Part shown: positions 1 to 64,000 of the stretch, one piece after another
How the letters are laid out: each line of letters starts with the position of its first letter
Numbering within the stretch: position 1 is the stretch's first letter
Source of the DNA: Nanobdellota archaeon
Lineage (GTDB): Archaea; Nanobdellota; Nanobdellia; Pacearchaeales; GW2011-AR1
Assembly: GCA_038046005.1 (NCBI GenBank)
Contig: JBBSXB010000007.1
Location: 586 to 64,585, forward strand
DNA length: 64,000 nucleotides
Reading direction: 5' to 3'
The notes under the pieces: model-generated
Databases searched by the model: none
Seen by the model: only the letters and a program-made list of their open reading frames with translations
Told to the model about the DNA's origin: nothing
Made by a program: the position numbers and the translations under genes

Positions 1-269
1 TTTCTCTGAATGATATTGAAGATGTGACAGAAGTTCCTGTCCTCGCAGTCATTCCTCACGATGTCAATATGTTAAAAGCTCTTTCAGAATTCAGGACTTA
101 TACTGATTTTAAACCTAAGTCTAAGGGAAGTGAAGAACTTAGAAGATTATCTTCAACATTGCTTGGCGAGAAATACGAACCTCCTATGCTGAGAAAGTTT
201 TTGTGGTGGTTTGCCCCTGAGAAACAGGAGATTAACAGGCAAGTTTTCTATGACGAAGTTTTTAGATGA
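1..269 (+). CDS. MinD/ParA-family ATPase, C-terminal fragment (5' end outside window)
   Basis: The frame is open from the window edge (...SLNDIEDVTEVPVLAVIPHD...). A VPVLxVIPxD segment followed by a short tail is typical of archaeal MinD-like ATPases. Walker motifs lie outside the window, so the assignment is weak. Confidence 0.4.
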   Translation, partial: SLNDIEDVTEVPVLAVIPHDVNMLKALSEFRTYTDFKPKSKGSEELRRLSSTLLGEKYEPPMLRKFLWWFAPEKQEINRQVFYDEVFR

Positions 270-321
270 AAGTTTTCCAAAACTCTTATAAATGGTGTTA
301 AAGTTTTTTCTTTATAGTGTT

Positions 322-394
322 AGCCCCTTAGTACAGCGGTCAAGTATACGGCCCTTTGGAGGCCGGGACCCAGGTTCGAATCCTGGAGGGGCTA
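322..394 (+). tRNA. tRNA-Gln (anticodon TTG)
   Basis: Cloverleaf read by eye: acceptor AGCCCCT/AGGGGCT, anticodon stem CGGCC/GGCCG, loop CTTTGGA, T-arm CCAGG-TTCGAAT-CCTGG. 73 nt, no intron, no encoded CCA. TATA-like CTTATAAAT lies ~30 nt upstream. Confidence 0.9.
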
Positions 395-434
395 TTATCT
401 AAATCTTTAAAATATAATCTTTTGTTTCTAAAAT

Positions 435-1259
435 ATGCAAAACTTAGTAGATGATTTATACAAGTTTGCTGGGAGAGAGTTGCATGAAGCCGCTTGGGTA
501 GCCAACCTACCAATTCATAATGGGGTTGCATTACACTCTTTTTTTAATGGTTTCAATTCTCATGGAGAAATTAAAGTTGAACTTGATGATAGAAATAGAA
601 AAGCGTCTTTTTATTTGCCTATAAACTTCAGGAAAAAGGAAAGAATCTTTAGCACACAAATTTCTTATTCTGAGCTTTTACAAGGTTGGAAGAATCATCT
701 TAGATCTTCACCAAAATCTATGTACGATTCAATATACCAAGTTTATGATAATATGGGAGAAAGCATAGAGAATATGGACAAAGGTTTTTTTAGATCTAGT
801 GAGTTAGATTGGTCAAGAAGATTTAGGAACTCAAGCCCTCGTGAAATTAGAGAATTCATGGAAGTTAGTTTACTAGAATACTTTGGAAGATATCATGAAG
901 GCGTGCTACTTAACTATAGGGATCAAAAATCTTCCGAGTTGCTTGAACCTAAAATATTTTGGGATGTTTTGAAAGAATTTCCTCTTGGTAAACTTCATAC
1001 TGCTGTTGTCAATGCAGAGGTTGATCACTCTTTTGCTCCTGTTGGACCTTGTTCAGAATATATTTTAGAAACGCCAGAAAGTGAGTTTGATTCTCAAGAA
1101 TATTTTCCCAGCGAGTCTGCATTAATGGACGTGTTTTGGGGAATGTATCTACAAAAATTAACTTTAAAAAAAGGCTATCCAACTTTTGACATTAAACCCT
1201 CGCTGAAATGTTTTATCACTCAACGAAACAATGCTTTAATGCCTCTTAGAGCTTCTTAA
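435..1259 (+). CDS. hypothetical protein
   Basis: Uninterrupted 274-aa ORF in a compact context. I recognise no motif. Confidence 0.5.
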   Translation: MQNLVDDLYKFAGRELHEAAWVANLPIHNGVALHSFFNGFNSHGEIKVELDDRNRKASFYLPINFRKKERIFSTQISYSELLQGWKNHLRSSPKSMYDSIYQVYDNMGESIENMDKGFFRSSELDWSRRFRNSSPREIREFMEVSLLEYFGRYHEGVLLNYRDQKSSELLEPKIFWDVLKEFPLGKLHTAVVNAEVDHSFAPVGPCSEYILETPESEFDSQEYFPSESALMDVFWGMYLQKLTLKKGYPTFDIKPSLKCFITQRNNALMPLRAS

Positions 1260-1993
1260 TACTTCTCCTTATACCTTCCTCTAGATTCAACTTTTTTCAG
1301 CTGGTTCAAAACAGCTTTTGAGTTTTTTGAGATAGAGTATCCTTGCTCAACTGCTTTCCAGAGTTCTTGCCAGTGTCTAAAGTGTTTTGCTTCCAAGGCT
1401 TGTTTTAACAAATGCAGGTCAACTGCTTTGTCCTCTATCTTGCGGCTTATGAATCCAAGACCGAAATCAATGAAGAAAACTTGCTCGCTGTCGCTCGCTA
1501 ATTGATGTTGCTCAGCGCCAGACTTTGTCAAGGCGCTTCGCTGATTTTTTTTATTTAATGTTAAATTTTTTGGTTGGTTACTTATATTATTGGCTTTCTT
1601 GTCTAGATTATCAACCAAAATCATGTTGGATGTTGTTAAATCTCCATGGATGATGCTTTCATCATGGAGTTTTGCAATTGATTCCCCTATTTTTTTGCAG
1701 ACTTCTAATCTGTTTTTTAAACTGTCAAGATGCTCAGAGAGTTTTTTGCCTTCAATAAAAGGCATAACAATCTGATTTTGTTTTTCAGATTTCAATGGAA
1801 TAGGTGCATTGATTATTTTAGAAGCTTTTTCAAGAAGTTTAGTTTCAGCTTTTGTCCTTCTTTTTCTAATCATGTCATCGAGTTCTTTTAGCCTGTAAGA
1901 TTTTTTTACTCTGTCCTTTGTTATGAAATTGTTTGAAAGAATTATTTTTGCTTCTGCGCCTTGTTGGATTATTTTTACCATTTTACTCTTCAT
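1256..1993 (-). CDS. bud32: Bud32/PRPK-type atypical protein kinase (KEOPS subunit)
   Basis: Carries the catalytic loop HGDLTTSNMIL, IDFGLG (DFG) and a C-terminal DKAVDLHLLKQALE, which together are the Bud32 signature. A ~40-aa low-complexity insert sits between the catalytic loop and DFG. Confidence 0.75.
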   Translation of the reverse strand: MKSKMVKIIQQGAEAKIILSNNFITKDRVKKSYRLKELDDMIRKRRTKAETKLLEKASKIINAPIPLKSEKQNQIVMPFIEGKKLSEHLDSLKNRLEVCKKIGESIAKLHDESIIHGDLTTSNMILVDNLDKKANNISNQPKNLTLNKKNQRSALTKSGAEQHQLASDSEQVFFIDFGLGFISRKIEDKAVDLHLLKQALEAKHFRHWQELWKAVEQGYSISKNSKAVLNQLKKVESRGRYKEKY

Positions 1994-2381
1994 ACCTCAA
2001 ACTTATTAATAAAACTATCAAAGATATAATTAATCCTATGTCAACTACAAGGCAGTATTTGCAATAACTTTTCAGGACAAAATGCTGCAGATACACAAAA
2101 TACATTGCTATTAAAGAGCCAAAAATAACTCCCAAGTTTATTATTATTTTTTTCTCTTTTGTTGGCTTTCTTATGTGTAAAAGTGTCAGGACCGACAAAA
2201 AAAGAAAAATAAATGTTCCATAAACACTGGTTTTTATTCCAAACATATAACCATATTTAGAAGTGGTTACCGTATCACACCCTCCCGTGCATATTGGCGG
2301 GGTTGCTTGTGTAGCTAGGATTGCAGATATAACTAAAGATAATGTGAAAATTACCCAAAATATTTTGTACTTGTGTTTCAT
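1983..2381 (-). CDS. vitamin K epoxide reductase (VKOR)-family membrane protein
   Basis: Has four hydrophobic segments, a loop Cys pair (CTGGC), SKYGYMFGIKTSVYG, and a CKYC redox motif in the last TM helix. Confidence 0.6.
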   Translation of the reverse strand: MKHKYKIFWVIFTLSLVISAILATQATPPICTGGCDTVTTSKYGYMFGIKTSVYGTFIFLFLSVLTLLHIRKPTKEKKIIINLGVIFGSLIAMYFVYLQHFVLKSYCKYCLVVDIGLIISLIVLLISLRYEE

Positions 2382-2428
2382 AGTTTTATTATTAAACTGG
2401 CATTTAAAAATCCTAATCTTCCCACATT

Positions 2429-3790
2429 TTAAAACATTTTTTTCTTGCCAAATTTTTTTGCCATTTTCATCAATTGCTTCTGGCTTATTCCTTTGCTTTC
2501 ATCAAATCCAGACTGAGATTTTATAAATTCATTCAACATGTCGTATTGTTTTAACAGAGATTTTATCTCGTTTGTTGTTACTCCGGCCCCTTTCGCAACC
2601 CTGTTTATTCTCGAGTGTTCTTCCTTAAACAAATCCGGATTTTGTTTTTCTTCTTTAGTCATGCTTTTTAGGATATGTTCCCATTTTGCGATTCTTGTTT
2701 GCTGAGTTTCAAGTGTGCCTTCAGGAATCTTGGCTTGGCCCAATCCCGGAATCATTGATTTTATCTTATCAAAGCTTCCAATAGAACTCATACTTTTTGT
2801 CTGTTCTATAACATCCTCAAGTGAAAGCTTTCCTTCCTCTAGTCTTAATTTTAATGCTTCCTGCTCATCCTCCCCAGTTATTGATTTTATTTTTTCAATC
2901 AATGTTTCCAAATCTCCCATTCCAAGAAGTCTCGAAAGGAAAGATTCTGGGTTAAATGATTCTAGGTCATTTACTTTTTCTCCCGTTCCTATAAAATAAA
3001 CGGGGGCTTTTGTTTCTGCGCATGCAGTTAAAGCTCCTCCCCCTTTAGCTGTGGAGTCCATTCTTGTAACTATTATTCCCGAGACATTTACTGCATCTAT
3101 AAATTGCTGTGAAAGTGTTTTTGCTGCCTGTCCAATATCTGCGGGCATTATCAAAATTGTTTCTGATGTGTTAATCGCTTTAGAAAGATCTTTTATCTCT
3201 TTGACTAGTTCGTTGTCGAGAGTGTGTCTTCCGGCTGTGTCAATCAGAACAACATTATAATCTTTCAACTTGTTTTCTAGTTTTTTCCATGTTTTTAATG
3301 CGTTGTTCTCTTCAAAATCAACAAAATAGTTTAGATTGTGTTTTTCTGCTAATTGTTTTAATTGTTCTTTTGCAGCTGGCCTATGGACATCCAACCCAAC
3401 TAAAGCCACTTTGTTCCCTCTTTTCGCATAATAATTTCCAAGCTTCGCAATTGTTGTTGTTTTTCCTGCACCATAAAGCCCCAAAAGCATTATCCTGTTT
3501 TGCCCTTTTTTCAGTTCTAATGGGGTGTATTTTCCAAGAATACTTACCAGCTCGTCATGAAGGACTTTTATCAAATGCTCTTTTTTCTCTATGTTTTTTA
3601 TCCTTTCATCAAAAGCTACTTTCCTTATTTTCTCACTCAGTTCTTTGACTAAAACTATGTTGACATCTGCTTCGATTAAAGCTCTTTGCAAGTCTCTGAC
3701 TATTATCTCAACCAGGTTTTTGTCAAGAAATATAGCATTAGCTATCTTGTCTGTTGTCTTTTTCAATATGTCTCCTAGTCTGCCGAACAT
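2429..3790 (-). CDS. srp54: signal recognition particle protein SRP54
   Basis: Shows P-loop GLYGAGKTTT, DTAGR and VTRMDSTAKGG, plus a Met-rich M domain (LLGMGDL...KSMIPGLG). Confidence 0.95.
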   Translation of the reverse strand: MFGRLGDILKKTTDKIANAIFLDKNLVEIIVRDLQRALIEADVNIVLVKELSEKIRKVAFDERIKNIEKKEHLIKVLHDELVSILGKYTPLELKKGQNRIMLLGLYGAGKTTTIAKLGNYYAKRGNKVALVGLDVHRPAAKEQLKQLAEKHNLNYFVDFEENNALKTWKKLENKLKDYNVVLIDTAGRHTLDNELVKEIKDLSKAINTSETILIMPADIGQAAKTLSQQFIDAVNVSGIIVTRMDSTAKGGGALTACAETKAPVYFIGTGEKVNDLESFNPESFLSRLLGMGDLETLIEKIKSITGEDEQEALKLRLEEGKLSLEDVIEQTKSMSSIGSFDKIKSMIPGLGQAKIPEGTLETQQTRIAKWEHILKSMTKEEKQNPDLFKEEHSRINRVAKGAGVTTNEIKSLLKQYDMLNEFIKSQSGFDESKGISQKQLMKMAKKFGKKKMF

Positions 3791-3867
3791 AGAAAAACAA
3801 GTGAAATAAAGGTTAATAAATTTTGGGTATGAGAAGATTTTATATAATTTGAATTATTTAAAATAAA

Positions 3868-4518
3868 ATGAATTGTAAGAATTGTGGAGAAATATCGGGA
3901 AATTATGACTTGTGCAGGGATTGTTATTACGATTATGAAGATGGATTAATAGATAAATGTAAATGTGGAAATTATAAAGGTGCAGAATTTGAATTCTGCT
4001 ATAATTGTTATAAAAACTTGAAATTAGATAAACCTCAAAAGAAGACCAAGATTAATGACTCTTCCATTAAAGGAAGGTTAGCAGAGGCAATAATTGAAGA
4101 AATGTTTATCTCTATGGGCTATAGAGTTTTTAGATTTGGGATGGAAAACACTATTCCTGGTTTTGCAGAGATGATAAGAGAAAAAGCAGGAACTAGAATA
4201 AGTCAAGTAAAAGAGCAGATTCGTAAAATGCCTGATTTTATTGTAGTTAAGGATTCAAATATAGCTTATGTTGAAGTGAAGTATCGAACAAGCGGGAATT
4301 TTGATTTTAATAAAGAGTATAATAAAAAAGGAGGCTATCCTTATAAAAATGCTTACTTCATTTTGGTTACTCCAAATCATATTAAAATTCAAAGAGCTTC
4401 TGAATTAGAGAAGGAAGAAGATTTTGTTTATTTAGGTGATTGTAAAGATTTTGAAACTGATAGAGAAATAATTCTTCAGTATATAGAATTTTGTAAGAAA
4501 TTTTTTGGTAATTGTTAA
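3868..4518 (+). CDS. zinc-ribbon protein with C-terminal PD-(D/E)xK nuclease-like domain
   Basis: Two CxxC...CxxC ribbons at the N-terminus (CKNCG..CRDC; CKCG..CYNC). The C-terminal part has MPDFIVVKDSNIAYVEVKYR, a D...E-x-K arrangement typical of the restriction-endonuclease-like fold. Confidence 0.5.
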   Translation: MNCKNCGEISGNYDLCRDCYYDYEDGLIDKCKCGNYKGAEFEFCYNCYKNLKLDKPQKKTKINDSSIKGRLAEAIIEEMFISMGYRVFRFGMENTIPGFAEMIREKAGTRISQVKEQIRKMPDFIVVKDSNIAYVEVKYRTSGNFDFNKEYNKKGGYPYKNAYFILVTPNHIKIQRASELEKEEDFVYLGDCKDFETDREIILQYIEFCKKFFGNC

Positions 4519-4522
4519 TTTT

Positions 4523-5704
4523 TCACAATCCTAAATCATCAAGAAATTTTCTTTTATCAAAAGGAATTAATGAGTCATAACCTTGTCCTATTCCAAGATA
4601 TAATATTGGCTTTTTTGTTACATATCCAACTGATAAAGCTGTTCCGCCTTTTTCATCCGTATCTGCTTTTGTCAATATAATTCCTCCAATTCCTATTGTC
4701 TCATTAAAGGATTTTATCTGTTCTATTGAATCATTTCCAGTTATTGATTCACCAACAAATATTTTTAAGTCAGGTTTACAGACTTTTGCTATTTTTTCCA
4801 ATTCCTTTAAGAGATTTTTCTCAGAGTGCATTCTTCCTGCGGTGTCAATCAGAACAACATCAATATAATTTTTTTTTGCGTAATTTATAGCATCAAAACC
4901 TACTGCTGCAGGGTCTGCCCCATAGTCTTGAGAAATGACTCTGATTCCTAATTTTTCCCCATGTTTTTTTATTTGTTCTATTGATGCAGCTCTAAACGTA
5001 TCTCCTGCGGCAAGGATACAGCTAAGCCCTTGTTTTTTGAAATTATGCGCTAGTTTTGCAATTGTTGTCGTTTTTCCTGTCCCGTTAATTCCACAGAACA
5101 AAATGACATACGGCTTTTCTTTTTTGTCAACAATCTTCCCTTCTATAGAAAAAGGGTCAACCAATATTTTTTCAATGATTTTTCTTAATGAATCTTTTAT
5201 TTCGCTTTCCAACTCTTTTTTTAGAATTTCTTTTCCGATAATTTCTTTTTCCAACTCTGTTATTATTTTGTCTGCCGCTTCAAAAGCCACATTATTCTCT
5301 ATCAAAAGCATTTTCAAATCTTCAGAGTATTCTTCAAAGTCTTTTTCACTTATCTTAATTTTTGATATTTTTGAAAAAACCTTTGAGAAAAAACCCCTTT
5401 TTTCTGGTTCTTCTTCAACATAACTTGTTTCTTGTTTAGCTTCTATTTTTTCTTTTATTTCCTTAAGCTTTTCAACATCTGGCTCATATTTTAATTCTCC
5501 AACTTCAAACTCCATTGGTATGGGAATTTCTTTTGTTTCCTCTTTGCTCTTTGATTTTTCCTTCTTTTCTTTTTTTTGCGGCTTTTCTAGTTTTTCTTCC
5601 TTTATTTCTTCTGCTGGAGTTTCCTTTATCTTTTCCTTCTCTTCTACTTTTTCTGTAAAGCTTTTTGCCCAGTTTTTTAGTTTTTCTTTAAATTTAGAGA
5701 ACAT
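4523..5704 (-). CDS. ftsY: SRP receptor FtsY
   Basis: K/E-rich N-terminal region followed by an NG domain with GINGTGKTTT, DTAGR and TKADTDEKGG. Confidence 0.95.
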   Translation of the reverse strand: MFSKFKEKLKNWAKSFTEKVEEKEKIKETPAEEIKEEKLEKPQKKEKKEKSKSKEETKEIPIPMEFEVGELKYEPDVEKLKEIKEKIEAKQETSYVEEEPEKRGFFSKVFSKISKIKISEKDFEEYSEDLKMLLIENNVAFEAADKIITELEKEIIGKEILKKELESEIKDSLRKIIEKILVDPFSIEGKIVDKKEKPYVILFCGINGTGKTTTIAKLAHNFKKQGLSCILAAGDTFRAASIEQIKKHGEKLGIRVISQDYGADPAAVGFDAINYAKKNYIDVVLIDTAGRMHSEKNLLKELEKIAKVCKPDLKIFVGESITGNDSIEQIKSFNETIGIGGIILTKADTDEKGGTALSVGYVTKKPILYLGIGQGYDSLIPFDKRKFLDDLGL

Positions 5705-5779
5705 ATTTTCAACAATCGAAAGCTATATATATAATTTTTCTTTTGTGATAAGTATTATTTAGTATGAAAGGGGGTTAAA

Positions 5780-6415
5780 ATGAATAAAAAAGGAATGTCG
5801 GCTAAAGGATGGTGGATTTTAGCTATTATTGCTGTTGTAGTAATTTTTCTTATTCTTTTTTTGAGCGGGACTCTTACTGGAAAGGCTGCGGCCTCTGTAA
5901 CACAGTGTAATGACCGGGTTGATAACGATGGAGATGGCAAATGTGATTATTCTGGCAACAGGAAGGGTTGCACTGATGGTTCAGTAAAAGGGGATGCAGG
6001 ATGTGCTAGCAGTAGTGATTCAACGGAAGCAAGCTGCATTGCAGGTTCTACAAATTGTGGGGTTGGAGAATGTATAAGGTCTTCAACATGTGTGAATGAC
6101 CAAAGTTCATGTACTCCCGGTACACCCGTAAGTGAAGTTTGTGGAGATGGAAAGGATAATGATTGTAATGGAGTTGTTGATAATGGATGTTTTACAAATA
6201 CATGTGCAGATAGTGATGGGGGACAAGTTTATAACGTATTAGGAACAGTTTCTGGACTGCTTAATAACACGGGATACAACTTTACAGACTCGTGTCCAAC
6301 AGGCTTTAGCCTAAAAGAGTATTATTGTAGTGGAAATCAGTATGCAAGCACAACAATTTCATGTAATATGACTGGGAATTCTACAGGAACTTGCTCTTCA
6401 GGCAGATGCATATAA
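5780..6415 (+). CDS. secreted/anchored cysteine-rich protein
   Basis: N-terminal TM/signal segment (WWILAIIAVVVIFLILFL) followed by Cys-rich repeats CNDRVDNDGDGKCDY and CGDGKDNDCNGVVDNGC, which resemble Asp-rich metal-binding motifs. Confidence 0.6.
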   Translation: MNKKGMSAKGWWILAIIAVVVIFLILFLSGTLTGKAAASVTQCNDRVDNDGDGKCDYSGNRKGCTDGSVKGDAGCASSSDSTEASCIAGSTNCGVGECIRSSTCVNDQSSCTPGTPVSEVCGDGKDNDCNGVVDNGCFTNTCADSDGGQVYNVLGTVSGLLNNTGYNFTDSCPTGFSLKEYYCSGNQYASTTISCNMTGNSTGTCSSGRCI

Positions 6416-6493
6416 ATTAATTTTTTAATTTATTTTTTTCTTCTTTTTTCTTCTTTTTGTAATATTTATAAAGATGTTTGACTTTTCTAGTGG

Positions 6494-7174
6494 ATGTTGA
6501 AAAAGGGGCAAAGTTTTAAGATTTACATCTTTAGGCATGGGCAGACAACTTACAATGCTAAAGGAATTTTTACTGGTTGGAAAGATCCAATCCTAACAAG
6601 AAAAGGGGCAGCCCAAGCTAAAAAAGTTGCAAGGGAACTCAAAAATAAAAAAATAGAAGTTGCTTTTCGTTCTAAACTTCTAAGATCGCGGGAGACTCTC
6701 AAAATTGTTTTGAAATTTCATCCAGAATGCAAGAAAATTATTGAGGACAACAGAATAATCGAAAGAAGATACGGAATTTTAGAAGGAACAACTCATGAAG
6801 CATTCATCAAAAAGATTGGGAAAAAAATTGGAGAGGACCTTGAAGCAATAGGGGACTCTATAGAGAATTTGGACAAAAGAGCAAGAAAAAAGGCAGACTT
6901 GTTTTTGGGGGAGCAAGAGTATAACGCAATCCACAGAGGTTATAATGTCAAGGTTCCCCAAGGTGAGAGCTTTGCAGATGTTGAGAAAAGGGTTGGAAGT
7001 TTTATAAAATTCTTGAAAAAATTTGTAAAGAAAAACAGAGTTAATGTTGTAATTTCTGCTCATGGAAATTCAATAAGACTTTTTAGAAAGATATGGGAAA
7101 ATGTTTCAAGAGAAGAAGCAATAAAATGGATAATCCCTTATGACGAGGTTTATGAGTATAAGATTAGAGTTTAG
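6494..7174 (+). CDS. histidine phosphatase family protein (dPGM-like)
   Basis: IFRHGQTTYNAKG (RHG phosphohistidine motif) and a distal SAHGNSIR. Confidence 0.75.
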   Translation: MLKKGQSFKIYIFRHGQTTYNAKGIFTGWKDPILTRKGAAQAKKVARELKNKKIEVAFRSKLLRSRETLKIVLKFHPECKKIIEDNRIIERRYGILEGTTHEAFIKKIGKKIGEDLEAIGDSIENLDKRARKKADLFLGEQEYNAIHRGYNVKVPQGESFADVEKRVGSFIKFLKKFVKKNRVNVVISAHGNSIRLFRKIWENVSREEAIKWIIPYDEVYEYKIRV

Positions 7175-7193
7175 AACAATGTTTTGGAGACTT

Positions 7194-7475
7194 TTAATCT
7201 ATGTAAATTCTAGATATTAAGAATAACGCCCAATCAATAAATAATAAAATTATAGAGAGTACTAACCAGAGCCAAAATTTCCAGTCTTTAGCTATACTTG
7301 TTTTTTCTTTATTATGTTTGACAATATTTATTATCAGATTTATCATAAAGAAGGGAGCTAGAAAAAATGAAATAAAAAATACTAAGTTTATTTTAAGAAA
7401 TGGGTACAAATAAACAATACTCAAAATCACAACAACAGTCCAATACCAAAACCACCACTTTTTCATAATATTCAT
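7194..7475 (-). CDS. small membrane protein
   Basis: 93-aa ORF with three hydrophobic helices. No family recognised. Confidence 0.45.
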   Translation of the reverse strand: MNIMKKWWFWYWTVVVILSIVYLYPFLKINLVFFISFFLAPFFMINLIINIVKHNKEKTSIAKDWKFWLWLVLSIILLFIDWALFLISRIYID

Positions 7476-7567
7476 AACAACATGAGTCTATTCGTGTTTA
7501 AGTATTTTTCAGACTTTATAGCTGTCATTATCTAAATTTATATAAAGAATGACTCCTTTGCATAATA

Positions 7568-8809
7568 ATGAAAGGCGTTCTGTTGGTTATTGATGGAATG
7601 GCGGATCTTCCTAACGAACAGCTTCAGGGAAAAACTCCACTCGAAGATGCTTACACCCCAAATATGAATTTTTTGGCTGCAAGGGGAAAAATTGGAATCA
7701 TGGATCCTGTGAAACCTGGATTTGCTCCAGAATCTGAACAGTCCATTCTTAATTTTTTCGGAAATGACTTGATGTTTGGCACGAGAGGACAATTAGAAGC
7801 GATTGGGGAAAATATAAATCTTATGAGGGGGGACATTGCATTGAGGGCAAATTTTGCAACTATTGATTCTTTAAATAATGGAAATATTTTAGACAGAAGA
7901 ACTGGAAGAACTTTGACTTCTAACGAAATAGACTCTTTGGCAAAGGCTGTAAGTAAAATTCAACTTCCATGCAAATTTATCTTTAAGCCGACTGTTTTGC
8001 ATCAGGCCATCTTAGTTTTCAGGGGAGGATTTTCAGATAACGTTTTGGGAAATGATACGACTTATATTCAAGGCAAAACAAACAAAGTGACAAAGGTAAG
8101 GAATTCAATCTCTTTAGATGATGAGGACAATTCTAAATTTACTGCAGATGTTCTCAATGAGTTTGCTCAAAAATCCCATACTGTTTTGGAAAACCATCCC
8201 ATAAATCAAGAGAGGAGACAAAAAGGGCTTCTTCCTGCCAATTATATTCTGTTCAGGGGGGTTGGAGTTGATTTTCCAAAACTTAAACAATACAAAAACT
8301 GGATGTCATTTAGTTATTTTCCTTTAGAAAAAGGATTTTCCAAGGCAAGCGGAATGCAAGTTTTTTCTTTTGATTATCCTAAACTGAAAAATGCAGATCC
8401 CTATTCTGTTATCTGGGATGGGTTAAGGAGAGCCTGCAACTTGGCGTCAAATATAATAAAAGCAAATCATAGGAAATTTGATTATGCCTACATCCATATT
8501 ATTGAGCCAGACATTCCTGGACACGATAACAAGCCTTTTGAGAAAAAAGCAATGATAGAGTATATTGATAGCACTCTTGTTAGATTTTTAAAAGATTTTG
8601 CGACAGTAAACAACGTTAAAGTTGTGGTTACTTCAAATCATTCAACTCCCTGCGGTCTTAAAGACCACTCTGCAGACCCAGTTCCTTTGCTTTTTTATAA
8701 TTCTTCAATTCCTAAAGAGAATGAATTTTCTGAGGTTAACGCTAAAAGAGGGGAATTGGGGAGAATTTTAGGAAAAGATTTGCTAAGCGTGACTGGATTT
8801 GACAGATAG
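7568..8809 (+). CDS. apgM: 2,3-bisphosphoglycerate-independent phosphoglycerate mutase, archaeal type
   Basis: N-terminus MKGVLLVIDGMADLP, then HIIEPDIPGHD and TSNHSTP, metal-ligand motifs typical of ApgM (alkaline-phosphatase superfamily). Confidence 0.85.
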   Translation: MKGVLLVIDGMADLPNEQLQGKTPLEDAYTPNMNFLAARGKIGIMDPVKPGFAPESEQSILNFFGNDLMFGTRGQLEAIGENINLMRGDIALRANFATIDSLNNGNILDRRTGRTLTSNEIDSLAKAVSKIQLPCKFIFKPTVLHQAILVFRGGFSDNVLGNDTTYIQGKTNKVTKVRNSISLDDEDNSKFTADVLNEFAQKSHTVLENHPINQERRQKGLLPANYILFRGVGVDFPKLKQYKNWMSFSYFPLEKGFSKASGMQVFSFDYPKLKNADPYSVIWDGLRRACNLASNIIKANHRKFDYAYIHIIEPDIPGHDNKPFEKKAMIEYIDSTLVRFLKDFATVNNVKVVVTSNHSTPCGLKDHSADPVPLLFYNSSIPKENEFSEVNAKRGELGRILGKDLLSVTGFDR

Positions 8810-8986
8810 TTTCCCACAATAATAATCATTAAAAACCTGCGCTTTTTACTTCTTCTATGATAACATATAATGATATTTACAAAGCAGCTGAAAACAACCC
8901 CTTGGTTTTTTTCGATTTTCCTCGAATTGTAGAAGGGCGATTTCTAATTGCCTCTTATGAAATCGCATGCTGCTTCAGGAGAAAAA

Positions 8987-9541
8987 ATGATAACTTATAA
9001 CGATATTTACGAAGCAGCGAGAAAAGAGAGATATACTGAGAATCTGCAGACTTTGCCAAAAGACTTTGTTGATAGTGTTTCTGTTTACATTAAAGACAAG
9101 AAGGGTATTATTTCAAAACAAGATGAGGGATTTTCAGACGTAATAGTCAAGACAAAAAAACAGCTGGAAAATGCCATAACTCTTTTTAAGGAGCTCATGA
9201 TAAGAAGAAGAAAGAAGATTCTTAACTTGGTCCTTATTGCTTCGGAAACAGGAATTTCAAAACAGGATTTTGACAACATGCTTTCTTTTGAAAAAGATCT
9301 TTTCGAAGAGCTTATGAAATGTGTGGAGGGGGCAGATAAGAAGCTTGACAAATCTTTGAATGGTGGTGAGGAACAGAAAAAAGCAAACGAGCTTGTTTTG
9401 TTTAAGGAGAAAGTTAGTGAATTTGTGGACTTTGACGGAGAGAAAGTCGGGCCTTTTGAAGAAGGGCAGATAGCGAACATATCCAAAGAAATTTCTAAAA
9501 TTTTGGTTGAAGATGGACGGGCAGAGGTCGTTAATGAATAA
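8987..9541 (+). CDS. GINS subunit-like protein (Gins51/Gins15-like)
   Basis: N-terminal helical pattern YNDIYEAARKERYTENLQTLPKDFVDSVSVYI...MIRRRKKIL and a C-terminal small beta domain VLFKEKVSEFVDFDGEKVGPFEEGQIANI match archaeal GINS by eye. I chose the ATG at 8987 rather than the TTG at 8948. Confidence 0.5.
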   Translation: MITYNDIYEAARKERYTENLQTLPKDFVDSVSVYIKDKKGIISKQDEGFSDVIVKTKKQLENAITLFKELMIRRRKKILNLVLIASETGISKQDFDNMLSFEKDLFEELMKCVEGADKKLDKSLNGGEEQKKANELVLFKEKVSEFVDFDGEKVGPFEEGQIANISKEISKILVEDGRAEVVNE

Positions 9542-9592
9542 CTGCAAGATTGTCTAAAGTCAATCTAGGGCAGACATGGTTAAGAGTTATTT

Positions 9593-9775
9593 TTATTCAC
9601 AATCTAATATTCTTTTTAATCTACTAATTCTAGCTATTCTTCTCAAGGATTCAGTGTCTACCCATACTTTAAAATAACCGCTTGTTGGAAAATTTTTATA
9701 AGAAATTTGACTCGAATATTCTATTTCATTTTCATAAACAGTTTCATTGTTATGAAGTGTGTTTGTTTCTGTCAT
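9593..9775 (-). CDS. hypothetical small protein
   Basis: 60-aa ORF with no motif. Coding status is uncertain. Confidence 0.25.
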   Translation of the reverse strand: MTETNTLHNNETVYENEIEYSSQISYKNFPTSGYFKVWVDTESLRRIARISRLKRILDCE

Positions 9776-9781
9776 TTTAAA

Positions 9782-9958
9782 TCACGTTTTTGCGAAAGGA
9801 AAAACTGAAATTGTTATGAGAAGAATTCCTAAAATCCCTAATACTGCTGCTTCAACAAAATTATTCTGGTTCAAAAGATAAATTCCAACTAAAAGCATCA
9901 CTGATCCTACTATTGCAAAGATGGCCCTGTACCAGTATCCTTTCTTATTTTTTATCAT
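9782..9958 (-). CDS. small membrane protein (58 aa, below the ORF-track cutoff)
   Basis: My own translation gives MIKNKKGYWYRAIFAIVGSVMLLVGIYLLNQNNFVEAAVLGILGILLITISVFPFAKT*, with two clear TM helices. Confidence 0.3.
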   Translation of the reverse strand: MIKNKKGYWYRAIFAIVGSVMLLVGIYLLNQNNFVEAAVLGILGILLITISVFPFAKT

Positions 9959-9995
9959 AGACTATTCAGGAAAAAGATGTATTTAAGGATTAAGG

Positions 9996-10307
9996 TTAGG
10001 AACTTTTGTACAGAATACTCTGGATAAAGAGCATAAGCCAAAGAGTTCCGTTTATGAATGATATTGCAAAGGAGAACATTAGATTTAAGCTGAAAAGTGT
10101 TATTGATGCAACATATAGTCCTAGCATTGTCAATAATGATGTTTGAAAATTTAGGTAACTTTTTCTGTTTTTGAAACCCTTGTAAACCGGGGTATCAATG
10201 CATATCCAAACAATACATTTGCTGTAGCTAATACTATATCTTGCCAGACCATTTTTTATTGAATTGAGATTGTTTAATCTCTTGCAACATTCTTTTTTGC
10301 TTCGCAA
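9996..10307 (-). CDS. membrane protein
   Basis: 103-aa ORF with hydrophobic C-terminal helices. No family recognised. Confidence 0.4.
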   Translation of the reverse strand: MRSKKECCKRLNNLNSIKNGLARYSISYSKCIVWICIDTPVYKGFKNRKSYLNFQTSLLTMLGLYVASITLFSLNLMFSFAISFINGTLWLMLFIQSILYKSS

Positions 10308-10365
10308 AAAAGCTGGACTGAAAAAACTTTGTTTTTTCGTCTCAGTCTTCCTAACTTCGTTAGTA

Positions 10366-10437
10366 AGCCTGTGGAGAGAATTGAACTCTCGACCCCCAGT
10401 TTACAAAACTGATGCTCTACCCCTGAGCTACACAGGC
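10366..10437 (-). tRNA. tRNA-Thr (anticodon TGT)
   Basis: The reverse complement folds as acceptor GCCTGTG/CACAGGC, D-arm GCTC-AGGGGTA-GAGC, anticodon stem TCAGT/ACTGG with loop TTTGTAA, and T-arm GAGAG-TTCAATT-CTCTC. 72 nt. Confidence 0.85.
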
Positions 10438-10482
10438 ATATACAAAATAGTTAGAAATAGATGATTTAAAAGAGTTTTTATC

Positions 10483-11019
10483 CTACTTTTCCTTTTCGAC
10501 TTTGAGAACTCTTATCTCACAGAGTGAAAGGGGGTAAATCTTTTTCAAGATTAAGCTAAGGGGTTTTTGGAGTTTTCCTGTTAAAATGTCTCTAAACATT
10601 GTTTCTGCAGTCTTGTCTTTTGAGTATTCAATAAGCTCTTCTTTTACTTTTATTCTTAAAGCGTTCCTGACTGCTCTTGAAACTTTTCTTCTTGTTACCA
10701 GGAAAGGTTTTATCCTTATTGTTGCATCTTCACATTCACATGAAAAAGAGCTCTCAACATAGTTTGTACCTTTTCTGACCATTTTTCTTAAAAAATATGG
10801 GAGGATTTTGAATTCTTTTGGTATTGTTTTTGCCTCGTTATCCTCGACTTTTATTTTTAATTGTATCAAAGTATTTTTACCTCTAAGCAATCTCGTTAAA
10901 TCATAGTTTATTATTCTGCCGTCTAGTTCTTTTAATTCAAAAGCGTAAAGCTGCGTTGTTGTGTTTAGCAATGGGATATCCACATCAAAAAACTTTTTCC
11001 TCTTTTTTGTTATTGCCAT
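10483..11019 (-). CDS. rps3ae: 30S ribosomal protein S3Ae (eS1)
   Basis: MAITKKRKKFFDVDIPLL...LDGRIINYDLTRLLRGKN... is the characteristic eS1 N-terminus, and the length fits. Confidence 0.9.
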   Translation of the reverse strand: MAITKKRKKFFDVDIPLLNTTTQLYAFELKELDGRIINYDLTRLLRGKNTLIQLKIKVEDNEAKTIPKEFKILPYFLRKMVRKGTNYVESSFSCECEDATIRIKPFLVTRRKVSRAVRNALRIKVKEELIEYSKDKTAETMFRDILTGKLQKPLSLILKKIYPLSLCEIRVLKVEKEK

Positions 11020-11022
11020 TGT

Positions 11023-11041
11023 AAGACACCTACGGTTTCTT
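11023..11041 (-). promoter_or_regulatory. conserved 19-nt leader element (copy 1), overlaps the SD of rps3ae
   Basis: The plus-strand AAGACACCTACGGTTTCTT is identical to 11456-11474. In mRNA sense it reads AAGAAACCGTAGGTGTCTT-ACA-ATG. It can form the hairpin GAAACC-GUA-GGUGUC, which contains the GGUG SD. Confidence 0.5.
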
Positions 11042-11131
11042 CAGAAGTTCTATTTGAACTTCGCACTCTTAAGTTACCTTTCTTAAGAGCTGGACAGTCA
11101 ACTTCCCTTGAAAATTTATTTTTAATCATTT

Positions 11132-11449
11132 TTATTCCTGTATTTGTTTTCCTACTCTTTTATTCCTTCTTCCTTGCCTGTATTTTGATTTATTACATAC
11201 AGTGCAGGTATAGAGTATATTTGTTTTCTTGTTGGTTTTTGTTTTTCTTTTATTTTTTGATATTGCTGGCTTAGAACCCCATTTACCTTTATTTCCAATG
11301 CCTCTGCCTAATCCTCTAGCTTTGGCCCTTGTGATTGAACCTCTTGTCAGAGTTCCCCTCTTAAAACCAGTGCTGACTAGCTTTATTTTTTGATTTGTTT
11401 TTTTCTTACAATACGGACAAAATCTTTTTGTTGTTTTCGGGAACTTCAT
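11132..11449 (-). CDS. rpl44e: 50S ribosomal protein L44e (eL42)
   Basis: MKFPKTTKRFCPYCKKKT...CTVCNKS gives a CxxC...CxxC zinc ribbon in a very basic 105-aa protein, matching the eL42 pattern. Confidence 0.85.
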   Translation of the reverse strand: MKFPKTTKRFCPYCKKKTNQKIKLVSTGFKRGTLTRGSITRAKARGLGRGIGNKGKWGSKPAISKNKRKTKTNKKTNILYTCTVCNKSKYRQGRRNKRVGKQIQE

Positions 11450-11455
11450 TGATAA

Positions 11456-11474
11456 AAGACACCTACGGTTTCTT
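11456..11474 (-). promoter_or_regulatory. conserved 19-nt leader element (copy 2), overlaps the SD of rpl44e
   Basis: Identical 19-mer AAGACACCTACGGTTTCTT. In mRNA sense it ends 6 nt before the ATG of rpl44e. Confidence 0.5.
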
Positions 11475-11562
11475 TTATGAAGCTTCCCTTAAGAAACTAC
11501 ATAACTCACCGAGATGCACTCCGATTTGATAGAAACATGAGAAAAAGTTTATTTTTAAAGCT

Positions 11563-11835
11563 TTAGATTTTGGATTTTCTTCTAAACACCAAATAAGAGA
11601 TAGCAATTATTAAAATAAAGGCAATAGTTGTGATTAGGCCTCTTATTATAAACCCATAGATTAAATCAAACAATCCAAACAAAGGCCAGCTGAGAATAAC
11701 AAGTGGAGTCCATGTAATTCCAGAGCAGGAAATATCTGAAGGTTTTTCAAATGAACAGGTATAAATTTGATATAAAATTCCAAATATCAAATATAATGTT
11801 ATAAAGACTATTACTGGCTTAATGTTTTTGTTCAT
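11563..11835 (-). CDS. membrane protein
   Basis: 90-aa ORF with three hydrophobic helices. Confidence 0.45.
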   Translation of the reverse strand: MNKNIKPVIVFITLYLIFGILYQIYTCSFEKPSDISCSGITWTPLVILSWPLFGLFDLIYGFIIRGLITTIAFILIIAISYLVFRRKSKI

Positions 11836-11867
11836 GCAAAATTATGGCTTTTTAATTTATAAAATCA

Positions 11868-11938
11868 TGGCCTCGCCCAGGATCGAACTGGGGCATTGTC
11901 CACGTCAAGGACATGGTCTACCATTAGCCTACGAGGCC
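11868..11938 (-). tRNA. tRNA-Val (anticodon GAC)
   Basis: The reverse complement has acceptor GGCCTCG/CGAGGCC, anticodon stem TGTCC/GGACA with loop TTGACGT, and T-arm CCCAG-TTCGATC-CTGGG. 71 nt. As I parsed it, the D-stem has one mismatch. Confidence 0.8.
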
Positions 11939-12108
11939 TCTCAAAACCTACGGTTTTGCATCCCTCAAGCGACTTCCTTTTGAGAACCTCTGCGGGTTCC
12001 TCACACCTCCCGCACGTTATGCCTCCGAGGGAAGTCTATGCAAACTGAAATCAAAACCTGTGGTTTTATACAAAAAATCAAACTTTTAGAAATATTTAAA
12101 TATAGCTG

Positions 12109-12327
12109 TTGTGTTTTTTTAACATGGTGAGATCAAGAAGTAGGAATGGCTTGTTTATACTCTTTTTAATATTTGGATTGTATTTTTTGAATTATGGATT
12201 TAGCTTTATTGCCCTACCAAAAGGAATGGATGTTGTTAATAAATGGATAATCGCTGCAGGCGGAGTTTTGATTCTTTTAGGTGGTATTAATTATCTTAGG
12301 GCAAGTAGATACACTGTGAGATACTAA
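12109..12327 (+). CDS. small membrane protein
   Basis: 72-aa ORF with two TM helices, upstream of the giant-protein module. Confidence 0.45.
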   Translation: MCFFNMVRSRSRNGLFILFLIFGLYFLNYGFSFIALPKGMDVVNKWIIAAGGVLILLGGINYLRASRYTVRY

Positions 12328-12371
12328 TTGTTTCTAATAAACTTTATATATATAATTTAACTGGTTTCTTC

Positions 12372-14270
12372 ATGTTTGTAAAAAGAGGTAATAGATTAGG
12401 AAACTCACGACCTGACCTAGAGATTAATAAAATTTTGCCCAGGTCAAATCGTTCGCAGGTCACGATTTTCATTATTGTTGCAATACTTATAGTTGCATCT
12501 GTTGTGCTTTTTTTTGTATTTAAGAATAATGCTGCAAAACAAGAACCAATTACTGTTTCTGTTGATCCCGCTTATACTACTTTTTTAAGCTGTGTTGAAG
12601 ATCAAGCTTCTAATGGCATTAAAGTTTTAGAAAGTCAAGGAGGTTATATCAATCCTCCAGAATTTGAGCCTGGTTCAAGGTATATGCCATTTTCTAATCA
12701 ACTGGATTTTTTAGGAAATCCAATTCCTTATTGGTATTATGTCTCTGCAAACAACATACAGAAAGAACAAGTTCCTTCAAAAAGTGAGATGGAAACTCAA
12801 ATAGCCAAATTTGTCGAGGGAAAAGCTAGAGACTGCGATTTTTCTTCTTATACTGCGCAAGGATATGAGATTACTCAAGGAGACCCTAAAGCTTCTGTCA
12901 GCATAAAAAATAATGAAGTAGATATTGACTTGAGCATGGATTTAGCGATAAACAAAACAGGCAGTAGTTCTTTCTTTAAGAATCATGCAATAGTCGTGAA
13001 GTCTAATCTTGGGGAACTTTACAATTCTGCGCTATCAGTCTATAACAAAGAACAGAGCGAGATGTTTTTGGAAAATTATAGCATAGACAATTTAAGACTT
13101 TATGCTCCAGTTGATGGTGTTGATCTTTTGTGTTCCCCTTTAACATGGAATGCAGACAAAGTTTTCGATGATCTGCAAAATGGAATACAGGCAAATACCT
13201 TGGCCATAAATGTAAAAAATGATAATTATTTTAAACCCAAATTTCAGAATGTTCCAGCTGATGTTCAAGTCAAGTTTCTTAATTCTAGAAATTGGACTTA
13301 CAGCTTCGAGGTAAATCCAAGTGATGGGCCTCTGATGATGGCTAGCCCTGTGGGAAATCAACCTGGCTTTGGAATTTTAGGATTTTGTTATGTTCCTTAC
13401 CATTTTGTTTATGATTTAAGATATCCTGTTTTAATTCAAGTTCAAAAAGGAGATGAAATTTTCCAATTCCCTGTTGCAATCGTGATTCTTGGAAACAAGC
13501 CAAGACAGCCGTTGAATGGTGAATCTGCAAATCTTGTGGCTTCTGATTTGTGCGCCAACAGCAATACAAAAACACAATTCAGCGTTCATGACAGCAGCCT
13601 TAAGAAGATAGACGCCGAAATTTTTTATGAGTGTTTAGGTGCCAGATGTGATCTTGGAAAAACTTCTAACGGAGCCTTAGAAAAAGAATTGCCTCAATGT
13701 GTAAACGGAATTGTAATAGCCAAGGCTGATGGATATAAAGATTCAAGAGAGATTTACACCAGTGTTGATGAAGGGCAAGTTCAGCTGATTATGAACAAAG
13801 TTTATCAAAAAAATGTGGATCTTAGAGTGGATGGAAAATCTTATCTTGGAAGTGCGATAATTTATTTTATTTCTGGAAATGATACCAAGACAGTTATTTA
13901 TCCTGAACAAAAATCAGTTGAAGTTGGAGAGGGCCAATATGAAATTCAAGTTTATATTTATCAAAATTCTTCCTTGAAAATAGATTCTAATGTGACAACT
14001 CAATGTGTAAGTGTTCCTCGTGGCGGAGTTTTGGGAATTGTTGGATTTACCCAGAAAAAATGTTTCGATGTAGAAATTCCTTCTCAGATAATTTCTAATG
14101 CTCTAGCTGGGGGCGGTAAACAACCCTATTACATTCTACAAGGAGAGCTGGAAAATTCTCAGTTTATTGAAATTAATGCTGGTAGTTTGGCAACTCCGAA
14201 AACAATTGACGAGTTGCAAAATAATTATATTTTATTTGACACTAAAGGTTTGGATGTGAATTTTAAATGA
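12372..14270 (+). CDS. membrane-anchored extracellular protein, unknown family
   Basis: 632 aa with an N-terminal anchor VTIFIIVAILIVASVVLFFVF and a large extracytoplasmic part. Its stop overlaps the next start (ATGA at 14267-14270). Confidence 0.7.
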   Translation: MFVKRGNRLGNSRPDLEINKILPRSNRSQVTIFIIVAILIVASVVLFFVFKNNAAKQEPITVSVDPAYTTFLSCVEDQASNGIKVLESQGGYINPPEFEPGSRYMPFSNQLDFLGNPIPYWYYVSANNIQKEQVPSKSEMETQIAKFVEGKARDCDFSSYTAQGYEITQGDPKASVSIKNNEVDIDLSMDLAINKTGSSSFFKNHAIVVKSNLGELYNSALSVYNKEQSEMFLENYSIDNLRLYAPVDGVDLLCSPLTWNADKVFDDLQNGIQANTLAINVKNDNYFKPKFQNVPADVQVKFLNSRNWTYSFEVNPSDGPLMMASPVGNQPGFGILGFCYVPYHFVYDLRYPVLIQVQKGDEIFQFPVAIVILGNKPRQPLNGESANLVASDLCANSNTKTQFSVHDSSLKKIDAEIFYECLGARCDLGKTSNGALEKELPQCVNGIVIAKADGYKDSREIYTSVDEGQVQLIMNKVYQKNVDLRVDGKSYLGSAIIYFISGNDTKTVIYPEQKSVEVGEGQYEIQVYIYQNSSLKIDSNVTTQCVSVPRGGVLGIVGFTQKKCFDVEIPSQIISNALAGGGKQPYYILQGELENSQFIEINAGSLATPKTIDELQNNYILFDTKGLDVNFK

Positions 14271-17200
14271 GAGAAAAAAACTTTTTAATATTCAGCGTGG
14301 TTTTGTTAGCACTTGCCCTGACAAGTCTCGTTTCTGCTGAATATATGAAATCTGGAGTTCAATATGCAACTCAGGGTGCTATAAGTGGTTTTTTTGGGGG
14401 AGGAACAGCCCCTACAAATTATAATGCTTGTCAGGCTGGCCAGGATTTTATTGTGCAAGTTTCTCCAATCGGTTGCACTCCTGTTCCTGTCAGGAGTGAT
14501 TTGTTACAAGACCAAAATAGTGCGGTTTTCTGTCCTTTGATGGCAACAAAAGTCAATCCTATGGTTAGTGTGAATGCGATAGACAGCATTCAATTTAGGT
14601 TGGACAAAGGATCAGATTATATAACTGGAGTTGACTTTTTGCCGGCTAAGGCTGCTTTGGGGATTAATAATCAATTAAACTCTCCAACTTTACAAAATAT
14701 TGGATATGCTGTTATAGTTTTAAAACAACAAAAAAATTCTTCAAAAATGCCTGATTATGTGAATGGAAGTTTAATTGCAACTATAAGGTATAACATAGAC
14801 AGCGCTTTTGGAGTTGGTGCCACGAGTTTTTATCTTCCAATAATTGCTGATGCCGACTGGAAAAATCAAAGAACAAAATATTCTTTCTTAAACGGGAAAT
14901 TTTATCTTAAAGCAGAAGGGATTGATTCCAGCGGGGCCCAGATTTCAATTTATGACGATACAAGAAGAATTTCAACTTCCAATTTGAATAATGGGCAAAA
15001 ATCTGGAACAATTTCCCTTCCAGGATTTGACTGTTATGGTGGACTTCAACTGAGTCTTAACGGACTTAGTGTTCCTGACACGAGAGCTAGCTTAGATGTT
15101 AATGGGCAGATTTATGAAGCTGCAATAGGAGAAAAGTTTTTTGACAATAAATGTACAGTCAGAGATTTAGGCAAATATGGAGTTTATGAAAGTGCAAGCA
15201 TTAATTGCAATGCTGATAAAAGAGGAGAGAGTTTTGTTTTAACAAAATCTCCTAAAGTTAAACTGGATTTTCCTGGAGCTAAAGAGGATGGTTATAAAGT
15301 TGGTGATTATCTATTCAATTACACAGATAACGGAAAACTAGATAATGGAAAATTAAAAGGAGTTTATTTAGGATTTGTTGGAAGCGTTAATGATTCTAAA
15401 AAAGAGAGTGACCTTTTTGCTATGGTTGTCGAAGTTCCTCAAGTAAAAGAAAAATTAACAAGTGATGAGATTGCAAAAGTTGCCAGATTTGCTGAGTCTT
15501 ATGAACCGCAAAAAGATTTAGTCAGTACTGGAGATTATATGCTCCAACATGGAAAAAGTATTTTTGGGTTTGTAACTGCAGCTATTGACTGGACTGTGGA
15601 AGGAAAAAGTTACCATTATATTAATCCTGCTAAGTCAGATACTATCAATGGTGTAACAGTTTCTTTAATTGGATTTGCAGGAGCAAAAGATTTTGACCTT
15701 TCAACCTTAAACCAAAATATCCAGGATTATTACACAAAAGCAAATGAGGATTATGACAAAATACTTGGAAGTTATTTGAATGAACAAAATGAAAACGGAA
15801 TTAGCTATGGCGAGGCAGCTTTATACAACAAAATGGCTTTGGTAAACAGCTTGAGCCAGAAAAGAACTTTGATTGACCTTTGCGAGCAGTTTAAAGAGAA
15901 TTACCCACAATCACAAAAAAACATAGATTTTTGTGAAAAAGATAAATTAGCAGACAGCGAATTATCCAGTTATTATATCTTGGTTAATGGAAAATTAAAA
16001 CAAATTTCTTTGGATAATGTTTATTCTCCTAAATTTGAGGATTATGGTGCAGAGATACTAATAAATGGAGAAAAATATGATTTCAAGAAAGATGAAGTTA
16101 AGTATTTGGAAGCTGGGCAAACTTCTACTGGAACTTTAGACAAGACTCAATTTACCACTGCTGTAAAAAATACTTTTGGAGCACAATGTTCACAATATGC
16201 TAGTGATGTTTTCGATATTGCAAATAAGTATAGCGTTGATCCTTCAAGATTAATTTCTGTTATGAAAAAAGAGTCCAGCTGCAACGCTGACACTGCAGAT
16301 TCAAGTGCTGGTGCTGTTGGATTGATGCAAATTTCCAGCTGGGATTTGTGCAAAAGTGCGCTAAAAATAAGCAGCTTAGGTGATTTAAGAGGAAAAAATA
16401 ATGTTAACAAAAATATTGAATGTGGAGCAATAATATTGAGTTCTTATTACCAGACTTATGGACAGACTTCGTCTGTATCTTTATATCAAAACAGAGTTAA
16501 ACGATATTGCCAAGATACAAATTATCAAACTAAATATTTGGAGTATCAAAGTTGGGATGCAGCATTAAGAGCTTACAACGGACTTGGGTGTACCCCTCCT
16601 GGTGCTGATGTGAATTATGTTGATGGTGTCAACCAAAATTACAACAACTTAAAGAGCGCAACACCAACTCTTGCAACAACTTCTGGTACTTCTGGAGCAA
16701 AATATGTCAAGCTTGCCGGAATTGGAGAAGATTATGTGGATGTTAGTATCTCTGGATTTTTTGGCACAAAAAGAATCACAAAAGGAGTTGTTGAAGATTT
16801 TGGAACAGGATATACATTTAATCTTCAATCAATCAATTTAAAGAAACTTGCTAAAGTAACTATTAATCCTCAAATACAAAATGCCGGTACTAGTGCAGTT
16901 GTTCCATTCAAGATTGGAATTGAGCAGAGTTTGATAAAATTGTCCCCTGAAAAAACTAAAGAGCAAATAGACAAAGTGAATAATTTAATTTCCAAGTGGC
17001 AGAGTGCTACAAACAAACTTGGAAATGTTGTGCAAGGAATGAATAAAGCATGTTTGGCGACTGGTGGGCTTTTGACTTTGAAGAATTTTCTAAGCGGCGA
17101 AGCGCTTGCAAGAAGCGCTGTCATGAGAAGTTCTGGAGGTTGGTATGAGAAATGCCAGGATTTAGTAAATCAACCTCAGTCTAAATATAAAAATGTTGAT

Positions 17201-20200
17201 GTATGCTTATCTCAAAATGCCGATGCAATAGGCAAAGACGTTAAATCTTATGATGATGCTATAAATAAACAAAATACTGAGATTAAAAAATTAGAAGAAC
17301 CTTATACAAAGACTGGAATTTTAGGGGCCAGAACAATTAATGATGATGATTTCTTAAAAGCTTATTTGGATAATGCTAAGCCAGAGATTACAAAGTGCTT
17401 AAATGACAGATATCCTAATGGAATAGACAATCATGGAAAAATAATCCAAGTTAAAGATTTCATGGCTTCTTTAAACAGCAACACAATATCTATTGGCGAA
17501 GTTAGAAACTTACAACTTAACTGCAGACTTGATGGTGGTTTGTTGGATGGAATGTCTAATAGTGTTTTGAAAAAAAGTGTTATTGATGTTAATACTAATT
17601 CTCAAGTTGTTAAAACAATTGGAGATGCTGAGAGTAGGTTTGGGGTTAAAGCAGATTATGGTGCTTCAAGAAAACTAACAGAAGTTTTAGTAAAAGAAGA
17701 CCAAACACTTTCTCAGATAACAGGAATTAATCCTATTCCATATACTCTTCAACCAGACCAGCTTGCAAGAATATATGTTGATGAAGCAACAAGCAAAACA
17801 TACCTTATTACATTGACTAAAGACTATGTTGTTGATCAAACATATGAAGTTGATAGCTTTGGGAATTTGCAGATGTCACAGGAAAAAAATCCTTTGTCTT
17901 TGAAATTTAAAAAATATGATTCATCAACTTATGCCCATCCTTACAAAAATCCTCAAGTGAGATATTTCGAGACAGATCCTTACAAAGGAATGCCCGCAAT
18001 TGTTCCATTTGATATTGAAAAAGGATGGTATGTTTCTGTTAAACAAACTCTGCCTGTTTTAGGGGGCATTAGAGCTTATGATGAATCCGGAAGAGTGAAT
18101 AGTTTCAATATCTGCAATGTTGGAGAAAATAACTTAGAAGAAAATATGGGTGGAGATGATAAATGCGAATTGATAAATCAAGGAACAGGGCAGCCTTATG
18201 GTCAGGTTTTTGGATTAATAGATTCTGATGCTAAAGTTCTTATTGATAAAGCTGTTGACGCCGTTAGCCAGGCAACCAGAGGTTATGGGGAACCAAAAGT
18301 AAGAATCGGAAAGAATACCTTTGATGTTGGCGAGCCAATGGTTGATATCCCCGATATAAAATGCCAAGACATAATGTCTCCAAGCGATTGCAAAATTTTA
18401 TTTAATGTCTGCGACCCTGTTGTTTGTCCTTCATCAAGGTGCGATTTGGGAGGAAATTATCCTGTAAAAGATGTAATTCAGTCTGGAATTTCTGGAAGCA
18501 TTGCGCTTTGCGCACCAAACTTTGTCGGATTTGGCGGAGATGTTTACATTCCAGTTTGTTTGAGCGGAGTTTATGCTGGAATGGATGGATGGCTTCAAAT
18601 CCAAAAAGCTTATAGAGATTGTCTTCAAAATAGTTTGACTACAGGTCAGCTTACTGGAATTTGCGATGAGATTTACAGCTTGCATAGCTGTGAATTTTTC
18701 TGGAGGCAAGGGCTTCCTATTGCAAAGTATTTGGCTCCTAAAGTAATAGAAACAATTGCAGGACAGAGTGTCAAAGGTGGGGGAGAATATTTAAGTATAA
18801 AGAGTGCATTCGATAATGCTGGAAAGTCTGTTGATTACTTCACGCAATATTATGCTAAAAATTCATTTGCGGCATTCAAAGCAAGAAGCGCTGAACAAGT
18901 TGGAACAGCTGCCTGCAAGAATTTTATATCTATAGCTTATCCAAGCCTGAGCGGTTTTGTCAATGCTTTGACACAGCCAAATTCACCTGCTCAATTTAGC
19001 GGAAGATTTGACGAGATTCCTTACACAACTGCCACAAATCCTCCTCTATCTCAATACAAAGTTTCGTACTTTATTTATGCAGGAAATATAAGGGGAGCTT
19101 ATTATCAGGTTTATTTAAAAGAGGGGGCTGAGAGCTCCTATTACCAAGATGCAGGCAATAGAAGAGTTGTTGCTGATGGCTATCTTGGGGCTGGAGAGAG
19201 AGTTGACCAGACTCCTGACTTTGTAGCACCTTCTGGATATAAACAACTTTGCATAAGAGTCAATGAACAGGAAACTTGCGGATTCAAGCAAGTCTCGACG
19301 GAGTTTGGCGTCAACTATGTGAAAGATTTGTACATGGCACAGCAGGCCAACAATACAAATATTCAGGGAACTAAAGAATGCATATCTGGAAGTCCAAGTT
19401 TGTACTCAGTTTTGAGCCCAAGTGTCGAGGGGGCTGCAAACGAAATTGCAAATCCTGCAATATACAATAGAGGAATCATAAGGATTTGCGCGACAGAAAA
19501 TCCTGGAAGCGGAAGTGATCCTAATTATGGGATAGCTAATAAACAAAGATGGCGTGAGGTTGGAAAATGTGATGACAATATGAAATGCTGGCTCGATTCG
19601 AAAAGTGTTTCAGATGTTATTGATGTAAAAAATATAAGAGAAGGTGTTTTGAATAATACTGCTGCAAATGAATTGGAAAAGTTGATGAATGAGAATGGTT
19701 ATATTAGTGATATAGATTATACAAATCTTATTAACACATTAAGCAAGACAAATGATCCTAATGAGAGAATAAAAGCTGTTGATGGAAATTTACCAAAGGT
19801 CTTTTTGAGCAATAAAAAAGCTGCATTGAACCTGATTAGAGGAGATGCTTATGCCGAGTTGGCGAAAGGATTGTTCTTAATTCCAAAACCTGTGAGCGAT
19901 AATTCTGGAATTGATTTGAGCGGAACGATGGATAATAACCCGCAGGCATCAACATCTCAAGATGAAGATGTTTACAAACAGGAATTAAATGCAATTTCAG
20001 ATGATGCTTTAGAAGATATCAATCGTGAGCTAATTGGAGAGGGTATAGATACAAGTGGTTTGTCTCAAGAAGAAATAATTCAAAAGTATGAAGAAATAAT
20101 TCCTAAACTGACTGGAGGATACATCGACTTTACATTGGAAGAGGGAGGTTTGTCAAATCCAACTACCTCTTATTCTCTTGTAAATGGCCAGTGGAGTTTT

Positions 20201-21943
20201 TCGCTTGGAAGGACTATTTTTTTAGGAAGAACTGACTGGAAAAGTTATTTTGGAGATTATAAATTTAAAGAAGCAAATTTAAACAAACTTATTGGGTATG
20301 AAATTGGAACTTCATTCATGGTTGTTGATCTTAGGAACAAAGATTATGATGGGGCTGTGAAAATATTCTTAGACACTGTAAATTTTGAGAATGGTGCTGA
20401 TGGAACAGCATGTATCTTTGATCAACTTAGGTGTGCAAAATTATCTACTGATGGCGTTGAATTTGGTTTTGGAAATGTTTTTAGATTTAAAGGTGAAATT
20501 GGTAATAAACCTCTTTATTTGAAATTTGTTGAATCTCCCCCTAGCCTGAATGTTGGAAAATGGTATTGGTCCAATGATGGAACAACATATTATCCATTTG
20601 TTATCATTGGTGATAATGGGGCTGCTGCTGTTTCTGGGCCTGGAGATTGGAGTTATTATAAACTTTGGATAATGGATTCTAATTTGTATCTTTTAGCTGG
20701 AGAGAACAAAGACTTTTATGAGGTGGCAAAAATAATTTTCAATTTTAATAGAAAATTAAAATACGACTTTGTTCAGAACAGGCAAATTGAAACACTCAAG
20801 CCTAGTGAGGCTAAACCTGTAATAAGAGAAGATAATATTATAACTTTAGGATTTTCTGACACTTTGAAAAAAGCAGCAGATGCTAAAATAATTAATTCTA
20901 AATGTGCTGATTTTGCTGCTAACATTCTTCAGTCTTCAAAAAATAATAACATTCCTGATCCTTTGCTTTTAGTTGCACTAATGCAAATAGAATCTGGTTG
21001 TGATAAAACAGCCAGTTCGGAAGGAAAGACCTTTAAAAAAGCAGATGGAACAAAATATGTTCTTACTTTTGAACTTGGGGCCTCTTATGGGCTTTTTGAA
21101 ATTAGTGGTAGAACTTGGTGTGGCCAGTTTGGATTACCTCAAGATAGGGTTTCGTGCGTAAAAATGTTATTAGAAACTCCTCCGAAAAATATTGATGTTG
21201 GTGCGGCTATATTAAGCAAGTACTATGGGCAGTATAAAAATGGTGTTACATACAGTAAGTGCAACAGGAAAGTGAAATATTATGAATGGGATGCGGCGCT
21301 AAGAGCTTATAATGGATTTGGGTGTTACAAAGGTGCAGAATATTATGTCGAGAATGTCATGAAGATCTATAACAAGCTCGGGAAGATTGCTGAAGGGAAG
21401 AGTGCTTTAGCCACCAACGAAAAAAAAAATGACGAATTGACTGTGGCAACACTTTCTAAAAATCAATGCGTACAAGCCTTTGATAATTTAAACGATGTTA
21501 GATTTAGTTATGGAAGAAAAAAATTAATTTGGGATGAAAGAGCATATAATCTTGCTTTAGCTAAAAGTAATGATATGTATGAAAGGAATTATTATGATCA
21601 TATCACTCCAGATGGAAAATATTTTTTTATTGATCTGAAGTCTAAATATGGATTTGTCCAAACCGAATATCTTGCTGAAAATATAGCAGCTGCAAGTGTT
21701 TATTCTAATGGTACCTTTGTGCCAGACATGACCTGCAATAAAGCGGTAGATGAGTTTTTGAATAGTCGTGCACATCGTTATTTTCTTCTTTATGTTAATG
21801 CCCCTGCTGGGGCGATAGGTTGTAACAATTATTTTTGCACGTTTTATACTGTTAATCCTGAAGGTTTTGCGACAGGGACAGTTACTTCAGCACAATCAAA
21901 AGAATTCTGGCAAAACGCTCCTTTACAACCTAGGGAAATTTAA
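14267..21943 (+). CDS. giant secreted protein (2,558 aa) with two lytic transglycosylase (SLT) domains and a C-terminal CAP/SCP domain
   Basis: Signal peptide LLALALTSLVSAEY. SLT-like block 1 is at ~16170-16650 (VMKKESSCNAD, GLMQIS, ALRAYNGLGC). SLT-like block 2 is at ~20890-21385 (LMQIESGCDK, GLFEISG, ALRAYNGFGC). A CAP/YkwD-like block is at ~21460-21870 (YYDHITPDG, LAENIA, LNSRAHRYF). Confidence 0.85.
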   Translation: MREKNFLIFSVVLLALALTSLVSAEYMKSGVQYATQGAISGFFGGGTAPTNYNACQAGQDFIVQVSPIGCTPVPVRSDLLQDQNSAVFCPLMATKVNPMVSVNAIDSIQFRLDKGSDYITGVDFLPAKAALGINNQLNSPTLQNIGYAVIVLKQQKNSSKMPDYVNGSLIATIRYNIDSAFGVGATSFYLPIIADADWKNQRTKYSFLNGKFYLKAEGIDSSGAQISIYDDTRRISTSNLNNGQKSGTISLPGFDCYGGLQLSLNGLSVPDTRASLDVNGQIYEAAIGEKFFDNKCTVRDLGKYGVYESASINCNADKRGESFVLTKSPKVKLDFPGAKEDGYKVGDYLFNYTDNGKLDNGKLKGVYLGFVGSVNDSKKESDLFAMVVEVPQVKEKLTSDEIAKVARFAESYEPQKDLVSTGDYMLQHGKSIFGFVTAAIDWTVEGKSYHYINPAKSDTINGVTVSLIGFAGAKDFDLSTLNQNIQDYYTKANEDYDKILGSYLNEQNENGISYGEAALYNKMALVNSLSQKRTLIDLCEQFKENYPQSQKNIDFCEKDKLADSELSSYYILVNGKLKQISLDNVYSPKFEDYGAEILINGEKYDFKKDEVKYLEAGQTSTGTLDKTQFTTAVKNTFGAQCSQYASDVFDIANKYSVDPSRLISVMKKESSCNADTADSSAGAVGLMQISSWDLCKSALKISSLGDLRGKNNVNKNIECGAIILSSYYQTYGQTSSVSLYQNRVKRYCQDTNYQTKYLEYQSWDAALRAYNGLGCTPPGADVNYVDGVNQNYNNLKSATPTLATTSGTSGAKYVKLAGIGEDYVDVSISGFFGTKRITKGVVEDFGTGYTFNLQSINLKKLAKVTINPQIQNAGTSAVVPFKIGIEQSLIKLSPEKTKEQIDKVNNLISKWQSATNKLGNVVQGMNKACLATGGLLTLKNFLSGEALARSAVMRSSGGWYEKCQDLVNQPQSKYKNVDVCLSQNADAIGKDVKSYDDAINKQNTEIKKLEEPYTKTGILGARTINDDDFLKAYLDNAKPEITKCLNDRYPNGIDNHGKIIQVKDFMASLNSNTISIGEVRNLQLNCRLDGGLLDGMSNSVLKKSVIDVNTNSQVVKTIGDAESRFGVKADYGASRKLTEVLVKEDQTLSQITGINPIPYTLQPDQLARIYVDEATSKTYLITLTKDYVVDQTYEVDSFGNLQMSQEKNPLSLKFKKYDSSTYAHPYKNPQVRYFETDPYKGMPAIVPFDIEKGWYVSVKQTLPVLGGIRAYDESGRVNSFNICNVGENNLEENMGGDDKCELINQGTGQPYGQVFGLIDSDAKVLIDKAVDAVSQATRGYGEPKVRIGKNTFDVGEPMVDIPDIKCQDIMSPSDCKILFNVCDPVVCPSSRCDLGGNYPVKDVIQSGISGSIALCAPNFVGFGGDVYIPVCLSGVYAGMDGWLQIQKAYRDCLQNSLTTGQLTGICDEIYSLHSCEFFWRQGLPIAKYLAPKVIETIAGQSVKGGGEYLSIKSAFDNAGKSVDYFTQYYAKNSFAAFKARSAEQVGTAACKNFISIAYPSLSGFVNALTQPNSPAQFSGRFDEIPYTTATNPPLSQYKVSYFIYAGNIRGAYYQVYLKEGAESSYYQDAGNRRVVADGYLGAGERVDQTPDFVAPSGYKQLCIRVNEQETCGFKQVSTEFGVNYVKDLYMAQQANNTNIQGTKECISGSPSLYSVLSPSVEGAANEIANPAIYNRGIIRICATENPGSGSDPNYGIANKQRWREVGKCDDNMKCWLDSKSVSDVIDVKNIREGVLNNTAANELEKLMNENGYISDIDYTNLINTLSKTNDPNERIKAVDGNLPKVFLSNKKAALNLIRGDAYAELAKGLFLIPKPVSDNSGIDLSGTMDNNPQASTSQDEDVYKQELNAISDDALEDINRELIGEGIDTSGLSQEEIIQKYEEIIPKLTGGYIDFTLEEGGLSNPTTSYSLVNGQWSFSLGRTIFLGRTDWKSYFGDYKFKEANLNKLIGYEIGTSFMVVDLRNKDYDGAVKIFLDTVNFENGADGTACIFDQLRCAKLSTDGVEFGFGNVFRFKGEIGNKPLYLKFVESPPSLNVGKWYWSNDGTTYYPFVIIGDNGAAAVSGPGDWSYYKLWIMDSNLYLLAGENKDFYEVAKIIFNFNRKLKYDFVQNRQIETLKPSEAKPVIREDNIITLGFSDTLKKAADAKIINSKCADFAANILQSSKNNNIPDPLLLVALMQIESGCDKTASSEGKTFKKADGTKYVLTFELGASYGLFEISGRTWCGQFGLPQDRVSCVKMLLETPPKNIDVGAAILSKYYGQYKNGVTYSKCNRKVKYYEWDAALRAYNGFGCYKGAEYYVENVMKIYNKLGKIAEGKSALATNEKKNDELTVATLSKNQCVQAFDNLNDVRFSYGRKKLIWDERAYNLALAKSNDMYERNYYDHITPDGKYFFIDLKSKYGFVQTEYLAENIAAASVYSNGTFVPDMTCNKAVDEFLNSRAHRYFLLYVNAPAGAIGCNNYFCTFYTVNPEGFATGTVTSAQSKEFWQNAPLQPREI

Positions 21944-21967
21944 CTTAACGTTTTCTAAACCTTTTTA

Positions 21968-22051
21968 TGGGGGAGACAGGATTCGAACCTGCGCAGACAC
22001 TAAGTCAGTAGGTCCTAAGCCTACCCCATTTGACCGCTCTGGCACTCCCCC
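21968..22051 (-). tRNA. tRNA-Leu (anticodon TAG), class II with long variable arm
   Basis: The reverse complement has acceptor GGGGGAG/CTCCCCC, D-stem CCA/TGG, anticodon stem GTAGG/CCTAC with loop CTTAGGA, variable arm TGACTTAGTGTCTGC, and T-arm GCAGG-TTCGAAT-CCTGT. 84 nt. Confidence 0.9.
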
Positions 22052-22709
22052 AATCTAGATTATCCATGTAATTTGATTTAAAAACTATTCCATAATATTC
22101 TTTGTTGTATTTTTTGTAAATCCATTTATCCTTTAATACTGGTATTTTTACACTTGAAAATAAATCTATTAAACCTAACCATAGCTCTTTGCTTGATGTA
22201 GATAATCCATAGCCTCTTTTTCTCTTTCCACCTTCTGTTGCCATTATTCCACTTAAAAACGCAATCCGCACATTTTTTTTTGATTTGGCTATATAATTTG
22301 GGATTTTTACTATGTTGCTTTTTTTCCCTATAGGTATTTGAAATACTTTATTAAATAAACTGTAAATTGATTTGTTATCAAGATTAATGTAATAAGTTTG
22401 CTTTCTGTTTTCCCTTATCTTTCTCAAATTTATACTAATGTCTTTATCAAAGAGTTTTTTGCATAATTTTACTATGTAAATAATTAATTCTTTATTTGAA
22501 AGTTCGATTGAAATTCTATACTTGGATTTATTTAAATGGCCATCTCCAATTATCACTCCTACTAAAAATGATAAATCTTCATCAAGTATTAATGGAATCT
22601 TAACAGGATTAGACAACCCAAACTTAGCTTTTGTGATTATTTCATTTTTGTTTTTTGAGATAATATTCAAACTATTTTGACTGTCAATAACTTCTTTTTG
22701 ATAAGACAT
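22005..22709 (-). CDS. LAGLIDADG homing endonuclease-like protein (double motif)
   Basis: Two LAGLIDADG-type motifs, LVGVIIGDGHL and FLSGIMATEGG, spaced ~100 aa apart. The last ~15 codons are encoded by the 5' half of tRNA-Leu. Confidence 0.8.
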   Translation of the reverse strand: MSYQKEVIDSQNSLNIISKNKNEIITKAKFGLSNPVKIPLILDEDLSFLVGVIIGDGHLNKSKYRISIELSNKELIIYIVKLCKKLFDKDISINLRKIRENRKQTYYINLDNKSIYSLFNKVFQIPIGKKSNIVKIPNYIAKSKKNVRIAFLSGIMATEGGKRKRGYGLSTSSKELWLGLIDLFSSVKIPVLKDKWIYKKYNKEYYGIVFKSNYMDNLDWGSARAVKWGRLRTY

Positions 22710-22841
22710 TCATTTTTTAAACCAAGCCCATTAATAAATGTTTTGTTGCCCAGCCTATTGTTCTATGTTTTCAATACAGGTTCAAATCCTGTACTCCGCA
22801 TGCGAGGACACCAAGGTTTCCTTCGCTTAACCTTCCTTTTA

Positions 22842-23537
22842 TTAGGCTGCTAGCTTTCCAGCTTCACTCCAATATCTTTGCCACTCTTTTAGATAAGGCA
22901 TAAATCTGTCTAGTGTTTTTTGTTTACCTTCTCTTGAGCATATTGTTTTGAAGTTAGCAAGATATAATTCTTGTTTTTGGTTTCTTTTTGTCTCATCAGC
23001 ATCAAAAATCATGTCTTCAACTTGTCCGAAAATAGTATTGCTGTGAGCACCGAATTCATATTTCTTTAATTGTTTGAATAATTCAACTAGCTGATCTGTT
23101 GCTTTCCAGCTGTCTCCCCAAGCCCACATTCCTCCAGGAAGAACTTTGTATCCAAGTTTTTCTACTTGTTCGTTAACTCTTTCTCTGAATTTTTCGTGTG
23201 ATTCTCCATTTTTGTTCAAAATTGTTGCATTAGGAATATTTGCATAGCCCGCTAAGAATATATCTGATGTTGAACCTCCGTAAAGATTGTCTTGGTTGTT
23301 TTCCACAAGTTCTTTTATTGGAGTAATAATCACAGAATCTGTGTGGTCCCATTTACCATAATTGTGATTTTGGACTAAATGATTTAAAGAAAAGTGAATA
23401 GTTGGCCTTTTTGGAGAGGCATAAAATCTGTCTCCTTTTCGGTTAAATTCGCTGCTAGAAAATGCTCTTACAGCTACTAGATCATCGAGGCTAACACCTT
23501 TTTCAAGTAACCCTCTTAAATTTTGATATTCATCCAT
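22842..23537 (-). CDS. hypothetical protein
   Basis: 231-aa ORF with no motif I recognise. Confidence 0.55.
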   Translation of the reverse strand: MDEYQNLRGLLEKGVSLDDLVAVRAFSSSEFNRKGDRFYASPKRPTIHFSLNHLVQNHNYGKWDHTDSVIITPIKELVENNQDNLYGGSTSDIFLAGYANIPNATILNKNGESHEKFRERVNEQVEKLGYKVLPGGMWAWGDSWKATDQLVELFKQLKKYEFGAHSNTIFGQVEDMIFDADETKRNQKQELYLANFKTICSREGKQKTLDRFMPYLKEWQRYWSEAGKLAA

Positions 23538-23637
23538 ATATCTTGATAATTTTGAACTATTTAAATATTCCTTTTTGTTACTTTTCTTTAGTAGCTACAA
23601 TAGAAAGATTTATAAATACCAATCTCTCATAAAAACT

Positions 23638-24081
23638 ATGGAAAAACACAATCCAAACAGAGAAACTGCAAAAGGCTTAGCAAAGCTATTGTATGTTACA
23701 GGGCAGAATTTGAAAGATGTAATAAAATCTGACGCACGAGGATTTTACTATGTTAATGTTGATTTAATGATTGAACATGCAGATGCTATGGGCCGAGAAA
23801 ATGGTGGAGTTAATTTTACAAGTTATGAATTAGAAAGTTTAAAAGGAAAGTATAGAAGTATCGCGGTTCCAACTCTAACACATCCTTTTAATAATGGAGC
23901 GCATATACTTACAAATAATGATTTAATTGGCTATGCTCAAACAGAAATTGGTTTAATAATTCCTAGTGAAATGTCTAAGACATTAAGTCAATTAACTGAA
24001 ACCGATATTCCTAGCAATATGTTAAGTGCATTAAAAACAAAACCTTACACGCCACAATTTCCACTTAAAATATTGGTTTAA
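23638..24081 (+). CDS. hypothetical protein
   Basis: I chose the ATG at 23638 because a TATA-like GATTTATAAATA sits ~25 nt upstream. The ORF track's longer ORF begins at 23575. Confidence 0.5.
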   Translation: MEKHNPNRETAKGLAKLLYVTGQNLKDVIKSDARGFYYVNVDLMIEHADAMGRENGGVNFTSYELESLKGKYRSIAVPTLTHPFNNGAHILTNNDLIGYAQTEIGLIIPSEMSKTLSQLTETDIPSNMLSALKTKPYTPQFPLKILV

Positions 24082-24087
24082 TAAAAT

Positions 24088-24459
24088 ATGAAAGCAAAAA
24101 ATTTACTAGCAACTTTAGGGATAATAGGAGCTTTAGCTTTGCCTATGGGATGCAGTGAAAGCTATGCTAAAAGAGAAGTAACCACAAGAAAACCCGAGAT
24201 TAAAAAACATGGAATTATACAACATACGACTACTGATGAAGGGGCAGAAGTTTTAAGTGTACAGACTAATATTTTCGGTACGTATTATGAATATTGGGAT
24301 GATGATAAAAATGGTTTTGTAAATAAAAGAATGAGAGTAGAACCTAGAGATGGGAGTGGTTACTTTACAACATATGCGGAGACTATTGAACAAATTTATC
24401 CAGAGAGTACTTTGAGTATGGCAGAATTAAAAAAAGAAGTGATGAGGAGATTCTTTTAA
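24088..24459 (+). CDS. putative lipoprotein/secreted protein
   Basis: Signal peptide with a lipobox-like LALPMGC, then a hydrophilic 100 aa. Confidence 0.5.
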   Translation: MKAKNLLATLGIIGALALPMGCSESYAKREVTTRKPEIKKHGIIQHTTTDEGAEVLSVQTNIFGTYYEYWDDDKNGFVNKRMRVEPRDGSGYFTTYAETIEQIYPESTLSMAELKKEVMRRFF

Positions 24460-24464
24460 ATAAC

Positions 24465-24986
24465 ATGGTATTCACACTTTTTAACACACAGAAGAAAAAT
24501 CCTAACGAAGAATTGAGTCAATCGTTAGTTAGAGGTTTAGATGAGATTGAAAGAAGAAAAATTGATAGATTGGTTTTAACATTATATGAATCTGAACCAG
24601 ATAAAAGTGTTTTTGGAAGATTTATTAATGCTTCTGAACATAATTATTATTCTCAAGATGTTTTAGATGAAAGCGAGTTAGATATGATTGATCAAGAAAA
24701 AAGTTATTCTATTATTTCTTTAGTAAGAGAAAACCCCTTTGGTCAAATTAGATATCCTTCAGCAGGTATAGAGGTTTTTCATAGAACACACGTTCATCCC
24801 TTTTTACCCAAGCTTGATAAGAGATCAAATTTCAATTATGTAAGTAAAGGCGGGATTTATCTTAGAGATGAATTTAAAGGCTTTATAGAAAATAATGTTT
24901 CTGGCGCATGGACTTCTGAAATAGTAGATGAGAGAGTAAGAAATGCAGTTGAAGAGTTCCAAACAAGACTGATAAAATCAAATTAA
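24465..24986 (+). CDS. hypothetical protein
   Basis: 173-aa ORF tightly packed after the previous two (6-nt gaps), suggesting an operon. Confidence 0.5.
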   Translation: MVFTLFNTQKKNPNEELSQSLVRGLDEIERRKIDRLVLTLYESEPDKSVFGRFINASEHNYYSQDVLDESELDMIDQEKSYSIISLVRENPFGQIRYPSAGIEVFHRTHVHPFLPKLDKRSNFNYVSKGGIYLRDEFKGFIENNVSGAWTSEIVDERVRNAVEEFQTRLIKSN

Positions 24987-24998
24987 GAAAAATAAAAA

Positions 24999-25163
24999 TT
25001 ATTTCCTATTCTTGTAGACTACAGCCAGAATTATGGTTATGATGATTGCGCAAACAGCAAGAACTAAATTTGTTGTTCCGCCCCTGTAACCCATCAAGAA
25101 ACCCAAAGCTATACCCAAAAATAGATTTGTTAGCTTGTTTATTTCAATACCTTTTTTTGCCAT
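24999..25163 (-). CDS. small membrane protein, paralog A (start MAKKG)
   Basis: I chose the internal ATG at 25163 because its 27 nt of start region are identical to those of the neighbouring paralog. Two TM helices. Confidence 0.4.
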   Translation of the reverse strand: MAKKGIEINKLTNLFLGIALGFLMGYRGGTTNLVLAVCAIIITIILAVVYKNRK

Positions 25164-25164
25164 T

Positions 25165-25380
25165 TTACCTCTTTTTATTTTTATATAACCACCCAAAAAA
25201 TAATCCTATAAACCAAAGGACAATTAATGAAGCTAAAGCCAAAAGAACCATCATGGCTGCCCCTAAATCACACATATCCCAATCACAATTGTAAGTGCTA
25301 AAAAATATTATCCATCCAATTATTCCAATACCTAACGCTATAAACCCTCCTCTAACAAGATAATTCCCTTTTTTTGCCAT
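25165..25380 (-). CDS. small membrane protein, paralog B (start MAKKG)
   Basis: 71 aa with two TM helices. The leader/SD/first five codons are identical to paralog A (25367-25393 vs 25150-25176). Confidence 0.45.
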   Translation of the reverse strand: MAKKGNYLVRGGFIALGIGIIGWIIFFSTYNCDWDMCDLGAAMMVLLALASLIVLWFIGLFFGWLYKNKKR

Positions 25381-25716
25381 TTTACCTCTTTTTCTACGGA
25401 CTAAATGTCCTTTTTATAAAGGATTTTATGATTTATAAATTATTTGATTTGAAATGTTTATCCCACCGCTATCACCCCGACCATCTCGCATCCCGAGTTT
25501 GAAATCAATGATAAAAATGCCAAACTCAAAATGCTCGCCCAGCCCCTAGTATGCTGCTGACGCAGGATTGATTTAGTATTAATGTAAAAACCTGTTTTGG
25601 TTGTCATAAAATTACTATTTACCACACTAACATTTTCATTAGCGAAAAATCTGACAAAGTCGATTTTGAGCAATATCAATCAGCGAGCGCATAGCGCGAG
25701 CGTAATTTAACAAATC

Positions 25717-26643
25717 TTATTTCTTTTTAGAAAATTCTTTTTCTTTTTGCCTTATTTTGTCTTCGAGGTCTAGTTTTTCAATCAGTTCTTTGTATCTGTT
25801 CCTGATTGTTACTTCAGTTATTCCTGCAATGTCTGCAACTTCCCTTTGTGTTTTCTTTTCGTCATTTATCAATGCTGCAACGTATAAGGCTGCTGCAGCA
25901 ATTCCTGCAGGACCTCTTCCCGAAGTTAATTCAACTCCTTCTGCTTGTCTTAAAACCTTTAATGCGTCGTTTTGTGTTTTTGGAGAGAGATGCAACACTG
26001 AAGAAAATCTTGAGATATAATCTTTTGGAGAGCTTTGCTTTACTTTTATCCCTAGTTTTCTTATTATGAACCTATAAGTTCTTCCTATTTCTTTTCTCTC
26101 GACGTCGGATGCTGTTGCCATTTCGTCTAGGGTTCTTGGAATGTTGTATGACCTGCAAGCCGCGTATAGGCATGCCGCAATTACTGACTCCATGCTTCTT
26201 CCTCTTACTAAGCCTCTTTGTAGAACATAATTGTAAATCCTTGAGGCTTCGTCTTTAACCACATTTGGCAAGTTTAAGTAAGAAGCTATAACTCTTAACT
26301 CGGCCATTGCGAGCCTTAAGTTTCTTTCAATACTTGTTGAAACTCTTTCCTGCCATTTTTTTAATCTTAAGAATTTTCTTGTTTGTTTTGGGTCCAATCT
26401 ATAAATATCTGAGATTTCTCCGACATTAGTCGTAAGACCTTTGTCGAATTTTTGGATTGAAGATGGTGCTCCACCTCTACCTTTTTTTTCTGATTTGTCA
26501 AATTTTCCCTGCAAATCCATTCCCGTATCAACCATTTTCTCTTCGATAACAAGACCGCAATCATTGCAGATTATTTCGCCTAAATGAGAATCAAAAGTCA
26601 GATTTACACTGTCGCATTCTGGGCATCTTTTCACACTTGTCAT
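25717..26643 (-). CDS. tfb: transcription initiation factor IIB (TFB)
   Basis: N-terminal Zn ribbon CPECDS...CNDCG, B-finger region, two cyclin-fold repeats, and C-terminal ITEVTIRNRYKEL. Confidence 0.95.
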   Translation of the reverse strand: MTSVKRCPECDSVNLTFDSHLGEIICNDCGLVIEEKMVDTGMDLQGKFDKSEKKGRGGAPSSIQKFDKGLTTNVGEISDIYRLDPKQTRKFLRLKKWQERVSTSIERNLRLAMAELRVIASYLNLPNVVKDEASRIYNYVLQRGLVRGRSMESVIAACLYAACRSYNIPRTLDEMATASDVERKEIGRTYRFIIRKLGIKVKQSSPKDYISRFSSVLHLSPKTQNDALKVLRQAEGVELTSGRGPAGIAAAALYVAALINDEKKTQREVADIAGITEVTIRNRYKELIEKLDLEDKIRQKEKEFSKKK

Positions 26644-26662
26644 ATTTAGAATTTTGGCGTTA

Positions 26663-26674
26663 GATTTATAAATC
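26663..26674 (-). promoter_or_regulatory. TATA box of tfb (leaderless start)
   Basis: GATTTATAAATC is centred ~25 nt upstream of the tfb ATG (26643). Confidence 0.5.
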
Positions 26675-26753
26675 TTTCTATGTGTTTTTGCTTTAAAAAG
26701 CTTTTGGTTTGTGTTTTAATGTATAAGAAGTAAAAGTATGTTGTATGTCGAGA

Positions 26754-27107
26754 TTACTTCACAAAAACACCATTGATAACACCTTCTTGAGAAGGCCTGT
26801 TTGTTATTCTTACTTTTCCAGAATCAGTTTGTACGATTGTTCCTTTTGTTATTATATTCTGTCTTGCAAGGAATCTGTTTGAAGGAGTTTCTAAAACATT
26901 TTTTATTTCAATTTTTTTCCCAGAAACATTTACAAACTTCCCTCTAAAAAAGAAAGATTTGATGTTTCCTCCTCTCACTCTCATTGTTTTTCTTTTTTCT
27001 TCTCCTAGCTTGACTATTCTTGGCTGTCCTTTTCTTTCGTAAAGTTTTTTCTTTCTTCTGACAATGTATCTTCCACCCGTTATTTTTCTTCCTGTTCTTG
27101 TTGACAT
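26754..27107 (-). CDS. rps8e: 30S ribosomal protein S8e (eS8)
   Basis: MSTRTGRKITGGRYIVRRKKKLYE...MRVRGGN... is a typical eS8. Confidence 0.9.
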   Translation of the reverse strand: MSTRTGRKITGGRYIVRRKKKLYERKGQPRIVKLGEEKRKTMRVRGGNIKSFFFRGKFVNVSGKKIEIKNVLETPSNRFLARQNIITKGTIVQTDSGKVRITNRPSQEGVINGVFVK

Positions 27108-27127
27108 AATTAAATGGGCTAAAAATG

Positions 27128-27136
27128 CTTTAAATA
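27128..27136 (-). promoter_or_regulatory. TATA box of rps8e (leaderless start)
   Basis: The reverse complement TATTTAAAG lies ~25 nt upstream of the ATG at 27107. Confidence 0.45.
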
Positions 27137-27170
27137 GGTTTCTGTTCAGGAATTTTTTATACGGGTCAAT

Positions 27171-27470
27171 ATGAATTTACGAAATGTTTATAAACGATTT
27201 ACAACCAAAATAATTATGGTTAACGGTATTGAGAGGCCATTAGACTTGTTGAACAATTCTAAAGGTAAGGAAGTTTTGGTTTATCTGAAGGGTGACAAAC
27301 AGTTCGTTGGGACTTTGTTAGCTTTTGATATCCACATCAACCTTGTGTTGGACAACATAAAAGAAATGGAGAAAGGCGAGATGAAAAGAAACCTCGGCCT
27401 GACTTTTTTAAGAGGAGATACGATAATCTTCATTTCTCCGGCTTCTACTGCATTAAAAAAGAATGAGTAA
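27171..27470 (+). CDS. Sm-like archaeal protein (SmAP/LSm)
   Basis: Sm1 motif (VLVYLKGDKQFVGTLLAFDIHINLVL) and Sm2 motif (FLRGDTIIFISP). The true start may be the ATG at 27216 (MVNGIERPLDLL). Confidence 0.85.
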   Translation: MNLRNVYKRFTTKIIMVNGIERPLDLLNNSKGKEVLVYLKGDKQFVGTLLAFDIHINLVLDNIKEMEKGEMKRNLGLTFLRGDTIIFISPASTALKKNE

Positions 27471-27570
27471 TTAAGCGTTTTTACCTTATTTTCGCAAGGT
27501 GGATTTTCGGCGCTTTGAGTTAGCGGATGCTTTGAGATAAATTAATAAGGAAAAATTTGTTTTATAGGCT

Positions 27571-27810
27571 ATGGGAAAGATTACTGAGGAAGGAAAGAAA
27601 GCTTATGTTAATGGAATGGCAAAAGATTTTGGACTAGACAGTATTGAAGCGTTAGCAAAAAAATTAGGTTTTGATAATCCAGATTTAATGGCAAAAGATT
27701 CTAATTTTGATAATATTTATGATTACTTTACAAAGAAAGGTTATGCTCATAGATATTTAGGTGTGCGAAGAAAACTTCTATCTAAAACAGTTGAAAATAG
27801 GCTAACATAA
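27571..27810 (+). CDS. hypothetical protein
   Basis: 79-aa ORF with no motif. Confidence 0.4.
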   Translation: MGKITEEGKKAYVNGMAKDFGLDSIEALAKKLGFDNPDLMAKDSNFDNIYDYFTKKGYAHRYLGVRRKLLSKTVENRLT

Positions 27811-27870
27811 ATAATTATCTCTTTTACTTTATTTCATAACTTTTATTAACTAATTTTCCCTCTACATCTC

Positions 27871-28776
27871 ATGACAGAAAAAATAAAAATCACATTTTTG
27901 GGAACGGCTGACTCTGTGCCTAGCGCTAAGAGAAATCACACAGCCATTTTACTTAGCTACAAAGATGAAAATATTCTTGTTGATTGTGGTGAGGGAACTC
28001 AAAGGCAGTTTAGAATGGTTGGATTGAATCCTTGTAAAATTACAAAGATATTGATAACTCACTGGCATGGAGATCATGTTCTGGGAATTCCGGGATTATT
28101 GCAAACGCTTGCATTTAGCGGTTATAATAAAACTTTACATATTTACGGGCCAAAAGGAACTAAAGAATACATGAATGAGATGTTCAGAGTTTTTGCATTT
28201 TCAGGAAATATATCTCTTAAAGTTGAAGAAATTTCAAACGGAGTTTTTTTTGATAATGGAGAATTTTTTTTAGAGGCTGAAAGAATGCAACATGGTGTTC
28301 CTTGCAATGCTTACAACTTTGTTAAAAAAGGCCAAATAAGAATCGACAAAAAGAAATTGAAAAAATCAAAGATTAAAGAAGGTCCGCATTTGCAGGAATT
28401 AAAGAAAGGAAAAGATATTGTTTTCAACGGAAATAAATATTTTGCAAGAAATTTGACTTTTAGCGAGAAAGGCAAAAAGATATCATTTGTTTTAGATACG
28501 GGGGTCAATGAAAGAATAGCCCCTTTTGCAAAAGATGCTGATTTGTTGGTGATTGAATCTAGCTTTGATGCTGAATCTATGGCTAGGGCGAAAGAATACA
28601 ATCATCTTACATGCGAACAGGGGGCAAATATCGCAAAGAAGGCTAAAGTTAACAAATTGGTCTTAACTCATGTTAGTCAGAGGTATGATAACAATCCTTT
28701 GAAGGTGCTGAAACAATCAAAAAAAATATTCAGAAATTCTTTTTTGGCTTCTGACTTTAATGTTTTTGAAGTGTAA
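27871..28776 (+). CDS. rnz: ribonuclease Z (tRNA 3' endonuclease)
   Basis: Metallo-beta-lactamase fold with ITFLGTADSVP, VDCGEGTQRQ, the HWHGDH motif and C-terminal LTHVSQRY. Confidence 0.85.
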   Translation: MTEKIKITFLGTADSVPSAKRNHTAILLSYKDENILVDCGEGTQRQFRMVGLNPCKITKILITHWHGDHVLGIPGLLQTLAFSGYNKTLHIYGPKGTKEYMNEMFRVFAFSGNISLKVEEISNGVFFDNGEFFLEAERMQHGVPCNAYNFVKKGQIRIDKKKLKKSKIKEGPHLQELKKGKDIVFNGNKYFARNLTFSEKGKKISFVLDTGVNERIAPFAKDADLLVIESSFDAESMARAKEYNHLTCEQGANIAKKAKVNKLVLTHVSQRYDNNPLKVLKQSKKIFRNSFLASDFNVFEV

Positions 28777-28810
28777 TAAAGCTTAAAAATTTGGGTTTTG
28801 TCTTTTTAGG

Positions 28811-29128
28811 ATGAGAGAGTATACTGATCAAGATAATAGGAAAGATTTTGGATTGCCTTCGCACGTAGATTTTTATCCCTCACCCAAAGAAAGTTCGCAT
28901 AGATACCAGCCTCCAATGAGAGACCAACCTAATGATTTTAGAAAATATAATCAAAGAAATTTTAGAATATCGAGTTCTAGAGTTAAATCTCGCAGTGCTT
29001 TGGCTCAATTGACATTAAAAGAGGAGTCTGACAATAAGTCACTTGTGGTTGATTGCGCAATTGGTAATAACTATTCTCTACAACCTAATTCAGACAACAT
29101 CTTAGATTGTGACAATAATAACTCCTAA
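28811..29128 (+). CDS. hypothetical protein (low complexity)
   Basis: 105-aa polar ORF. Coding status is uncertain. Confidence 0.3.
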   Translation: MREYTDQDNRKDFGLPSHVDFYPSPKESSHRYQPPMRDQPNDFRKYNQRNFRISSSRVKSRSALAQLTLKEESDNKSLVVDCAIGNNYSLQPNSDNILDCDNNNS

Positions 29129-29144
29129 CTCCAAAATGAAAAGG

Positions 29145-29155
29145 TTTTAAATATA
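29145..29155 (+). promoter_or_regulatory. TATA box of tRNA-Arg
   Basis: TTTTAAATATA lies 22-27 nt upstream of the mature 5' end at 29177. Confidence 0.5.
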
Positions 29156-29176
29156 GTTTTTTCTTCTAATTTTCAA

Positions 29177-29251
<75 letters not shown>

Positions 29252-29254
29252 TAT

Positions 29255-29659
29255 ATGCAGAAAATAATTTTTGTTTGTAGACATAACAAATTTAGAAGTA
29301 AGGTAGCTGAAGCCATGTTCAATAAGCTAAACAAAAACAAAAATATCAAGGCTGAAAGCGCGGGGCTATTTGTTGATTCGGCTCATTTGTTTATTGAACC
29401 GATAGTTTTGGGCGAAATTGGGAGAAGAGGCTATAATATTGTCGGAAGCCCTAGGCAACTTACAAGAGAGCTGGCTGAGAAATTTGATAAGATAATAATT
29501 GTTGCCGATGACATTGATAAGGAATTCTTTTTTGACTTTAAAGGAAAAGTGATGCAATGGAATATTTCTGACTGTGACCCTTCTGATGTTGTCTGCATTG
29601 AAGACACAATTGATGATATTGAGAAAAGAGTTGAAGATTTTGTGTCATCTTTAGAATAA
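29255..29659 (+). CDS. low-molecular-weight phosphotyrosine phosphatase / ArsC-like family protein
   Basis: CX5R(S) P-loop in IIFVCRHNKFRSKVAEAMF. 134 aa. The start is only 4 nt after tRNA-Arg. Confidence 0.75.
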   Translation: MQKIIFVCRHNKFRSKVAEAMFNKLNKNKNIKAESAGLFVDSAHLFIEPIVLGEIGRRGYNIVGSPRQLTRELAEKFDKIIIVADDIDKEFFFDFKGKVMQWNISDCDPSDVVCIEDTIDDIEKRVEDFVSSLE

Positions 29660-29694
29660 TGCTGTTTGATCTTGATAATGTTTTTAAATGAATC

Positions 29695-30603
29695 ATGTAT
29701 TGTTTTTATATGTGTGAACAAAAGTGGGTTGTAATTTTGGCTTTGCTTTTTTTGATGCCAAATATTCTAGCTTCTACAATAGATCAATTTCATGAGGTAT
29801 CTGAAGGACAGCGTTTGACTTTTGCTGAAAGACAAGATTCATGGGGAGTCACATGGAGTTATATAACTACAGATTCACAGCCTCCTACTCCTGCATTTAA
29901 GGGAATTCCTCCTGGTGTTGACAACTTAGGAGTGCCTCCAGGAGCAAATATGCATAAGGTTTTTGGATACTTGAAAACAGATAATTATTCTAGCAATGGG
30001 ACTAATCTTGGATGCATATTGAACTGCAATATTACTGCCACATTTAATTGGACTCCAGGACATTGTCAGGCTATTCAGTCAAATTATACTTTCTACAACA
30101 CAACCAGCAACACAACAAGAAAATATAATTACCATTTTAATTTATTGAAATGGAGAAGTGATCTACCTTTTCCTGGAGTTCCTATTGATACTATAATTGA
30201 AAAAATAGTTGTTTACAATGTTAATAGAGCTCCAACATTAAATGGAATTCCCATTTATACTTCGGTGAGGCCTTATAATGGAGTTTACCCTCCATTTAAT
30301 ATTCAGTTTGTTGCTTATGATGCTGATGAAGTGGAGTGTGGTGATGACAAAGTTAATCCTGTTATTTTCTTGGCTAATGGCACTGGTGCAACAATAACCA
30401 GAATAGGCAACAGCTCAACTTATATCTTTAATTGGGATCCAAGTTATGTTCCTCGTACTAGATATTATTTTAATTTTTCAACGAGTGACAAGTATAATGC
30501 TACTTCACAAAAACAAATGATCATCGATGTGTTTCCTCCAAAGTCTTTTGTAAAATATCCTCCTGTTTCTCAAGTAGCTCCTGATACAAATCCTCTTAAT
30601 TAA
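29695..30603 (+). CDS. secreted sequon-rich protein, unknown family
   Basis: Signal-like WVVILALLFLMPNILAST and many N-x-S/T sequons. Confidence 0.6.
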   Translation: MYCFYMCEQKWVVILALLFLMPNILASTIDQFHEVSEGQRLTFAERQDSWGVTWSYITTDSQPPTPAFKGIPPGVDNLGVPPGANMHKVFGYLKTDNYSSNGTNLGCILNCNITATFNWTPGHCQAIQSNYTFYNTTSNTTRKYNYHFNLLKWRSDLPFPGVPIDTIIEKIVVYNVNRAPTLNGIPIYTSVRPYNGVYPPFNIQFVAYDADEVECGDDKVNPVIFLANGTGATITRIGNSSTYIFNWDPSYVPRTRYYFNFSTSDKYNATSQKQMIIDVFPPKSFVKYPPVSQVAPDTNPLN

Positions 30604-30666
30604 TTGTAGTTTTGAGCAGGCAAAACATTAAAAAGGATTACGAGATTAATTTTTCTGTACTATTTC

Positions 30667-30739
30667 GCGGAGGTGGCACAGCGGCTACTGCGGTTGCCTG
30701 CAAAGCAACTTTTCGTGGGTTCGAGTCCCACCCTCCGCT
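30667..30739 (+). tRNA. tRNA-Cys (anticodon GCA)
   Basis: Acceptor GCGGAGG/CCTCCGC, anticodon stem GTTGC/GCAAC with loop CTGCAAA, T-arm GTGGG-TTCGAGT-CCCAC, discriminator T. 73 nt. Confidence 0.85.
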
Positions 30740-30758
30740 TTTTGGGTTTTGTTTTTTT
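30740..30758 (+). terminator. oligo-T tract after tRNA-Cys
   Basis: TTTTGGGTTTTGTTTTTTT lies directly after the tRNA. Archaeal RNA polymerase terminates at T-runs. Confidence 0.4.
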
Positions 30759-30799
30759 ATAAGGCAAGAAATAAAAAGCTAGAAACTTTTGAAACTACA

Positions 30800-31366
30800 A
30801 TGGTGAAAAAAATATATCTAGTTCATGGGTGGGGAGGAAGCAGCCAAGAACCTTGGTTTAACTGGCTTAAGAAAGATATGGAAAAAAAGAAATTTGAAGT
30901 TCATGCTTTTGATATGCCTGATACGGAGAATCCTAAGATAAGTGAATGGGTTAATTATTTAAGAGAGAATATTGAAATTGATGAAATTGATGAGCATACT
31001 TATTTTGTTGGGCACAGTATCGGGTGCCAAACCATATTGCGATTTTTGGAGAAACTTCCTAAAAGTAAAAAAATTGGTGGATGTATATTTGTTGCTCCTT
31101 GGCTAGACCTAATTAATATTGGGTCGGAGGAACTTGAAATAGTCCAGCCATGGATAAATTCCAAAATAGACTTTGGAAGGATTTTAACTCACGATACCAA
31201 ATTTTTCTGTATTTTTTCTGATAATGATCCATATGTCCATTTAGATGAAGCAAAAAAATTCAAAGATAAACTGGGTGCAAAGATAATTTTTAAAAAGAAA
31301 CAAGGACATTTCAATTCTGAGTCTGGGGTGAAAGAAATTCCAGAAATTTTGCAGTTTTTGAGATAA
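30800..31366 (+). CDS. alpha/beta serine hydrolase (YdeN/RBBP9-like)
   Basis: IYLVHGWGGS, nucleophile elbow GHSIGC, and a late D...H (NDPYV...QGHF). I chose the ATG at 30800 because it lies downstream of the tRNA terminator. Confidence 0.7.
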   Translation: MVKKIYLVHGWGGSSQEPWFNWLKKDMEKKKFEVHAFDMPDTENPKISEWVNYLRENIEIDEIDEHTYFVGHSIGCQTILRFLEKLPKSKKIGGCIFVAPWLDLINIGSEELEIVQPWINSKIDFGRILTHDTKFFCIFSDNDPYVHLDEAKKFKDKLGAKIIFKKKQGHFNSESGVKEIPEILQFLR

Positions 31367-31470
31367 AAAACTAAATCTTCTTCTCTTTTCTTAATTGATA
31401 TAACTTAATCATTATTCCTAAAGTTGCTAATATACTCAAATAAAGTAAAAGATAGTCTGTTGTTGTCATA

Positions 31471-32238
31471 TTATTTTCCAGAGACTTTTTTGTATCTTCT
31501 TTCAACTGCAATTAGGATTGTTGCAGCAAAGATTACTGCAATAAAAACATAAACGAATTTATTACTTTTCAGATAACTAAACCAGGCTATTCCATCCTGG
31601 TCTGGGCTAATCCCTCCAGTAATCCCTGTTCTTTTTGAAGCAGAATCATCTACTGCTCCAATTACGTTACCTGTTCCCGTTAGCTGTACATCTGACCTAA
31701 TCAAAGAGGTCTCACCATCTGTGACCCTTAAATTATAGACTCCTTCTGGTGCTACCAGTCTGTATGACGCAGATTCGCCAATTCCCAGATTGGGAGTTTG
31801 AGTTCCTGTTGTTTCCCCAATTGTTATTTTTATTGTTCTTGTGTAAGGGGTGTTTCCAATGTTTTTTACAACAAGAGTCTCTCCCTGTAATTCAAAACTT
31901 ACCAATTCTTTTCTTCCAATATTAAAAAATTCTATCGCTTCTGTATTTCCATTTGTGGCTCTTATTATTGCTTGCCCTGAACTTGCCTCATCTAATCTTA
32001 TAGTTGCTATTTGTGTTGAGGAAACTGCTGACTTTGTTATTCTCTTTGCAGAGTCTTGTATTGTTATATCCACCTGGCCGTCAATAGGATTTCCAGAATT
32101 GTCATATAATGTTGCTTTGAAATTTATTGGATTTCCTGCTGAAATTTCCTTCCCATTTGGGAATTCTATTGTAATTGAATTAGCTGAAACTAAAGAAACA
32201 GCCAAGATTATTCCTAGAAAAAATAATATTTTTTTCAT
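31471..32238 (-). CDS. surface protein with signal peptide and C-terminal TM anchor
   Basis: N-terminal LFFLGIILAVSLVSA, beta-rich repeats, and C-terminal FVYVFIAVIFAATILIAV followed by a basic tail. Confidence 0.65.
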   Translation of the reverse strand: MKKILFFLGIILAVSLVSANSITIEFPNGKEISAGNPINFKATLYDNSGNPIDGQVDITIQDSAKRITKSAVSSTQIATIRLDEASSGQAIIRATNGNTEAIEFFNIGRKELVSFELQGETLVVKNIGNTPYTRTIKITIGETTGTQTPNLGIGESASYRLVAPEGVYNLRVTDGETSLIRSDVQLTGTGNVIGAVDDSASKRTGITGGISPDQDGIAWFSYLKSNKFVYVFIAVIFAATILIAVERRYKKVSGK

Positions 32239-32344
32239 GTTTTTAATAGGCTTGATGCTTATTTAAAAGTTTTTGTTATATTCTAGAGAACAACAATGTT
32301 TAAATAAAAAATTGCGGTGTTTTTTGTACAAGGAGGTGAAAGAG

Positions 32345-33711
32345 ATGAAAAGAAATTTGTTTTTTGGATTGTTGTTTTTATTTATAGTTATGATGGTTGT
32401 TTCTGCAAAGCCTTCTTCAGGAGTTTGTCCAATTCAACAGGACACAAATGTTGTTTTTTATGGTCAAACAGGGTTTGGAGGTGTAGGCGACTTAAGTAGG
32501 TCATGGATTCTCATTTTTTGGATTGGTGGAAACAGCAAGATCTTTCTGTTAAATATGCAATTCTTGATGCAAACGACATTAAGAGTGATTGCAATCTTGT
32601 TAATTATCCAAACGTCAAGGTTTACATACAGCCGGGAGGAAATGCTTACTACCAACAAAAACAGCTCGGCTCTGTTGGAAAAACTAACATAAATAATTAT
32701 ATCAATTCTGGAAGAGGATATGTTGGAATTTGCGCTGGGTTTTATTATGCTGCAGGAGACTATTATTGGCAAGGCAGTTACTACAACTGGCCTAATTTGC
32801 TTAATAAATATCCTACAGTTGAAGGTTCAATAACAAACATAGCTGACTATGATTCAAGTTCCGGATATGCTTTAACTACTTTAAGCAACGGGGAACAAAT
32901 GATTTACTATGGGGGCCCAACTCGTGGTTGGAGACAAACTCCTAGCAGTTTTCCTGGACAAGCTTTAATGTCTTTCGCAAGTATTTCTAACAACTTACCA
33001 GCTTCTATAGAATACAACAACATGCTTTTGATGAGCGTACATGCAGAGGCTTATGAAAATGACGGGATTTATGGACTTACAACAAATCAGAGAGTAAGGA
33101 ATTATATTTGGTTCGCAAATGCAATCAATAATGTTTCAGGAACAAGCTTTTATGTTCCTGTTTTGCCTAGTTCTGCTGTTTGCGGGAATGGGATTTGCGA
33201 AGCGGGAGAGGATAGTTATTCATGTCCTGCAGATTGTTATGTAAGCTCAGGAAATGTGACAAACATTTTTTATGATGATTTTGAATCTGGATTGGGCAAC
33301 TGGGCAACAACTGCTGTTTCTGGAGGAAATTCTTGGAACATTGCTACAACAGATCCTTATCAGGGAAGCTATGCAGAGTCAAATCCAATGTCTACAACAG
33401 ATCCTGCTTCAATATTAGAGAAGGGGATTTCGACTGTTGGCTATGGAAACATAAAAGTCAGCTATTATAGGAAGCTTGTCGGATTAGACATAGCTGATGA
33501 ATTCCAAGCTAAGTGGTTTGACGGCGTAAATTGGAATATTTTAGAGCAAACTGGAAGCAATTCTGCCGACGATGTAAGCTATTTGTATAAAGAGTTTAAT
33601 ATTCTAGCAATGGCTTACAACAACTCTAACTTTAAGATAAGATTCGAGTGTACAGCCGGCGCTGTTTCAGAATTCTGCAGAGTTGATAATGTCTTGGTTT
33701 CAGGACAATAA
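32345..33711 (+). pseudogene. secreted GATase1/BPL_N-like protein with a C-terminal DxFESG jelly-roll-like module, interrupted by a 1-nt frameshift at a T6 run
   Basis: SD AGGAGGTGA is followed by an ATG at 32345 and a signal peptide in one frame (ORF 32273-32692). The rest is in another frame (ORF 32503-33711). Adding one T to the run at 32514-32519 joins them as ...SRSWILIFLDWWKQQ.... The PGG...GICAG motif resembles class I amidotransferase / biotin-ligase N-terminal domains. Confidence 0.6.
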
Positions 33712-33790
33712 TCTTTATTTTATTCTTTTTTCTTTTTCTTTTTTATTTACTTGGAAACGTTTAAATACTTTAAATGGTACTATAAAAAGT

Positions 33791-34027
33791 ATGGTGAAAA
33801 GTAGATTAAAAAGTACTGTAAAAAGTGCGATTAATCGTGCTATAATTAAGGAGGCCATAATAAAGACAATTGTGGGTTCAGAAAAACCACTTTCTACAGA
33901 AGAAATAGCAAAAAATCTATCTAAATCTTGGCATACCATTATTCGTTATTGTTTGGATTTAACAAACGAAGACAAACTCGTTAAGTTTGAAATTGGGAGG
34001 ATAAGTGTCTGGCAAATTAAAAAATGA
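33791..34027 (+). CDS. small winged-helix DNA-binding protein
   Basis: I chose the ATG at 33791 because it is ~25 nt after TTTAAATAC. PLSTEEIAKNLSKSWHTIIRYCLDL...KLVKFEIGRISVW is an HTH plus wing pattern. Its stop overlaps the next start (ATGA). Confidence 0.55.
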   Translation: MVKSRLKSTVKSAINRAIIKEAIIKTIVGSEKPLSTEEIAKNLSKSWHTIIRYCLDLTNEDKLVKFEIGRISVWQIKK

Positions 34028-37000
34028 AAAAAATAGCGATTAAGAATGAAAAGCAATTTGCAACTTGGTTTAAAAAGAACTTTAAAAAAATTGGTTACTC
34101 AAAAATTATTAGAGGAGACATTTCAAAATGTCCAGATTTTGTTATGTTAAAAAATGGAAAAGAGGTGAGGGTTGAATTGGAAACTACTTCTTCCAATTTC
34201 ATTGCCCATAAACACTCTTATGACGATGTTGATGAGATTGTTTGTTTAGTTAAAGATGTTAAATTAGATAAGCCGGTGATAGTTGTTGATGAATTAAAAT
34301 ATGAAGGAAAAATGAAAGTTACACTAAGCATAGATAGTAAGACATATTCCGAATTCCAAAAATATTGTGAAGATCATGCCATAATGCTTTTTAAAAAGAT
34401 TGAGCTGGCAATCAAAGATATTATGAAAAAAAAGAGGGTCTTGATGTTTTTTTTGTTTTCTTTTATTTTAATTTTTTCTTTGCAAGGAATTCTTGGCGAC
34501 CAAATATTCTTTGATGGATTTGAATCTGGGGGAGTGGCCAATTGGACTTTATGGAGCAATGCTGGGGCAAACACAAACTGGACTGCTTCTTCGGTAGATC
34601 CTGCTTCTGGATTATTCCATGCTAATGGGAATCCAAGGACAACGAATGATCCTGGAATAGTGATGAATCGAAGCATGAGCACTTTAGGATATCAAAATAT
34701 CACTCTTAATTATTCCAGAAAACTTAACATTGGAACAGCTCTTAAGACATTCAGAGTCAGATGGTATAATGGTAGCACTTGGGCCATTTTGGAAAATGCA
34801 AATAACACTGTGGATTCCGTTTATCTAAATAAGAGTTTTGTTTTTCCGTCTTCTGCTAGCAATAATTCAAATTTTAAAATAAGTTTTGAGTGCACAGAAG
34901 GCACAACGACTGATTTTTGCAGGGTCGATAATGTGAACATAACTGGAAACAGCATCGCTTCAAATACTGCTCTAGGAGTAACAATAAATTCGCCTACAAA
35001 TTTGACTTTTAATGCATCAACTTTGAATCTGAATGTTAGCGTCACTGGCTCAAATATAAGCAGTGTCTGGATTTCTTTAGATGGTGGGCAAAATATTACT
35101 TATGCGCATAGAAATGGCACAATAGACTTTGGATATCTTGACTTAACTTTTGTTGACGATTTTGATTCTTATTCTGAAGGAAGCAACGCCAGCCCAGTGT
35201 GGGATGTCAAGCCCTGGTTTCAAACAGCAATAATAGAGAATAGGACTTACAAACTTTATAACGAGACTGCATTAATTGATGCATTGGCTTCTATAAACGG
35301 TTTTAGTCAGCTGGATTATTGGGCTTCTGCAAAGGTTAGGGTTCCAAGCGGCTCAAATGGAAGTGCTTATCTGACTCCGAGATTTGGCGATGTAAATAAC
35401 AAGTATGAGATCGCTCTGGATTATGATTTCAGCTCTATCAATATAAATAAAGCCGTGAATGGAAATTGGTCTAGTCTGGCTGCTTTGTGGACAGGGAATT
35501 TACCAACGCCTGTTTTTGTTAGCAAGAACGAGTGGCATTTACTTGGCTCTAGGGTGAAAGGGAACAATATTTCTGCTTATGTCGATGGGCAATTAGCATT
35601 GAACGTTACAGATTCAGATTTGAACAATGCAACTTTTTCAGGATTTTCTTTGATAGCTCTGGATGACGTGGCCCTTCACACGGCTTATTTTGACGATTTA
35701 GAAATTCATAAGGAACTAACTTATGGTTCGCATACTTTAACTGTTTATGTAAACAACACTAATGGAGAAATTAATTCAAGTGCTGTGACTTTCTTTATAA
35801 ACACTAGTAGTCAAATCCCATTTTTCTCTAATTATTCTGAGAGTCCCTCTAATAATTCTAATTATTCTCAAGGGCAGTTTTATGAATTTAATGTTACAAT
35901 AACCAGCACTAATGTTTCTGCTGTGAAAATAAACTTTAATGGGACTAACTATACGGCTATATACTCAATGGGAAGCAGTGTCTACTCTTTTAACAGATCT
36001 GATTTAGCTGCTGGCACTTACACTTATTATTGGTGGGCCAACGACAGTTTTGGAAATACAAATACAAGCTCTAGCAGAGATTATGCTGTGACAAAGGCAT
36101 CAACAACAACCAATATCATTGCGGTTCCTAGTTCTCCTATAATCTATGGAACGCAAAGTAATTTCTCATGTTCCAACTCTGCCGGGCTTTCAACAACCTT
36201 ATACATTGATGGAACAGATAAATCAAGCGAAAAAAACATTAATTTAACGAGAGCTGCAGGCAGTTACATTGTCAATTGCACTTCTGTCACCAACCAAAAT
36301 TATTCTGCAAGTTCTCAACAGTCTGCCTATGTTATCAATAATGCCTCTGGCCAGGTCGGATTATCCCTCAATGGTGTTGCAGATAACTTAAGTTTAGTTT
36401 ACCCAAGTCAGATAAACGCTTCAGCTTTAACGCTTTACGGAGCGATAATCATTTATAGGAATGGCGTTGATGTTACTTCGCAAAACAACCAAAATGTAAG
36501 CCTGGGGGCCGATTATTATAATTATACTGCTGTAAGCTATGGAGATGCGAATCATAGTTCAGCCAGTTTAACTTATTGGGTTAATGTAACGCAAAACAGC
36601 TCTGAAATATTCTTATATCTAAATAATTCTAGATTAAATATCACTATTGCTCAAGGGAATACTATTTCCATAAATTCAACACTGCAACAAGGACAGGGAA
36701 ATATATTTGTTTATAATGGAGGAAGCTTGATTTACTGGGGAGATTCTCCATCATATAACTTTACAACTTTTTCATCTTTTGGGCTTTATAATGTAACTGC
36801 AATATACCAACAAACACAAAACTATACAGGTTCTTTTGAAACTTGGTTCGTAAATGTTACAGGAACTTCACAGAATTTGACAGCCACAACTCCTCAAATA
36901 AAATTGTTTTATCCAAGCTATGTCTCGACTTATGGAGATAATGCTGCAATTCCATTAAACTTTTCTGTTGCTGGGAATAACACGCTTTCTTGTTGGTATA

Positions 37001-38589
37001 CCTTTGATGGTTTGAACAATATTTCAATTCCAGGCTGCTTAAACACAACTTTCTTGAAGTCTGATGGATTATACAACCTAACAGTTTATGCAAATGAAAG
37101 CGTGCAAGGGTTGCAGAACTTTACGGCGAAGAGATTTTATGTAAACAACAACAATCCTACGATCCATTTACTTTCCCCTGAAAATGAATTTTACACAAAT
37201 AGAAGTTTGGTTAATTTTAGCTACATTCCAACATCGTTGAATTTAAGCCTTTGCGAATTGTGGGGGAATTTTAGTGGAATGTTTTCATTAAATCAATCCA
37301 ACAATAGTGTTATTTCTGATGTAGCGCAATTATTCCAAAATCGAGAATTAGGTGATGGAGCATATTCTTGGGCGGTTGCCTGTAATGCAAGCGGAAATTA
37401 TTCAATCACCGGTAATAGGACTTTTTTTGTGGACAATAACGCTCCAAATGTGACTCTGACAAATTCAGTCTCTGGAACGCAGTCTTCTGCAGGTGTTAAT
37501 TTTGAATATTTAATCAATGATTCAAGTCCAACAACTTGCTTATTCAATGTGACCTCAATCTCCAGTGGCAGTGTTGTCTTCAGCAACCTGACACAGAGAT
37601 GTGACAATATAATTTTGGTTTTTAACGTTGAGAATTTAACTAATGGTGAATATCAATCAAATTTTGTTGCAACTGATGCTGCAGGAAACTCACAAACTTC
37701 AACAGCTACCTTTACAGTTGTGGTTAATTCAGTCACTACTTCTTCCGGTGGAGGCGGTGGCGGGGGCGGAGGAGCCATTCCATTAAGGTTTGGATTGTCA
37801 ATAAGCAATATCACTGACATAAATGTCAACAATGTTGGAATAAAGAAAATTTTGAGTTTAAAAGCAAAAAATACTGGAACAGGCTATCTTAATGATTGCA
37901 CTTTTAAGAGCAAAGGCGCATTCGCTTCATGGACGACAAAAACTGAAACTAAAGGACTGGCTGCGGGAGAAGGATACGAATTTATTTTTGATGTGAACAT
38001 TCCTGAAAAAACTGTCTCTGGAAATTACAAGATTGAATTGGAAGTGGTCTGCAAAGAAGCTAACGCTTCTACGTCATTTAACATAGCAATCACAGACAAG
38101 GCTTTGGACTTTACATTGGACGGCGTTGAAAGAAGCGGACAGGACAAAGTCAAGGTAGATTATTCCATTGGAGAACTTTTGGGAAAAGACCAGAATGTTG
38201 ACATACAGTTTTTCCTTTATGACAAGGATGGTAAAAAAATAGGAGAGATTAATGAGACAAGATTTGTCAATAAAAGCTCCAAAGAACAGTTTGAAAATTT
38301 TATTCCAATTCCTTCTGACCTTCAAGGTGAAATTGGCCTGTTAATAAATTTCAATTCTGAAAAGTATTCTGGATTTGTGCAGGAAAAAGTCATTCTTGGA
38401 AGCTCAATTAGCGGTTTTACTATTCTTGACAGACTTGGCGGACGTGATAATGTCTTTAGTGTCTTAATTGTCATATTATTTTTAGCATTTGCTTTCTTTA
38501 TTGTCAGAAGGATAAGAAGGCATAATGAATCTGTGAAGCATCATACCAGAAAAATGATAAGTTCCTATGTCAAAAAGAGAAAAGGCTAA
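34024..38589 (+). CDS. 1,521-aa ORF: N-terminal PD-(D/E)xK-like plus RHH-like module (aa 1-133) continuous with a giant sequon-rich surface protein (internal ATG and signal peptide at 34423; C-terminal TM anchor)
   Basis: aa 1-133 contain GYSKIIRGDISKCPDFVMLKNGKEVRVELE and KVTLSIDSKTYSEFQKY. These are followed by MKKKRVLMFFLFSFILIFSLQGILG, a DGFESG module, many Ig-like segments, a GGGGGGGG linker, two beta-sandwich-like domains, and the TM helix VLIVILFLAFAFFIV with an RRIRRH tail. Confidence 0.8.
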   Translation: MKKIAIKNEKQFATWFKKNFKKIGYSKIIRGDISKCPDFVMLKNGKEVRVELETTSSNFIAHKHSYDDVDEIVCLVKDVKLDKPVIVVDELKYEGKMKVTLSIDSKTYSEFQKYCEDHAIMLFKKIELAIKDIMKKKRVLMFFLFSFILIFSLQGILGDQIFFDGFESGGVANWTLWSNAGANTNWTASSVDPASGLFHANGNPRTTNDPGIVMNRSMSTLGYQNITLNYSRKLNIGTALKTFRVRWYNGSTWAILENANNTVDSVYLNKSFVFPSSASNNSNFKISFECTEGTTTDFCRVDNVNITGNSIASNTALGVTINSPTNLTFNASTLNLNVSVTGSNISSVWISLDGGQNITYAHRNGTIDFGYLDLTFVDDFDSYSEGSNASPVWDVKPWFQTAIIENRTYKLYNETALIDALASINGFSQLDYWASAKVRVPSGSNGSAYLTPRFGDVNNKYEIALDYDFSSININKAVNGNWSSLAALWTGNLPTPVFVSKNEWHLLGSRVKGNNISAYVDGQLALNVTDSDLNNATFSGFSLIALDDVALHTAYFDDLEIHKELTYGSHTLTVYVNNTNGEINSSAVTFFINTSSQIPFFSNYSESPSNNSNYSQGQFYEFNVTITSTNVSAVKINFNGTNYTAIYSMGSSVYSFNRSDLAAGTYTYYWWANDSFGNTNTSSSRDYAVTKASTTTNIIAVPSSPIIYGTQSNFSCSNSAGLSTTLYIDGTDKSSEKNINLTRAAGSYIVNCTSVTNQNYSASSQQSAYVINNASGQVGLSLNGVADNLSLVYPSQINASALTLYGAIIIYRNGVDVTSQNNQNVSLGADYYNYTAVSYGDANHSSASLTYWVNVTQNSSEIFLYLNNSRLNITIAQGNTISINSTLQQGQGNIFVYNGGSLIYWGDSPSYNFTTFSSFGLYNVTAIYQQTQNYTGSFETWFVNVTGTSQNLTATTPQIKLFYPSYVSTYGDNAAIPLNFSVAGNNTLSCWYTFDGLNNISIPGCLNTTFLKSDGLYNLTVYANESVQGLQNFTAKRFYVNNNNPTIHLLSPENEFYTNRSLVNFSYIPTSLNLSLCELWGNFSGMFSLNQSNNSVISDVAQLFQNRELGDGAYSWAVACNASGNYSITGNRTFFVDNNAPNVTLTNSVSGTQSSAGVNFEYLINDSSPTTCLFNVTSISSGSVVFSNLTQRCDNIILVFNVENLTNGEYQSNFVATDAAGNSQTSTATFTVVVNSVTTSSGGGGGGGGGAIPLRFGLSISNITDINVNNVGIKKILSLKAKNTGTGYLNDCTFKSKGAFASWTTKTETKGLAAGEGYEFIFDVNIPEKTVSGNYKIELEVVCKEANASTSFNIAITDKALDFTLDGVERSGQDKVKVDYSIGELLGKDQNVDIQFFLYDKDGKKIGEINETRFVNKSSKEQFENFIPIPSDLQGEIGLLINFNSEKYSGFVQEKVILGSSISGFTILDRLGGRDNVFSVLIVILFLAFAFFIVRRIRRHNESVKHHTRKMISSYVKKRKG

Positions 38590-38849
38590 TTTTTTACTTT
38601 GATTCTGCCAATAGAAACTTTTTTGTTTAAACGCTTTAATTTGGATTCAACATCTTTTTTGTCTTTTGTTAATTTTCTTAATATTTTTGCCTCTTTTCTT
38701 TTGATATCTATTATCTCTTTTTCTTTTACTTCTGTTTTTCTTTTATCATTATTGGAAACTCTCTTTTTTATTAATAAGTACACAAGAATTATTACAAGTA
38801 TAATCACAATTACAATTGTGGACATATTAATATCACTATAATTTACCAT
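38586..38849 (-). CDS. small TM plus K/E-rich coiled-coil protein
   Basis: TIVIVIILVIILVYLLI followed by a charged helix. It is the last gene of the minus-strand surface cluster. Confidence 0.4.
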   Translation of the reverse strand: MVNYSDINMSTIVIVIILVIILVYLLIKKRVSNNDKRKTEVKEKEIIDIKRKEAKILRKLTKDKKDVESKLKRLNKKVSIGRIKVKN

Positions 38850-38890
38850 ATTATCTTCTTTTCTTTGATAGGTTTCTTTTATATAAAAAA

Positions 38891-40486
38891 CTATCTTTTT
38901 TTCTTTAGTGTAAAGATTATTAATATTATAAGTATGATTATAACAATAACTAACATTATATTCTGCCAGCTCATATGTTCTTCAGATACGACATTAAACC
39001 ATGTGGAACTGCTTGCTGTTTCGTTGTCATAGTTTGCTTTGGCCTGTAGAATATAGTTTCCTAACTTTGCAGAAGATGGGATTTTTATTTCTTTTACAAA
39101 ACTTGTCTGGGTTTCTACGGCGATGCTTTCATCTTCCCTTGAAATGATATTTTCGTCCATGTCTTTGATTGTGTAGGTTACTTCTGTATCAACTCTGCCT
39201 GTTTTACCCAAGCTGAATATTTGTATATTTGCAAAGATTTCTCCGCCAGGTGCTACGTTTAGGAATGCTTTAGGTATTTCTATTTTCAAATCAAACAAAG
39301 CTTTTTTGGAGCTGACATCAATAGCCATTAAAATTTCTTTTTTCATACTCTCTGTGCTTATAATTATTTTACCAAGATATAAACCCGGAGCAGTAGTTAC
39401 TCTTGCCAGAAGGTATAATGGAATTGTTTTTGATTCGCCAGGATTTAAAACAACCATATCTTCTCCTCTTACTACAAAATCGGTAAAGAGATTTTCTATT
39501 TCAACTTTTATAGTCTGACTTCCTGGATTGGTTATTATGATTTCTTCTGTTTTAACCTCTCCTTGCTTCAATTTTATAGTTATCTTTTCTTGGTCTAGCG
39601 TGAAATTGTCTGAGGCTTTTTGTGCGCTGCCTCCTCCACCTCCAGAGGAACTTACTACTGAGCCTGTTTGAGAACTGGCTGGTGTTTCTTCTGTGGTGTA
39701 AGTTGAAAATTGAGTTACAGTGAAAGTTAATATTCCGTTAGAATAACTTTGTGTGGAACAAATTGATGCAGGACAAACTGCTCCATCTTTTAAAATTCTT
39801 GGATTTGTAAATATTAAATTATATAGAGTTAGAGTTGCGGATTTGTTTAAGTTTGGAAGGGCTGTTGAATTTATTTCTATTCTATTGAATGAGATGTTTG
39901 TGTTGGTGTCTAAATCAAGTTCACTGTCGCTTGAGTTTAAATCGTCCGTCAAATTTATCAGCTCATCAAAGTGGATTTTTCCATAATCAGTCTTTTCTAA
40001 AACTAGACCATTAAGATCTTGGATTTCATTGTAGCCGGAAATATTCAAGTTGGTTGAATTTCCCTTGTAGAGTCCTGAAAATTCTTCATAATGTACCGTA
40101 AATTTAGAAAGATTTACAAAGAAACTTACGTTTTTTGCTGTAAGTCCATAGGTGTTATTTGCATATAGATAAATGGTGTGACTTCCAGAACTTACGTTAA
40201 AATAAGTTGAAGACGTGATTGTCGTATTTGCAGAATTGTCTATATTGTAGAATATGTAACTCGCATAACGAGATGTGAAATTTAATAAAAGAGACTGGTT
40301 GTTAAAGTAAGTATCATTTTTTGGAGTTATTATTGTCAATTCTGGAGGACCGACAACGCTTATGTTTATGGCCACGTTCGAGCTGACTGCTTCTCCAACA
40401 GGCTTCCCTCTTTCAGCTATCCTCATAGAAACCAGTATTAAAAGAAGCAATAAAATTGAGCATCCAAATACCACCCATCTTTTCAT
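38891..40486 (-). CDS. surface protein (531 aa) with poly-Gly linker, beta-sandwich domains and C-terminal TM anchor
   Basis: Signal peptide, sequon-rich N-terminal half, a SSSGGGGGS linker, then two CARDB-like segments (NPGESKTIPLYL; SSAKLGNYIL) and the TM helix LVIVIIILIILIIF with a KKKR tail. The C-terminal architecture matches that of the 1,521-aa protein. Confidence 0.75.
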   Translation of the reverse strand: MKRWVVFGCSILLLLLILVSMRIAERGKPVGEAVSSNVAINISVVGPPELTIITPKNDTYFNNQSLLLNFTSRYASYIFYNIDNSANTTITSSTYFNVSSGSHTIYLYANNTYGLTAKNVSFFVNLSKFTVHYEEFSGLYKGNSTNLNISGYNEIQDLNGLVLEKTDYGKIHFDELINLTDDLNSSDSELDLDTNTNISFNRIEINSTALPNLNKSATLTLYNLIFTNPRILKDGAVCPASICSTQSYSNGILTFTVTQFSTYTTEETPASSQTGSVVSSSGGGGGSAQKASDNFTLDQEKITIKLKQGEVKTEEIIITNPGSQTIKVEIENLFTDFVVRGEDMVVLNPGESKTIPLYLLARVTTAPGLYLGKIIISTESMKKEILMAIDVSSKKALFDLKIEIPKAFLNVAPGGEIFANIQIFSLGKTGRVDTEVTYTIKDMDENIISREDESIAVETQTSFVKEIKIPSSAKLGNYILQAKANYDNETASSSTWFNVVSEEHMSWQNIMLVIVIIILIILIIFTLKKKR

Positions 40487-40516
40487 AAATTAAATACACT
40501 TAAAATATATTTAAAC

Positions 40517-41098
40517 CTATTGCGATTGTTTTTTCACTTGCTTTTTGGCTTTCATTACAAGGAAGAATATTATAATCACAACTATCAAAATAGCGATTAT
40601 CAACCATATTGCAGTGTTAGTTGTTTCTTTTGGCTGTTCTTTTGGAGTTGCTGAAGTGTTTACGCCTTGGCTTATCACCACTATAGGTATGTTTGTCGTG
40701 AAACCGCTTGCAACCTGTACCATTTGACCTGAGCCGGAAGCAATTTGCTGGAAGGATACAGTTACTGTGTAAGAATCTCCCGCTTTTGCGTTTGAAGGAA
40801 TGTCTATTTTAACATTTACAGGAACATCATCCTTTCCAAAAGGGACAAAGTAATTCAGATTTTTGTCAATCAAAGTGGCCACTCCTGCATTGTTTGTCAA
40901 ATTTGCGATTAGCGTTATATCTTCATTCCCAACCATATTCTGGAGCGTCAGTGCAACTGTTTTTGATTCTCCAGGAGTCATTGTCAATGGATCGCTAGCC
41001 CAGTATGGTGTTACAACTCCTGAAGCGCTGGCATATGAAATTGCTAGAATTCCAAAGAGGAATAACAATCCAATTTTTGTGTATTTTGTGTTTATCAT
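40517..41098 (-). CDS. small surface protein with C-terminal TM anchor
   Basis: Signal peptide, one beta-sandwich-like domain (TPGESKTVALTLQN...AKAGDSYTVTVSF), and the TM helix WLIIAILIVVIIIFFLV with a basic tail. Confidence 0.65.
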   Translation of the reverse strand: MINTKYTKIGLLFLFGILAISYASASGVVTPYWASDPLTMTPGESKTVALTLQNMVGNEDITLIANLTNNAGVATLIDKNLNYFVPFGKDDVPVNVKIDIPSNAKAGDSYTVTVSFQQIASGSGQMVQVASGFTTNIPIVVISQGVNTSATPKEQPKETTNTAIWLIIAILIVVIIIFFLVMKAKKQVKKQSQ

Positions 41099-41105
41099 TT
41101 TATTT

Positions 41106-42038
41106 TTATGCTACTGCAACACTCCAAGCACCATACGCAGATGACGAATATGATTGCTGGCTTATTGATGGGGGAAGCCCTTTAAGGCAGAAATAAATCT
41201 GTTCCTGCCCCGATGTCTCATTATTGTTATTTATAGAATTGTTCCCTTTGAATAATATAGACGAAGTGACATTTGTCGATGTTGCGTTAACCATTGCTGT
41301 TCCCGTACATCCTTGCGAGGTATTTTCAACTGTGAAATTTGCAGCATATATAAAGTCAGTAATTGTCGTTTCACCTCTAAGGTTGTATGATGTAACGTTG
41401 ACACTTAGCGCATTTGCATTACCTGTATTGTTAACGATGATTGGATCATTATTTGAACCAACATCTGTGTCGGTAGATGAAAGTGTCTGCCATGTCATTG
41501 CTGTTGGAGACATTGCCATTGCCGTAAGCAAATTGTAGGTGAAAGTTGGTGTTGAATTTGTAGCGTACCCTCCATTTTTATCAGTTATTGTTGTGTTGAC
41601 TGTCCATGCACCATTCACATCATAATAGTACATGTTTATAGTGCATGTAAAATTAATATTATTTCCTACACCAACAGAAAGATTTATGCAAGAAGTATTT
41701 GATCTTGTGGTTTCGCTTGCTTTCTGAAAATAGGCTGTTGCGGTGCTCGTGTTAATGTTCGAAGCTCCGTCAGTGTCTGTTGCGGTGAAATTAAAAGTTA
41801 TTGACTTTGTTGTTGATTCTGTCGGGTTTTGTGCAGAGATTGCATTAACTATTGGGATTGTTGGGGCTGAATTTCCCAAAGTAATGTTTAGTGTTGTGGT
41901 GCTGCTTGTTGCAAATCCAGTTATCTCTGCTACTTTGTTAAAAAAGTTAGTATGATTTAAAACCAATATTAAGAATATCAGCAGAACAGCTCCAGCAATA
42001 AAATACACTCCTCCTTTACCCATCAAGGTTTTAGTCAT
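41106..42038 (-). CDS. truncated paralog (310 aa) of the C-terminal extracellular part of the 1,501-aa surface protein
   Basis: It has its own N-terminal anchor (VYFIAGAVLLIFLILVL). From APTIPIVNAISAQ onward it is homologous to the upstream large gene, including 422 nt of perfect identity. Confidence 0.7.
   Translation of the reverse strand: MTKTLMGKGGVYFIAGAVLLIFLILVLNHTNFFNKVAEITGFATSSTTTLNITLGNSAPTIPIVNAISAQNPTESTTKSITFNFTATDTDGASNINTSTATAYFQKASETTRSNTSCINLSVGVGNNINFTCTINMYYYDVNGAWTVNTTITDKNGGYATNSTPTFTYNLLTAMAMSPTAMTWQTLSSTDTDVGSNNDPIIVNNTGNANALSVNVTSYNLRGETTITDFIYAANFTVENTSQGCTGTAMVNATSTNVTSSILFKGNNSINNNNETSGQEQIYFCLKGLPPSISQQSYSSSAYGAWSVAVA
41124..41545. repeat. 422-bp perfect direct repeat, copy 1 (in the 310-aa gene)
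   Basis: Identical base for base, compared by eye, to 42645-43066 (offset 1,521 bp). The flanks are diverged and mosaic. Confidence 0.9.
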
Positions 42039-42047
42039 TTTTCCTTT

Positions 42048-45000
42048 TTAAATATTATTGTTATTCAGCTTCTTTGCCGCCCTTGCATAAATTGTCCATA
42101 TGTTCCTTTGGTCTCTTGAAAGCAGACTGGCTATCTCAACAAATTTCATTTGTTTGGCTTTTAGGTATACAACGAGAGATTCTAATGTGGTTAAGTTTTT
42201 GTTCTTGAAAATTTCTATTGGAATTTTTGCCCCTTCTTTAACATCAAAAGGTTCTTTTTGCTTTTTCACTGACTTTTTGTAAGAAGTCCAAATGGTTCTT
42301 TCATCTCTTCCTATCATATCTGAAATCTCTTTGTAGTTCATGTTTAGATTTTCTTTCATGTATTTGACAATCGTCTCTAAACCTCCAAGGTTTTTTGAGA
42401 ATATTGTTGCAGGTATGTTCACTTCTTTAGTATTGTTCAGTATTTCTACAATCTCTTTTTTGCTTATCTTGTGTTTTTCTTTTAGCTTGTCAATTATAAT
42501 GTTGACCATTTCCTTCTTATTCAAGGAATATTCTTCCTTTAACTCTTCTAAAATAAGTTCAAGTGCTTCTATTAATTTGTCATCTTTTACATTTTTCTTC
42601 TTCTTTTTTCTTGGAATCAACAAGACCAAACTTATTCTTATAACCCAAGCACCATACGCAGATGACGAATATGATTGCTGGCTTATTGATGGGGGAAGCC
42701 CTTTAAGGCAGAAATAAATCTGTTCCTGCCCCGATGTCTCATTATTGTTATTTATAGAATTGTTCCCTTTGAATAATATAGACGAAGTGACATTTGTCGA
42801 TGTTGCGTTAACCATTGCTGTTCCCGTACATCCTTGCGAGGTATTTTCAACTGTGAAATTTGCAGCATATATAAAGTCAGTAATTGTCGTTTCACCTCTA
42901 AGGTTGTATGATGTAACGTTGACACTTAGCGCATTTGCATTACCTGTATTGTTAACGATGATTGGATCATTATTTGAACCAACATCTGTGTCGGTAGATG
43001 AAAGTGTCTGCCATGTCATTGCTGTTGGAGACATTGCCATTGCCGTAAGCAAATTGTAGGTGAAAGCTTCTGAAGAATTTTCAACATATAATCCGGTGTT
43101 ATCCTGAACGGTAGCATTTATTGTCCATGCGCCATTCAAATCAAAATACCACATGTCTATTGTGCATGTAAAATTAATATCGTTTCCAGAGGCGGCTGTT
43201 TGATTTATACAAGAAGTATTTGATCTTGTTGTTTCCCCTGCTTTTTGAAAATATGCTCTTGCAGTGCTTATGTTCACAGTTGATCCTCCATTCAAATCTG
43301 TTGCAGTGAAATTAAAAGTTATTGACTTTGTTGTTGATTCTGTTGGGTTTTGTGCAGAGATTACATTAACTATTGGGATTGTTGGGGCTACTTGGCTGAT
43401 TATATTAACAACAAAACTATTGTTCAATCCAAGATTATTTGCAGAATCATTTGCATAAACATTTATTATTTTATTGCCATCCGCAAGATTTGTTAAAGGT
43501 ATAGATGTGGTGTTACACCATCCATTAGAAACAGCCAGCGTTGTATTTGTTCCGTTCACTTCAATATTACAGAAACTAGGGGGGGTTGTTGCGTCAATTA
43601 CAGAGATATTCAACGTTAGAGTATCTGTGTTTTGCTTTTGGGTGGCATTTGTGTAGACTGGCAAAGTAATTGTCGGTGCTGTTGTGTCAATCCAGACTGC
43701 ATAAGAATTATTTAAAGCCAAATTTCCAGCACTATCGTTGGCGTAAGCATTTATTGTCTGATTTCCGTCTGCAATTCCCGTCAATGCATAAGTTCCGTTG
43801 CACCATCCACCAGATGCTGCAACTGTCTGGTTTGCATTGCCATTTACATTTATCGAGCAGTATGAAGCCCCAACTCCTACGTCTGAGATTGATAAATTGA
43901 ATGTCAGGCTTTGGGTGTTTTGTTTTTGAGTTGCGTTCGTGTAAACTGGCAAGGTTATTGTTGGTGCTGCGTTTTGGATTGTGTAAGCTTGTAAAGTTGT
44001 AACATTCCAATTATTTGATGAATCGTTTGCGTATTGTTTCCACCCTATTGTTTTTCCTTCGCATTCATTTGGCACTGTCCAGCTCATGTTACTCCAGTTA
44101 GTTGTTCCTGCAAAAGTTGAGTTTATTGTGACATTTGCAAGAGTGTTACAGCTTGCGCCTGTGGAATTAATCTCTAAAATCACATAACTTAGCTGAGTGT
44201 CGTCTGTCCAATTTGTGTTGTGCGAAACTGTTGAGCCTGGAAGAGGGTTTGAGTCGTTTGTCAAGGGATTGCTATAATTTGGGGCTGCTACATCTGGATC
44301 AGGCGTTGTTTTATTGACTACAAAATCATCAACCCATAAATTTTCTCCGGAGCCAAGAACTGCGTTGAATCTTACTCTAAAATTGGACTTGAAATATTGG
44401 CTGTCAGATGTAGTGAAACTTACCCATTGCCAGGTGTCTTCTGTTCCGCTTTCAAGGGATTCAGTTATTGCGTCATAAGCTGAGCCGTCAAAGAAATAAA
44501 AGTCTATATCTGTTGCATCTAAATCATCATCCATAAACCAAAAACTCACATTTATGAATGTTGCATCGCTAGTGTCAATGTCGTCTGTTATTAAATCGCC
44601 CTCATTTCCATTAGAAGCCAGCACAGATTGTGCTCCTGCATGTTTTTGCGCTGTTGATATATCCCAAGTCGTAGCACCATTCCCATCCCATTTAGCTAAA
44701 GCAGACTCAAAATCATCTGAAAATATACTAGTAATCGGATCAACTATATAATCAAATTCGATACTTCCTCCAACAACTTTTAAGTCAAATGTGTCTTGAG
44801 AACTTTGCAAGTTTGTTAAGAATATTTTATTATCTTGGTTCGAATTTATCGAGGAGAATTCTGCAATCTTTGTTGTTTGATTTAATTCATAGACCTCAAT
44901 CCTTGGATTTCCAGAGATTACTCTTGGAAATAGAGTTATATCATTTTCTGAAGTTAAATTTTTTTCAAATGTAACTCTTACATAATCTTGATTTGAGATT

Positions 45001-46553
45001 TCTTCACTCCATACATTGTCAAGAGTTTTTACTTGATCGTAAATATTGGAGATGAAAGTTTTATCTTTGTATAAATGTTCAGCCTTGGTTATCACGATAA
45101 TATCAAAGGTCTGGTTTGAAAGATGAGGAACAATCCATTCAATGTAATCATAAATTCCATTTCCATCTTTATCTTGGACATTTTCTGGAGAGATATAGGC
45201 ATTTTGCTCTTCCCAGAAGATTTTTACTGTCGAAGGATTTTTTATGTTTAAATTTTCGCTGAGATTAGCAAAAGCCAAGACATCAGTGTAGTGGACATTA
45301 TCTGGCGAGGAAATTTTTATTTTTTTCCCTCTCGAGATTTGTTCTTCTACAACAGATGGAGCAGGAGTTTCATAACTTATTTCATAGTCTCCTGGATTAT
45401 CTTGAATTGTTACCTCTTTATCTTGAGCTAGATTGTCAACGTTAAACTTAGTTTTTCCCCCTTGCGAGTTTAATGTTTCTATCTTTTCTGCTTCTTTTGG
45501 AATTTTGACATTTGGATTTTTTTCTTCAGCAATAAATCTTTTTGTCCATTTTACTGGCTGACCTAAAATCGCTCTGCTTTGGGTTGTTGTTATCCTTTCT
45601 TCAGCAATGGTGTTATTTTTTTCTGAAGTTATGTTTGTTTCTGGCGTGATATTGGTTTTTGGCTCTTCCTGAATAATTTCTTTCAGCGTTTGATACTTGG
45701 CTGATTCTAAAAATAATTCTGCGTTGTCTATCTCAATCCTTAAATTGTAAGAAGTTTTGCTGAGATTCAATCCTGTGAGGTCGCAAGTTTCTTCACAGAT
45801 GTTTGCAAATTTTTTTGTCATTTCTTTTTCGATTATGTTAACTTGGCTTTCATTTCCTTTTTCAGTTTGGTCTTGCGAGACGTTAGTTGTGTTTTCAGAG
45901 GAAGGAGACTCCCCTTGGAAAGGACTCGACTCGTTTGAATCATTTTGAGGAGTCTCATTTATTCCTTCTGAATTTGAAATTGATGCACCTGTGATATAGT
46001 CTGTTTCTTTTATTTTTGTACTATCTAGAATTAACAAATTATCAAGATAAATTTTAACTGAGCCCTTTACTTTTATTAATCCGCTTAGTTTTAGATATCC
46101 AAGTTGCCCAAAATTTTCTGGCTTCCATTCATAATTTGTTGATTCATTAAAATTTATATTTAGAGTCTGGCTAAATTCCTGATTTTGAACATTTGGCTGA
46201 GCAAAAAATCCTGTCAATCCGGGCTTAAAATAAAAAATTGTTAAAGATAAAATACCTAGAATCAATATAAAAACAAAAAAGTTAAAACTAAACCTTTTGT
46301 GCGTATGTTTTTTTATATGTCTTTCAGAATAGCCGATAAAGTGATCATAATGGTGAATTAACTCTTGGATATTTCTTCCATTGTGCTTTTTGTGCGAGAT
46401 TTCTAGATACTCTGCTTGAGAGATTTTTCCTTTTGAACAAGCTTCATTTAACTCTAAAATATAGTTTTGGAGTTTTTCTTTTCCGACTTTTGCAACCTTT
46501 AATGCTTTTTTGTACTCTTCTATTGGGGCTTTTGCTAGTCGAGTCTTTTCCAT
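42048..46553 (-). CDS. 1,501-aa surface protein: N-terminal cytoplasmic segment and TM, DxFES module, tandem Ig-like repeats, then a C-terminal double HTH tail
   Basis: N-terminal TM helix FNFFVFILILGILSLTIFYF and a long sequon-rich ectodomain. After ...SAYGAW comes a short hydrophobic stretch VIRISLVLLIP plus KKKKK, then two HTH repeats (LETIVKYMKENLNMNYKEISDMIGRDERTIWTSY and LESLVVYLKAKQMKFVEIASLLSRDQRNIWTIY). Confidence 0.8.
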   Translation of the reverse strand: MEKTRLAKAPIEEYKKALKVAKVGKEKLQNYILELNEACSKGKISQAEYLEISHKKHNGRNIQELIHHYDHFIGYSERHIKKHTHKRFSFNFFVFILILGILSLTIFYFKPGLTGFFAQPNVQNQEFSQTLNINFNESTNYEWKPENFGQLGYLKLSGLIKVKGSVKIYLDNLLILDSTKIKETDYITGASISNSEGINETPQNDSNESSPFQGESPSSENTTNVSQDQTEKGNESQVNIIEKEMTKKFANICEETCDLTGLNLSKTSYNLRIEIDNAELFLESAKYQTLKEIIQEEPKTNITPETNITSEKNNTIAEERITTTQSRAILGQPVKWTKRFIAEEKNPNVKIPKEAEKIETLNSQGGKTKFNVDNLAQDKEVTIQDNPGDYEISYETPAPSVVEEQISRGKKIKISSPDNVHYTDVLAFANLSENLNIKNPSTVKIFWEEQNAYISPENVQDKDGNGIYDYIEWIVPHLSNQTFDIIVITKAEHLYKDKTFISNIYDQVKTLDNVWSEEISNQDYVRVTFEKNLTSENDITLFPRVISGNPRIEVYELNQTTKIAEFSSINSNQDNKIFLTNLQSSQDTFDLKVVGGSIEFDYIVDPITSIFSDDFESALAKWDGNGATTWDISTAQKHAGAQSVLASNGNEGDLITDDIDTSDATFINVSFWFMDDDLDATDIDFYFFDGSAYDAITESLESGTEDTWQWVSFTTSDSQYFKSNFRVRFNAVLGSGENLWVDDFVVNKTTPDPDVAAPNYSNPLTNDSNPLPGSTVSHNTNWTDDTQLSYVILEINSTGASCNTLANVTINSTFAGTTNWSNMSWTVPNECEGKTIGWKQYANDSSNNWNVTTLQAYTIQNAAPTITLPVYTNATQKQNTQSLTFNLSISDVGVGASYCSINVNGNANQTVAASGGWCNGTYALTGIADGNQTINAYANDSAGNLALNNSYAVWIDTTAPTITLPVYTNATQKQNTDTLTLNISVIDATTPPSFCNIEVNGTNTTLAVSNGWCNTTSIPLTNLADGNKIINVYANDSANNLGLNNSFVVNIISQVAPTIPIVNVISAQNPTESTTKSITFNFTATDLNGGSTVNISTARAYFQKAGETTRSNTSCINQTAASGNDINFTCTIDMWYFDLNGAWTINATVQDNTGLYVENSSEAFTYNLLTAMAMSPTAMTWQTLSSTDTDVGSNNDPIIVNNTGNANALSVNVTSYNLRGETTITDFIYAANFTVENTSQGCTGTAMVNATSTNVTSSILFKGNNSINNNNETSGQEQIYFCLKGLPPSISQQSYSSSAYGAWVIRISLVLLIPRKKKKKNVKDDKLIEALELILEELKEEYSLNKKEMVNIIIDKLKEKHKISKKEIVEILNNTKEVNIPATIFSKNLGGLETIVKYMKENLNMNYKEISDMIGRDERTIWTSYKKSVKKQKEPFDVKEGAKIPIEIFKNKNLTTLESLVVYLKAKQMKFVEIASLLSRDQRNIWTIYARAAKKLNNNNI
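42645..43066. repeat. 422-bp perfect direct repeat, copy 2 (in the 1,501-aa gene)
   Basis: Identical to 41124-41545. The identical antisense shadow ORFs 41224-41538 and 42745-43059 in the ORF track confirm it. Confidence 0.9.
43389..43967 (-). repeat. tandem in-frame repeat, 2 x ~96 aa (APTITLPVYTNATQKQNT... units)
   Basis: Units 43680-43967 and 43389-43679 both start with APTITLPVYTNATQKQNT and share conserved Cys and N-x-S/T positions. A third APTI-initiated unit follows and forms the start of the region shared with the 310-aa paralog. Confidence 0.8.
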
Positions 46554-46626
46554 ACTTATTATGTATGTATTAAAACTTATAAATGTATGTAAAAATATTA
46601 AAAATACTTATTATGTGTGTATTAAA
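46552..46626. repeat. 23-nt direct repeat ATACTTATTATGT(A/G)TGTATTAAA x2 in the divergent intergenic region
   Basis: Copies at 46552-46574 (overlapping the start codon of the 1,501-aa gene) and 46604-46626, with one mismatch. Confidence 0.75.
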
Positions 46627-46641
46627 TGTATGGGCCAAAAA

Positions 46642-46686
46642 TTTGTAGTGCCTACAAAAGATTTAAATAGTTTTTTGTAGTGCCTA
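46642..46686 (+). promoter_or_regulatory. glyS promoter: TATA box (46661-46670) bracketed by two TTTGTAGTGCCTA repeats
   Basis: The 13-mer occurs at 46642-46654 (extended to the palindrome TTTGTAG-TGC-CTACAAA) and at 46674-46686. ATTTAAATAG between them lies ~25 nt upstream of the ATG at 46691. Confidence 0.55.
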
Positions 46687-46690
46687 ATGA

Positions 46691-48400
46691 ATGTTTGTTG
46701 TTAAAAAAAATATCAAAGGCGGGGAATACTACTACCTCAATGAAAACAAAAGAGTTGGGGGAAAAGTAAAAACGAAGAGTTTGGCTTATCTTGGTAAAAA
46801 TAAAAAAGAAGCAATTAAAAAGGCAAATGAAATCATGGATTCAATGAAAAAAGAAACTGAAAAAGAGATTGTCGTTACACCTGAACCTGAAAAAGAAATT
46901 AAAGTCGGCAAAAAAATAGACGAGATAAATAAAATTGCGACCAGCAGAGGTTTTTTCTTCCAGACTGCAGAAATTTACGGAGGAAATGCAGGATTTTATA
47001 CTTACGGTCATTTAGGGAAGCTCTTAAAAATTAATTGGGAAAATTTATGGAGAAAACATTTTCTTTCCTTAGATGACAATTTCCATGAGATTCAAAGCAA
47101 CAATATTCTTCCGGAAGCGGTGTTTAAGGCCTCTGGACATTTGGAAAATTTTAATGATCCTATGACGGAATGCAAGAAATGCCGTTTTAGATTTAGGGCC
47201 GATCAGTTTTTGGAAGATAATGGGGTTGGGGAAGCTGAGAAACTTTCAATTGAGGAAATGAGCAATGTTATTCGTGAAAAAAAACTAAAATGTCCAAAGT
47301 GTGGGGGAGAGCTTGGAGAGGTCAAACAATTTAACATGATGTTTTCTGTTAATGTCGGATTTAATGATGAGAAATCCTACTTAAGTCCAGAAACAGCACA
47401 AGGAGCTTACATAACCTTTTTGAATGAATTCAAGGCCACGAGGGGAAAACTTCCTTTAGGTTTGGCCATAATTGACAAGGCTTACAGAAATGAAATTTCT
47501 CCAAGACAAATGTTTTTTAGACTCAGGGAATTTTCACAAGCAGAATTGCAGATATTTTTTGATTCAAACAAAATTGATGAGCATGATAAATGGAAAGATG
47601 TGGCAAAGAAAATTTTGCGAGTTAAATTGGCGAAAGATAAAGATATAGGGGAAAAAAGCTGTGAAAATTTGCATAAAGATGGAATTCCAAAATTTTATGT
47701 CTACTATTTGGCAAAAGTTCAAGAGTTCTATTTAGACATTCTAATGATTCCTAAGGAAAAATTTAGATTTAGGGAACTTGGAAAAGAAGAAAGAGCTTTC
47801 TACAATAAAATTCATTTTGATGTTGAGGTTGATTTGGAAACTTTTGGCGGATTCAGGGAAGTTGGGGGAATTCATTATAGGGGAGAACATGATTTAATCG
47901 GCCATGCCAAGATTTCTGGAAAAAATTTTGAGGTTTTTTATGACGGGAAAAAAGTTTTGCCACATGTTTTAGAGTTAAGCTTTGGGGTTGACAGGAATAT
48001 TTGGACTTTGTTAGATATTTTTTACAGAGTTGGTAAAGATGGGAGTATGTTCTCATTTCCAACAACTATATCTCCAATAAAAGCCGCAGTCTTTCCGATT
48101 GTTAAGAGGGATGATTTTGAAAAAATGGCCGATGAAATTGTTTCTGATCTTGGGAAAGAGTCTAAAATTGTCTACGATAAAGGTGGAAGTATTGGAAGAA
48201 GATACGCCAGAAACGACGAAATTGGAACACCTTTTTGCATAACAATAGATGAAGAGTCATTAAAAGGAAAAGATGTGACTATAAGAGAAAGAGATACAAC
48301 AAAACAGATTAGAGTTAAGATTGCGGATTTGAAAAATTCACTGAAAAAAATTGTCGACGGTGATTTAGAATTCGAAAAAGCGGGAAAAATTTTCAAATAG
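46691..48400 (+). CDS. glyS: glycyl-tRNA synthetase (archaeal/eukaryotic class II type) with a ~75-aa N-terminal extension
   Basis: The core starts at SRGFFFQTAEIYGGNAGFYTYGHLG. Class II motifs (RNEISPR, GVDR) and a C-terminal anticodon-binding domain are present. Confidence 0.9.
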   Translation: MFVVKKNIKGGEYYYLNENKRVGGKVKTKSLAYLGKNKKEAIKKANEIMDSMKKETEKEIVVTPEPEKEIKVGKKIDEINKIATSRGFFFQTAEIYGGNAGFYTYGHLGKLLKINWENLWRKHFLSLDDNFHEIQSNNILPEAVFKASGHLENFNDPMTECKKCRFRFRADQFLEDNGVGEAEKLSIEEMSNVIREKKLKCPKCGGELGEVKQFNMMFSVNVGFNDEKSYLSPETAQGAYITFLNEFKATRGKLPLGLAIIDKAYRNEISPRQMFFRLREFSQAELQIFFDSNKIDEHDKWKDVAKKILRVKLAKDKDIGEKSCENLHKDGIPKFYVYYLAKVQEFYLDILMIPKEKFRFRELGKEERAFYNKIHFDVEVDLETFGGFREVGGIHYRGEHDLIGHAKISGKNFEVFYDGKKVLPHVLELSFGVDRNIWTLLDIFYRVGKDGSMFSFPTTISPIKAAVFPIVKRDDFEKMADEIVSDLGKESKIVYDKGGSIGRRYARNDEIGTPFCITIDEESLKGKDVTIRERDTTKQIRVKIADLKNSLKKIVDGDLEFEKAGKIFK

Positions 48401-48595
48401 TTATTTTGCGTAAGACTTTTAAACTTTGATTTCTTAACTAAATTACTTTAACAAGTAAATTCAAATAAATAAGAGGTGAAAAATGGCAAAGAAAAAAGTT
48501 GGAAAGAAAAAGAAGAGATAATATCTCTAATTATTTTTATTTTTATTTTTTAATTATATCAAAACTTTTTTAAGTCTTATTCTGCTTTATATTTT

Positions 48596-48997
48596 ATGGT
48601 TGATTGTGTTTTTTGCAAGATAGCTGAGAAGGAAATTCCGTCTGAAAAGATTTACGAGAATAAAAGCTTTTTTTCTATATATGACCATAAACCCGAAGTT
48701 GAAGGACATGCTCTGATAATATCTAAGAAACATTTTGAAACTGTGCTAAATCTTCCAGACACTCTTGGAAAACAGTTAATTGATGCTATAAAACATACGA
48801 CTCTTGTCTTAATTAAGAAATATTCTCTGAAGGGATTTGATGTCATTAGCAACAATATGAAGGTCGGTGGACAGGCTGTGCCTCATGTGCATTTTCATAT
48901 AATTCCTAGGAGAGAGGGAGATAGTTTTAGGGCGTGGAATCTTAAGGAAAGAATAAAGGGGTTCAATAAAAGTATGATTCTCTCGGAGGATAAATAA
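48596..48997 (+). CDS. HIT family (histidine triad) protein
   Basis: CVFCKI at the N-terminus and HVHFHIIPR (HxHxHxx). Confidence 0.85.
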   Translation: MVDCVFCKIAEKEIPSEKIYENKSFFSIYDHKPEVEGHALIISKKHFETVLNLPDTLGKQLIDAIKHTTLVLIKKYSLKGFDVISNNMKVGGQAVPHVHFHIIPRREGDSFRAWNLKERIKGFNKSMILSEDK

Positions 48998-49215
48998 TGG
49001 CTTTAGATTTAAACACTACAAATGTTCCTGAATTGGTTGCTGAAGTTGGTAAACTTGGATCATGGCTTCAGGCCATTGGAATAATTGTTATTGTCTGGCT
49101 TATTTTTCAGATAATTTCATTGATAGTAAACCTTAAGAAAAAGAAGCTGCTTGAGAAGATTTCTGAAGATATTAAAAGACTAGAAAAAAAGATTGATAGA
49201 TTGAAGAAAAAATAA
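48997..49215 (+). CDS. small TM plus coiled-coil protein
   Basis: 72 aa with the TM helix IGIIVIVWLIFQIISLIV and a K/E-rich tail. The start overlaps the stop of the HIT gene. Confidence 0.45.
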   Translation: MALDLNTTNVPELVAEVGKLGSWLQAIGIIVIVWLIFQIISLIVNLKKKKLLEKISEDIKRLEKKIDRLKKK

Positions 49216-49327
49216 TTACTCTAGGATTCTTGCAACGAGATCTCTTTGGATTGAAGTTAAGCCTTCTTCAACTTCCTTGGCAATATCTTCTTTGGGTCTA
49301 TTTGTAGTGTATGGAATTTCTTTTTCG

Positions 49328-49582
49328 TTAAGAATTCTTTTTAGCATTAATCTCTCTCATTACATTACCATTAGGATTATGTTCACAATGATCTGGAAAA
49401 ATAATCAAAACTGACCCATCTTTATTAACTTCACCTATACGTGATCCATCCAAAAGGCCTGGAGAATAACCTAGAATTGGTAAGTAATCTGATTCGCTAT
49501 CCCAATAATTATCAAACCAAATATATGGTCTACCTACACTTCCTTTAAGCTTTTCATAAGTTTTTTCTTGTATTGCGTTCAT
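49328..49582 (-). CDS. hypothetical protein
   Basis: 84-aa ORF with no motif. Confidence 0.4.
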   Translation of the reverse strand: MNAIQEKTYEKLKGSVGRPYIWFDNYWDSESDYLPILGYSPGLLDGSRIGEVNKDGSVLIIFPDHCEHNPNGNVMREINAKKNS

Positions 49583-49644
49583 AAAAACTTTATTAACTTT
49601 TTATTTATATTCCTTGCTTATTTGAAGTATTTTATGTAGAGTCA

Positions 49645-49716
49645 TGGCTGCACTGAGAATTGAACTCAGGACCTCCTGCTCATGAGACAGGCGTTCTACC
49701 GCTGAACTATGCAGCC
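49645..49716 (-). tRNA. tRNA with CAT anticodon (elongator Met, or Ile2 if C34 is modified)
   Basis: The reverse complement has acceptor GGCTGCA/TGCAGCC, D-arm GTTC-AGCGGTA-GAAC, anticodon stem CCTGT/GCAGG with loop CTCATGA, and T-arm CTGAG-TTCAATT-CTCAG. The G1-C72 pair and the lack of a GGG/CCC anticodon stem argue against an initiator. Confidence 0.85.
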
Positions 49717-49766
49717 AAGATTAGGAAATATAAACTGTTTAAAAATCTTTATAGTCGATTATAGAA

Positions 49767-49946
49767 TTATTCTCTCTTGCTGAGTGTTACCAGATAGCCG
49801 GCAAGCTGGTTTCTGATTTTCTTGCTGGGCATTGTGTTGCTTCCAAGCACTTTTTTGTTTCTTTCAAAATCCGTGCCGAATGGAAGTTTTTTTTCTTTAA
49901 ACTCCTTGGCAGATCTTTTTATCATCTTTGACTTTATTTTTCCCAT
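49767..49946 (-). CDS. rps17e: 30S ribosomal protein S17e (eS17)
   Basis: MGKIKSKMIKRSAKEF...DFERNKKV...SKKIRNQLAGYL is the eS17 pattern. The GTG-initiated extension to 49988 in the ORF track is probably not translated. Confidence 0.85.
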   Translation of the reverse strand: MGKIKSKMIKRSAKEFKEKKLPFGTDFERNKKVLGSNTMPSKKIRNQLAGYLVTLSKRE

Positions 49947-50056
49947 GTTTGAATTTGTAACCCCACCACCATCTCCCCGACCGCCCACCCCAACGTTCGG
50001 AAAATATCATAGTGAATCGAATGTTATCAAAAGAAAAAGAGGGTTTTTAAGGGTTT

Positions 50057-51067
50057 TTATTCAACCCTTTCCAGTCCAGACATGCCTTTGATTGCTTCAA
50101 TAAATGTTGTTAGTTTTTTTGGGGTTTCTCCAAAGGACATAATTGTGTATTGCATTCCCGCATCTGAAGCTTTTTTGTAGGCTTTTAAGATGTCTGCTTC
50201 CCCAATCCTTTTTTTATTGAATGCTATGAGCAAACTTTCTTTTTTTCCTTCCCTTACTCTTAACATCAGCTCTGTGTTGTTGAAACTTTCAATATCAATT
50301 ATCTCTATATTTTTTGATGTTAAAACTTCTTTTACTTTGTTGAAGAATGTGTCGTTCCCTTTTTTCTGTAGTTTTTTTACAGGTTTCTTAATTTTTTTCT
50401 GTTTTTCTTTTTGGGGTTTTTGTTGCTTATGTTTTACTTCTTCCCCGCCACCCGCCCCAACTCTTGGCGCTTCTTCTTTTAACTCACTTTCTTCTTCATC
50501 TTCTGTTTCTTTGTCTTCATCATATTCAACTTCTTTTGCAATTTCAATCACTTTTACTGGAATCTCGATTGGTTTTTCTTCTTTAATATCTAGTATTTCT
50601 GGTTTTTTTATTTCTACAATCTGCTTGGGGGTTTCAATCTTGTCCATTGAAAAATCTCCTTCTGGGGTTGTAAAATATCTCCAGTATATCTCATTGTCTC
50701 TTTGGAAAGGAACCGCAAAATCTTTTATTTCTCTTAGCGCAACTCTTATTGCTGGATGCAACACAGAATCTTTTAGAAATTTTTTTTCTTTCAAAAGCAA
50801 ATAGGCGTCTTTTTCTTTGCTTTTTAGATGTTCGGAGAACCTTTCTAGTTGTGGTGCGTGTTCTGGGAGAAAGTAAACTGGCGAGCTTCCGACTTTGATA
50901 TTGCTTATTTTCACTTTTTTGTCTGCAGCTAATTCGGACAAAAATGCTGCTGAGAAAAGAATGCTTAATCCTGTTTCCCTTGCTACATGAACAGGCAAAG
51001 CAGGGCCTCTTCGGTTTAGTAACATAAGAATTTTCTCTTTTAGCTGCATGGCATTTTGTGCTGGCAT
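50057..51067 (-). CDS. winged-helix domain protein with an acidic/lysine-rich linker and a conserved-looking C-terminal domain, function unknown
   Basis: The N-terminal ILMLLNRRGPALPVHVARETGLS...VGSSPVYFLP looks like a winged helix. It is followed by an E/K-rich linker and a ~100-aa C-terminal alpha/beta segment. It lies downstream of endA on the same strand. Confidence 0.55.
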   Translation of the reverse strand: MPAQNAMQLKEKILMLLNRRGPALPVHVARETGLSILFSAAFLSELAADKKVKISNIKVGSSPVYFLPEHAPQLERFSEHLKSKEKDAYLLLKEKKFLKDSVLHPAIRVALREIKDFAVPFQRDNEIYWRYFTTPEGDFSMDKIETPKQIVEIKKPEILDIKEEKPIEIPVKVIEIAKEVEYDEDKETEDEEESELKEEAPRVGAGGGEEVKHKQQKPQKEKQKKIKKPVKKLQKKGNDTFFNKVKEVLTSKNIEIIDIESFNNTELMLRVREGKKESLLIAFNKKRIGEADILKAYKKASDAGMQYTIMSFGETPKKLTTFIEAIKGMSGLERVE

Positions 51068-51099
51068 ATAAAATCAACAAGGAGGTAGTATAAATATTT

Positions 51100-51618
51100 T
51101 TATGGCCTAACCCAACTAACTTCGTAATATGAAACATCACCTTCTTCATCGATAATGGCTAAAAGAAGCTTCTTTTTTGTTGAATGTGCTACTCTGTTTT
51201 TTGCTGAGAACTCGTTCCAGTTTAGTTTCTTAGCTTCATGGTCAACAAATACAATCCATTTGGCATGTTCATTGCCTGGCTTTTTGCCTTTTTCATAGAC
51301 TCTGAAATCTGCTCCAAACTTCAATGCTGTTTTAACAATATACCCCTTTTCTCTTAGGTCTTTGAAAACACAATATTTTAGATTGATTCTTTTGTCAATA
51401 GACTGGAGTTTTTTTAATAGTTCTTTTTGAGATAAAGGTTTTTTCCCTTGTATTATTTCCAATTTTCCCTTTTCAACTAAATATAATGCTTCTGAAAGAG
51501 CATATTGTATTTTATCTCCTAAAGGCTCTCCAAAATGGCTTTTTTTGTGCAAAGAATGGGCTTCAGAAGCGTTGCTAGAAATCATTCCTCCTGAAATATG
51601 TGCTTGGATTTTTTCCAT
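51100..51618 (-). CDS. endA: tRNA-splicing endonuclease (homotetramer-size EndA)
   Basis: LSEALYLVEKGKLEI and VFKDLREKGYIVKTALKFGADFRVYEKG...HAKWIV (catalytic Y/H/K region). 172 aa. Confidence 0.85.
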   Translation of the reverse strand: MEKIQAHISGGMISSNASEAHSLHKKSHFGEPLGDKIQYALSEALYLVEKGKLEIIQGKKPLSQKELLKKLQSIDKRINLKYCVFKDLREKGYIVKTALKFGADFRVYEKGKKPGNEHAKWIVFVDHEAKKLNWNEFSAKNRVAHSTKKKLLLAIIDEEGDVSYYEVSWVRP

Positions 51619-51695
51619 AATTAACAGAACACAGATTGATATTTAAAATCTTCTAAAACCCTCAAATTTTTAAACAGATTTTATCTTAATATTAG

Positions 51696-52448
51696 ATGGC
51701 TTTAAACATATATGAAATGGACCCTAAAGTTTATGACGAATACATAAACACAAAAATTGAACAAATTAATTTTGATAGAGTTTTTTCAGTCATCAGAAAT
51801 TTCTCTAAAAACAAAAATAAGATAAAAATTTTGGATTTGTGTTGTGGAACTGGTATTTTTCCATTTAAATGGTTGTCTCAATTAGATAATGTGGAATATA
51901 CAGGTGTTGATATTAATAAAAGATTTATCGAATATGCTAAAAAAAGATTAAATAAAAATAAATCTTATTCTTTTATTGTTAAAGATGCTGTAGAAGTAAA
52001 ATTAAAAGATAAATTTGATATTGTTTTGGCTACTTCTTCTTACCATCATATTGTAGATAAAGATAAACAAAAATTCTTACAAAATGTAAATTATCATCTT
52101 GACGCAGATGGACTTTTTATAGTTTATGAAAAAATTCTTGCTCCATTCAATAATAAAATTCAGGCTGTTCAAAGCGGGACTATATTTTATCTTGAAAGAA
52201 TTAAAGATATGCTGGGAAAAGAAAAATTAAATGAAAATCAATTGTTTGCCTTGTTTAATGAACAATATTTAACTTCTATACGGAAAGGGGAATATAAAGT
52301 TGATTATGCTTATTTTGTTAATGATATAAAGCTGGCAGGCTTTAAACTTGTAAAAGCAATAAAACTATGGCCTAAAAAGAATATTTTCAATAATCTTCAT
52401 GTGGGAGATTTCATATTTATAATCAAAAAAATTAATATTGATAAATAA
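51696..52448 (+). CDS. class I SAM-dependent methyltransferase
   Basis: Motif I ILDLCCGTGIF, and an acidic residue at the end of beta-2 (TGVDIN). Confidence 0.75.
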   Translation: MALNIYEMDPKVYDEYINTKIEQINFDRVFSVIRNFSKNKNKIKILDLCCGTGIFPFKWLSQLDNVEYTGVDINKRFIEYAKKRLNKNKSYSFIVKDAVEVKLKDKFDIVLATSSYHHIVDKDKQKFLQNVNYHLDADGLFIVYEKILAPFNNKIQAVQSGTIFYLERIKDMLGKEKLNENQLFALFNEQYLTSIRKGEYKVDYAYFVNDIKLAGFKLVKAIKLWPKKNIFNNLHVGDFIFIIKKINIDK

Positions 52449-55161
52449 TATGGAATACAATTTCAAAAATATAGAGAGTAAATGGCAGAAGAAGTGGGAA
52501 GAGAAAAAAGTTTTTGAGCCAGAGGTTGACAGAAAAAAGCAAAAGTTCTTTTTCACAACACCTTATCCTTATATTTCTGGGAGCCTCCATTTGGGGCATG
52601 GAAGAGCTGTGACTGAAAGTGATATTTATTCAAGATACATGAGAATGAAAGGATTTAATGTTCTTTATCCGATGTCTTTCCACATAACTGGAACTCCTGT
52701 TTTGGGAATTGCTGCTGCGATAAAAAATAAAGACAAAGAAAAAATAAAACTTTACGAGGACTATGTTTCCGCTTATGTTAAGGACAAGAAAAAAGTAAAG
52801 AGTACTGTGCAATCTTTTTCTGATCCTAATAATATTGTGAAATTTTTTATTCCTAAGATGATTGAGGAGTACAAACAATTAGGTTTGGGTGTTGATTGGA
52901 GAAGGAGCTTTACTTCTGGAGATGCTGAACATCAGGCAATGGTAACCTGGCAGTTTCGCAAATACAAAGAAAATGGCTATTTGACAAAAGAAAAACATCC
53001 TGTGCTTTATTCTATTCAAGATGAGAGCGCAATGGGGGAGGATGACATTCAAGATGCTGACTCTTCTCCTGTTGAAAAAATGGAATTTACTTTGTTAAAG
53101 TTCAAGTTTAAAGACAAGTTTTTGGTTGCTGCAACTCTAAGGCCAGAGACAATTTATGGGCAGACAAATTTGTGGATTAATCCTAAAATTGTTTATTGGG
53201 AAATTAAAATTGACGATGAGACATGGATTGTAAGTGAACAGTGCGTTGAAAAATTAAAATATCAGGGAAGAAATATAAAAATCATTGGGAAAACAAAAGA
53301 ACATCTACTTGGAAAAAAAGTTTCAGCGTCAATGATAAATAGAGAATTAATTATTCTACCTTCTGGTTTTGTTGATCCTGATGTTGGGACGGGAATTGTT
53401 ACCTCTGTTCCTAGTGATGCACCTTATGATTATGTTGCTTTAAGAGAGATTCAAGATAATAAGGAATTAGAAAAAAGTTATGGTTTTGATTTTGAACAGA
53501 TTGAAGAAATAGAAGAAATTGATATTATTCCAATAATCAAAACAAAAAAATATGGCGATAAGGCAGGAGTTAAAGTTGTTGAGGATGCAGGAATTGTTTT
53601 ACAAAATGATAAAAGACTTGAAGCGTTAACTCAACAGGTTTACAAAGAAGGATTTCACAATGGAATTATGAATGAAAACTGCGGAAAGTATTCTGGAATG
53701 GGTGTTAAAGAAGCCAAAGAGAAAGTAAAAGAAGATTTGATAAAGAGGAAAGTTGCTGACAAAATGTATGAGACTTCAAGAAAGGCTGTTTCGAGGAGTG
53801 GCGGGAAAATTATCGTTGCTGTTTTGGATAATCAGTGGTTTATTGATTTTAATGTGCAGGGCTGGAAAAAAAGGGCTTATGATTGTTTAAACAAAATGGA
53901 AATTGTCCCTGAAAACATGAAGAAACAGTTTGAAGATACTTTTGAGTGGCTGGATAAAAGACCTTGCGCCAGGAGAAGAGGTCTTGGAACAGAATTCCCT
54001 TATGACAAAGGATGGATAATTGAATCTTTGTCTGATTCAACAATTTACATGACTCTTTACACGATTAATCACATAATAAGAAAGAACAAAATTAAAAAAG
54101 AAAGTTTAACAAGTGATTTTTTTGATTTTGTATTTTTGGGAGACAGGAAAATTGGTGAGGTTGCTAAGAAAATAAAAGTAAAAGAAAAAGTTTTGGAACA
54201 ATTAAGAGAAAGCTTTGAATATTGGATGCCTGTTGATCAAAGGCACACTTTCTTATTGCATCTTTCAAATCATTTATCATTTATGATTTTTGCATTTGCA
54301 GGACTTTTTCCTGAAAAATATTGGCCAAAAAAAATTAGCTTTCACGGATTAGTTGTTAGTGAAGGATCGAAGATGTCAAAGAGTAAAGGGAATGTGATAA
54401 CTCTGCTTCACATTAAGGAAAATTATGGCGCTGATGTCTTTAGGTTTTATCTTACAAATTCAACCAATGTTGATAGTGTTTTTGATTGGCGGCAATCTGA
54501 AGCTTCGAATGCAAAATCAAGTATAGAAAAAATTTACTATGAAATGCTTGAGATTATAAAAAAGAGGAAGAAAGGGAAAACAAGGCCAGTTTTTGAGTCT
54601 AAGTTTAACAGCATCATAAAAAATGCGACGGAGAAGATTGAGAAAATGAAGTTTAGGGAATATAATTCTTTAGTTGTTTTTGATATGTTCAGGCTTGTTA
54701 AAGATGCTAAAATGATTTTGAAAGATGATGAACTAAAAGCTTTTTATGATTTAATAATTGATAAATGGGTTAAATTAATCTCTCCTGTTTGCCCCCATGT
54801 TTCTGAAGAAATTTGGAGTAAGCTTGGAAATAAGGGGTTTGCATCTTTGGCTGAATGGCCTAAGGCTGATGAATCTAAGATTGACAAAAAACTTGAAGAA
54901 TCAGAAAAAGCAATTGGAAAATTCATTGATGATGTCAACAATATTGCAAAGATTGTAAAAGAACGCGGAGAAAATGTGAGAAAAGCTTTTGTTTATGTTA
55001 TCCCAAATGAAAGAGATATGTATGTTGAGAATTTGCCTTTGATTGAAAGAAAAACAAATTTGATTGTGAAGATTTTTTCAGTTAATGACAGGAACATGCA
55101 TGATCCTCAGGGCAAAGCTAAGAAAGCTAAGCCTGGAAAACCTGGAATATATTTGGAGTGA
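52438..55161 (+). CDS. leuS: leucyl-tRNA synthetase (archaeal type)
   Basis: HIGH-type HLGHGR, KMSKS, a CP1 editing insertion, and 907 aa length. Confidence 0.95.
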   Translation: MINNMEYNFKNIESKWQKKWEEKKVFEPEVDRKKQKFFFTTPYPYISGSLHLGHGRAVTESDIYSRYMRMKGFNVLYPMSFHITGTPVLGIAAAIKNKDKEKIKLYEDYVSAYVKDKKKVKSTVQSFSDPNNIVKFFIPKMIEEYKQLGLGVDWRRSFTSGDAEHQAMVTWQFRKYKENGYLTKEKHPVLYSIQDESAMGEDDIQDADSSPVEKMEFTLLKFKFKDKFLVAATLRPETIYGQTNLWINPKIVYWEIKIDDETWIVSEQCVEKLKYQGRNIKIIGKTKEHLLGKKVSASMINRELIILPSGFVDPDVGTGIVTSVPSDAPYDYVALREIQDNKELEKSYGFDFEQIEEIEEIDIIPIIKTKKYGDKAGVKVVEDAGIVLQNDKRLEALTQQVYKEGFHNGIMNENCGKYSGMGVKEAKEKVKEDLIKRKVADKMYETSRKAVSRSGGKIIVAVLDNQWFIDFNVQGWKKRAYDCLNKMEIVPENMKKQFEDTFEWLDKRPCARRRGLGTEFPYDKGWIIESLSDSTIYMTLYTINHIIRKNKIKKESLTSDFFDFVFLGDRKIGEVAKKIKVKEKVLEQLRESFEYWMPVDQRHTFLLHLSNHLSFMIFAFAGLFPEKYWPKKISFHGLVVSEGSKMSKSKGNVITLLHIKENYGADVFRFYLTNSTNVDSVFDWRQSEASNAKSSIEKIYYEMLEIIKKRKKGKTRPVFESKFNSIIKNATEKIEKMKFREYNSLVVFDMFRLVKDAKMILKDDELKAFYDLIIDKWVKLISPVCPHVSEEIWSKLGNKGFASLAEWPKADESKIDKKLEESEKAIGKFIDDVNNIAKIVKERGENVRKAFVYVIPNERDMYVENLPLIERKTNLIVKIFSVNDRNMHDPQGKAKKAKPGKPGIYLE

Positions 55162-55190
55162 AGATATTCTTAAAACTGAAAGATTGTAAA

Positions 55191-55610
55191 TTAATTTTCG
55201 TTATCTAAATACTTTTTTTGTAGGAAAACAATAATTTTATTAATTTCTTTAATATTTTCCTCTACCTCTTCCGCAGAAATATTTTTTCCATAATAATTTA
55301 TGCTGTTTTTTATTCTCCTAAATCTCTCAAATTTTTCAGAAATAACAGGCTCACTGAGCTTCTTAAGAAAATATGTAAAAGCTTCGTGAGAGTATATTTT
55401 ATAGCCATGTTTAGAGGCTATTGCTTCAAGAATACTTCTCAAAACATCATAATAGTTACTCATGGTTTTCCTTGCGGAATTTTCATTAATTGAAATATTT
55501 TTAAGAAAAGACAAATCTGTTTTAGATGTAAGAACAAGAGATTTAATTAAAGCTTTGTCTGGAGAAGCTTTCTTTACCTGACCATTCTTTATAAAATCGT
55601 CAAAATTCAT
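55191..55610 (-). CDS. HEPN domain protein (toxin partner of MNT)
   Basis: All-helical 139 aa with ...FERFRRIKNSINYYG... (HEPN R-x-x-x-N-x-x-Y region). It overlaps the upstream MNT gene by 4 nt. Confidence 0.65.
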   Translation of the reverse strand: MNFDDFIKNGQVKKASPDKALIKSLVLTSKTDLSFLKNISINENSARKTMSNYYDVLRSILEAIASKHGYKIYSHEAFTYFLKKLSEPVISEKFERFRRIKNSINYYGKNISAEEVEENIKEINKIIVFLQKKYLDNEN

Positions 55611-56149
55611 TTAAGAACCTCCCAATATCCTTCTAAGACAATTCCATTTATAAAATTATTTAATAATTCTTTGCTTGAAGATTTCATTTTTTCTATTTCT
55701 TGGTTTGAATGGATAAAAAGTTGTATTTCATGATCTAATTTTTTTTCAAATCTCTCTAAGTTGAGTATTTTTTTCAAAGAAGAGATGATTAAAATGTCAA
55801 TATCACTAGAATAAATATTCTCTCCTTTGCTAAATGACCCGAATAGAATTATTGCTTGCGGATGGTTTAAAAACTCATTAAGATAATCTATCAAGCCGGA
55901 CCTTCTTATTTTTTCTATGTTGTAATGAATTTTTCTCTGTTTAAACAGCTTATTTTCAGTATTGGCTCTAAAAAGAAGATGATTATATTTTCTAATATGC
56001 AAAAGAAGACCCTCTTTCTCGAGACTTTTAAGATTTTTAGATATTGTTGTTGGAGATTTTTTAAGAAGCCTTGCTAGTTCCCTTACATAATATTCTTTTT
56101 CTGGGTTTTCATAAAAATAAGCTAATATTTCGTCCATTTTATAATACAT
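55607..56149 (-). CDS. winged-helix plus minimal nucleotidyltransferase (MNT) protein
   Basis: N-terminal HTH (YVRELARLLKKSPTTISKNLKSLEKEGLL) and the NTase motif GSFSKGENIYSSDIDILI. Confidence 0.75.
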   Translation of the reverse strand: MYYKMDEILAYFYENPEKEYYVRELARLLKKSPTTISKNLKSLEKEGLLLHIRKYNHLLFRANTENKLFKQRKIHYNIEKIRRSGLIDYLNEFLNHPQAIILFGSFSKGENIYSSDIDILIISSLKKILNLERFEKKLDHEIQLFIHSNQEIEKMKSSSKELLNNFINGIVLEGYWEVLK

Positions 56150-56292
56150 ATGTCTAATTAAATGAACAATTGTCCATTTATAAGGTTTTCTGGTGATTGA
56201 GTTTGAAATTAACTTGAAGTGAATTTTGATCGAAAGATTTATAAGTTATACTTCTGTATAACTTATGTATAACTAAACAATATTAAATAAAA

Positions 56293-56508
56293 ATGGCAAC
56301 AGAAGTTATTGTAAAGAAATGGGGAAATTCCATGGGAATTATTCTTCCTAAAGAATTAGTTGAAAAAGAGCAATTAAGGGAGAACAAAAAGATATTCATA
56401 GACATTATCAAAGAGGCAGATTTTTCAGATATTTTTGGCCTTGTAAAGAATAGAAAAATGTCGGGCCAGAAGATGAAAGATATTTCAAGAAAAGAATGGG
56501 AGAATTAA
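56293..56508 (+). CDS. AbrB/SpoVT-family antitoxin (VapB/MazE-like)
   Basis: VIVKKWGNSMGIILPKELV is the swapped-hairpin AbrB motif. It overlaps the PIN gene. Confidence 0.7.
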   Translation: MATEVIVKKWGNSMGIILPKELVEKEQLRENKKIFIDIIKEADFSDIFGLVKNRKMSGQKMKDISRKEWEN

Positions 56509-56870
56509 AAAAATTCTTTTTTGACACATATGCATTATTTGAAATAATACATGAAAATAAGAATTATATTCCTTATTTAAAAGTAGGAGTCATGACTACA
56601 AAGCTAAATCTGATGGAGCTTCACTATAGATTATTATCTTTATACGGCAAAGAAATAGCAGATACAGCATTCAAGAGGTTTCTTCCTTTTTCTGTTGAAT
56701 TTTTGGATGATGACATAAAAGAGGCAAACCAATTCAAACTTATTAACAAAAAGAAGAAATTATCTTATGTTGATTGTTTGGGCTATATTATTTCTAGAAA
56801 AAGAAATGTGAAATTTTTGACAGGAGACATTCAATTCAAAGATGTTGAAAATGTGGAGTTTGTCAAGTAA
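56496..56870 (+). CDS. vapC: PIN domain ribonuclease toxin (VapC-like)
   Basis: Acidic quartet candidates FFFDTYAL, LMELHY, SYVDCLGY and LTGDIQF. 124 aa. Confidence 0.65.
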   Translation: MGELKKFFFDTYALFEIIHENKNYIPYLKVGVMTTKLNLMELHYRLLSLYGKEIADTAFKRFLPFSVEFLDDDIKEANQFKLINKKKKLSYVDCLGYIISRKRNVKFLTGDIQFKDVENVEFVK

Positions 56871-56903
56871 AAACTAAACATTTTTATATTGATTTGATTT
56901 ATC

Positions 56904-59162
56904 TTGTTTATGAAGAAAAGAGGTTTGATTTTTAACAAAACATTAGTTCTTGCGCTGTCGTTGATATTGGTTTTTGAGATTATTGCTTTGGGTTTTGATT
57001 ATAATTTTGAAAGCACAGGAAATCTTGTGAAGAAGATTGTTGGGACAGATACGTCTGGTGTGAAGACAGCGACAACACAAATTACGACGCCGAAAGTTAA
57101 TACGCCGACGCAACCTAATATTCCCCCAGAAACTACAACACAAATAAAATCAGATGATGACATCATTTCTGGAGAATTTATTGTAAAATTCAAGTCTTCT
57201 TCTAGCTTTAAAAAGAATATTGCTTCTGCAACGGCAACAGGTTTAAGCTCTATTGATTCTCTTAACAAAAAGAATGGTGTTCAAAAAATTGAAAAGCTGG
57301 TTGCAAATGTAAAAGGCATAGACAAAGTTGGCTTAAACAGAATCCATAAATTTTATGTAGATGAAAAAACAGATTTGAAGTCTCTTATATTAAATTACCA
57401 GCTAGATCCAAATGTGGAATATGCTGAACCTGTTTACAAACCAATACCATTATCAGAGCCAAATGACCCTTACTATTCTTCTTACGGAAGCTGGAACCAG
57501 AGTTATTCAGATCAATGGTGGATTCATCTTATTAATGCAAATTATGGCTGGATTTATTCCAATGGATCTGGAGTGATCGTAGGTGATATGAGTTATGACC
57601 CAACCTTTGATATGACTCACTTAGAATTAGTTGGAAAATCTTTAATTAATTTAGATGAAATTCCCAATAATAAAATTGATGACGATAATGACGGCCAAAC
57701 TGATAACGTTTATTACAGATGTGGAAATAATCCTTGCAATATAAATTCGGGATTACCACACGAAACAGCTGGAGTGGGGCTTATAACTGCAAATACAAAT
57801 AATATTGAAGGTATAGCCAGCATAGCATTTGGTTCTAAAGTAATTAGTGATGATCATTTTAGTTTTGGCTTTAGCGAAGGAGCAAAAATATGGTATCACA
57901 GTTGGACTGGGAGAAGTAATTATAATGAAGACGAGCTACAATATGTCTATGATAATGGAGGTTTAACTTTTGTGGCAGCAGGGAATTTAAATGCCTACAC
58001 TACATTATTAGGGACTTTACCTACAACTATTAATGTTGGAAGTGTTGATCCTCAAGATAGCAGGTATTGGAGTTCTGGCTGGGGAGATACATTAGACGTT
58101 GTTGCGCCTGGAGCAGATATTTTAACTATTGGAACATTGAAAGGATATCCAATCAATGGGCAGTATACAAGAGTTACTGGGACGTCTTTTGCAGCCCCAA
58201 TAACTGCAGGACTTGGAGCATTGCTTTTATCATATAAACCTAGTCTTACACCAGGACAATTAAGGTATATAATTTTAAATTCTGTTGTTGATAAAGGAGA
58301 CCCAGGATGGGATCCTTATTATGGATATGGAAGGATAGATGTGAAAAAAGCATTTGAGATTGCTACTTCAAATAAAACAATTCCGAGTTGGGATTTTGAG
58401 TCTAAAATAGTTGATCCAAGATGGAACAAAGTCTTTAATATAAACAGCGGAGAGATAATTATCAAAGGGACAGCAAATAGTCTTAATTTTAAAAATTATT
58501 CTCTGGAAATATGTAGGCACACCTCTTATGGTAGAAATTTTTATACTCAAGATTTTAAGTTAGTTAACTGTACTAAAATGTTTAGTTCAAATAAATCAGT
58601 AATTAATAATATTTTAGGAAAAATCAGTATAGAGGGAGTAATCAAAGAAGGAGATTTTAAATACAGAGATGAGACAATTTATTTATTCTTATTATTAAAA
58701 ATAAATGATAATAAAATTCCTTATTATAAACCATACATCACAAGTTTTGGTATTTATCGCCCCGCCATTAATTGTGGTGATTTGGATAATGATCCCCTCC
58801 ATATTGACTTCGGAGATTTTAGTTATTTAAATGATATTGTCAATTTAAATTATACAAAGCCTTTAAATTGGAGAAACGGAGACATGAATGGAGATGGAAA
58901 ATTAGACAGTGTTGATGTAAAAATCATGAGTGATTATATGTTTTCAATAACCAATGTGAAACCAACATGCCAGCCAAATATGTATTGTGGTACAACTCCA
59001 AAAGACCAATGTGTTAATTACAAAGTTTGTGATGGAGTTAATTTTGTTTCAGATTGTTTAACCTGTGGTTGTGATCCAGGCTCTTCATGCCAAAAGGTTG
59101 CAGGATATTTCAAATGTGTTGCACCATCAACCGCAGATAGAAATGTAAATCCTGAGGGGTAA
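56904..59162 (+). CDS. secreted subtilisin-like (S8) serine protease with a C-terminal dockerin/EF-hand-like and Cys-rich region
   Basis: Signal anchor. Asp region VIVGDMSYD..THLEL, His region LPHETAGVGLI, oxyanion FVAAGN, and Ser in GTSFAAPITAG. The C-terminus has GDMNGDGKLDSVDVKIM plus a Cys-rich tail. Confidence 0.8.
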   Translation: MFMKKRGLIFNKTLVLALSLILVFEIIALGFDYNFESTGNLVKKIVGTDTSGVKTATTQITTPKVNTPTQPNIPPETTTQIKSDDDIISGEFIVKFKSSSSFKKNIASATATGLSSIDSLNKKNGVQKIEKLVANVKGIDKVGLNRIHKFYVDEKTDLKSLILNYQLDPNVEYAEPVYKPIPLSEPNDPYYSSYGSWNQSYSDQWWIHLINANYGWIYSNGSGVIVGDMSYDPTFDMTHLELVGKSLINLDEIPNNKIDDDNDGQTDNVYYRCGNNPCNINSGLPHETAGVGLITANTNNIEGIASIAFGSKVISDDHFSFGFSEGAKIWYHSWTGRSNYNEDELQYVYDNGGLTFVAAGNLNAYTTLLGTLPTTINVGSVDPQDSRYWSSGWGDTLDVVAPGADILTIGTLKGYPINGQYTRVTGTSFAAPITAGLGALLLSYKPSLTPGQLRYIILNSVVDKGDPGWDPYYGYGRIDVKKAFEIATSNKTIPSWDFESKIVDPRWNKVFNINSGEIIIKGTANSLNFKNYSLEICRHTSYGRNFYTQDFKLVNCTKMFSSNKSVINNILGKISIEGVIKEGDFKYRDETIYLFLLLKINDNKIPYYKPYITSFGIYRPAINCGDLDNDPLHIDFGDFSYLNDIVNLNYTKPLNWRNGDMNGDGKLDSVDVKIMSDYMFSITNVKPTCQPNMYCGTTPKDQCVNYKVCDGVNFVSDCLTCGCDPGSSCQKVAGYFKCVAPSTADRNVNPEG

Positions 59163-59212
59163 TTCTTTAAAAACCGAAAAGCTTAAATAAGTGAGCTCAC
59201 TTATTCTTACAA

Positions 59213-59449
59213 GTGAAAAACATGACAAATATAACCCTTTCAATTGATGATGAAGTCTACAAAAAGATGAAAACGTATTCTGAAATAAAGTGGAGTGAGT
59301 TTGTCAGAAAGATGATAAAAAAAAGGATTGATGAGCTAGAAAAACTAAAAAATTTTGATTTTGACAGTACTCCTTTCTTAGGCGATGAAAAGCTTCTTGC
59401 AGAAGATTGGCTGAGCGAAGAGGATAATAAAGCATGGAACAATTTGTAA
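59213..59449 (+). CDS. putative RHH-type antitoxin
   Basis: NITLSIDDEVYKKMKTYS...FVRKMIKKRIDE is a beta-strand plus two helices. It overlaps the downstream MazF-like gene by 16 nt. Confidence 0.5.
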   Translation: MKNMTNITLSIDDEVYKKMKTYSEIKWSEFVRKMIKKRIDELEKLKNFDFDSTPFLGDEKLLAEDWLSEEDNKAWNNL

Positions 59450-59772
59450 AAGGAGAAGTTATCGTAACTCCTTTTCCTTTTTCAGATCTGACTACGTCTA
59501 TAAGAAGACCGGCTCTCATTGTTGCAAATTTAAAGGGAGATGATGTGATGTTATGCCAAATCACAACGAAAAAAAGACAAGACCCTTATGTAATAGACTT
59601 AAGTAAAGAAGATTTTAAATCAGGAAGCATAAAAATTGCGAGTTTTATAAAACCATCGAAGATTTTTACTTTGCGTAAAAAAATTATTCTTTACAAGATA
59701 GGAAAATTAACCGAAAATAAAATTAAAGAAGTTGAGAATAAAATTTTTGAAATAATAAAGAATTCTCAATGA
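59434..59772 (+). CDS. MazF/PemK-family toxin
   Basis: GEVIVTPFPFSDLTTSIRRPALIV...MLCQITTK is the characteristic PemK/MazF N-terminal SH3-like pattern. Confidence 0.75.
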   Translation: MEQFVKGEVIVTPFPFSDLTTSIRRPALIVANLKGDDVMLCQITTKKRQDPYVIDLSKEDFKSGSIKIASFIKPSKIFTLRKKIILYKIGKLTENKIKEVENKIFEIIKNSQ

Positions 59773-59831
59773 TAAATTTTTTTAGAAACATTTATTAAAT
59801 AATATTGCCATTTATTAACATAAAAAGGTGA

Positions 59832-60815
<984 letters not shown>

Positions 60816-60936
60816 GGCTCATACATTCTGTTATGTAGCATAAAGATTGCTGAGGTAATCTTTATAAGGAAATTATTATAAAGTTGGAAATTATAAAAAT
60901 CTTTTTTTCAAAATGTTTAAATACTATGTAACATAA

Positions 60937-61494
60937 ATGTTACATATGGAACAAAAAGATTACAAACTTGAAATAATTGATTCTTTGCTGGAAAAGAACC
61001 GGCATATACGGGCTCTTGCCAAAAAACTTAAAGTAAACCATATGATCATTCTTAGAAAGCTTAAGGATTTGTATGATGGAAATATTGTTGATTATACTGA
61101 AGAGGGAAAAAACAAAGTCTATTTTTTGAAAAAAACAACAGAAGCTAAGTCTTATGTATTTATAACTGAAAATTACAAGCTTAGCAAGATTTTGAAAAAA
61201 CACCCTTTTTTAAGAAATATAATTGAGAAAACACAAGAAAATAATAAAATAAAGATAGCTGTTTTGTTTGGCTCTTATGCTAAAGACACAGAAAAAGATA
61301 AAAGTGATATAGATATTTATGTAGAGACGATAAATAGAAAAATAAAAAAAGATTTAGAATCTATTAATTCAAGAGTTAGTGTTAAAATTGGAAAATATGA
61401 CAAAAAAAGTCCATTAATCAAGGAAATTGAAAAAAATCATATTATAATAAAAGGAGTTGAAGAGTTTTATGGGAGATATAAATTTTTTGATTAA
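60937..61494 (+). CDS. winged-helix plus minimal nucleotidyltransferase (MNT) protein
   Basis: HTH (HIRALAKKLKVNHMIILRKLKDL) and the NTase motif GSYAKDTEKDKSDIDIYV. Confidence 0.75.
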   Translation: MLHMEQKDYKLEIIDSLLEKNRHIRALAKKLKVNHMIILRKLKDLYDGNIVDYTEEGKNKVYFLKKTTEAKSYVFITENYKLSKILKKHPFLRNIIEKTQENNKIKIAVLFGSYAKDTEKDKSDIDIYVETINRKIKKDLESINSRVSVKIGKYDKKSPLIKEIEKNHIIIKGVEEFYGRYKFFD

Positions 61495-61942
61495 ATTAAA
61501 AAAAGAAAAAAAGATTAGCTTGGTTGAACCGAGCGATGAGCTGAGAAAATCTTATTTGCAGAAATCTGAAAGCAATTTAATCTCTGCAAAATTACTGCTT
61601 AAAAATGGGAGATTGGAAGAGTCTGTATCTTTGGCTTATTACAGCATGTACAATATTTTAATATCCTTGTTTTTTAAGACTGGAATAAAGAGCGAGAATC
61701 ATTCTGCTACATTAATTTTGCTTAAGGAAATCTATGGTTTAGATAATTCATTCATTCTTTTTGCAAAAAAAGAGAGAATTGATAAACAATACTATGTTGA
61801 TTTTAGCGTAACAAAAGAGGAAGTTAGTGATTTAATCAAACAAGCTGAGGAATTTAATGCGAGCTTGCTTGATTTTGTATCAAAGCTAACAAATGAGGGA
61901 ATTAAAATGCATAGAACTAAATTTATTAGTTTGCTAAACTAA
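61457..61942 (+). CDS. HEPN domain protein
   Basis: Helical 161 aa that overlaps the MNT gene by 38 nt. It has an ...AKKERIDKQYY... region like the first HEPN. The start may be an internal ATG. Confidence 0.6.
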   Translation: MKSFMGDINFLIKLKKEKKISLVEPSDELRKSYLQKSESNLISAKLLLKNGRLEESVSLAYYSMYNILISLFFKTGIKSENHSATLILLKEIYGLDNSFILFAKKERIDKQYYVDFSVTKEEVSDLIKQAEEFNASLLDFVSKLTNEGIKMHRTKFISLLN

Positions 61943-61956
61943 TAAAAGGTGATAAA

Positions 61957-62895
61957 ATGTATGACTTAATTATTGTTGGTGCTGGGCCTGCAGGAATAAC
62001 TGCTGCAATTTATGCGGCTAGAAGAAAGATTAATTTTATAATCATAAGTTTAGATGTTGGAGGTCAGATGTCATGGAGTTCTGATGTTGATAATTATCCT
62101 GGAATAACACATATTTCGGGAGTTGAACTCGCAAATAATTTTAGAAAACATCTAGAGATTTATGGAATAAAAATAAAACAAGAGGAGATAGAAAAGATAT
62201 CTAAAAAAAAGAATATTTGTGTTGTTAAAACAAAGAAAAACACTTACGAGTCCAAAGCTGTTCTGATTGCTTCTGGAAAATCCCCTAAGAAGCTTGGAGT
62301 TCTAGGCGAGGAAGAATTTTTAGGCAAAGGAGTTAATTATTGTGCTGTTTGTGATGCTCCTCTTTATGGAAATAAAACAGTTGTTGTTGTCGGAGGGGGA
62401 AATTCTGGAATGGATGCTGCTTTGTTTTTGTCTAAGTATGCTAAAAAAATTTATATTCTAGAATCAAGGCCAGAAATAACTGGTGAGAGTTATATGAAAG
62501 AAAAAGTTTTGCATAATAATAAAATAGAGATTATTACTAGAGTAAATGTTAAAGAAATTAAAGGAAAGGATTTTGTTAAATTTTTAGTTTACGAAAAAGA
62601 TGGAAAAAATACGGAATTAAAGGTTGATGGAGTTTTTGTTGAGATAGGACTAGTTACTAAAGCTGATTTTACAGATGTTCAAAAAAATAGATGGGGGGAT
62701 ATAATGATCTTTAGGAGTACTAAGACACACGATGAAAATATGACTAGTGTTCCTGGAATTTTTGCTGCGGGAGATGTTACTGATATTCCTGCAAAACAGA
62801 TTGTTGTTGCTGCAGGGGAGGGATGCAAGGCATTTTTGGCGGCTTCTGATTATGTTTCTAGGTGGGATGCAAAACATAAAGGAAATAAACAATGA
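61957..62895 (+). CDS. trxB: thioredoxin-disulfide reductase
   Basis: FAD motif IIVGAGPAGITAAIYAAR, redox CAVCDA, NADPH motif VVVGGGNSGMDAA, and GIFAAGDV. Confidence 0.9.
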   Translation: MYDLIIVGAGPAGITAAIYAARRKINFIIISLDVGGQMSWSSDVDNYPGITHISGVELANNFRKHLEIYGIKIKQEEIEKISKKKNICVVKTKKNTYESKAVLIASGKSPKKLGVLGEEEFLGKGVNYCAVCDAPLYGNKTVVVVGGGNSGMDAALFLSKYAKKIYILESRPEITGESYMKEKVLHNNKIEIITRVNVKEIKGKDFVKFLVYEKDGKNTELKVDGVFVEIGLVTKADFTDVQKNRWGDIMIFRSTKTHDENMTSVPGIFAAGDVTDIPAKQIVVAAGEGCKAFLAASDYVSRWDAKHKGNKQ

Positions 62896-63230
62896 AATTT
62901 AAAGAATTCATAAAACCTAAACTTGTAAAAGTTGTTGTTTTTATTATTATTGGTGGATATTTTACCTTTTTCTCGAACTCTATAATTGAACCTTCATGTC
63001 AAAGTGAAAAAATCTACATCCCTGAGGGAATTTTGGCGAATTTGATGCTTTGTCCTCATTTTTATGGCAACCCTTTACCAGCTAGGACTAATGATCCAAG
63101 AACAATTGACTATGTTATTGATAATTATGGAATTCCTAACTATATTACAATTGTAATTGACATTTTATTTTGGTATATAATAAGCTGTGTTGTTGTTGAA
63201 TTATACTATTTACTAAGGAATAAAAAATGA
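62892..63230 (+). CDS. membrane protein
   Basis: 112 aa with N- and C-terminal TM helices. It has ATGA overlaps with both neighbours. Confidence 0.45.
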   Translation: MKFKEFIKPKLVKVVVFIIIGGYFTFFSNSIIEPSCQSEKIYIPEGILANLMLCPHFYGNPLPARTNDPRTIDYVIDNYGIPNYITIVIDILFWYIISCVVVELYYLLRNKK

Positions 63231-64000
63231 AATTCATTTCAAAGGCTAGAAATTTGGAAGGGAAAAGAATTTTGCTTAGATCAGACATTAATTCTGATGT
63301 TGTTAATGGCAGGGTTTTTATTTCTGGGAGAATAAAAGAAGCATCAAAAACAATAAAATTTTTGAAAAATAAAAGGGCCAGAATTGTTGTTGTAGCTCAT
63401 CAAGGGCAAAAGGGAAAAGAAGATTTTATAAGTTTGAAAGAGCATTCAAAAATTCTTAGTAAATTTGTTAAGATAAAGTTTGTAAAGGATGTTGTTGGAG
63501 AAAAAGCTGTAAAGGCAATAAAAAAATTGAAAAATGGCGATGTGCTTTTACTTGATAATTTAAGATTTTTAGATGAAGAAACAAATCCGAGTGTAAAAAA
63601 CAATAGGTTGACTAAAGTACTAGTTCCTTTATTTGATTTATACGTAAATGATGCTTTTTCTGTCTGCCACAGGGAGCATACTTCAATGGTTGAATTCCCA
63701 AAAAAACTTCCTGGTTTTGCGGGTTTATTGTTGGAAAAGGAGCTTAATGCTCTTAAAAAAATAAAAATGAATGGCTCGGTTTACATTTTAGGCGGAGCAA
63801 AACCCAAAGATTATATCCCTCTTCTTGGAGAAAATAAAGTTTTGTCATGCGGTTTATTTGGGCAGTCGTGTTTAGTTGCTCAAGGAAAAAATCTTGGTTT
63901 TCAGGATAAATATCTTGAAAAAGAGGCTGATTTGAATAGTGAACTAAAAGAAAAATTAAAAAATAAAATGAGAAATGTTGTAACTCCTTCAGATTTTGCA
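63227..64000 (+). CDS. pgk: phosphoglycerate kinase (3' end outside window)
   Basis: My own translation from the ATG at 63227 gives MKFISKARNLEGKRILLRSDINSDV...VVVAHQGQKG...LLLDNLRFLDEE..., the PGK N-domain motifs. The frame is open to the window end. Confidence 0.9.
   Translation, partial: MKFISKARNLEGKRILLRSDINSDVVNGRVFISGRIKEASKTIKFLKNKRARIVVVAHQGQKGKEDFISLKEHSKILSKFVKIKFVKDVVGEKAVKAIKKLKNGDVLLLDNLRFLDEETNPSVKNNRLTKVLVPLFDLYVNDAFSVCHREHTSMVEFPKKLPGFAGLLLEKELNALKKIKMNGSVYILGGAKPKDYIPLLGENKVLSCGLFGQSCLVAQGKNLGFQDKYLEKEADLNSELKEKLKNKMRNVVTPSDFA

What the first reader, a model, noticed from the sequence alone, without database searches (positions are those of the whole stretch)
42048..42644. 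Double helix-turn-helix tail fused to the C-terminus of a giant extracellular protein, beginning exactly where the repeat identity ends
Immediately after the last shared residues (...SAYGAW) the 310-aa paralog stops (SVAVA*). The 1,501-aa ORF instead continues with a short hydrophobic stretch (VIRISLVLLIP), a KKKKK stop-transfer-like run and ~190 aa. That segment contains two copies of a sigma-70-region-4/LuxR-like HTH preceded by I-P-x-x-I-F (IPATIFSKNLGGLETIVKYMKENLNMNYKEISDMIGRDERTIWTSYKKS and IPIEIFKNKNLTTLESLVVYLKAKQMKFVEIASLLSRDQRNIWTIYARAAKK). One possibility is a membrane-tethered regulator with a huge ectodomain and a cytoplasmic DNA-binding domain (ToxR/CadC-like logic). The other is that an independent small HTH gene has been fused in frame by the recombination event; an in-frame ATG exists at ...KKEMVNIII. 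Either would be unusual for an archaeal surface protein.
Basis: partly seen in the sequence, partly recalled or inferred. Interest (0 to 1): 0.62.

Follow-up and report, generated by a model that had tools for sequence, protein, structure and literature searches.

The report
Giant surface protein carrying its own regulator
A 1,501-residue surface protein of a tiny DPANN archaeon really does end in two DNA-binding domains; this design is shared by hundreds of related proteins and most likely lets the protein switch its own surface-protein operon on or off.

Summary
The ORF 42048-46553 (-) runs without a stop from a sequon-rich ectodomain through a short hydrophobic stretch (WVIRISLVLLIP) and RKKKKK into about 180 aa with two tandem HTH units. 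The units are 45% identical, AF2 pLDDT is above 93, and the fold is the sigma-70 region 4 / LuxR / Tfx type.

The fusion is not a recombination accident. The same ectodomain-end + hydrophobic + basic + 2xHTH module lies in one open frame in 81 of 301 genomes of the order. The tail family has 2,051 protein clusters, mostly at the C-terminus of 1,000-5,900-aa proteins.

New here: the gene's promoter carries a 19-nt imperfect palindrome, ATACAYACATAATAAGTAT, twice. The copies flank the TATA box and are unique in the genome. They sit at -70 and -18 of the start codon in about 23 of 26 giant homologues whose 5' end is held. Stand-alone soluble 2xHTH relatives carry related repeats in their own promoters. 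The tail is therefore most likely an autoregulator of the five-gene surface operon.

The main open point is topology. The hydrophobic segment is only about 12-14 aa, and AF2 reads its first half as the last beta-strand of the ectodomain.

The 422-nt perfect repeat reflects lineage-wide concerted evolution with the adjacent 310-aa paralog.

The parts
42048..46553 (-). Giant ORF, 1,501 aa. It is the first gene of a five-gene surface-protein operon (giant, 310-aa paralog, 193 aa, 531 aa, 87 aa).
   Evidence: One search gives the ORFs; the gaps between the genes are 9, 7, 30 and 41 nt. The same gene order is found in L002, L003 and L006.
46293..46553 (-). N-terminal domain of about 87 aa, K/E-rich and helical, presumed cytoplasmic. 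It ends in KKHTHKR just before TM1.
   Evidence: The domain is conserved in nine of the ten orthologous regions fetched (MGRT.LAKASI...). It contains no sequons, and K+R make up 22%. It has no Pfam family.
46227..46292 (-). TM1, FSFNFFVFILILGILSLTIFYF (aa 88-109), a strong signal anchor.
   Evidence: Kyte-Doolittle 19-residue mean is 2.38. An equivalent TM lies at aa 63-129, mostly about 90-120, in 47 of 64 long homologues; most of the rest are N-terminally incomplete or show no such TM.
42648..46226 (-). Ectodomain, aa 110-1302. It is rich in N, S and T and built from Ig-like modules.
   Evidence: It has 56 N-x-S/T sequons (4.7 per 100 aa), against 1.1 per 100 aa in the tail. AF2 models its last domain as a beta-sandwich.
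42612..42647 (-). Short hydrophobic segment WVIRISLVLLIP (aa 1303-1314), the candidate second membrane crossing.
   Evidence: The family pattern is W-x-[IV]-x-[IV] followed by 6-10 hydrophobic residues. The distance from W to the basic cluster has a median of 14 aa, mostly 12-14. AF2 reads VIRISL as the last beta-strand of the ectodomain.
42594..42611 (-). Polybasic cluster RKKKKK (aa 1315-1320).
   Evidence: The cluster is present in all fused homologues examined. It fits the positive-inside rule.
42420..42593 (-). Linker of three helices (aa 1321-1378).
   Evidence: AF2 predicts helices at tail residues 2-22, 26-41 and 45-54 with pLDDT 58-74. Some homologues lack this linker (P0037, P0163, P0166).
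42261..42419 (-). HTH unit 1 (aa 1379-1431), NIPATIF...RDERTIWTSYKKSVKK.
   Evidence: Supported.
42057..42227 (-). HTH unit 2 (aa 1443-1499), KIPIEIF...RDQRNIWTIYARAAKK.
   Evidence: Supported.
46604..46622 (-). Distal operator candidate, ATACACACATAATAAGTAT (-71 to -53 of the start codon).
   Evidence: Supported. A copy sits at about -70 in about 22 of 26 giant orthologues.
46576..46591 (-). Half-site TACATACA directly followed by the TATA box TTTATAAG. The TATA box starts at -32 of the ATG in the window and at -31 in 10 of the 14 aligned homologous promoters.
   Evidence: Supported. This spacing places the transcription start at or next to the ATG, so the mRNA is leaderless (inference from canonical archaeal promoter geometry).
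46552..46570 (-). Proximal operator candidate, ATACATACATAATAAGTAT. It lies between the TATA box and the start codon, and its last two bases are the AT of the ATG.
   Evidence: Supported. A copy sits at about -18 in 23 of 26 giant orthologues.
41106..42038 (-). 310-aa paralog. It has an N-terminal anchor and a copy of the giant's two membrane-proximal Ig-like domains. It ends 5 aa after the conserved W.
   Evidence: Supported. A paralog lies next to the giant in 37 loci, and the two evolve in concert.
42645..43066 (.). 422-nt stretch identical to 41124-41545, a recent gene-conversion tract.
   Evidence: Supported.

Best explanation
The tail is a genuine, conserved C-terminal module of the giant protein.

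Proposed topology. The protein has two cytoplasmic ends: an 87-aa N-terminal domain and the C-terminal tail. The roughly 1,200-aa glycosylated ectodomain loops out between a strong TM1 and a very short second hydrophobic segment followed by RKKKKK.

Proposed function of the tail. It carries two tandem HTH units of the sigma-70 region 4 / LuxR / Tfx type and acts as a transcription regulator of its own gene. It binds the 19-bp imperfect palindromes ATACAYAnATAATAAGTAT. The half-site is ATAC[A/T]TA and the two half-sites are 5 bp apart. The palindromes lie at -71..-53 and -19..-1, with a half-site abutting the TATA box. Together they cover the core of a leaderless promoter.

Proposed outcome. 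Because the proximal site lies between the TATA box and the transcription start, the most likely effect is autorepression of the five-gene surface-protein operon. This would couple the amount (or state) of the giant protein in the membrane to its own synthesis.

What is shown:
- the fusion, its conservation and the HTH fold;
- the conserved operator architecture;
- the association of such repeats with genes of this HTH family, whether fused or free.

What is inferred:
- that the tail is the protein that binds these sites;
- the sign of regulation;
- the cytoplasmic location of the tail;
- whether it acts while tethered or after cleavage.
For: 1. The fusion is conserved.
- The query (ectodomain end + hydrophobic segment + K-run + 2xHTH) matches 81 of 301 genomes of the order.
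- About two-thirds of the tail-covering matches lie in single open frames of 1,000-4,533 aa. Most of the shorter ones are cut by contig ends.
- The 'stops inside' in that table are only the terminal stops.
- Seven partial metagenome proteins show the same junction.
- An all-against-all HMMER search finds 2,051 clusters (1,630 at E<=1e-10), and most top hits are at the extreme C-terminus of proteins of 1,000-5,919 aa.

2. The HTH fold is supported.

3. Composition fits cytoplasmic termini.
- The tail and the N-terminal domain have K+R of 20-22% and 0-1.1 sequons per 100 aa.
- The ectodomain has K+R of 5.5% and 4.7 sequons per 100 aa.
- Soluble 2x and 4x HTH homologues without a signal peptide exist.

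4. The operator is specific and conserved.
- The motif occurs only twice in the 875-kb genome, both copies at this promoter. The chance expectation is 0.05 per window.
- It is conserved in nine of the ten orthologous upstream regions fetched and in L003, while the rest of the spacer diverges.
- Of 301 genomes, 59 have the motif (reversed-pattern control: 16 single hits). 47 of those 59 are among the 81 genomes whose sequence matches the giant's last 238 aa (odds ratio about 24 by my count).
- In about 23 of 26 loci that hold the 5' end of a 1,207-3,319-aa tail-bearing ORF, a motif copy lies at about -18, 3.5-10 kb from the tail. In about 22 of them a second copy lies near -70.

5. The motif travels with the HTH family.
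- Stand-alone 155-200-aa 2xHTH genes carry related repeats flanking their own TATA box. Examples are ATACTTACATTGTAAGTAT twice in L111 and ATACATACATATTAGGTAA directly before the ATG in L104.
- An exact direct repeat of at least 12 nt lies in the upstream 150 nt of 9 of 19 such genes, against 7 of 264 control ORFs.

6. The tail is the only member of this HTH family in the genome.
Against: - No binding data exist. The operator association could be a phylogenetic footprint for another factor.
- The second hydrophobic segment is only about 12-14 aa and usually has R or K at its fourth position. Its Kyte-Doolittle 19-residue mean is about 1.1 by my own hand calculation, and it fell below the 1.6 threshold.
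- AF2 models VIRISL as the last beta-strand of the ectodomain and leaves VLLIPRKKKKK unstructured at pLDDT below 50.
- The paralog ends right after that strand. By this reading only 5-8 hydrophobic residues would be left to cross the membrane.
- Three related loci have an in-frame stop in the linker: L003 (TAA), L004 (TAG) and L005 (TAG). A separate HTH product may therefore be tolerated.
- Pfam support is borderline, and Foldseek gives no significant whole-model match.
Confidence: 0.65

Rival explanations
1. The tail is released. The protein is made as a fusion, and an intramembrane or juxtamembrane protease then cuts at the short hydrophobic segment. The freed soluble 2xHTH regulator acts on the operators. 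This would be regulated intramembrane proteolysis, as with RseA/sigma-E, SREBP or Notch. It is a variant of the main explanation in which tethering is only a latent state.
For: - The hydrophobic segment is marginal and often carries a conserved R or K.
- The genome encodes an M50 site-2 protease, a rhomboid and an archaeosortase-family protein.
- Soluble homologues act without a tether.
Against: - M50 and rhomboid proteases are found in all 14 control genomes, so their presence says little.
- No conserved cleavage motif was identified.
- No proteomic data are available.
Confidence: 0.2
2. The HTH part is a separate product. It would be made from an internal start or after a stop, and the long open frame would be functionally irrelevant. 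The giant protein would effectively end at the K-run, like its neighbours, which end in a TM helix plus a basic tail.
For: - Split variants exist: L003 has TAA where the near-identical P0003 has GAA; L004 and L005 have an in-frame TAG in the linker.
- Neighbouring surface proteins end right after a TM helix and a basic cluster.
- AF2 sees no TM helix here.
Against: - The frame is uninterrupted in all 30 best genome loci and in about 45 further loci, over tail identities down to about 35%.
- The internal Met is not conserved.
- No operator or promoter copy lies inside the gene.
- L004 has only 2.6x coverage.
Confidence: 0.1
3. The tail is extracellular. The hydrophobic stretch would not cross the membrane, and the HTH domains would sit outside. 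There they might bind environmental or host DNA, or serve as a protein-interaction module. Another factor would then bind the promoter repeats.
For: - AF2 assigns WVIRISL to the ectodomain fold and predicts no helix.
- The continuous hydrophobic run is too short for a canonical TM helix.
Against: - A polybasic cluster follows the segment in every homologue.
- The tail has cytoplasmic-type composition and few sequons.
- Family members without any signal peptide are soluble and carry related repeats in their own promoters.
- The genome has no other member of the family to bind the operators.
Confidence: 0.05
4. The fusion is an accident of the recombination that made the 422-nt repeat, or an assembly artefact across the repeat.
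For: - Identity between the two copies ends exactly at the junction.
- A 422-nt perfect repeat can mislead short-read assembly.
- Reads could not be checked.
Against: - The same junction and tail occur in dozens of independent assemblies whose local repeats differ.
- The gene order giant-with-tail followed by paralog is conserved.
Confidence: 0.02

Closest known systems
Transmembrane transcription regulators (TTRs: ToxR, TcpP, CadC and relatives), surveyed in bacteria and archaea by Demey et al. 2023 (PMC10269533)
   Same: One polypeptide combines an extracytoplasmic part, membrane anchoring and a DNA-binding domain that is thought to act on the chromosome from the membrane. By that paper's operational definition (a DNA-binding domain plus at least one TM region), this protein qualifies.
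   Different: - The DNA-binding part is C-terminal and consists of two tandem region-4/LuxR-like HTH units, not an N-terminal OmpR-type winged helix.
- The protein has two membrane passes, with a 1,000-5,000-aa glycosylated ectodomain between them.
- The second pass is abnormally short.
- A conserved N-terminal cytoplasmic domain is present.
- The words DPANN and Nanoarchaeota do not occur in the paper's main text.
ArnR / ArnR1 of Sulfolobus acidocaldarius (PMC6396743)
   Same: They are archaeal membrane-bound one-component transcription factors that control surface structures.
   Different: - From my own knowledge, ArnR has an N-terminal HTH, a HAMP-like region and C-terminal TM helices.
- It has no large ectodomain and no tandem region-4-type HTH.
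- Its sequence is unrelated: nothing of that kind was found.
Tfx-type archaeal regulators (PDB 8hnp / 8hno, 'archaeal transcription regulator'), LuxR/GerE/RcsB C-terminal domains and sigma-70 region 4
   Same: - The HTH unit has the same fold. Foldseek aligns single units locally at 0.7-1.4 A over 41-47 residues.
- Sequence similarity is weak: 8hnp at E 0.003 and Sigma70_r4_2 at 25.7 bits.
   Different: - Those proteins are soluble and carry one HTH per chain, working as dimers or inside a sigma factor.
- Here two units are in tandem in one chain (four in some relatives).
- The protein lacks sigma region 2, the TFX_C domain and a receiver domain.
Co-component sensors ToxR/ToxS and VtrA/VtrC (PMC9214523)
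   Same: A membrane regulator is encoded next to a small membrane-anchored partner whose extracytoplasmic domain is thought to pair with the regulator's own. Here the adjacent 310-aa paralog co-evolves with the giant's membrane-proximal domain.
   Different: - The partner here is a paralogous copy of the regulator's own domain, kept similar by gene conversion. It is not a distinct lipocalin-like fold.
- Pairing between the two is only inferred.

Membership tests
Pfam Sigma70_r4_2 (PF08281) | Score at or above the gathering threshold of 25.7 bits | tested here: inconclusive
   The tail alone scores 25.7 bits, exactly at the cut-off. Inside the full protein it scores 17.2 bits. Each unit alone scores 15.3 and 15.9 bits.
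Sigma-70 / ECF sigma factors | Region 2 plus region 4, with NCBIfam TIGR02937 at or above 42.9 bits | tested here: not met
   TIGR02937 scores 17.3 bits, and no region 2 hit was found. Archaea have no sigma factors (general knowledge).
LuxR/GerE HTH (PF00196) | A sequence match to the family model | tested here: not met
   GerE was not listed at E<=0.1 or E<=1. Only local fold likeness was found: GerE 1fse at 1.4 A over 47 residues and RcsB 5vxn_B at 0.7 A over 44 residues.
Transmembrane transcription regulators (operational class of PMC10269533) | A DNA-binding domain and at least one predicted TM region in one protein | tested here: met
   HTH units. TM1 at aa 88-109 has a Kyte-Doolittle mean of 2.38.
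Transmembrane transcription regulators | The DNA-binding domain lies on the cytoplasmic side and acts on DNA while anchored | not testable with these tools
   This is inferred from the basic cluster, the composition, the soluble homologues and the operators. AF2 does not model a second TM helix.
ToxR/CadC-type regulators | An N-terminal OmpR/PhoB-type winged helix (Trans_reg_C) followed by a single TM helix | tested here: not met
   No such hit was found. The DNA-binding part is C-terminal and of another fold.
Tfx family | An N-terminal HTH plus a TFX_C domain | tested here: not met
   Only the HTH resembles 8hnp (E 0.003 over 39 residues). No TFX_C hit was found.
Archaeosortase-type C-terminal sorting signal (PGF-CTERM and the like) | Motif, TM helix and basic cluster at the very C-terminus | tested here: not met
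   181 residues follow the basic cluster. An archaeosortase-family gene does exist in the genome.
Autoregulated transcription factor | Cognate repeated sites in the gene's own promoter, conserved across orthologues and found with free family members too | tested here: met
   Supported. Binding itself was not tested.

The most novel reading that the evidence does not exclude
The giant protein may be a direct contact or force sensor of an episymbiotic DPANN cell.
- The segment W-x-I-x-I-LLVALIP would switch between two states. In one it completes the membrane-proximal Ig-like domain as its last beta-strand. In the other it spans the membrane.
- The co-evolving 310-aa paralog ends in exactly that strand. 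It would compete or pair with the membrane-proximal domain in a donor-strand-like manner.
- Engagement or pulling of the ectodomain by a host cell would then change how the two HTH domains reach the operators. Attachment would be converted directly into transcription of the surface operon without any kinase or second messenger.
Probability: 0.12. Interest if true: 0.9.

Novelty: new variant of a known kind. Interest (0 to 1): 0.66.

Why it matters
DPANN archaea have tiny genomes, few recognised regulators and no known way of sensing the host cells they live on. Their giant surface proteins are usually treated as passive adhesins.

A large, unannotated family emerges here: 2,051 clusters in which such giants carry a tandem HTH module, together with a sharply conserved operator pair in their own promoters. 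This gives three things:
- a concrete, testable regulatory circuit in organisms that are otherwise hard to study;
- a candidate cis-element and DNA-binding domain for annotating thousands of MAG proteins;
- an extreme case for the open question of how membrane-tethered regulators reach DNA, including a membrane segment that seems too short to span a bilayer.

It also explains the perfect repeat in the window as part of a lineage-wide concerted evolution between the regulator's membrane-proximal domain and a small partner protein.

Tried and rejected
Neither the assembly across the 422-nt repeat nor an internal transcript could be checked.
- 'Stops inside' first looked like frequent in-frame stops. 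Translating the loci showed that they are the normal terminal stops.
- Stop-codon recoding was considered because of the in-frame TAA and TAG in L003-L005. I rejected it: three different positions, two different codons, and no such stops in about 75 other loci.
- The first related-loci run with the broad alignment A2 failed because it had no conserved stretch. A narrower alignment, A3, worked.
- Whole-model Foldseek searches gave no significant hit (best E 0.02-0.03). Only local single-unit alignments are informative.
- The weak hits of the membrane-proximal domain to donor-strand-complemented pilins, TasA and the Saci_0406 thread (E 0.05-0.3) are a lead only.
- The N-terminal domain and the linker have no Pfam family.
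- The sigma-70-type promoter scanner was not used because it does not apply to archaeal promoters.
- Four literature searches found no description of this family.
Full report
**Observation**

The window has a 1,501-aa ORF at 42048-46553 (-). It is followed after 9 nt by a 310-aa ORF at 41106-42038 (-). The two share a direct DNA repeat. 422 nt are identical (41124-41545 = 42645-43066), and about 300 nt more follow at 57-97% identity per 60-nt block.

Identity stops at the codon for W1303. The paralog then reads SVAVA-stop. The giant continues WVIRISLVLLIP-RKKKKK and 181 further residues. The last 120 residues hold two units that are 45% identical to each other (E 5e-15).

**The tail is an HTH module**

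- Alone, the tail scores 25.7 bits against Pfam Sigma70_r4_2, exactly the gathering score. Each unit alone reaches 15-16 bits.
- NCBIfam sigma-factor models are far below their cut-offs.
- AF2 with 29 homologues gives pLDDT 86.5, and above 93 over both units. Each unit is a short strand (IP..I) plus three helices. Three less confident helices precede the units.
- Foldseek finds no significant whole-model match. Single units superpose on RcsB (0.7 A over 44 residues), GerE (1.4 A over 47), region 4 of SigF and SigR, and an archaeal regulator, 8hnp (0.7 A over 47).
- 8hnp is also the best sequence match among solved structures (E 0.003).

The fold is therefore the region-4 / LuxR / Tfx type. The protein is not a sigma factor, not a LuxR-family member by sequence, and not a Tfx protein.

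**The fusion is old and widespread**

- A word-indexed search with the tail found 34 relatives. Seven are partial genes on short contigs that show the same junction...SGQEQ.YFCL...QSYS...G.W-x-I-[RK]-ILLVA.IPA-RRKKKK-linker-HTH-HTH.
- The last 238 residues were searched in 301 genomes of the same order, and 81 genomes matched. About two-thirds of the tail-covering matches lie in single open frames of 1,000-4,533 aa. Most of the shorter ones are cut by contig ends.
- The 'stops inside' in that table are the ordinary terminal stops.
- An exhaustive HMMER search of 1.84 billion representatives found 2,051 clusters. 1,630 of them have E<=1e-10. Most of the best lie at the extreme C-terminus of proteins of 1,000-5,919 aa.
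- Record titles name Nanoarchaeota, Ca. Pacearchaeota and Ca. Woesearchaeota MAGs.
- The window's genome is 875 kb and 98% complete, and it holds a single copy of the tail.

**Family architecture**

Among the 64 long homologues:
- 47 have a strong TM helix at aa 63-129, mostly about 90-120. Most of the rest are N-terminally incomplete or show none.
- 54 have a short C-terminal hydrophobic segment starting with W, followed by a K/R cluster and then two (sometimes four) HTH units.

A conserved N-terminal domain (MGRT.LAKASI...) precedes the first TM helix in nine of the ten orthologous regions fetched. P0166 (346 aa) is a miniature with only about 85 ectodomain residues, yet it keeps both hydrophobic segments and the tail.

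In the window protein the N-terminal domain and the tail are K/E-rich. K+R make up 20-22%, and they have 0 and 1.1 sequons per 100 aa. The ectodomain is rich in N, S and T, with K+R at 5.5% and 4.7 sequons per 100 aa.

Soluble proteins of 155-200 aa (two units) and 310-370 aa (four units) without a signal peptide belong to the same family. All this points to both termini being cytoplasmic.

**A conserved operator pair in the gene's own promoter**

A first-stage note on repeats in the glyS-giant spacer prompted me to look here. The 137-nt spacer reads, towards the giant gene:

ATACACACATAATAAGTAT - 12 nt - TACATACA-TTTATAAG - 5 nt - ATACATACATAATAAGT-ATG.

- The 19-mer occurs nowhere else in the genome. 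The chance expectation is 0.05 per window.
- The same arrangement is present in L003 and in nine of the ten orthologous upstream regions fetched, while the rest of the spacer diverges.
- Across 301 genomes the 18-mer with at most one mismatch occurs in 59, usually as a pair 51-52 nt apart. The reversed control pattern gives 16 single hits.
- 47 of those 59 genomes are among the 81 that match the giant's last 238 aa. The odds ratio is about 24 by my count.
- 26 loci hold the 5' end of a tail-bearing ORF of 1,207-3,319 aa. In about 23 of them a copy lies at about -18 of the ATG. In about 22 a second copy lies near -70.
- The consensus is ATACATA(A/C)ATAATAAGTA. This is an imperfect palindrome of ATAC[A/T]TA half-sites 5 bp apart.
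- The TATA box starts at -32 in the window and at -31 in 10 of the 14 aligned promoters. This puts the transcription start at or next to the ATG, so the mRNA is leaderless. That is an inference from canonical archaeal promoter geometry.
- The proximal site lies between the TATA box and the start. This is the classical position of an archaeal repressor.

**The motif travels with the HTH family, not with the giant protein**

Nineteen stand-alone 2xHTH genes in the fetched loci were examined, and most carry related repeats around their own TATA box. Examples:
- the perfect palindrome ATACTTACATTGTAAGTAT twice in L111 and L112;
- ATACATACATATTAGGTAA abutting the ATG in L104;
- TTACATATATTATAAGTAA in L105-L107;
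- repeated TTACTTACATAGTAA in L123.

An exact direct repeat of at least 12 nt lies in the upstream 150 nt of 9 of 19 such genes, against 7 of 264 control ORFs from the same loci. This is the usual comparative signature of an autoregulated transcription factor. The window's genome has no other family member. The tail is therefore the obvious candidate to bind the operators, but binding has not been measured.

**What would be regulated**

The giant gene is followed, with gaps of 9, 7, 30 and 41 nt, by the 310-aa paralog and by genes for 193-, 531- and 87-aa membrane-anchored proteins. The same order is found in L002, L003 and L006. The promoter thus probably drives a five-gene surface operon.

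**The unresolved point: the second membrane crossing**

- From W to the basic cluster there are mostly 12-14 residues (median 14), usually with R or K at position 4. The segment fell below the 1.6 Kyte-Doolittle threshold.
- AF2 on the last 350 residues, with 41 homologues, gives pLDDT 77.8. It models VIRISL as the final beta-strand of the membrane-proximal Ig-like domain. It leaves VLLIPRKKKKKNVKDDK at pLDDT below 50, with no helix.
- The paralogs end exactly after that strand: WSVAVA*, WLVAVIT*, WTVIIS*, WTVKIL*.
- Against this, P0166 keeps the W segment directly after an unrelated part of the ectodomain.
- From my own knowledge, very short Leu-rich segments flanked by lysines can be inserted by the Sec translocon.

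I therefore keep 'cytoplasmic tail' as the best reading, but the mode of crossing is not explained. Proteolytic release is a serious variant. An M50 protease, a rhomboid and an archaeosortase-family gene are present, though the first two are near-universal.

**Split variants**

- L003 is a syntenic NCBI MAG locus. It has TAA where the near-identical metagenome protein P0003 has GAA. This yields a 1,400-aa product plus a 150-aa HTH ORF.
- L004 (2.6x coverage) and L005 have an in-frame TAG in the linker.

These are 3 loci against about 75 intact ones. They may be errors, pseudogenes or tolerated splits.

**The repeat**

In 37 loci a paralog of about 310 aa follows the giant gene. The last 150 ectodomain residues of the giant and of the paralog are 71.5% identical (median) within a genome. 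Between genomes the figure is only about 41%, whichever pair is compared.

The 422-nt perfect tract in this window is thus the freshest instance of lineage-wide concerted evolution. This suggests that the two membrane-proximal domains must match, for example because they pair. The tail 'begins where identity ends' simply because the paralog copies the ectodomain up to its last strand.

**Comparison with known systems**

The closest class is the transmembrane transcription regulators such as ToxR, TcpP and CadC. They were surveyed in bacteria and archaea in PMC10269533, whose main text does not mention DPANN or Nanoarchaeota. ArnR/ArnR1 of Sulfolobus are the studied archaeal examples (PMC6396743).

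This family meets the operational definition (a DNA-binding domain plus a TM region) but differs in several ways:
- a C-terminal tandem region-4-type HTH;
- a giant ectodomain between two membrane passes;
- an abnormally short second pass;
- a co-evolving partner paralog.

Four literature searches found no description of it. Two earlier follow-up notes of this scan reached the same reading for relatives in other genomes. They are not independent evidence, but I reproduced their main claims here.

**Verdict**

- The membrane-tethered-regulator reading is supported in outline, and the recombination-fusion reading is refuted.
- This is a new variant of a known kind, belonging to a large unannotated DPANN family.
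- My confidence is about 0.95 that the fusion is real and conserved, and about 0.7 that the tail binds the promoter repeats.
- It is much lower for the exact topology and for the sign of regulation.

Noticed in passing
window 46645-46654 and 46677-46686 (-); also genome contig C2:5742-5775: A second repeat, TAGGCACTAC twice, flanks a TATA-like box on the glyS side of the divergent spacer. It is conserved in several orthologous spacers (L037, L040, L045, L051, L059). The only other copies in the genome are a pair on contig C2. It is probably the operator of a different regulator acting on glyS.
   Followed up: partly
L003 7990-8030; L004 170-195; L005 1-70: Three related loci carry an in-frame stop in the linker between the K-run and the HTH units. 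In L003 the TAA replaces the GAA of the near-identical metagenome protein P0003. These are split or pseudogenised versions, or sequencing errors.
   Followed up: partly
L022/L072 (G099:C93), L029 (G034:C38), G205:C7, G093:C2: Some giant proteins carry four or more HTH units. In L022 a block of about 183 aa (linker plus two units) is duplicated almost exactly in tandem. Soluble four-unit proteins of 310-370 aa are common.
   Followed up: partly
P0166 (346 aa): A miniature family member. It has the N-terminal cytoplasmic domain, TM1, only about 85 ectodomain residues, the W-T-I-T hydrophobic segment, a K-run and two HTH units.
   Followed up: no
window 41106-42038 and 37 related loci: The paralog of about 310 aa next to the giant gene evolves in concert with the giant's membrane-proximal domain. 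Identity is 71.5% within a genome and about 41% between genomes.
   Followed up: yes
model mbc68fd4c7876 (giant aa 1152-1310): The weak Foldseek hits of the membrane-proximal beta-domain are to proteins that use donor-strand complementation: DraD, SafD, HdaB, the TasA fibre and the Saci_0406 thread. E-values are 0.05-0.3, so they are not significant.
   Followed up: no
window 34024-38589 (+): The neighbouring 1,521-aa surface protein ORF starts with about 130 cytoplasmic-looking residues. A nuclease-like segment and a ribbon-helix-helix-like segment run without a stop into a signal peptide (MFFLFSFILIFSLQG).
   Followed up: no
genome contig C12:13516-14268 (+): An archaeosortase/exosortase-family match (48.9 bits, above the cut-off) lies inside a 744-aa open frame. 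Only 1 of the 14 control genomes has such a match.
   Followed up: no
L052, L059, L066, L097, L107, L109, L111, L114, L115, L123: Several contigs that carry this DPANN-type gene are labelled Patescibacteria, Bacillota, Paceibacterota or Methanosarcinales in their records. These are probably binning or labelling errors.
   Followed up: no
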